26,705 nucleotides of DNA from a virus (lineage: Duplodnaviria > Caudoviricetes): positions 1-26,705 of the IMG/VR virus record IMGVR_UViG_3300020477_001602. The stretch is one strand, 5' to 3'. Below the pieces are notes generated by a model. The model was not told the origin of the DNA, did no database searches, and saw nothing but the letters and a program-made list of their open reading frames with translations. Shown one piece after another: positions 1-26,705 of this stretch. The position numbers were made by a program, and so were the translations under genes. Numbering within the stretch: the first letter of the stretch is position 1; each line of letters starts with the position of its first letter.

Positions 1-125
1 CGACGACGACTACTACCACGACGACGACTACTACCACGACGACGACTACTACCACGACTACGACTACTACCACGACGACGACTACTACCACGACTACGAC
101 TACTACCACGACGACGACTACTACC
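1..125 (+). repeat. 18-bp tandem repeat (ACGACGACGACTACTACC, variant ACGACTACGACTACTACC), at least 7 units, encoding poly-Thr
   Basis: Read directly: units in order A,A,A,B,A,B,A; the first unit is clipped by the window edge. Confidence 0.95.
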
Positions 126-563
126 ACGACAACTTGCGCTCCTTTTTCGGGCGCAGCTTTTATGATGTTCAACGGAACTGATTGCGAATGCCCGTGCAAT
201 CCTTGCCAAACTACTACCACTAGCGGACCCACAACTACTACAGCGCCACCCCAGTCAACAACGACGACTTTCGAAGTTGAGTGTTGTGGTTGGGCTGATG
301 AAGGAGCTTATATTGAAGCCAAAAAATGTGTACTGGGTGGAGGTGATAACGATTTTACTACCGACCCAGACGAATATTACTGTCTTGATGCTGGAGTAAC
401 CGGAATTAGCGTAGGCGACTTTGCTTGTGTTAATGGTTGTGGCGGAGGAAGTTTTGCTATAAAAGTTACGAACATTAATCAATCACTACCTTCAAACCGG
501 ACTGTAAATGGGTCGATTTTCGCATACAAAACAGGCGGCCATTGCAATGACTGTGGAACATAA
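3..563 (+). CDS. C-terminal part of a Thr-rich (mucin-like), Cys-rich protein, 5'-truncated by the window; possible virion/surface protein
   Basis: The frame of the listed ORF 162..563 is open back to position 3: 44 consecutive ACN (Thr) codons (3-134), then CAPFSGAAF-MMFNGTDCECPCNPCQTTTT and further Thr runs and Cys clusters. Confidence 0.8.
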   Translation, partial: TTTTTTTTTTTTTTTTTTTTTTTTTTTTTTTTTTTTTTTTTTTTCAPFSGAAFMMFNGTDCECPCNPCQTTTTSGPTTTTAPPQSTTTTFEVECCGWADEGAYIEAKKCVLGGGDNDFTTDPDEYYCLDAGVTGISVGDFACVNGCGGGSFAIKVTNINQSLPSNRTVNGSIFAYKTGGHCNDCGT

Positions 564-751
564 TGAAACAGATAGATTTAATAGTTAATAAAGTACCTAT
601 TGTTCTTGATGTTGATGAGGATAATTGGACTAAAAATAATCTAATTGTGTTAAAGCCTGACGCGAAAGAGTATGAAGTTATAGATATTATTAATTATTTA
701 TTCGAAGAAGGATTTATATTAGATAGAAGAATAAAATATAAAATAGTGTAA
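563..751 (+). CDS. hypothetical protein (62 aa)
   Basis: ATG overlaps the upstream stop (TAATG); compact ORF in a + strand run. Confidence 0.7.
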   Translation: MKQIDLIVNKVPIVLDVDEDNWTKNNLIVLKPDAKEYEVIDIINYLFEEGFILDRRIKYKIV

Positions 752-763
752 TTATTTAAGTAA

Positions 764-970
764 ATGACGCACCCTATGAACATGCCTTACATATCTTTAG
801 AGACAGCCTTCAAGGTAATTGACAAAGTTGCCTCTGAGTATGATGCCTTGTCTAAAGAGGGTAATCATAGCGAAGAAAAAGCTTGGGGAAGAGCAGGGCT
901 AACCGCTTCTGTGCAAATTAAAAGAGAGCTTATAAAAGAAATTCAAAGAAGGGAAAGGCTCTTTGACTAG
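764..970 (+). CDS. hypothetical protein (68 aa)
   Basis: ORF preceded by a GTGTAAT motif (746-752); its stop shares CTAG (967-970) with the convergent gene. Confidence 0.65.
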   Translation: MTHPMNMPYISLETAFKVIDKVASEYDALSKEGNHSEEKAWGRAGLTASVQIKRELIKEIQRRERLFD

Positions 971-1680
971 GCGTTAACCTTTTTGAGTCTTTCTATAAGT
1001 TCGAAAACTTTAGGCTTTGGAATATCATTAACAGATTCTAATGTCCCTGCATTTTCGTAATTTTCCTTTTCCAGCTTCTTTTTTATTGAATCAAACTTAA
1101 CATTTTTTTCCTTCATCACACTAATTAACAATGCTGTAGGAGAAGGAAGTAAATCATCCTCTTGAACCTCCTCTGGAGAGGAAACAGGCTTAGGTGCAAA
1201 TACCATCTTTTTAAGCTCTTCATTAGCTACGATAGCGATTCTAAGAAAATTACGGACCGCACGAACAAAGGCTCTATTTTCTGCTATAGGCCCAAGAAAA
1301 GCTTGGCCAAATCCATGAGTATTATGTGGGCCAGCATCTCCTATCCCGCTAAATGTAACCTCTTTACCTTCCGTCTCATAATTTGGGGTAAATTTTATGG
1401 AGCAAGTGACAACTACATAATCTTTGGAAGGGGAAACAACTGAATAATTTATATCTGTATATCCCCTGATCTGGGCAAGCTCTTTAATTCCCGACAGCAA
1501 GATAATAAGCTCCGAATCTTTTAGCTTTGTAACGTCAGTTTCGCTTGTTTTTTGAAGATTGGGAACCAGATGCTCTGGTTTAATCATTTTTCTCCAATCA
1601 ACAAATCCATCCTCGTTAAATACATAGTTAACGGATGGGAGTAAGCCGTTTTTGTCTCTCTTAATTTCTTTTAGCTTCAT
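967..1680 (-). CDS. putative single-strand annealing protein (Rad52/Sak-like annealase)
   Basis: Pattern GIKELA..RG, beta strands, FSGIGDA, then AENRAFVRAVRNFLRI..VANEEL resembles annealase cores; followed by a linker and a small helical C-terminal domain; sits next to the putative SSB and polymerase. Confidence 0.5.
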   Translation of the reverse strand: MKLKEIKRDKNGLLPSVNYVFNEDGFVDWRKMIKPEHLVPNLQKTSETDVTKLKDSELIILLSGIKELAQIRGYTDINYSVVSPSKDYVVVTCSIKFTPNYETEGKEVTFSGIGDAGPHNTHGFGQAFLGPIAENRAFVRAVRNFLRIAIVANEELKKMVFAPKPVSSPEEVQEDDLLPSPTALLISVMKEKNVKFDSIKKKLEKENYENAGTLESVNDIPKPKVFELIERLKKVNA

Positions 1681-1686
1681 AATTTT

Positions 1687-2250
1687 TTACCAAAGATCAT
1701 CTTCGTCTTCGTTCATTAATTCTGACGGTTCTTCCTTCTGCTTGGGGGGAGCACTGTCATTGTAAGAGTTTTTTTGCATCATTTTTTCCATTGCGGAATC
1801 GGTAATTTTGAAACTTTCTTGCAAAATATAAGAAAGATGCTGCGATAATAGTTCTCCCTCTGGAAAAGTAAAACCGATTAAGAAAGAAGCTTTGGACGTG
1901 GAGTCTTCTTTACTTTCCTTCGTAACATTAAAGGAAAATCCTATTTGTTTTCCGTCTCTTTCGTAAGGACCAAAAGTAAATCTAGCAATTTGATTGCTTC
2001 CATGGTAACCCGTAAATTTTCGATTGCTTTTTATAGCGTCAATTATAGAAGCTATTTCTACAGCGCTAAATTTAACATTTACTCTTTTGTTTGGATTATC
2101 TTTATTTTTCTTAAAGGAGCCTATCCTTCTGTTGCTGTCCCATCCATCCTGTTTTATTAAGGTGGTAAAAAAAGCGTTGTCTTTTTTGTTAAGGTAAAAG
2201 GAGCAAGCCGTGCCCGTTACCTTTGCGTTAGGTTTGTAAAAGTGTATCAT
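1687..2250 (-). CDS. putative ssDNA-binding protein (Whirly/PC4-like fold) with acidic tail
   Basis: Two beta-sheet+helix repeats (VKFSAVEIASII..., FLIGFTFPEGELL...) and an acidic aromatic-ended tail (EDEDDLW) typical of SSBs; immediately downstream of dnaE. Confidence 0.5.
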   Translation of the reverse strand: MIHFYKPNAKVTGTACSFYLNKKDNAFFTTLIKQDGWDSNRRIGSFKKNKDNPNKRVNVKFSAVEIASIIDAIKSNRKFTGYHGSNQIARFTFGPYERDGKQIGFSFNVTKESKEDSTSKASFLIGFTFPEGELLSQHLSYILQESFKITDSAMEKMMQKNSYNDSAPPKQKEEPSELMNEDEDDLW

Positions 2251-2256
2251 GTTTAC

Positions 2257-2284
2257 AGTATACTAGGTTTTTTAAGTTTGTCAA
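2257..2284 (-). promoter_or_regulatory. sigma70-like promoter TTGACA-N16-TATACT, probably leaderless transcript
   Basis: -35 at 2284-2279 (overlaps the dnaE stop), -10 at 2262-2257, ATG (2250) follows after 6 nt. Confidence 0.8.
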
Positions 2285-4836
2285 CTATTTTTTAGCTCTG
2301 ATAGTTTTGTGTATATTTTGTTTGATTGAATTGCTATTTTATCCGCAAAAACAACTTCATCCTTTTTGACTCCGTTAACGATAACAATGTTATTTTCTTC
2401 TGGCGGAGAGCCATTATTTGAGGTAACGCTGTTTTCAAGTCTCTTGGAAAAGATCATCACTTTCATACTACCCGTTTCATCTTCTACGAACATTCTCATG
2501 TAGTCGTTTCCGTTTCTAGATGTTCCGAAATACGGCTTATCCTCTACAGTGCCCACAAAAGATACCCTGTCGTCAACTTCGGAATCTTCCACTTCCCTCA
2601 ATGATAAAAGGTTGTCCTTTTTTTCTCTGAAAATATCCTTCAAAGGCATATTGTATGTATAGCCGAGAAGATGTTTTTCGTAATACCAGTTTGCAAAAGT
2701 TTCTGAATATTTATTTTTAAAATAAATTTGTTTATATGGTTCTGATTTTGTTTTAATTGTGTTTAGCCTTGTATCTCTTATTATTGGCTTTCCTTTTTCG
2801 TCTTTTTTTTCTTTTAATTTTTTGACTATTTCAACTAAATCGTACTTTTGCGACTCAGCCAGCAGCATGGCAGATTTTTTTTCTTTTTTAGTTAAGATGT
2901 TCCAAAGTTGAGCTTCATAAACAACTTTGCTTCTGGACACCGAGAATCCCTCGAATGTGCCAGCTTGAATTAGTGCTGATAGTATGCCAATCGTAAGACC
3001 TGATTCCTTTGCTCCTTCAAAAACTTCGAATTTATTAGAGTAATTATCTTTAAAATTGTTCAGTTTTTCAATTGATTTATCTGATATTCCTTTTATGGAT
3101 AAAAGACCAAATCTAATATCTTTACCCTCTACTTTAAAATCCATATCAGATTTAATAATATGAGGGGGTAAAAGTTTTATATCAAAATGAGACATTTCTC
3201 TTTGAATTTTAGATATTTCACTAATTGGGTCTGGCTCATGTCTGGTCATTTTCAACAAGCTTAAAAAGAATTGTTGGGGGTACTTAAATTTTAAATAAAT
3301 AGTTGTAGCAGCTAAGGCGGCGTATGAAATAGAGTGAGATTTATTAAAAGAATAATTAGCAGAATCTTCTAATACTCTCCATAGAATATCTCCAATTTCT
3401 GATTCAAGATTGTTTTCCTTAATTTTATTTTTAATTTTCCTTTTCCACTTGCGAACTTCTTTTACCTTTTTCTTTCCTACAATACGCCTTAAGATTTCCG
3501 CTTCATCAAGAGTAAAGCCAATCTTGTTAGCCATTTTCATTAGCTGCTCTTGGTATAAGGCTACGCCGCCTGTTGATGTTAGAATGTCGTCAAAAAATGG
3601 GTGGATTGGATCATAGGTTCCGTCCTCTACGTAGGCCGCGTATTGATCCACAAAATTAAGCGCCCCCGGACGAGCCAAGGCTAATACGGCGCTTAGTTCT
3701 TCCAAATTCTTGGGTTTAACTTTCTGACAGACACGATAATTCGTTTCAGCTTCAATTTGGAACAAGCCATGAGGTGTTCTGAGGTATTGAAGATTATCGT
3801 AGATAAGTTGATCTTTTAAGTTTACATCAGTAATATCAATACCAACGCTTTTGCATACATCATCCACGACTGAAACGGCGCGTAGACCAAGAATATCAAG
3901 TTTAACATTAAAAATTGATATCCAATTCATGTCATACGAAGCAACGTGACTCTTTTTATCTGAGGTTAATTCCGTTGGACAACAATCGTTTAGCTTATCG
4001 AACGACAAAGAAATTGCGGAAGGATGTACCCCTTTATTTTTTATCAGCCCTTTGATCTTTAGTGATATATTGTAAGCTTCTTCATTTTCATCACACCATT
4101 TTTTAAACTCATCCTGCTCGGCGTAAGCCTCTTTAATGTCCTTAATTTGGCCAAAAACCTTTGGAATAAGAGAAGAAACTTTATTCATTTCTTGCTCGCT
4201 TTTATTGGCCGCTACTTTTCCGCATTCCTTAATGCATAGTTTTCCGCTTAATGTGTTTAAGGTAATTATTTTTGAGGTTTTACCTTTAAACTTTTCTTCA
4301 AGGTATTCAATAACTTTCTGACGATTGTAGTAACAGATGTCAAGGTCTACATCCATCATCAATGAGCCGTCTAAATATGTTATGTCATTTATTATGGTTT
4401 TTTTAGCTCTGATTTTTGATATAAATCTTTCAAAATAAAGCCCGTGCTCAATAGGGTCTATCTTGGTTACTCCAATAAAATATAAAACCAAACTTCCTGC
4501 TGCGCTGCCACGACCAAGTCCAGTTGGAATGTTGCTTTCTTTGCAGTAGTTAATTACATCCCATACTAAAAGAAGGTAATCAATAAATCCAAGCTCTTTA
4601 ATTGTCTTAAGCTCATGCTCAAGTCTTTCGGAGTACTCATTTTTTCTTTCTTCACTAACATCTTTCCATACTTTTTCTTTACCGTTTTCGCACAAAGCTT
4701 TTAAAAAGTTTTCGTTATCAATATCCTCGCTTACGCCAAGAGATCTTTTGTATTTGTTATTAATTTCGAAAGATGGCAATCGCACACCATGCAGGGGGAT
4801 ATCTAGTTCTTTAAATTGGTCTGTAAAATCAGGCAT
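2281..4836 (-). CDS. dnaE: DNA polymerase III alpha-type (family C) catalytic core lacking the PHP domain
   Basis: GRGSAAGSLV, FERF, DVDLD catalytic aspartates, KLDILGL, LYQEQ, YSFNKSHS, IRFGLLSIKGI (HhH), C-terminal OB fold; N-terminus begins at the post-PHP 'LPxF' region. Confidence 0.93.
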   Translation of the reverse strand: MPDFTDQFKELDIPLHGVRLPSFEINNKYKRSLGVSEDIDNENFLKALCENGKEKVWKDVSEERKNEYSERLEHELKTIKELGFIDYLLLVWDVINYCKESNIPTGLGRGSAAGSLVLYFIGVTKIDPIEHGLYFERFISKIRAKKTIINDITYLDGSLMMDVDLDICYYNRQKVIEYLEEKFKGKTSKIITLNTLSGKLCIKECGKVAANKSEQEMNKVSSLIPKVFGQIKDIKEAYAEQDEFKKWCDENEEAYNISLKIKGLIKNKGVHPSAISLSFDKLNDCCPTELTSDKKSHVASYDMNWISIFNVKLDILGLRAVSVVDDVCKSVGIDITDVNLKDQLIYDNLQYLRTPHGLFQIEAETNYRVCQKVKPKNLEELSAVLALARPGALNFVDQYAAYVEDGTYDPIHPFFDDILTSTGGVALYQEQLMKMANKIGFTLDEAEILRRIVGKKKVKEVRKWKRKIKNKIKENNLESEIGDILWRVLEDSANYSFNKSHSISYAALAATTIYLKFKYPQQFFLSLLKMTRHEPDPISEISKIQREMSHFDIKLLPPHIIKSDMDFKVEGKDIRFGLLSIKGISDKSIEKLNNFKDNYSNKFEVFEGAKESGLTIGILSALIQAGTFEGFSVSRSKVVYEAQLWNILTKKEKKSAMLLAESQKYDLVEIVKKLKEKKDEKGKPIIRDTRLNTIKTKSEPYKQIYFKNKYSETFANWYYEKHLLGYTYNMPLKDIFREKKDNLLSLREVEDSEVDDRVSFVGTVEDKPYFGTSRNGNDYMRMFVEDETGSMKVMIFSKRLENSVTSNNGSPPEENNIVIVNGVKKDEVVFADKIAIQSNKIYTKLSELKNS

Positions 4837-5719
4837 TTTCCGTTATCCATTTTGCTAAGTTAAGGTCACAGTTCTCTTTGTTGTAGGCGTAATCAAGTTT
4901 ATAAACATCTTTGTTTCCTAGCGCCTCTATATAAATATTTTCTTCATCGCCGTTCCTGTATGTTTTTCCCGCAGAAACTGCCGTTTTTTTTCTAGACGCT
5001 ATACCGTACCAAGCTGACCAGCTATCGCAAGACAAAACAAACGAAGCGTGGTTCATGATTAGGTCGATTGACTCAAATATATTAGTTTTTCCTAGTAGGT
5101 TTGTGATAGGGTATTTTTTTAACAGGTTTGGATAGTACTCTTCCATGTCTTTTTCGTCTTTCTCACTACCTATAGCCACCACTTCATATCCTTGTTCAAG
5201 CAGGGCTTCTACGCTTTTATCCCAAGGGCTTATATACTCTGATTGTATATCATTTTTTGCTCTATGCAAGATAGATATTGGTTGAAACACGGCTATTTTA
5301 TGATTATCAGCGCGATAAGGATGACTAAACTTGGAGAAAGAAGAAAAGTCTATGTCTTTACTTATGTCGTGAACGAACGTATTACCCAAAAGCTCTGAGC
5401 CACTAGCCAAAGTCATTCCAACGTGGTATCTGCTTTCTTTGCGACCCTTGTCTATTGGTTTTTTTTGACTAACGTCAAAGATAATACCTTTTATAAAATT
5501 GACTGTTGACCAAAATTTAAATATATTTCGATCCATAGGAAACCATTCTTTAGTGTGCCCGGTCCAAGCCTCTTTAGCTGTATGGATTACTACGTCTTTA
5601 CCTTTAGCTAATTGTTTAGCCGCCATTAAGTTGAACATTTGATCCCCCCAAAAACAAGAAGGAGACCAAATGTGGTAGAACCCGTCGTCTACTTTATTAA
5701 TTACAGTTCTATCTGCCAT
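4829..5719 (-). CDS. glycosyltransferase, GT9 (heptosyltransferase)-like GT-B fold
   Basis: WGDQ near the N-terminus; NLLGKTNIFESIDLI..ASFVLSCDS matches the GT9 NLxGKTxLxE...xDSG motif. Confidence 0.65.
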   Translation of the reverse strand: MADRTVINKVDDGFYHIWSPSCFWGDQMFNLMAAKQLAKGKDVVIHTAKEAWTGHTKEWFPMDRNIFKFWSTVNFIKGIIFDVSQKKPIDKGRKESRYHVGMTLASGSELLGNTFVHDISKDIDFSSFSKFSHPYRADNHKIAVFQPISILHRAKNDIQSEYISPWDKSVEALLEQGYEVVAIGSEKDEKDMEEYYPNLLKKYPITNLLGKTNIFESIDLIMNHASFVLSCDSWSAWYGIASRKKTAVSAGKTYRNGDEENIYIEALGNKDVYKLDYAYNKENCDLNLAKWITENA

Positions 5720-6339
5720 TTTAATTTATTCCAAACTTTAAGGTTAAGCTCAAGATCAACGATTGCATCGTGGAGTTTACTGTAGTCGTGATTTATCTCA
5801 AACTCTTTCCCCATATGGGTTAGGTTTGTTTTTATACCCTTCCTTCTCTCGTGTAACATCCTGTATTGGTATTCAGTTAAATCTTGCCCTATCTTATAGT
5901 GAACATCATACTTAATTCCTCTGGCTATACAATTTGTGTCTATGATTTTATTTACTAAATGCCTATACTCTTTCCCCATATACTTGTAATAGTCTTTTAT
6001 TAAATATAAGTCGAACCCTAATATATTATGACCCACTATATAGTCTGCGTTATCCAACCAGTCTTCTATAGTTGGAAATACTTCTTCTGGGGTTAAGCCT
6101 TTTTTTTCTAACACCTTGGGGTTAAAGCGAGTTATCCTTGCTGCGTCTGCACTAATCTGTAATTTTGTGTCCCATTTAATATAAAAGTTCTTTTCTGCGA
6201 TTTTTTTATCACCTACGACTTTTAACATGGCAATTTGCCAAGGCAAATTATGACAACTGTTAAGGCATAAGTTGAGAGTTTCGCAGTCGATAAAAACATA
6301 TTCTTTATCTTTATCAAATCTTAAAAATTGTTCATCCAT
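5701..6339 (-). CDS. dnaQ: DEDDh 3'-5' exonuclease (DnaQ/epsilon-like proofreading subunit)
   Basis: ExoI IDCET, ExoII GHNILGFD, ExoIII HDAIVD. Confidence 0.88.
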   Translation of the reverse strand: MDEQFLRFDKDKEYVFIDCETLNLCLNSCHNLPWQIAMLKVVGDKKIAEKNFYIKWDTKLQISADAARITRFNPKVLEKKGLTPEEVFPTIEDWLDNADYIVGHNILGFDLYLIKDYYKYMGKEYRHLVNKIIDTNCIARGIKYDVHYKIGQDLTEYQYRMLHERRKGIKTNLTHMGKEFEINHDYSKLHDAIVDLELNLKVWNKLKWQIEL

Positions 6340-7058
6340 TATTTTACAATCCTTTCTTTGTAGTTGTTATAAATACTTTTTCTTCCTTTGTTATTAAATC
6401 CAGCTAGATGAAGTATAAAGTCTCCATCTTTGAAGGATAATTTTTTGTAATCTTCGTAGGTGCTTTTAAAATTAAAAACCCCAGCTTTCGTTGTAAACTC
6501 TCCAAAATTTCTGTAATATTTGTAATGAGGAAAAGAATTTAATTTTGTTTGCTCTAAGACTATTGTCCTTGAACCTTTTTCGTAAGCCGCATTATAAAAC
6601 GCTGAATCAACCTGTACTCCAGAGGGGTGATCGATAAACTCTTCCTTGGAGTAAGTATACTCTAAAAGTTTTCTGGAATAAATATTATTATTTATAAGCC
6701 AAGTACCCGTACACCAACCGCATGGACTATGGGTAACTACGAAATCATAATCGTCATTTATAAATTCTTCTAATTTTATAGAATGATTCATTATGATTGC
6801 GTCAGCGTCTATCCAAAATATCCAATCGCAATCGTTTTCCATTTCTTCTAGGATGTACGCAATCTTACTCCAATTAGTAGGTCTGCTTTTGTCTTTTAAA
6901 TCTCTAAAGCCTTTCCAAGAGTAGTCGTGTTTTTCACAATATTCTTTATTATTTTCAAAAATTTCTTCCGCCCAATCCCACACGTTTTCCGTAGCAAAAG
7001 AGATAACGCTTATGCTCTTGCCTTTCGCATCAGCAATATTTAAACCGTACTCATCCAT
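6339..7058 (-). CDS. glycosyltransferase, GT34 (Mnn10/GMA12)-like
   Basis: NKEYCEKHDY, RPTNWSKI, WIFWIDADAIIMN (DxD), GDFILHLAG. Confidence 0.78.
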   Translation of the reverse strand: MDEYGLNIADAKGKSISVISFATENVWDWAEEIFENNKEYCEKHDYSWKGFRDLKDKSRPTNWSKIAYILEEMENDCDWIFWIDADAIIMNHSIKLEEFINDDYDFVVTHSPCGWCTGTWLINNNIYSRKLLEYTYSKEEFIDHPSGVQVDSAFYNAAYEKGSRTIVLEQTKLNSFPHYKYYRNFGEFTTKAGVFNFKSTYEDYKKLSFKDGDFILHLAGFNNKGRKSIYNNYKERIVK

Positions 7059-7731
7059 TGTCTATGTATTCATTTATATTTTTCATTTTTTCTTCCTGAG
7101 AATTAAAGCCAGCAAAATGGAGAATGAAATCTCCTTGCTCGTAAATCCCTTTGTCCGCTCTCTCTTTGTTGTAAAAAAACAATTCGTTTCTTGTTCGGGT
7201 CCACTGTTGTTTTTCTGACACGCTTTCTCTAGCTATAGGGGGGTAAGCGTTTATATCTTTTTGGGTAATTGTTTTAACTTTTAGTGAGTTTGGTTCATTT
7301 ATATATTCTATGATAGCTGCTTGCTCCCACCAAGGGTGATTGATCGCCCAGTTTTTTTCGTAAACCTCTTTAAGGAAATGTTTTGAATTTTTTGTATTTT
7401 TTAAGAGAAAAACCCCCGTGTTTATAGTAAAGCAGTCTACAGCTATAATAAGATCGTACTCATCATCTATAATTGATTCCAATTTAATTTCGTCATTCAT
7501 TATGAAGGCGTCTGCATCAATCCAGACGGCCCAATGCGTGGAAACGTCATCTAGGGTTTTTTGTAGGGCTTTTATTTTACCCCAAGGAGCGGGTCTATCT
7601 TCATCTAAAGATTCAGAAAAAAGAACAAAATTATAATTATGTTTTTCGCAGTAAGATTTTTTATTAGACACCGTTGCTTCCTTGTAGGGTAAGTTGTCCG
7701 TGGCTAAAGTTACTAGAGATATGTTTTCCAT
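7051..7731 (-). CDS. glycosyltransferase, GT34 (Mnn10/GMA12)-like, paralog of the downstream gene
   Basis: NKKSYCEKHNY, RPAPWGKI, WAVWIDADAFIMN, INTGVFLLKN, WWEQAA, GDFILHFAG. Confidence 0.82.
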   Translation of the reverse strand: MENISLVTLATDNLPYKEATVSNKKSYCEKHNYNFVLFSESLDEDRPAPWGKIKALQKTLDDVSTHWAVWIDADAFIMNDEIKLESIIDDEYDLIIAVDCFTINTGVFLLKNTKNSKHFLKEVYEKNWAINHPWWEQAAIIEYINEPNSLKVKTITQKDINAYPPIARESVSEKQQWTRTRNELFFYNKERADKGIYEQGDFILHFAGFNSQEEKMKNINEYIDNG

Positions 7732-7732
7732 T

Positions 7733-8368
7733 TTATAAGCTGAAAGCTTTTAATTTGTTTTCAAATGTATCGTTAAATTTAGGAAGAGGATTTAGCATTT
7801 TATTCTGCAAAGCAAACGTTCCCTTTTTTGAGCTATCTTTGTCGTAATTATAGTTTAATTCTGAGGGGAGATCTCTTTCGGGAATCCAACCCATTAAATA
7901 AACTTTGCACTTTTCAAATTCGTCCGTAAAGTCAGCTAAAGTGGCTATGTAAATATTTGATTTATGTCTTTCGTGTGGTCTTACAAAAAGGTTATAAGTT
8001 AAAATATCCTTTGAGCGGTATCTAATTCTCCCCCCCTTTACGTCAATTGGGTAGGGGGGTAAATCGATACCCATGTCTCCTTTATATTTTTGCTGATTTT
8101 GTTTATCTCTGGTCTCAAAATAAGTCTTGCCGCCGTCTCTAAAGAACCATTCGCTAGCTACAAATGTTGTAAGTTGTCCGGTGAATTGATATTCTATGTT
8201 ATTTTTTCGCTTATTTTTTGCGGAGACTATTTGAGATTCGCAGTTTATTAAGTTGCACTCTTTGGCGTATTCCATGCAAGTATTTGCCGTAGATGGCTTA
8301 ATGGAGAATCTGATTATGTCTTTATGAGTTATCACTTTTTTCTCTCCAGCTTTCAATACAAAACTCAT
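7733..8368 (-). CDS. putative PD-(D/E)XK restriction-endonuclease-like protein (true start possibly GTG at 8335)
   Basis: GDMGIDL..PIDVKG and KVYLMGWI resemble phage REase-like nucleases; GGAGAG precedes the GTG at 8335. Confidence 0.5.
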   Translation of the reverse strand: MSFVLKAGEKKVITHKDIIRFSIKPSTANTCMEYAKECNLINCESQIVSAKNKRKNNIEYQFTGQLTTFVASEWFFRDGGKTYFETRDKQNQQKYKGDMGIDLPPYPIDVKGGRIRYRSKDILTYNLFVRPHERHKSNIYIATLADFTDEFEKCKVYLMGWIPERDLPSELNYNYDKDSSKKGTFALQNKMLNPLPKFNDTFENKLKAFSL

Positions 8369-9089
8369 CGCTCGTCATATGTTCTAGCTCTGGCTTGTCT
8401 AGGGAGCTTCTGTTGTTGATACATCTAAAGGTTAAGTATGATTTAAAATCTTTCTTTTGTTTGTAGTATACGCTCTGGACACTTTGAATTTCCGCTTTAT
8501 CATTCTTAGATTGATATATAACCTTGTCCCTTATTATTTTATCAAAGGGTAGATCATTATCTTCGAGAAAGTATGTTGGAGAGCAAAATTCAAACTCTGG
8601 CACACACACCGAACCGTATAATGAATTATTAAATATGTATGAATCGTAAAATGGAACAGCTAAGGCAAGGTCTTTGTTGCTCCAGTATTTTTTTAAGGTT
8701 TTATAGTCTGTCCTTGGTTGATAATAGAAGCCGTCTCTCGCCGCTGACGTAAAAATTTTAATTAACCTTTTGTACCCATCTTCGTTCTTCATGAAGATTA
8801 AAATTTTACTATTCGTTTTTAAGGAATCTGAATCTTTTTGAGACATTTCGTTGCATATAGTAATTCTTAGTCCAAAAATTAATTTTAACTCTAACTCTTT
8901 TGAGTTTTTGTACGCCTCAAGGAAGCCGCTCATGCTATCATCTACTACAGTGGCTTCTTTAAGTTTATTTTCAGCGCATATATCAAAGATTGAATCTGCT
9001 TCGTCGGGTGTAGATTCGCTGTTTCTGAGCGTCAAAATTGATTTGCCAATGCTATAATGAGATTTAAAAATAGGCAAAATTTCATTCAT
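8322..9089 (-). CDS. stand-alone PHP domain of DNA polymerase III alpha (N-terminal half of split DnaE)
   Basis: KSHYSIGKS, VVDDSMSGFLEAYK, LKLIFGLRI, KNEDGYKRLIKI, FYYQPRTDY align by eye with DnaE PHP motifs (HSxYS, TDxxxxxG, KPIxGxE, AKNxxGYxNL, FYYxPRID). Confidence 0.85.
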   Translation of the reverse strand: MNEILPIFKSHYSIGKSILTLRNSESTPDEADSIFDICAENKLKEATVVDDSMSGFLEAYKNSKELELKLIFGLRITICNEMSQKDSDSLKTNSKILIFMKNEDGYKRLIKIFTSAARDGFYYQPRTDYKTLKKYWSNKDLALAVPFYDSYIFNNSLYGSVCVPEFEFCSPTYFLEDNDLPFDKIIRDKVIYQSKNDKAEIQSVQSVYYKQKKDFKSYLTFRCINNRSSLDKPELEHMTSDEFCIESWREKSDNS

Positions 9090-9097
9090 ATATTCGT

Positions 9098-9125
9098 ATA
9101 GTAATTATTTTTTTTAATAAGTCAA
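9098..9125 (-). promoter_or_regulatory. sigma70-like promoter TTGACT-N16-TACTAT
   Basis: -35 at 9125-9120 (overlaps the upstream stop), -10 at 9103-9098, ATG (9089) follows after 8 nt. Confidence 0.7.
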
Positions 9126-10096
9126 ATCCAATCGCATGGATCTTCTGGCTCTTTTCCGCTCCCTTCGGGATGCGCTGGGCATCCTTCGTACCTTTTCTTT
9201 ACCACCCTGTTTCCGTTAGTGGCCGCTGGCTCTAGCTCCTCTTTCGTAAAGGCTCCTTTGAGGATATTACCTTCTTCGTCCTCAAGAGAGTAATAATCAT
9301 ACGGTTCTAGATATGGACATTTCCAGTGAGAGCCAGCTTTGCAGAAAAACTTTGTTGCCATTTTGTCTTTTGCATAATTAGTTTTTGCTTGATCTTTTGT
9401 AAACGAATTTAATTGCTTATATATAAAAGCTAAGTAATGCTCGAAGCCTTTAAGTTGCTCTTCTGGTATGGTGATTTGTTGGAGAGGTTGGTTAGGAAAT
9501 TTTAAAAAAACAAATTCCACTTCAACATTTTTTGCAGATTTAGGCCATTTTCTTTTAGCTGCAAGCGTATATGTCATTGCTTGCATGTTAGCTTCTAAAT
9601 CTTTCTTTGAAAATTTTCTTTTGCTAGATTTATAATCAACAATTTTAATTTTATCTTTAAATTTTATTTTCTTATCTATGAATCCCATTATCTCGTATTC
9701 GGGGTCTTTGTTTTTAATTACAAATTTTATTTCAGGCTTATCCGCTTTGCCTCCTTCCCCAAAAAAGTCAGCATTAAGCCCAACGTACACCATGTCTATG
9801 CACATTTGTAAATTTTCTTCATTGAAGCAGCAGCTTTTTTTAAGTAACATTCTTAACAGCCTAACTACCGCAGGACTGCCGCTCGTATTACCCGCTTCCA
9901 TGATTGCGTCAAAACATTTCTTATGTTTTGGTAGCAAAAGGTACTCAAAAACAGTGTGGCAAACTGTACCGCGACACGCTCCGTCGTTTTGGGTTTGAGG
10001 AATTTTTTCGTGGTAATTACACCAATATTTCCAAGAGCAATCCTCGTAAGTTTTTATTCTTGAAGCTGATAATACTTTTTTTTCTTTTTTAGCCAA
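9122..10096 (-). CDS. PD-(D/E)XK nuclease, RecB/AddB/Cas4-like exonuclease
   Basis: LSASRIKTYEDC, GTVCH, GFID..IVDYKS, QAMTY, C-terminal Cys cluster; TTG start preceded by an AGGAGG Shine-Dalgarno 8 nt upstream. Confidence 0.85.
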   Translation of the reverse strand: MAKKEKKVLSASRIKTYEDCSWKYWCNYHEKIPQTQNDGACRGTVCHTVFEYLLLPKHKKCFDAIMEAGNTSGSPAVVRLLRMLLKKSCCFNEENLQMCIDMVYVGLNADFFGEGGKADKPEIKFVIKNKDPEYEIMGFIDKKIKFKDKIKIVDYKSSKRKFSKKDLEANMQAMTYTLAAKRKWPKSAKNVEVEFVFLKFPNQPLQQITIPEEQLKGFEHYLAFIYKQLNSFTKDQAKTNYAKDKMATKFFCKAGSHWKCPYLEPYDYYSLEDEEGNILKGAFTKEELEPAATNGNRVVKKRYEGCPAHPEGSGKEPEDPCDWI

Positions 10097-10117
10097 AGAC
10101 GTGTCCTCCTATGTAAG

Positions 10118-10145
10118 ATGATAAGGGTTTTTTATTTTAATACAA
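10118..10145 (-). promoter_or_regulatory. sigma70-like promoter TTGTAT-N16-TATCAT
   Basis: -35 at 10145-10140, -10 at 10123-10118, followed by AGGAGG RBS and a TTG start. Confidence 0.6.
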
Positions 10146-10152
10146 GAAATTT

Positions 10153-10788
10153 TTACGGCTCGTAACAAACTATAAGTTCTCTGTCACTTTCTACGTTCCA
10201 TGAGGGATAGTTGTTCTTAATAACTTTTATAAGATGAAGCTTATTAGCCCAAACATCTTCAATAAAATAAACAAATTTTTTAGATAAAAAGGGAGATAAA
10301 TTGTCTATAGTTTTTAGTATTGATTTGATACTGTGGTTTCCATCGTCAATCGCTATATCAATATTATCCCCCTTAAGAATGCTTTTCATTAAGCCTATGT
10401 TATCTTCAAATTGGTTGAATTCATAAATCTCTACATTTGAAAAATCCATTCCACTTTTTTGAAGGGAAGATTTATTCTGTTCTATAGTAGATAAATCAAG
10501 GTCAAGCCCTACTATTCTTCCGTTTTTAATAATATTCGACCAAATACCTAATCCTGTGCCAGCTAAGATTCCAACCTCACATAACACAAGTCTCTCTTGA
10601 AAATTAAAAAAATTTAAAAATCTAGAATAATATTCTGAGTATCCATGACACCCTTCTTCGTGGCTCATTCTATCTCCGCCAACGGCAGTCTTTCGGTTAG
10701 ACTGGCCGGGTTTACTCTTTCTCGCGTAAGAAGTAAGTCCTCCAAATTTTTTCTCTAATTCAATTAACTTGTCAGGGGAGATGTTCAT
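10153..10788 (-). CDS. class I SAM-dependent methyltransferase, sugar O-methyltransferase (MycE/TylE-like) type
   Basis: HGYSEYY, LCEVGILAG (motif I), IVGLDLD, DIAIDDGNH, YFIEDV. Confidence 0.75.
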   Translation of the reverse strand: MNISPDKLIELEKKFGGLTSYARKSKPGQSNRKTAVGGDRMSHEEGCHGYSEYYSRFLNFFNFQERLVLCEVGILAGTGLGIWSNIIKNGRIVGLDLDLSTIEQNKSSLQKSGMDFSNVEIYEFNQFEDNIGLMKSILKGDNIDIAIDDGNHSIKSILKTIDNLSPFLSKKFVYFIEDVWANKLHLIKVIKNNYPSWNVESDRELIVCYEP

Positions 10789-10895
10789 TTGTCTTTATGG
10801 AAGATCATCGAATAAATAAAAATAAATATACTTACGATAAGGTAAAATATCGTGAGAAGCAAAAGCCATATAGACTCGATTATTTTCTTTATCAT
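10785..10895 (-). CDS. small single-pass membrane protein (36 aa, MIKKIIESIWLLLLTIFYLIVSIFIFIYSMIFHKDK), not in the ORF track
   Basis: Exactly fills the intergenic gap with ATGA stop/start overlaps at both ends; one long hydrophobic stretch. Confidence 0.65.
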   Translation of the reverse strand: MIKKIIESIWLLLLTIFYLIVSIFIFIYSMIFHKDK

Positions 10896-12007
10896 ATTGT
10901 TAACCCTAAGGCTAACAAATTCTCATTAAACTCTTTGATAGGCACGTGAGAGTAAGAAAGATTGCTTGGGTATTGCGTCCAATAATCTCTGTGCTGCTCA
11001 TGATCCCCTTCAAGTTTGCCTTCTGCCATAATTTTGGCGACACTGGATATGGGGAATGCCGTTGCTTTTTGCATAGCGGTAAAGCCGTTTGGCTGATTCT
11101 CTTCGTCTCCTGCGATTAATGCATTTTTTTCCCAAGTCAATTCTCCTGCGTTAGACCAAATTTTCATCATTACAATATCAATTACTGCTGATTTTGGTTG
11201 ACACCCCTTAGCGAAAACTTCTTCCACGCAATCTGCGGAAACGTTATCTAGCAAGAACTTTGCTACATCCCTATGCCCTTGGTATCGAACTGTTCTGTAA
11301 TCGCAATTTAAAACGCCCCTCTCTTTCATTTCTTTTATCGTGTGGGAAGCGCCTCCGCTGGTATAAAAAACCTCCAAGGGGCCAAATTGATCTCCACCAT
11401 TTATAGGGAGTACCCCATCTAGCGCGGGTACTACTTTTATTTCACCATTTTCTAGCACAGTGCAGTCGTCTTTGTATTCATTTATTAATCCATCTATAGA
11501 CCAAGTATTGATGTAATTTAAGGGGGGGTTAACTCTGTGCGAAGGTAGTCCTCCTACCATCATTTTTATATTATGGACTTGGCCGTTGTGTTGTAGGGTC
11601 TTGTAGGCCCATTCAGCCATTATGTTTATCCATCCCGGCGCTAATCCTAAATCGGTAAACACTGGTTTGGTGGCTTTTTCTTTCGCGTATTCGTTTATAT
11701 TACGCGATACATCTACTCTGCCACCTAAATCGCAATAACGTACGCCGTTATCGATGCACCATTTGCCTACGGCTTCTGTTTGATGGTAGGGCAAGCTGCT
11801 AATAACCACATCTGGCTTTATCTCTACATCTAAACCCTCGCAAATCTCTTCTGAATTTTCAACAATAAAAAAATTATTATTGCCTTCTGGCATGTTGTTC
11901 GCGGCGTCTGGGTTAGCGTCCATACCCACGACTTCAAAGCCGAATTTATCCATCGCATAAGCGATAGCTTTCCCCATTCTCCCTACTCCTAATACTAGTG
12001 CTTTCAT
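10892..12007 (-). CDS. lysine 6-dehydrogenase / saccharopine dehydrogenase family oxidoreductase
   Basis: Rossmann GVGRMG, SSLPY, YCDLGG, DLGLAPGWIN, VGGLP..PPLNY..WSIDGLINEY, FYTSGG, YRTVRYQGH, TAMQKATAFP. Confidence 0.85.
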   Translation of the reverse strand: MKALVLGVGRMGKAIAYAMDKFGFEVVGMDANPDAANNMPEGNNNFFIVENSEEICEGLDVEIKPDVVISSLPYHQTEAVGKWCIDNGVRYCDLGGRVDVSRNINEYAKEKATKPVFTDLGLAPGWINIMAEWAYKTLQHNGQVHNIKMMVGGLPSHRVNPPLNYINTWSIDGLINEYKDDCTVLENGEIKVVPALDGVLPINGGDQFGPLEVFYTSGGASHTIKEMKERGVLNCDYRTVRYQGHRDVAKFLLDNVSADCVEEVFAKGCQPKSAVIDIVMMKIWSNAGELTWEKNALIAGDEENQPNGFTAMQKATAFPISSVAKIMAEGKLEGDHEQHRDYWTQYPSNLSYSHVPIKEFNENLLALGLTI

Positions 12008-12369
12008 GGTTTTCCGTAATTTACTTTCTTGTAATTAATTTTTATCTCTTTAAAGCCTTCGCTATATTTTTCAACCACTTCAGCTTTAACTCCATTGCGT
12101 TCGCAGTTTAAGTCTCTTACTTTAATAGCTAACCTTCCTATTTCTTCTAATGGTAAATCTTTTCCGCTTCTTATATCTCCTTCTGTATCCCAAAGTCTAC
12201 CGTTAACATCATACAGCCTATTAATATAATCATTTATTTCGTGAGCGTTATATTGATCTATCTCTTCTTTGTAAGCATTTAACTCTTCACTAACATCTTC
12301 AGAAGTTCTTTCCGACTTTAACTTAGTGATGGTATATCTATCCACTACTTCTGATATAGGCATTTTCAT
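12004..12369 (-). CDS. DUF6165-like helical protein
   Basis: PISEVVDRYTI..LK, VNGRLWDTEGDIR and N.ER..VK resemble the DUF6165 pattern; ATGA-coupled on both sides. Confidence 0.6.
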   Translation of the reverse strand: MKMPISEVVDRYTITKLKSERTSEDVSEELNAYKEEIDQYNAHEINDYINRLYDVNGRLWDTEGDIRSGKDLPLEEIGRLAIKVRDLNCERNGVKAEVVEKYSEGFKEIKINYKKVNYGKP

Positions 12370-12509
12370 TTCTTTGGTAATTTTACTCTCTTTCTGTGCC
12401 CGCCTTGCCCTTTATATTTCTTCATTCCTTTAGATCTGTTGCTGCATCCTTGGCGTGTTTTTTTGCCAGCAGTCTTTTGATAACCTAATCCGGATTTATT
12501 AATAGACAT
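12366..12509 (-). CDS. small basic phage protein (47 aa, MSINKSGLGYQKTAGKKTRQGCSNRSKGMKKYKGQGGHRKRVKLPKK), not in the ORF track
   Basis: GAGGAG RBS upstream; ATGA overlap with the next gene; KKTRQG...KKY(K/R)GQG motif recalled from small phage proteins. Confidence 0.75.
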   Translation of the reverse strand: MSINKSGLGYQKTAGKKTRQGCSNRSKGMKKYKGQGGHRKRVKLPKK

Positions 12510-12615
12510 ATTTGTTTACTCCTCGTTTTTTTTCTCTTTTCTTTTTTCTTTTTTCCGCTGGCGTTAGCTTTGACGGTTTCTTTTTTTCTTTTTTTCTTTT
12601 TTCTTTATTAGCCAT
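12499..12615 (-). CDS. very basic micro-protein (38 aa, MANKEKRKKEKKKPSKLTPAEKRKKKREKKRGVNKYVY), not in the ORF track
   Basis: ATG 2 nt after the ALDH stop; open frame explains the T-rich tract on the + strand. Confidence 0.6.
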   Translation of the reverse strand: MANKEKRKKEKKKPSKLTPAEKRKKKREKKRGVNKYVY

Positions 12616-12617
12616 AA

Positions 12618-14147
12618 TTATTTCATTCCTTGTGGGAAGGTTAGTTTATCAGCGTGGTTTACAGTCCAGCTAACTTCGTGCGTGACGGCCCTGTAGGTTC
12701 TGGCAGCGCTCGGGAATCCGTTGCCGGACTTTTTTACCCCGCCAAAAGAAAGGTGAGATTCTGCTGCAATTGATCCGCCATTCCAATAAATCATTCCTGC
12801 TTCGCATTCGTCTCTTAAGACTCGTGCTTTTCTAAAATCATTTGTAAGTACACCAACCGCAAGCCCGTAATCAGTATCATTATAGATACGAATGGCATCT
12901 TCGAGATCGTCAAAAGGAATAATAGCAACGTGAGGGCCAAATACTTCATTCTTTAAGTAAGGTACATCGCGCCATTCAGTTTTGTAAATCATAAAAGAAG
13001 AAAAGAATGCTCTACCATTTATATCTGTATACTTAGGTTCAAGCAAAACTTCTGCGTCTGGGTCAGAAAGAACCATGTCATTATATTTTTTAACCTTTTC
13101 AAATCCTTGTTTGTTAATTAGCGGTCCATAGTTTTGGCTTTCGTCTGGTACATAATCTACCCAACCAAGTGCGTCAGGCGTACCTGAGGTACTAACCACT
13201 TTTTGAAAGGGGTTGCCAGTTTTCAAATCAGCCGCAGCTTTAGTGAAATCTTTAGCAAATTGATCAACTATAGATCTTTGTACTATCATTCTACCGGACG
13301 AAACACATCGTTGCCCAGACAGCTTGTGTGCGCTTGCTATGGCGGCTTCTAGAGCCAGCTTAGCTTCTACGTCATCAAAGATAATACAGGCTGATTTGCT
13401 GCCCATTTCGCAAGAAGTGGTTTTGTGCCAGCTTTCTGCTGCTACCTTCCTAATGTGCTGTCCAACCTCGGCAGAACCAGTAAAACAAATATGATCGATA
13501 TCAGAGCGAGCCAAAATATCACCAGCAGAACCGTCGCCATGCACCAAGCTAACGACTCCATGAGGCAGACCAGCTTCCTCATAAATTTCGACAGCCATTT
13601 GTGTTGACATTGGAGCATCTTCGCTAGGCTTAATTATTACAGTGTTTCCTTCAACAATCGCTGGAGCAGCACACCAGTACGCCCCGATAGCTAAAGGAAA
13701 ATTAAATGGTGATATAATAGCTATTACACCCTTGGGCTTGCGAAGCATATAAGAATCTTTATCTTCTATTTCGGATGCGACAGCTTCACCGTGGGAGTAT
13801 CTACCAGAACCAAACGCAAATTGAGCCATATGTAAAGCCTCATTTACTTCTGCGATAGATTCATTATAGTTTTTTCCCGTTTCCAAGGAAATTACGGTGG
13901 CCAACTCTTCTCTTCGTCGCTCAATTATTTGAGCAACTTTATACATATAATCTGAACGTACAAATCGGCTTACTTTTTTCCATCTATCAAAAGTATTACG
14001 GGCAGATTCTACCGCTGTCTCTACTTCGATATGGCCACTTAACGGGAACGCTCCTTGAGCTTTTCCAGTAGCAGGGTTCAGTTTGGTATACATTTCTTCA
14101 GTGGCTTGCCACTTGCCGTTGATATAATTTCTTCCTTCGAATTGCAT
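12618..14147 (-). CDS. NAD(P)+-dependent aldehyde dehydrogenase (candidate alpha-aminoadipate semialdehyde dehydrogenase); start reassigned to 14147
   Basis: NYINGKW, ISPFNFP, KPSE, FTGSAEVG, EMGSKS, SGQRC (catalytic Cys), EVFGP, FGGVKKSGNG; the MQFEG start removes the overlap with the upstream gene. Confidence 0.93.
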   Translation of the reverse strand: MQFEGRNYINGKWQATEEMYTKLNPATGKAQGAFPLSGHIEVETAVESARNTFDRWKKVSRFVRSDYMYKVAQIIERRREELATVISLETGKNYNESIAEVNEALHMAQFAFGSGRYSHGEAVASEIEDKDSYMLRKPKGVIAIISPFNFPLAIGAYWCAAPAIVEGNTVIIKPSEDAPMSTQMAVEIYEEAGLPHGVVSLVHGDGSAGDILARSDIDHICFTGSAEVGQHIRKVAAESWHKTTSCEMGSKSACIIFDDVEAKLALEAAIASAHKLSGQRCVSSGRMIVQRSIVDQFAKDFTKAAADLKTGNPFQKVVSTSGTPDALGWVDYVPDESQNYGPLINKQGFEKVKKYNDMVLSDPDAEVLLEPKYTDINGRAFFSSFMIYKTEWRDVPYLKNEVFGPHVAIIPFDDLEDAIRIYNDTDYGLAVGVLTNDFRKARVLRDECEAGMIYWNGGSIAAESHLSFGGVKKSGNGFPSAARTYRAVTHEVSWTVNHADKLTFPQGMK

Positions 14148-14157
14148 GGTATGATAT

Positions 14158-14721
14158 TTACTGTTTGACTGTACTTTCCATAAGTTTCTTAACGCTGTCT
14201 TTACAAAATCCAGCGCCTTCTCTATTAATGAATTCATACATTACTCCTGTAAGTTCTGAGGGTTTCGTAAACACTTGTGTTAAATCTGGATCTTTGCATG
14301 TAATTGGTTCCTCGGAATAAAATTCTGCATACCCTTTTTCTTTCCACTCATTCATTACTAGTTGCACATCTTCAACTTGATAGGCGATATGATGAACTCC
14401 CCCTACTCCTCCTCGTTCAGCAACCCAGTCTCCAACGATAGACCCCTTTGTCCCGTCGCTAACAAAAATTTCTGGAGGAGCGTGGTATTCTAGCGCGTTT
14501 TCAACTTCTACTTCGTTAGGGGAGAAGTGAGTTTTTAAGTGCCACAAATTTGTATCTTCAACTCTATTCTCTGGAGGTGTTAGAGCTAAACAATCCGCTT
14601 TAGATCCATCATCGAAAGTTATTTCAAACTCTGTTCCTATCTTATAGCCAAACGCATTTAAAAAGAAATCAGCAGATTTACGCCTATCTTTTACCCTGTA
14701 AGCTATATGATCCAACCTCAT
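14158..14721 (-). CDS. VOC-superfamily metalloenzyme resembling the HPPD C-terminal domain / methylmalonyl-CoA epimerase
   Basis: LDHIAY (H5), GVHHIAYQVED (H111), LTQVFTKP, YEFINREGAGF (E163). Confidence 0.8.
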   Translation of the reverse strand: MRLDHIAYRVKDRRKSADFFLNAFGYKIGTEFEITFDDGSKADCLALTPPENRVEDTNLWHLKTHFSPNEVEVENALEYHAPPEIFVSDGTKGSIVGDWVAERGGVGGVHHIAYQVEDVQLVMNEWKEKGYAEFYSEEPITCKDPDLTQVFTKPSELTGVMYEFINREGAGFCKDSVKKLMESTVKQ

Positions 14722-14738
14722 GACTATTTGACTATTTA

Positions 14739-15014
14739 TTAGTTATTTTTATTCTGAGCTAATAATAAAAGGTAGTCAATAAGATTTCTTGCTTTTTTTA
14801 TTTTAATTATTTTGTTGTATTGTTTTTCTCCGATTTTAGAATTTTTCTTAGAAAATGATTTTTCCCCCCAATTTTCCCCATATCTGAAAGAATTAAATAT
14901 TTCGCTTCTTTCTTTCCCGTTTAGAGTTTCTTTAATTATTACAATGATTTCTTCGTCTTGTACGATTTCGTCAAGAGTAAGCTCTAGCTCTCTAAGATAT
15001 TCGTTTCTTTCCAT
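14739..15014 (-). CDS. hypothetical protein (91 aa)
   Basis: Co-oriented ORF between the primase and VOC genes; no motif recognised. Confidence 0.6.
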   Translation of the reverse strand: MERNEYLRELELTLDEIVQDEEIIVIIKETLNGKERSEIFNSFRYGENWGEKSFSKKNSKIGEKQYNKIIKIKKARNLIDYLLLLAQNKNN

Positions 15015-15907
15015 TCTCGTATTTCTTCTTGGCTCATGTCTCCAAAGTCGTTTTTTGTAGGAAAAGCTACTTGAATTTGGTGGGGATCAAAGTAATTTTT
15101 AAGTTTTTTTACAGCGGATTTTACAGCCTTATTGCCAGCGTTGTTATTATTTGAATCATCGTTAAAAGATACGAAAATTTTATCAGGGTCTAACTTAATT
15201 AATAAGCCGATAAATGAAGGACTTAAGTTTAATCCAAAAACTACTATAGTATTTTTTACGCCAGCCTCCCACAGAGAGAGCATGTCTCCGACGCTTTCTA
15301 TTAGTATTATTTCTTTTTTGTTTTTAATTATTGGATAATTTACTTGTAGGGGGTACTTCCATTCTGATGTTTTACCTCTATGCAACCATTTCGGAAAAGA
15401 TTTTCCTTCTGGAATTTCATTAACGTATCTACCCGTAACGCCTACTAGTTCGTTTTTAAAATTAAAAATTGGAAATACATATCTGTTTGCCATCGTTCCG
15501 TTTTTAACTACACCTCCTTTAAAAAGGTTGAGGGTATCTAAAGATACCCCCCTTGCTTTCCAGTATTCGTGATCCGGAATTATTTTTTCTAGATACGATA
15601 ATGGAAATGTTTTTCTACTAGAGACTGACGGTTTGTGCTCTCTTTTAATTTCTCCATTAATTGACCATTTATCTTTTAGGACTGTTTTGGCTTCATTAAC
15701 GCTTTTTAAATTTAAAGAAAGTTGAATGAGGTATTCAAACGAACCGCTAATCTGTTTGCTGAAATCAATAAAGTGGCCAGTATCCTTCCTAACTGAGAGA
15801 ACTGTCCCACTGCTTGAGTCGCGATATATGGGTTTCATACGAAATTCTCTCCCGTTATCCTTAATATTTGAATAACCAACGTCAAGAAGAATACTTTTAA
15901 AATCCAT
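14984..15907 (-). CDS. DNA primase (DnaG-like TOPRIM)
   Basis: RYVFPIFN..ELVGVTGR, ILIESVGDMLSL (TOPRIM Glu), FNDD..AG, NDFGD; TAATG-coupled to the helicase. Confidence 0.85.
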   Translation of the reverse strand: MDFKSILLDVGYSNIKDNGREFRMKPIYRDSSSGTVLSVRKDTGHFIDFSKQISGSFEYLIQLSLNLKSVNEAKTVLKDKWSINGEIKREHKPSVSSRKTFPLSYLEKIIPDHEYWKARGVSLDTLNLFKGGVVKNGTMANRYVFPIFNFKNELVGVTGRYVNEIPEGKSFPKWLHRGKTSEWKYPLQVNYPIIKNKKEIILIESVGDMLSLWEAGVKNTIVVFGLNLSPSFIGLLIKLDPDKIFVSFNDDSNNNNAGNKAVKSAVKKLKNYFDPHQIQVAFPTKNDFGDMSQEEIREWKETNILES

Positions 15908-17394
15908 TACAGTACTCCTCCATCATTATTGTTATTTTCGCTTAGGTCGAATTGCATGTTTTCTCTAGCCGCTATATCGGCTGCTGTTCCTGACTCTTCG
16001 ACTCCGAAATTTCTTACGGTAAAATTTATAAAATTATTTTCAAACCTTACCGTACCATCTTCAGACACTCTTCTTACTAAATCGTGGTGTCCCGCTGCTT
16101 CTTTACCTTGGAATCTGGTTTTTATTGGCACTAATTTATGCGTACCGAATTCTTCACCATCATTAGCCATTTCATCAACGGTTTTTCTTCTAAAAATTCC
16201 TACGAAAGATGCAAACCATTGCAATCTGTCTGATAGTGCTATGGCGGAACTGTCATCTACAACGGCCCCACCTCTTCTATTGAAGTTTTCTCCACTCCTA
16301 TTCATCTGCATGGCAGTAATTATCGGGCAATTTAATTCTTCGGATAATTTTTTAAGCTTGTCTACTTTGTCTCCGATAGCTTGGTACTCTGCCCAATTGT
16401 TTCCGACTTTTTCGCCAGTAAGTTTTATGTAATCGTAACCAAGGATAAAAGGGTTGCCTCTTCCAACGTTAGACAAGGCCCACCTTCTTACGAATGAGCA
16501 TAGTTGATCAATGTTTTTGTTTCCAACTGGGTAATGATATACTTTATCGGAACCCATTTCTTTGAAAGCCTCTCGGACTTTTTTGACCAACTCCGGATTT
16601 TTTCTCCAGTTTCCTGTCTCTAAATGCCAGAGAGAAACTCCACTCATAGCAGATGCAATTCTGAATTTTACGTCTTGAGTGTCCATTTCTGTATCTAGTA
16701 TCAAAGCTGGCACGTTGCTGCTCTTTGAAACCTTGCGACACAAATCCATTATGAATGTGGATTTCCCTTGCCCCGGCCTAGCTACAACAGCGTAAAGATT
16801 TTGCGGCCTAAGCCCTCCGTACATTTTGTTGAACTCTGGGTAAGGTGTCGCAAACCCAAACTCATCGACGGGGTTTTCCCCTCTCTCTTCTACCATTGCT
16901 CCTATATCGTCCAATAAAAGCTCTGGTTCGTCTTCCATTGTTTCGAACTCTTTTACTTGATCTCCGTACAGGGCATCAATGTCGTTAATAATTTCATCAA
17001 TTTCCTTTTCTCCGTTTTCTTTCAGGTATTTTCTCCCTCTATCAAGCGTATGGTACAAGGTTCTTCTGACTGTTAGCTTTGCAAGCTCCCTTGTTGAATC
17101 CATAAGTCCTTTTGCGTTTATGGACGTAAACGAGATTGAATCTAAGTAATCATAAATGTTAACATCATCCTTGAAGGTGATGCCTATGTTTTTTATTTTC
17201 TCTGCAAGGACTACTGTATCTACGCTCTCGCTTTTAAGGAGCGAGCTTCTAAGCGTACAGAAGATGGTTTGATGAACTTCGTTTACAAAATCTTTTTCAG
17301 AGATATACCTTTCGATCTCTGGAAAAAGTTTTGGGTTTTTGATTAAGCCTCCTAGCACGTGTCTTTCTATCTGTATTGAATATATCGAATCCAT
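15907..17394 (-). CDS. dnaB: replicative DNA helicase, DnaB-like
   Basis: N-terminal IERHVLGGL..DF...HQTIF domain, Walker A ARPGQGKS, DTEM, DYIKL, AMQMNR, KTR.G. Confidence 0.92.
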   Translation of the reverse strand: MDSIYSIQIERHVLGGLIKNPKLFPEIERYISEKDFVNEVHQTIFCTLRSSLLKSESVDTVVLAEKIKNIGITFKDDVNIYDYLDSISFTSINAKGLMDSTRELAKLTVRRTLYHTLDRGRKYLKENGEKEIDEIINDIDALYGDQVKEFETMEDEPELLLDDIGAMVEERGENPVDEFGFATPYPEFNKMYGGLRPQNLYAVVARPGQGKSTFIMDLCRKVSKSSNVPALILDTEMDTQDVKFRIASAMSGVSLWHLETGNWRKNPELVKKVREAFKEMGSDKVYHYPVGNKNIDQLCSFVRRWALSNVGRGNPFILGYDYIKLTGEKVGNNWAEYQAIGDKVDKLKKLSEELNCPIITAMQMNRSGENFNRRGGAVVDDSSAIALSDRLQWFASFVGIFRRKTVDEMANDGEEFGTHKLVPIKTRFQGKEAAGHHDLVRRVSEDGTVRFENNFINFTVRNFGVEESGTAADIAARENMQFDLSENNNNDGGVL

Positions 17395-17443
17395 TTTTTA
17401 TCTTTTTTCTACTTTCTATACCGCGACTCATAACAGTATGTTG

Positions 17444-17471
17444 AGTATACGCTTATTTTTGCGTTGATCAA
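17444..17471 (-). promoter_or_regulatory. sigma70-like promoter TTGATC-N16-TATACT
   Basis: -35 at 17471-17466, -10 at 17449-17444, in the intergenic gap upstream of the helicase. Confidence 0.65.
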
Positions 17472-17478
17472 TACAAAA

Positions 17479-17895
17479 CTAGATGGTAATACCAAAAACT
17501 TTTTCAATGTAGCTTTTCGAAAGTTTTTCCAAGTCACTTTCTTCAAGTTCAATTAATTGGTATCCATTTTTTTCAAGCCACTTTGCCTTTTCCCAATCTC
17601 TTTTTATTGACCTTAGATATTTCGCTCTTGAATTATCGTGAAAAAATTTATTAAAACTGGAATGCTGCGGCCCGTTGACTTCTACAGCTACTTTGATTGT
17701 TGCGTTTAGTATGTCAACCTTCATACGTGTTCCGTACACTGGAAATTCTTCGTATACCACATGAGCTTTCCAGTGCGTTTTGAAGAAGTCTTTCGCTTTC
17801 TTTTGAAGTTTAGATCTGGATTTTTTATTCCAATCAATTAGATATTTGGACACGCTTTTATTCCGCTGCCTACCGTGTAGATCAAACATTCTCAT
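17479..17895 (-). CDS. DUF559/Vsr-like endonuclease
   Basis: EEFPV...VDIL....VAVEVNGPQH...RDWEKAKWLEKNGYQLIEL. Confidence 0.75.
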   Translation of the reverse strand: MRMFDLHGRQRNKSVSKYLIDWNKKSRSKLQKKAKDFFKTHWKAHVVYEEFPVYGTRMKVDILNATIKVAVEVNGPQHSSFNKFFHDNSRAKYLRSIKRDWEKAKWLEKNGYQLIELEESDLEKLSKSYIEKVFGITI

Positions 17896-18992
17896 GACTT
17901 TTTAAGAACATCTCTAAATTTAAAAAACAAAAACTTCCCTATTTCTTTATTTTCTTCAAAATATTTTTTAAGATTATCTAAACCTTGGTGTTGCTTTTCT
18001 AGGTCAAGACCTGTTTCATTTTTCACTTCTTCTATGAGCGTGTCTGATATAGTTATCCAAGCGCCTTTTCTAGTAGCCATTTCCCATTGAAGCATCATGT
18101 CAACTACTTCATATTCAACCCATATACTTTTCCCGTTTGTTCCTCCGTATCTAATGGGGTATCGAATCAAGCTTCCAGTTTTTTCGTTGGGAGATTTTTT
18201 AAATATAACCTTACACCAGTGCCCAAGTATATCCCCCTTACCACTTGCTTCTGAGGATATAATATCTTTTAAGTGGCGTTCTTGAAATTCTAGAATCCAA
18301 TCGCTGTAATGCAACATTGCATTTCCTCCGGAGGCGTTGGTAACCCTTGGATCTGTCCTCTCGTAAGGGTTAATGGTGACCTTGCTTCTTACTTGAGAAA
18401 TCATGTAGCAAATATGCCCTCTGGTCGTAAGGCCTAAAGCCATCTTGCGTAAAAAATCCGAACTTAATAGGGCTCCTCCAGCTACTTTGTTTGCGTCTTC
18501 TGGCCCTTTTTCTAAATCAGCCTTAGGAACGAGAGAATCCATAGAGTCAATTATAAACATATATTTATAGTTTTCAGGATTGTTTTTAACTAGCTCTCTC
18601 ATTAGGTTAATTACTGATTCGTAGGTATTACTTTTGTATACAAACCATTTTTTTTCATCTTCATCTATTCCTGCGCGATCAATCATTTCCTGCGTCAATC
18701 TTCCTTCGGACTTGATGTAAACGGCCATAGCTTTGTCCATTTTTTGAAAATTACGAGCGAAAGCTAACGCGCATGATGTTTTTCCGCCTTCTGTGATACC
18801 TGAAGAACGTATGATTCCGGGGCCTATCCCTCCCCCCATTTCTATATCTAGCAAAAGGCTTCCGCTAGACACTACGTAATTGCGCTCTTCTTCAAAGTTA
18901 TAGTGGTCCCCTTTGTTCTGCTCCAAGTAAGATTGGATTTGGCTAACGGGAGATATTCCTTCGGATGGTTCAGTTTTTTTCTTTCTCGGCAT
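17892..18992 (-). CDS. recA: RecA/UvsX-like recombinase
   Basis: SSGSLLLDIEMGGGI, Walker A GITEGGKTS, IIDSMDSL, ISQVR, SGGNAMLHYS. Confidence 0.88.
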   Translation of the reverse strand: MPRKKKTEPSEGISPVSQIQSYLEQNKGDHYNFEEERNYVVSSGSLLLDIEMGGGIGPGIIRSSGITEGGKTSCALAFARNFQKMDKAMAVYIKSEGRLTQEMIDRAGIDEDEKKWFVYKSNTYESVINLMRELVKNNPENYKYMFIIDSMDSLVPKADLEKGPEDANKVAGGALLSSDFLRKMALGLTTRGHICYMISQVRSKVTINPYERTDPRVTNASGGNAMLHYSDWILEFQERHLKDIISSEASGKGDILGHWCKVIFKKSPNEKTGSLIRYPIRYGGTNGKSIWVEYEVVDMMLQWEMATRKGAWITISDTLIEEVKNETGLDLEKQHQGLDNLKKYFEENKEIGKFLFFKFRDVLKKS

Positions 18993-19341
18993 TTTTTATA
19001 AACTCCAATAAATTTAATTTTTTATTCCTCGACAAACTGTTACTGCCCCCAACTTTTTCATCCTTTAATTCATATTTTTTGCCTTTAAGTTTAGATAGGC
19101 TAAAATTGGATAACCTTAAGTAACGCATGTATTCAGTTTTGAAAAGAGATTTGTTTTCTTTAGTGAGAAAATAAGTGAGAGACGTTACTGGTTGGGCTTC
19201 TACCGTTTTCCAGAAACCTAAATCTGGGATCATATTAAGCATAAATTTAGCTAATCGATACTCTTTCCCGCGATTGCATTTAGAAGGGTCTTTTAGGAAG
19301 AGATGAATGATTATTTCATATGCCTTTTTAGTAAACACCAC
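18970..19341 (-). CDS. hypothetical protein (123 aa, GTG start)
   Basis: First gene after a sigma70-like promoter; overlaps the recA start. Confidence 0.65.
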   Translation of the reverse strand: MVFTKKAYEIIIHLFLKDPSKCNRGKEYRLAKFMLNMIPDLGFWKTVEAQPVTSLTYFLTKENKSLFKTEYMRYLRLSNFSLSKLKGKKYELKDEKVGGSNSLSRNKKLNLLEFIKNAEKEKN

Positions 19342-19347
19342 ATGTAA

Positions 19348-19375
19348 ACTATAATAGATTTTTTGCTAAAATCAA
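19348..19375 (-). promoter_or_regulatory. sigma70-like promoter TTGATT-N16-TATAGT, probably leaderless transcript
   Basis: -35 at 19375-19370, -10 at 19353-19348, GTG start (19341) follows after 6 nt. Confidence 0.65.
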
Positions 19376-19377
19376 GG

Positions 19378-19662
19378 TTATTTTTTTAAATTGTCCAGCT
19401 TTTCCTCTATTCGGTCAAATCTGTCGTTCATTCTTTCGGCAAACATCCTAAAATCATCCTTACTAACATACTTTTCAGGCAAAGATAGCGCAAGGCTGGT
19501 GTATTTTGAGCTAATTTTCTCAACATCTTCATGATGCTTAACCATTAGATCGTTATGTTCGGACTTAATTTCGTTTATGTGCCCTAAAAGCATTTTAAAA
19601 ACCCATCCGCCCATCAGCGTGACTACTCCCACTGCAATGTTAACAAGAATTTGGTAATCCAT
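19378..19662 (-). CDS. single-TM plus coiled-coil phage membrane protein (holin-like)
   Basis: N-terminal hydrophobic helix, then YVSKDDF...DRFDRIEEKLD coiled coil as in phage holin/XhlA-like proteins. Confidence 0.55.
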   Translation of the reverse strand: MDYQILVNIAVGVVTLMGGWVFKMLLGHINEIKSEHNDLMVKHHEDVEKISSKYTSLALSLPEKYVSKDDFRMFAERMNDRFDRIEEKLDNLKK

Positions 19663-19684
19663 ATATATTATTACACAATAAATT

Positions 19685-19714
19685 AAAAAAGCAGGGATAA
19701 AAATACCCCTGCTT
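19685..19714 (-). terminator. intrinsic terminator
   Basis: Minus strand AAGCAGGG-gtatttttat-CCCTGCTT followed by a T-run, downstream of 19738..19995. Confidence 0.75.
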
Positions 19715-19737
19715 GCAAGTTTTTTTTTGTAATATTT

Positions 19738-19995
19738 TTAATGCCAGTGGTCTGAGCTATGTTTCCATAGTAAAAGTCCACCCCAAGACAAAAGCCCTAG
19801 TTTCATTGCGTTAATATAGTCCATTCCTAGGTGCAGCATAATCCCCAAGGAGATTAAAACTACAGCTTTCCAGAAGGAAACGCAGCCTAGATGACCCATG
19901 ACCCAAGATTTCAAATCTAGAAGTCTTTCTTTTGCGTCTAGATTTTTCCATACTTCGTCAATTTTAGATCCGAGTTTCGATAGTAATTTTTTCAT
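19738..19995 (-). CDS. small membrane protein (about 2 TM segments)
   Basis: Hydrophobic C-terminal half (FWKAVVLISLGIMLHLG, LGLLSWGGLLLW). Confidence 0.65.
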   Translation of the reverse strand: MKKLLSKLGSKIDEVWKNLDAKERLLDLKSWVMGHLGCVSFWKAVVLISLGIMLHLGMDYINAMKLGLLSWGGLLLWKHSSDHWH

Positions 19996-20161
19996 AATAT
20001 AAGAACCCTTTGTGTTCGTATATGAATTACACCAAAAGGGGGAGGTGGTTGTATTTTTTTATTTCTTATGTTTTTATTTTTTCACAAAAAACCTAATTAA
20101 GTGTAGCAAAATATCTTTTTTTGAAAAAAGAATATTTTTTTATAAGTGTGTAATTATTGTT

Positions 20162-20611
20162 ATGAGGTTATGGATTGGATGGATCAAGCAGAAGGTAAGC
20201 GTTATCGCTAATTGGGCAGTAAAAAAACGGGAGCCTATTTTTGTTGGTATTATAATTGCGACTCTTATGGGCTCATTATTGTTGGTTCAGGATATAAAAA
20301 ATACTTCACGGGAGGTAGAGCATTACAGAGAGAAACTTGAACTTGCTAATATCGCAGAAGCTCAATCGCAGCGGTTAAAAGAAATAGCCGAATTCTCAGA
20401 TTTTTTATTTAAAGTAAACCAAGATTTAAGGCAAAGAGTTAACGCGCAACAAAGCGCTTTAGAGGAAGCATCTATAATTATAAATAACCAAAGGGCTATG
20501 CTTGAAAAGCTGATTGAATATATGAAGAGAATTGGAGAGTGGCCTCCAAAAATTGACCCCCCAAAACCTATAGACCCTGACAGTATAGCTGGCACTCGGA
20601 GTGAGGCATGA
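20162..20611 (+). CDS. membrane-anchored coiled-coil protein (start reassigned to ATG 20162)
   Basis: MRLWIGW start 14 nt after a GTGTAAT motif; TM IFVGIIIATLMGSLLLV, long coiled coil, Pro-rich tail. The upstream extension in the ORF track is low-complexity intergenic DNA. Confidence 0.75.
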   Translation: MRLWIGWIKQKVSVIANWAVKKREPIFVGIIIATLMGSLLLVQDIKNTSREVEHYREKLELANIAEAQSQRLKEIAEFSDFLFKVNQDLRQRVNAQQSALEEASIIINNQRAMLEKLIEYMKRIGEWPPKIDPPKPIDPDSIAGTRSEA

Positions 20612-20850
20612 AGATGTTAAATAAAGATGCTTATTGGTGGAAAGGCCAAGAAAAGGAATGGGCGATGCAGGATCGGTCAGGGAATTGGTGGATTTATAAA
20701 AATAAAAAGAAAGACAATAACGAAATGATGTTTAAGAGGAGGTCGAAAGAAGGTTCGGCTATTTTTAGCAAGGAATATTATATAATTATAGCTTTAGCTT
20801 CTGCTTTAGGTATAAGTTTGGCTTTAAACGTAATAGCTATATTGGTATGA
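20608..20850 (+). CDS. Trp-rich small protein with C-terminal TM anchor
   Basis: ATGA-coupled; C-terminal YYIIIALASALGISLALNVIAILV. Confidence 0.65.
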   Translation: MKMLNKDAYWWKGQEKEWAMQDRSGNWWIYKNKKKDNNEMMFKRRSKEGSAIFSKEYYIIIALASALGISLALNVIAILV

Positions 20851-20885
20851 GTTGTTTTTTTCCTCCAATATTTAGTAAAAATTTT

Positions 20886-21173
20886 ATGAAAAAATTAAAA
20901 ATATATTTGTTTATTTTTTTCGCATCTGCGCTGGTGTTAGGTTGCAGGGCGGTAAAGGCTGTTGGAAACTTTTTTACAGGTACTACCGAAAAGGCAATAG
21001 AAACTACAGAAAAGGTGGTGGGCTCTACTATAAAAGGGGTTCCTGTAGAGGTGGAGCATAATTTTAGTTTAGAACCTGTGATAATTTGGGCTATTATAGC
21101 TATAATGATAGCTCTTGCGGCTAGATATTTAATTAATAAGTATGTCTACGGTAAAAAGATTACTAAAAAATAA
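20886..21173 (+). CDS. lipoprotein with C-terminal TM helix (start reassigned to 20886)
   Basis: MKKLKIYLFIFFASALVLG-C lipobox; C-terminal VIIWAIIAIMIALAA TM followed by a basic tail. Confidence 0.7.
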   Translation: MKKLKIYLFIFFASALVLGCRAVKAVGNFFTGTTEKAIETTEKVVGSTIKGVPVEVEHNFSLEPVIIWAIIAIMIALAARYLINKYVYGKKITKK

Positions 21174-21678
21174 ATTTTTTAGAGTAACGTTAGTTTTAAC
21201 TGTGCTGTTATTACCGTTTACTTATGACTATAGGTTCGTAATTGTAGATGGCGATAGCATGTATCCGACCTATACCGACTGGGAGCTCGTGGTTGAGGAA
21301 AGAGTTTCTTCTTTAGGTAAGGAATGGAAGCCAAAAAGGGGGGATGTTATCGTTGTTGTAGATGAAACTGGAGACAAATTAATCAAAAGGGTGGTGGCTG
21401 TCCCCGGAGAAACAGTAAGGATACGGGATGGCTATATCTATGTAAACGAAAAGGAATACAAAGACTCTTATACTCATATTAGAATAGGAATTTTGTTGGT
21501 TGACCCCGAAGGTGTGCCTTATCGAAGCTGGGAAACTGGAGAAAAGGTTTACGAATATATTCCAAAAGATTTTACCAAGCTTAAAGAAGGTGAGTATTGG
21601 GTTATAGGTGACAATAGAAATTATTCTTGGCACGGAATAGTAAAGTTGGAGGAAGTGGAAGGGAAAGTTTTATACTAA
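21142..21678 (+). CDS. lepB: signal peptidase I (peptidase S26)
   Basis: N-terminal TM, GDSMYPT (catalytic Ser), RGDVIV, LIKRVVAVPGE (catalytic Lys), GDNRNYS. Confidence 0.9.
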   Translation: MSTVKRLLKNKFFRVTLVLTVLLLPFTYDYRFVIVDGDSMYPTYTDWELVVEERVSSLGKEWKPKRGDVIVVVDETGDKLIKRVVAVPGETVRIRDGYIYVNEKEYKDSYTHIRIGILLVDPEGVPYRSWETGEKVYEYIPKDFTKLKEGEYWVIGDNRNYSWHGIVKLEEVEGKVLY

Positions 21679-21719
21679 AAACCCCCCTCCAAGAGAAAGA
21701 CAAAACTTGGAGAGGGGCT
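21677..21719 (-). terminator. intrinsic terminator between convergent genes
   Basis: CCCC-CTCCAAG...CTTGGAG-AGGGG hairpin with a T-run on the minus strand, right after the lepB stop. Confidence 0.7.
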
Positions 21720-21744
21720 TGGGTGCGGATTTCCGCCGTGTGGT

Positions 21745-21936
21745 TTACTTGGATGTGTCGGTATTAGATGGTTGTACTTCACCCTTTATTAGAGGAAGGG
21801 TGAGGCTTGCTCCATCTGTCCCAGCGGTTGCCCCCAGAACTGTGTCTGCGTTAGCTTTAGGCCCAAGAGTTACGGTGCTTGTACACCCCGTTACGAACAG
21901 CACTGTGGCTGCGATTAGTGTTACTAGTGTTTTCAT
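21745..21936 (-). CDS. small lipoprotein (start reassigned to 21936)
   Basis: MKTLVTLIAATVLFVTG-C lipobox. Confidence 0.75.
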   Translation of the reverse strand: MKTLVTLIAATVLFVTGCTSTVTLGPKANADTVLGATAGTDGASLTLPLIKGEVQPSNTDTSK

Positions 21937-21943
21937 GGTTTTA

Positions 21944-22954
21944 TTAAAAATCATCTTCTAAGACTCCTGAATTTTGGTAATCCTTCACCTTTCTTTCAAA
22001 AAAATTGGTCATTGCTCCCGTATCAACAGCTTCAGAAAGCCAAGGAAATGGGTTCTGATCGCTATCGAAACGGAAGTCAACGCCAATTCCTTCGAGACGT
22101 CTATTGCCAATATATTGCATATAATCAACAAACATATCAGCATTTAAACCCAAGATACCCCTTGGAAGAACGTCATGAGCATATTGTACTTCAAGCTCTA
22201 CAGCTTTTTTGATATGATCAATCGTCTCTTGCTCGAACTTTTTCGTCCACACCGTAGGATGTTGCTCTACAATCGTGTTAATTAAATATGTACCAAATTG
22301 GATATGCAAGCTTTCATCTCTTAACGTGTATCTTATTTGATCTGATAATCCCGGCAGTTTATTTTGCCTACCTAGAGCTAAAAGCATAGCAAAACCGCTA
22401 AAGAAAAACGTACCTTCACATACTATATAATAAGAGATTAAGTTCCTTAAGAATTCTTTTTTACCTTCGATTGTTTTAGTATTAAAATCTGGCCTGTTTA
22501 CGTCTGTGGTGATTTCCATTAAGAAATCGTCTTTAGCCTTTATGCTAGGAATATTAATGTAGGCTTCATAAACTTCCGATATTTTTAAAGAAAAAGAATC
22601 GCAACATGTTACAACTGTCCAGTTATGTAATGATTCTTCGTAGGCTTGCCTTAAAATGTATTGCCTACATTCAGCGTCAGTAACCCATTTAGCAACAGTA
22701 AGAAGTAAATTGTTCCCCACGAGAGACTCACTTCCAGCAAAAAAGCCAAGACATCTTTTGACAAGAAGTTTTTCATCATCACTAAGGGTTCCGTTTTTCC
22801 ACTGGTCAACGTCATTCCCCATATTAATCTCTGAAGGTGACCAATTGTTAGCTACGCCCTTCAAAAATAAATCCCAAGCAAATTCATGTTTGTGGGGCAA
22901 AATTTGATTTACCCCAGCTATTTCTTCTCCAAGTATTGATCCGTTTTTACTCAT
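21944..22954 (-). CDS. nrdB: ribonucleotide reductase beta subunit, class Ic-like (R2c)
   Basis: NNWSPSEI, FFAGSE (Glu76 first ligand), EESLH, CEGTFFFSGF, RDESLH, NFFERKVKDYQ; Val114 at the radical-Tyr position. Confidence 0.93.
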   Translation of the reverse strand: MSKNGSILGEEIAGVNQILPHKHEFAWDLFLKGVANNWSPSEINMGNDVDQWKNGTLSDDEKLLVKRCLGFFAGSESLVGNNLLLTVAKWVTDAECRQYILRQAYEESLHNWTVVTCCDSFSLKISEVYEAYINIPSIKAKDDFLMEITTDVNRPDFNTKTIEGKKEFLRNLISYYIVCEGTFFFSGFAMLLALGRQNKLPGLSDQIRYTLRDESLHIQFGTYLINTIVEQHPTVWTKKFEQETIDHIKKAVELEVQYAHDVLPRGILGLNADMFVDYMQYIGNRRLEGIGVDFRFDSDQNPFPWLSEAVDTGAMTNFFERKVKDYQNSGVLEDDF

Positions 22955-25429
22955 TTATTGACAGCTTTCGCACGTAGGGTCTAAGATCGAGCAAGCTTTA
23001 CTAGCAGTATTAGTATCATTATTATCGCTTGTGTTACTATCACTAAAGTTACTATCCGTTTGAGTTGATTTCTCAATTTCGCTCGCACTTTTGTTCCTTA
23101 AATAATACGTACTTTTAAGACCTAATTTTTTAGCGTGAAAGTAAAGGTCATTTAAGTATTTTAATGAAGTTTTATTATTAAACAAGTTTAAACTTTGCCC
23201 CATGTCGATCCATTTTTGTCTAGCTGCGCCGCATTCTAGCAATTTAAATTGATCGTGATCAAATGCTGTTCTATATCTATCCTTCAAATCTTCTGTAAGT
23301 TCCCCGTTAAGTCTGGAAACGTCTCCGTTAACGGCTTTTATCATGTCAATTAAATTTTGATTCCACACTCCAAGATCTTTACATTCTTGCACAAACCATT
23401 CGTTTGTTATGATAAGATTGCCTGATTTATTTTCGTAAACAAAGAGGGTAGAAAAATCTGGCTCTATGCATGGAGAGCACCCCTGTATGTAGGATATTGT
23501 AGCGGTTGGAGCTATAGCCATTGTATTACTGTTTCGCATTCCGTCTTTTTTTACATTATTTCTCAACTCTTTCCAATCAAGCTCTGGGCAAAACTTTTTA
23601 CCTCTATGAATTATTGGCTTTTCATCTATATAATTCATTAATTCTCTGTAGGTATCTATGGGGAAGACTCCTTGTTCCCATAGTGAGCCTTTATAAGAAT
23701 TGTATTTACCTTTTTCTTTGGCAATTTTATTTGAATTATAAATGCAATGATAAGATATAAATTCGTAAAGTTCATCCGAAAATTTTACTGCATCTTCCGA
23801 GGAAAAACTTACTTTGTAAGAATGAAAAACGTCCGCCCACCCCATACTTCCAGCCCCCACTGGTCGATGACTCATATTAGCTTTCTCTGCTTCTTTCGTT
23901 GGATAGAAATTTAAATCGATTACGTTGTCTAGCATGCGCATTTGCGTTGCTATAGTTTTTGAAAGTAATTTAAAATTTAGTTTACCATTAGGCTTTAAGT
24001 GTTCTTTGAGGTTAACTGAACTTAAATTGCATACGGCAGTTTCTCCAACCTCAATTTTTTCTCCAGATTTATATTGAGAAGGCTTCGTGTGTAGGAAAAT
24101 TTCAGTACACAAATTGGAACTATGGATTACCCCTTCGTGAGAATTTGAATACCGCATGTTTGCGTTATCTTTAAAAGTTATCCAAGGGTGGCCTGTCTCA
24201 AAAAGTACTCGAAGCATTTTTTTCCACAAATCCTTAGCTCTAATCACCTTGAAGTTGGAAATTTCTCCTTGGTCTGCCATCTTGCAGTATTTTTTGTATT
24301 TTTTGTCAAACTTTTCGCCGTAAAGCTCGTGCAAGTCACTTACGTCAGAGGGGGAAAATAAATACCAATCTTTATCCTTTTCTACATGCTCTAAGAAAAG
24401 GTTGGGAATCCAGTTTGCTGTATTTAAATCATGACATCTGCGGCGTTCATCTCCGGTATTTTTTTTAAGATCTAAGAATTCTTCTATATCTAAATGCCAA
24501 GGCTCAAGGTAGGCGCATCCAGCGCCCGGACGCTTGCCTCCTTGGTTAACTGCAACAAGCAAGTCGTTGAAGATTTTAAGCCAAGGAACAAGGCCGCTAG
24601 AGGTTCCATTTGTCCCTTTAATGTGAGAGCCTGAGGAACGAAAGTTGGTAACGTCAAAGCCTAAACCTCCAGCGTATTTTGATTTTCTTGCTTCTTGCCA
24701 TGCGCCTTCAAATATACCATCAATGCTATCATCGAAAGTATTGAGATAACAAGAACTAAGCTGACTATGAGTAGTCCCGCTATTAAAAAGGGTAGGCGTA
24801 GAAGGGCATAAAAGAAATTGCGAAATCGTTTCATAGAATTCTATTGCTTTTTGTTCTTTATTCTTCTCCCCGAGAGCAAGCCCCATTGCTACCCTCATCC
24901 AGAATGATTGAGGTGCTTCTAGTCTTCTATTGTCAACCTTAAGAAGGTAACGATCATAAAGGGTTTGTAGGCCCAAGTATTTAAATTTAAGGTCTCTTTT
25001 TAAGGATAAAGATTCGGATAATTTTTTTAAATCAAAATCAAGAAGAGCTTTGTTTAGTACGTTTTCTTTGACAAGGGTTTTTGTATTCTTTATAAAAGAT
25101 AATCTATATTGGTGATCAAACGCATCCTTGTCTACGCTAGAGCCAAATACTTCTTTATGAATATTAAAGAGTAAAAGCTTTGAGGCTACAAAATTATAGT
25201 TAGGCTCTTTCTCTATCTTTTGTCTTGCGGACAGAATTAAAGCTTTATCAATTTCTTTTGTTGTAATTTTATCATAAAGCTGAACATGTGCATCGAGGAC
25301 GACTTCACTAGCAGAAACATTATCTAAATTAAAGCACGCTCTTTCGGCGCAAAGATTAATCTTGTTAATATCTAACTCTTGAAGGCGACCATTTCTTTTC
25401 TTTACTTGGATACTTGAGTCGCTCATCAC
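22955..25429 (-). CDS. nrdA: ribonucleotide reductase alpha subunit with N-terminal ATP cone
   Basis: VKKRNG ATP cone, PSTPTLFNSG, SSCYL, SNLCTEI, VCNLSS, APTATIS, STYYLR, C-terminal CESCQ. Confidence 0.96.
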   Translation of the reverse strand: MMSDSSIQVKKRNGRLQELDINKINLCAERACFNLDNVSASEVVLDAHVQLYDKITTKEIDKALILSARQKIEKEPNYNFVASKLLLFNIHKEVFGSSVDKDAFDHQYRLSFIKNTKTLVKENVLNKALLDFDLKKLSESLSLKRDLKFKYLGLQTLYDRYLLKVDNRRLEAPQSFWMRVAMGLALGEKNKEQKAIEFYETISQFLLCPSTPTLFNSGTTHSQLSSCYLNTFDDSIDGIFEGAWQEARKSKYAGGLGFDVTNFRSSGSHIKGTNGTSSGLVPWLKIFNDLLVAVNQGGKRPGAGCAYLEPWHLDIEEFLDLKKNTGDERRRCHDLNTANWIPNLFLEHVEKDKDWYLFSPSDVSDLHELYGEKFDKKYKKYCKMADQGEISNFKVIRAKDLWKKMLRVLFETGHPWITFKDNANMRYSNSHEGVIHSSNLCTEIFLHTKPSQYKSGEKIEVGETAVCNLSSVNLKEHLKPNGKLNFKLLSKTIATQMRMLDNVIDLNFYPTKEAEKANMSHRPVGAGSMGWADVFHSYKVSFSSEDAVKFSDELYEFISYHCIYNSNKIAKEKGKYNSYKGSLWEQGVFPIDTYRELMNYIDEKPIIHRGKKFCPELDWKELRNNVKKDGMRNSNTMAIAPTATISYIQGCSPCIEPDFSTLFVYENKSGNLIITNEWFVQECKDLGVWNQNLIDMIKAVNGDVSRLNGELTEDLKDRYRTAFDHDQFKLLECGAARQKWIDMGQSLNLFNNKTSLKYLNDLYFHAKKLGLKSTYYLRNKSASEIEKSTQTDSNFSDSNTSDNNDTNTASKACSILDPTCESCQ

Positions 25430-25475
25430 GTAAACCTGTATTGAATATACTACCTATTCTTTTTAAAAAGAAAAG

Positions 25476-26705
25476 CTAAATTTCTCTCCCACCCTGAGGA
25501 ATTAGATTGTTATCCGGAAGCTTAACTAGGTGAGCCTTAGTGTAGAGTATGTGATGAAATTTATGAAAATCAGACGGATAATAATTTGATATTCTATTTA
25601 GTTGGAACTTAACAGGTGTTCCAATGAAGTGCGCTTGAGCAGATTTAGTGTAGTACCAGAAGCTATTGCTATTCCAAAAGCTTACGTGAGTGGGGTCTTG
25701 GAAAGCTCCTCTGCCATCTGTACTTGGTACATCTATGATTGCCCAGCCGTAATCAGCGAGGCATCTATAAATTTCTTTCATCGTGTTTATTGGGTCTTTC
25801 ATGTGCTCTATTGCGTCTTGCGCTCTAAAAACTCCTACGGACCCATCTTCAAAGGGCCAATCAGGTTTATCTAAGTCATACACGATATCGTCATCATTCA
25901 GCTTTCTTTTGTCTACTCCTATGAATCCGGGGGGTTTGTTGTCGCAGCTACATAAGTCAACTTTTTTCAATCCTGATTCATCACTCCATTTCGATGCTAT
26001 GTCTAGCATGTATTTATCATGAAGTTCGTGAGTAAGTTCTGTAATTTTTTCGTTTTTTTCTCCGTAAGCCGTATTGTCTTCGTGAAAATGATATTTGTAT
26101 AAAGGTTCAGATATAAATTCGCACTTTCCGTTTATGTAAGTCTTGCAAAGTAGATCATAATCATCACACACATCCATCTCGGGATCATGCCCACCTATAG
26201 AATGATAGAAGCTAGATCTCCAAGCTCTTACATGGTCTGGAGAATAATATATGTACGAAAAAGTTAAGGCAGAAGGAGGGAAGGCGGGGTGGTATTGTTT
26301 GCCGTTCTTTTCGGCTTTCAACCAGCCGTACGCTTGGTTAAACGGAGTTTGGTAAGTCTCTTTTCCGTCGATAGTTCTGACGGAATAATCACTACTATAA
26401 ACGAAATCAGCATTTGTTTCGTCAAACTTAGCGGCTAGCTTTTCCAAGCAGTCGGGCTCAAGTTCGTCGTCGTGATCTAGTTCTACTAAGATTTCTCCGC
26501 TTGAGTTTTTGCAGCATTCAAACTTTAGGTAGCCTATGTTTTTGTTTTCCTTTTGGAAGATATCTATGATTTGGTAATTGAGACCAGCCTTCTCTATCTT
26601 TTTAGCTAGAGAATCTTTGTCGTCTTCCGCTTCACCGTTTAAGAGCAAGACCCATTCAAAGTCTTTAAACGATTGTTTTGATAGGCTGTTTAACGGCTTG
26701 TCTAT
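25476..26705 (-). CDS. GT2 glycosyltransferase fused to a C-terminal class I methyltransferase-like domain; 5'-truncated by the window
   Basis: Frame is open to the window end (IDKPLNSLSKQSFKDFEWVL); ELDHDD (DxD), CDDYDL; then VDLCS..GFIGVD, WPFEDGSV, DAIEH, EIYRCL..G, AFQDPTH. Confidence 0.85.
   Translation of the reverse strand: MDKPLNSLSKQSFKDFEWVLLLNGEAEDDKDSLAKKIEKAGLNYQIIDIFQKENKNIGYLKFECCKNSSGEILVELDHDDELEPDCLEKLAAKFDETNADFVYSSDYSVRTIDGKETYQTPFNQAYGWLKAEKNGKQYHPAFPPSALTFSYIYYSPDHVRAWRSSFYHSIGGHDPEMDVCDDYDLLCKTYINGKCEFISEPLYKYHFHEDNTAYGEKNEKITELTHELHDKYMLDIASKWSDESGLKKVDLCSCDNKPPGFIGVDKRKLNDDDIVYDLDKPDWPFEDGSVGVFRAQDAIEHMKDPINTMKEIYRCLADYGWAIIDVPSTDGRGAFQDPTHVSFWNSNSFWYYTKSAQAHFIGTPVKFQLNRISNYYPSDFHKFHHILYTKAHLVKLPDNNLIPQGGREI

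Follow-up and report, generated by a model that had tools for sequence, protein, structure and literature searches.

L-lysine 6-dehydrogenase (EC 1.4.1.18) is known from Geobacillus and Agrobacterium, and we take PH1688 of P. horikoshii to be an assayed enzyme of this activity as well. Its semialdehyde product is oxidised by ALDH7/P6C dehydrogenases; for ALDH7A1, published work places the substrate site at Glu121, Arg301 and a Gly461-Ala462 loop (PMC13162559, PMC5786444, PMC11362210). Further along, 2-oxoadipate is the substrate of HglS (DUF1338, PF07063; P. putida HglS, rice FLO7, PDB 6w1k). The HglS study gives His70, His226 and Glu294 as metal ligands, describes Arg74 as essential and as binding the distal carboxylate of 2-oxoadipate, and describes the enzyme as inactive on 2-oxoglutarate (PMC7286885). 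4-Hydroxymandelate synthase (HMS), which shares TIGR01263 with 4-hydroxyphenylpyruvate dioxygenase (HPPD), performs the decarboxylation-hydroxylation chemistry that we propose below for a phage protein. Finally, some Bacteroidota carry a run of dehydrogenase, HglS and P6C dehydrogenase genes (L102/L160, G170), whose function is also predicted. A literature search found no published account of a comparable phage lysine cassette.

Results

Three metabolic genes follow the replication genes of a marine virus

The window, by which we mean the whole 26,705-nucleotide stretch analysed, comes from a marine virus record (IMGVR_UViG_3300020477_001602, positions 1 to 26,705). All features below lie on its minus strand, and coordinates are given in the direction of transcription. 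Three intact ORFs encode, in order, a single-domain VOC metalloenzyme of 187 aa (14721-14158), an aldehyde dehydrogenase (ALDH) of 509 aa (14147-12618) and a lysine 6-dehydrogenase-like NAD(P) enzyme of 371 aa (12007-10892). Matches above the Pfam cut-offs were PF13669 and PF00903 for the VOC protein, PF00171 (400 bits) for the ALDH, and PF16653 and PF03435 for the dehydrogenase. The longest ALDH ORF opens at 14237, within the VOC gene; judging from where homologue matches begin, the real start is likely 14147, 10 nt past the VOC stop. Upstream lies a single gene run (17394-14739) of DnaB helicase (17394-15907), primase (15907-14984) and a 91-aa ORF that precedes the VOC gene, an arrangement also present in L001, L004, L005, L008, L012, L013, L015 and L018. 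The first-pass annotation had described three co-oriented metabolic genes downstream of helicase and primase, interleaved with micro-genes, and both observations hold: three small ORFs separate ALDH from dehydrogenase, namely a basic 38-aa micro-ORF with 15 Lys (12615-12499; uncertain as a gene), a Lys/Arg-rich 47-aa micro-ORF (12509-12366) and a 121-aa ORF (12369-12004) with a weak, below-cut-off match to DUF4254. From ALDH to dehydrogenase, the successive junctions are a 2-nt gap and overlaps of 11, 4 and 4 nt.

That annotation had also looked to terminase or capsid genes for confirmation of viral origin. None was detected in the window itself, and elsewhere on this contig (G273; CheckV 32% complete) an ORF list and a scan of 14 ORFs from another 23 kb gave no structural match. 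Trio-bearing relatives do have terminase and tail genes: in G023 (178 kb, CheckV 100%), which has the same replication gene set as the window contig, these are a large terminase, the tail tip protein J and the minor tail protein L.

The trio is a conserved phage cassette

The earlier suggestion that the genes should co-occur in relatives was upheld. Counting near-duplicates and mostly one lineage, so that the numbers are not independent, all three genes were present in 47 of 79 additional viral loci retrieved with the dehydrogenase and in 24 of 42 retrieved with the VOC protein (within 10 kb). The ALDH accompanied the dehydrogenase in 66 of the 79, and where at least 7 kb of upstream sequence was available, ALDH was present in 60/63 loci and the full trio in 45/63. 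The VOC gene lay immediately before ALDH in 27 of its 42 loci. In 19 of the 79 dehydrogenase loci ALDH was present and VOC absent within 8 kb, and in two 98%-complete jumbo records (G001 and G012) we found VOC but neither ALDH nor dehydrogenase. The trio is contiguous in L022, a contractile-tailed phage of different architecture (terminase, sheath, tube), and is retained in L041 with a VOC gene from another branch. The trio is a conserved phage cassette, in which ALDH and dehydrogenase form the steadiest unit and VOC is a frequent third member.

The dehydrogenase resembles lysine 6-dehydrogenase

Within about 370 aa, the dehydrogenase combines an NAD-binding GxGxxG motif with a saccharopine-dehydrogenase C-terminal domain, and thus shares length and PF03435+PF16653 architecture with L-lysine 6-dehydrogenase. 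Among solved structures, its profile (A3) matched PH1688 best, over the full length (PDB 3abi, E 3.5e-46), ahead of saccharopine dehydrogenases (E 1e-24 to 3e-17) and of carboxyspermidine dehydrogenase 8deb (E 7.7e-5, NAD-binding part only). In a quick tree, built without assayed lysine dehydrogenase or homospermidine synthase sequences and with its key branch unstarred, three bacterial genes form the sister group of the phage clade (SH-aLRT 94), and one of them sits in the Bacteroidota dehydrogenase-HglS-P6C dehydrogenase run (L160/L102); carboxyspermidine dehydrogenases form the group farthest away, and the phage protein does not group with nspC-linked genes. By these comparisons, lysine dehydrogenase is a nearer relative of the phage enzyme than either saccharopine or carboxyspermidine dehydrogenase. 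Among named cellular proteins, the nearest to the phage enzyme are alphaproteobacterial and 367 aa long, at about 30% identity. The phage enzyme differs from known lysine 6-dehydrogenases in belonging to a separate, mostly viral clade that no NCBIfam model names, and its substrate is a prediction.

The same Pfam domains occur in polyamine synthases, and homospermidine synthase has been reported from phages (PMC9992855). The dehydrogenase could accordingly be a carboxyspermidine dehydrogenase or homospermidine synthase with incidental neighbours, but this is extremely improbable. Carboxyspermidine dehydrogenase was rejected on the profile and tree results above and on NF043000, which gave no match to the window protein at E 0.001 but scored 415 bits with a control (L155); a homospermidine synthase label appeared on no chain among the best 60 of 61 PDB matches. 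The polyamine grouping that the first-pass annotation had named as a refuting outcome was therefore not seen for carboxyspermidine dehydrogenases, by profile and by a tree that contains no homospermidine synthase.

A probable six-carbon substrate for the ALDH and its cassette

The ALDH has Asn149, Lys173, Glu247, Cys281 and Glu401 in their motifs. Pairwise alignment to the P6C dehydrogenase of L058 places Glu102, Arg280-Cys281 and an Ala-Ala-Glu anchor loop at the ALDH7A1 substrate-site positions, and a C-terminal Gln-Gly tail is shared with the P6C dehydrogenases of L058 and L059 but absent from four P5C dehydrogenase references. At 29% identity to that family, however, the protein scored only 247 bits against the P6C dehydrogenase model NF050084 (cut-off 730), less than against KGSA and P5C dehydrogenase models (NF002852, 289 bits of 648, and TIGR01237, 260 of 660, for the latter, both below cut-off). 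Its clade includes its closest cellular relatives (42-45% identity), which are from Planctomycetota and lie beside PRK05769-type class III aminotransferases. We predict an amino-acid semialdehyde dehydrogenase that is not ALDH7 by family cut-off. The residue directly before the catalytic Cys is Arg in 31/31 viral ALDHs and Lys in 5/5 P5C dehydrogenase references. Arg at this position is common to other ALDH families. It is also described for PutA (PMC5786444), so that Arg alone does not exclude P5C dehydrogenase activity.

This matters for a five-carbon alternative, in which ornithine (from arginine) would pass through glutamate semialdehyde to glutamate and the VOC protein would take 2-oxoglutarate or some other short-chain 2-oxo diacid. 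The Planctomycetota neighbourhoods are consistent with it, as are arginine-dihydrolase-like genes inside the cassette in 6/79 loci and before VOC in Gemmataceae, OCD-family genes in 8/79 viral loci and proline dehydrogenase in 9/29 records; in such relatives the ALDH may double as a glutamate-semialdehyde dehydrogenase. We nevertheless consider this scheme unlikely. The dehydrogenase is nearest lysine-type enzymes, the ALDH has Arg where the five P5C dehydrogenase references have Lys, HglS is described as inactive on 2-oxoglutarate, and glutamate requires no dioxygenase to enter metabolism. A jumbo phage that has VOC and ALDH without the dehydrogenase encodes a protein resembling lysine 6-aminotransferase (503 bits against TIGR03251, whose cut-off is 521; the next family scores 226), and a member of the glutamate dehydrogenase family is encoded nearby. 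Phage aminotransferases score 467-503 bits as lysine 6-transaminase as against about 160 as ornithine aminotransferase.

The 6 loci with arginine-dihydrolase-like genes also have a lysine-aminotransferase-like gene beside the dehydrogenase; therefore, the two candidates for lysine deamination do not simply replace each other. Such a pairing would be redundant if both enzymes took free lysine, which suggests the same chemistry on a lysine relative released when proteins or cell walls are turned over: lysine substituted at N-epsilon or hydroxylated, lysine derived from homoarginine, or a seven-carbon acid derived from diaminopimelate. In favour of this variant, none of the three proteins exceeds about 30% identity to a characterised family or reaches an equivalog cut-off. 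We judge it, too, to be improbable, since the families that recur in the cassette include no transport or deconjugating enzyme, and bacterial VOC homologues precede a standard P6C dehydrogenase (see below).

The VOC protein is a predicted compact counterpart of HglS

Putative metal ligands of the VOC protein, assigned from alignment, are His5 (211/212 homologues), His111 or 110 and Glu163 (each 212/212). Arg9, four residues past the first His and corresponding to Arg74 of HglS, is present in 210/212 homologues (119/120 protein hits, 47/48 viral, 44/44 GTDB), whereas the same position is Ala in 27/27 epimerase-like controls and Arg in none of the 27. An AF2 model (pLDDT 84) was compared with known structures by VIA-align, giving Z 17.1 with HMS (rmsd 2.5, 155 aligned) and Z 13.1 with rice HglS (rmsd 2.6, 158 aligned), the latter tied with methylmalonyl-CoA epimerase (Z 13.0). 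The protein thus shares the VOC fold, the His-His-Glu set and the Arg with HglS, but it is shorter (187 aa against about 300 aa or more, as in Bacteroidota loci and the rice chain), is about 20% identical, and is nearer in sequence to the HPPD/HMS C-terminal domain and methylmalonyl-CoA epimerase; PF07063 was not among the families matched at E 0.01. The HMS catalytic C-terminal domain, C-terminal helix included, is the best structural match. Unlike HMS and HPPD, the protein lacks an N-terminal domain, the two-domain 330-450 aa architecture and aromatic-pathway neighbours, scores 23.8 bits against TIGR01263 (cut-off 277), and has a site whose Arg suggests a dicarboxylic rather than an aromatic substrate. 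Of 334 candidates only 2 were longer; one carries a prohead-protease-like tail and the other an extra N-terminal part.

Bacterial neighbourhoods point the same way. In the Bacteroidota loci L058 and L059, VOC homologues with 57-59% identity to the phage protein immediately precede, respectively, a P6C dehydrogenase (NF050084, 767 bits, above 730) and its 92%-identical homologue, and in 3/5 HglS loci of the same order this slot is filled by HglS. P6C dehydrogenase was present in 21/22 VOC-bearing Bacteroidota as against 49/100 sampled, a comparison that ignores kinship and lifestyle. HglS was found in 0/45 VOC genomes, which is weak evidence given a base rate of 5/201. The proposal, made from the window alone, of a non-DUF1338 analogue of HglS gains from the substrate Arg, the fold and the HglS slot in two Bacteroidota; we predict a compact, HglS-like 2-oxoadipate dioxygenase/decarboxylase.

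Alternatively, ALDH and dehydrogenase would yield 2-aminoadipate, and the VOC protein would ride along as an enzyme of epimerase, isomerase or glyoxalase type that has a task of its own. Methylmalonyl-CoA epimerases rank first in Foldseek and HMM searches, and the near-invariant Glu84 (like Phe86, and with its register judged by sequence only) could serve as the fourth metal ligand, a Gln/Glu on the fourth strand of epimerases. VOC also lacks the ALDH/dehydrogenase pair in jumbo phages and in most bacteria, where it mostly stands alone. Several observations make this role quite unlikely: the score against TIGR03081 is 41.7 bits (cut-off 115), Arg replaces Ala at His+4, and Foldseek query-TM favours HMS over epimerase (0.66 vs 0.59). 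Moreover, a C-terminal strand-helix lets the protein align over residues 1-187 with HMS and HglS while epimerases end near 170, and VOC adjoins two unrelated semialdehyde dehydrogenase families.

Discussion

From the genes, their co-occurrence, families, residues and neighbourhoods we infer the substrates, host steps and benefit of a route that probably oxidises host lysine to aminoadipate and then, after host transamination, to 2-hydroxyglutarate. The dehydrogenase would remove the epsilon-amine of lysine to give aminoadipate semialdehyde/P6C, which the ALDH would oxidise to 2-aminoadipate; a host aminotransferase would supply 2-oxoadipate; the VOC protein, with Fe(II) and O2, would decarboxylate and hydroxylate it to 2-hydroxyglutarate; and the host would convert this to 2-oxoglutarate. 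Because the cassette often lies inside the replication gene run, the payoff would most likely fall during DNA replication, as two NAD(P)H, ammonia plus glutamate nitrogen, and 2-oxoglutarate. The Bacteroidota run is predicted to cover the same steps with its three enzymes and likewise has no adjacent aminotransferase in the stretch read, but two of these steps fall to different family members in the phages. It is about as likely as not that a large group of marine phages burns lysine by a route of its own, whose last enzyme belongs to a second, half-size hydroxyglutarate synthase family, one that lies outside DUF1338, is mostly viral, also occupies the HglS slot of some Bacteroidota and Planctomycetota, and is the smallest self-sufficient HPPD-type dioxygenase.

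A search of 29 phage records for a 2-aminoadipate aminotransferase gave only weak partial matches to PF00155, in 3/29, and a match to PF00202 in 1/29, and no 2-hydroxyglutarate dehydrogenase was seen among 98 large ORFs of G023. These gaps, together with many glycosyltransferases and methyltransferases nearby, would suit a cassette kept for a product and not for fuel, whether 2-aminoadipate, pipecolate (via P6C) or 2-hydroxyglutarate as an osmolyte, as a substituent on glycans or proteins, or as an inhibitor of 2-oxoglutarate oxygenases in the host; depriving a host defence of lysine is a further variant. We give this very little credence, as no ligase or transferase recurs inside the cassette, and the arginine dihydrolase-like, proline dehydrogenase, glutamate dehydrogenase and PEP carboxykinase genes of relatives point to bulk amino-acid catabolism. 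It differs from lysine oxidation in purpose, and the enzyme assignments are common to both.

Of the three small ORFs, the 121-aa ORF gave self matches only among the loci and is not conserved in the cassette, and the low-complexity 38-aa query gave no tblastn match among them. It is conceivable, if doubtful, that the Lys/Arg-rich 47-aa micro-ORF overlapping the dehydrogenase start gates dehydrogenase translation via charged-tRNA supply. This micro-ORF recurs in 12 of 29 dehydrogenase-bearing loci, usually just upstream of the dehydrogenase start and often overlapping it, and of 26 loci retrieved with the peptide as query, 21 have a dehydrogenase within 4 kb (self included in both counts).

A conserved three-gene cassette in phages

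The window comes from a 26.7-kb virus record from marine metagenomes and carries a phage-type replication run (split DnaE, exonucleases, primase, DnaB, RecA/UvsX and ribonucleotide reductase). After the primase gene, on the minus strand, lie genes for a VOC protein (187 aa; 14721-14158) and, next to it, an ALDH (509 aa; likely start 14147), followed by three small ORFs (38, 47 and 121 aa) and a saccharopine-dehydrogenase-family protein (371 aa; 12007-10892), hereafter the dehydrogenase. The cassette genes adjoin or overlap, as in a single transcript. We detected no promoter signal above chance in the window, a promoter and terminator scan being uninformative (22 versus 21.6 expected and 9 versus 5.7, respectively), and no tRNA gene. 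One metatranscriptome contained a single 172-nt contig matching this stretch (depth 2.8; exact match to 14113-14281), too little for a claim of expression. A longer version of the contig (L024 in record G273; 49.8 kb, 32% complete) has no structural genes among its scanned ORFs. Viral origin, which the first-pass annotation had left to be confirmed, is supported by a relative, G023 (178 kb, 100% complete), that combines the trio and the same replication genes with terminase, tail tip J and tail L.

We scanned IMG/VR with the VOC protein and obtained 43 loci, 42 with the window's own excluded. All three genes lie within 10 kb in 24 of the 42, with gene order kept in 23, and the VOC gene immediately precedes ALDH in 27. 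The remaining 18 comprise five loci cut within 5 kb, one with VOC and dehydrogenase and ALDH just outside, and 12 with VOC alone, mostly jumbo phages. A second scan, with the dehydrogenase alignment, gave 188 relatives, of which 80 were kept (79 besides the window); within 8 kb of the dehydrogenase, ALDH was found in 66 of the 79 and the trio in 47, and hydroxyglutarate synthase (HglS; DUF1338/PF07063) in none. Since most trio VOCs form one clade, these counts largely reflect one inheritance. The trio persists while variable genes enter and leave between its members, and its three genes are also contiguous in L022, a phage that has a contractile tail and another architecture. We conclude that the cassette, proposed in the first-pass annotation from the window alone, is real and conserved.

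Of 10 VOC-only records searched, six encode a member of the same ALDH clade elsewhere (49-54%), and one of 12 has the dehydrogenase; in two that are 98% complete, neither was found. No cultured phage in INPHARED matched, the only matches being uncultured huge-phage records (one for the dehydrogenase, two for VOC).

Several other genes accompany these loci. Genes for a small HAD-like protein family are present in 20 of the 47 trio loci, usually within the cassette and in many relatives between ALDH and dehydrogenase; the window's own contig has one outside the cassette (L165, 15094-15495). In one locus, L041, a GlpX fructose-1,6-bisphosphatase gene separates ALDH from dehydrogenase and a DUF1501 gene is close by (11038-11949 and 17896-19149). 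A conserved Lys/Arg-rich micro-ORF of 43-54 aa is present in the window (12366-12509, minus strand) and in L002, L003, L006, L008 and L048. It stays beside the dehydrogenase despite shuffled gene order, its stop overlaps the dehydrogenase start in 5/12 loci and, among loci retrieved with the peptide itself (the window included), the dehydrogenase lay within 4 kb in 21/26. It may be an amino-acid-sensing leader, or merely a basic phage peptide. Elsewhere in the window, separate PHP and catalytic genes encode DNA polymerase III alpha (2281-4836 and 8322-9089, minus strand) with a proofreading exonuclease and glycosyltransferases between them, a split seen again in relatives, and a signal peptidase I (S26) gene (21142-21678, plus strand) is kept in 10 related loci.

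Assignment of the dehydrogenase and ALDH

A dehydrogenase profile built from 68 homologues matched PH1688 of P. horikoshii, which we take to be an assayed lysine 6-dehydrogenase, over its length (E 3.5e-46). Matches to saccharopine dehydrogenases were weaker (1e-24 to 3e-17), and the match to carboxyspermidine dehydrogenase was confined to the NAD domain (7.7e-5). A quick tree of 56 rows places the phage clade as sister (SH-aLRT 94) to plasmid genes of Agrobacterium and Nitratireductor and to L160, which lies in a Bacteroidota run of dehydrogenase, HglS and aminoadipate-semialdehyde (P6C) dehydrogenase; nspC-linked genes form the most distant group. In both profile and tree, then, the dehydrogenase stands apart from the carboxyspermidine dehydrogenases; the first-pass annotation held that a grouping with polyamine synthases would count against a lysine enzyme. 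A cluster look-up of 10 distant dehydrogenases returned almost no names.

The phage ALDH has all its catalytic residues and passes none of the family cut-offs. According to excerpts of PMC13162559, PMC5786444 and PMC11362210, ALDH7A1 contacts aminoadipate through Glu121, Arg301 and a Gly461-Ala462 loop, for which P5C (glutamate-semialdehyde) dehydrogenase has counterparts. Glu102, Arg280 and an Ala-Ala-Glu loop of the phage ALDH align with the corresponding positions of a P6C dehydrogenase; the two enzymes also share a C-terminal Gln-Gly tail that is absent from four P5C dehydrogenase references. From these residues we predict an amino-acid semialdehyde dehydrogenase, with a lean towards six-carbon substrates; P5C is also compatible. 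The closest cellular ALDHs are from Planctomycetota which, with the DUF1501 gene in L041, hints at a PVC host.

The VOC protein as a candidate HglS counterpart

The VOC family has 1,735 members in a protein search, and its Atlas clusters are mostly viral. An AF2 model (pLDDT 84) best matched hydroxymandelate synthase (Z 17.1), with rice HglS, BH1468 and methylmalonyl-CoA epimerase tied next at Z 13.0-13.1; in Foldseek, the epimerase ranked top by E-value and hydroxymandelate synthase by query TM-score. As described in excerpts of Thompson et al. 2020 (PMC7286885), HglS binds its metal through His70, His226 and Glu294, grips the distal carboxylate of 2-oxoadipate with Arg74 (R74A is inactive), and does not turn over 2-oxoglutarate or 2-oxopimelate. 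His5 and Arg9 of the VOC protein are spaced as HglS His70 and Arg74; position 9 is Arg in 210/212 homologues and Ala in 27/27 epimerase-like controls.

The family is thinly represented in GTDB (49 loci, in Bacteroidota, Planctomycetota and Verrucomicrobiota), where its genes mostly stand alone. In two Bacteroidota loci (L058, L059), VOC immediately precedes P6C dehydrogenase, the slot that HglS occupies in three of five HglS loci of the same taxonomic order, and in L049 it precedes a phage-like ALDH and a class III aminotransferase. Excluding four loci (L087, L095-L097) left a set of 45 genomes. P6C dehydrogenase was present in 21/22 VOC-bearing Bacteroidota versus 49/100 sampled (Fisher p 3e-5, with no correction for kinship); of the other 23 VOC genomes, none had it over cut-off. 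We considered mutual exclusion of HglS and VOC, PF07063 being absent from all 45 genomes, but the test has little power because both are rare in a control order (5/201 and 1/201 genomes, respectively).

Some GTDB loci look like mis-binned phage contigs, L094 having a VOC identical to that of viral L045, and L090/L134 by gene content; these phage-like contigs with cassette genes sit inside MAGs labelled Pseudomonadales and SAR202. They were dropped as bacterial context, and their genomes stay in the 45-genome counts. In Gemmataceae (L081-L084), arginine-dihydrolase-like, enolase-superfamily and VOC genes form a conserved run, suggestive of a Planctomycetota pathway not described so far. A 110-member PF07063 cluster in the Atlas bears the label Nucleocytoviricota; true HglS may be encoded by giant viruses, in parallel to the phage VOC case.

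A proposed lysine-oxidising route

The best overall explanation, which we regard as reasonably likely, is a phage-encoded lysine-oxidising route with host steps. The phage dehydrogenase would convert lysine to the semialdehyde and the ALDH would convert this to 2-aminoadipate; a host step would presumably yield 2-oxoadipate, from which the VOC enzyme would form 2-hydroxyglutarate, and a further putative host step would give 2-oxoglutarate. The three phage-type steps are practically one-way in known enzymes, so the route would be catabolic.

Bacteria are already known to perform the pathway steps; the novelty lies in finding them in viruses and in a compact enzyme family outside DUF1338. In agreement with the first-pass impression that phages were not known to carry such a cassette, full-text searches of openly available papers brought up no description of one in viruses; large AMG tables in supplements or behind subscriptions may include the genes. 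Excerpts of PMC9992855, on viral polyamine enzymes, mention lysine 6-dehydrogenase solely as a relative of homospermidine synthase (HSS). Multi-step amino-acid catabolism is not usual among viral auxiliary genes in AMG catalogues, and the standard labels "saccharopine dehydrogenase", "aldehyde dehydrogenase" and "glyoxalase" would mask the pathway. If the proposal is correct, infecting phages draw on host lysine (in relatives, also arginine and proline) for reducing power, for nitrogen and for 2-oxoglutarate. About 1,700 small VOC proteins would gain a function as a minimal 2-oxoadipate dioxygenase, and the family would inform the origin of 4-hydroxyphenylpyruvate dioxygenase, hydroxymandelate synthase and HglS, and account for lysine catabolism in bacteria that lack DUF1338.

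Amino-acid genes in related phages

Six loci (L272, L275, L282, L293, L295 and L296) have the order ALDH, arginine-dihydrolase-like, lysine-6-aminotransferase-like, dehydrogenase, with VOC in front in four; an OCD-family gene lies upstream in three. Proline dehydrogenase occurs in 9/29 phage records, and in L217 OCD-family and proline dehydrogenase genes stand before the micro-ORF. These neighbourhoods support basic-amino-acid catabolism as the theme of the cassette, in which the dehydrogenase and the aminotransferase-like enzyme may each take lysine or ornithine, and suggest a shared ALDH. For 2-aminoadipate aminotransferase, we found nothing convincing in the phage records, which are mostly fragments.

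In jumbo phage G002, a lysine-aminotransferase-like gene lies near a glutamate-dehydrogenase-family gene (L177, 6873-10909). A plain replacement of the dehydrogenase by the aminotransferase-like gene holds for G002, but both are present in 6/79 loci. In jumbo phage G006, genes for the dehydrogenase, proline dehydrogenase and PEP carboxykinase are close together (L178, 8049-11615). For both jumbo phages, we predict a wider amino-acid and anaplerotic metabolism.
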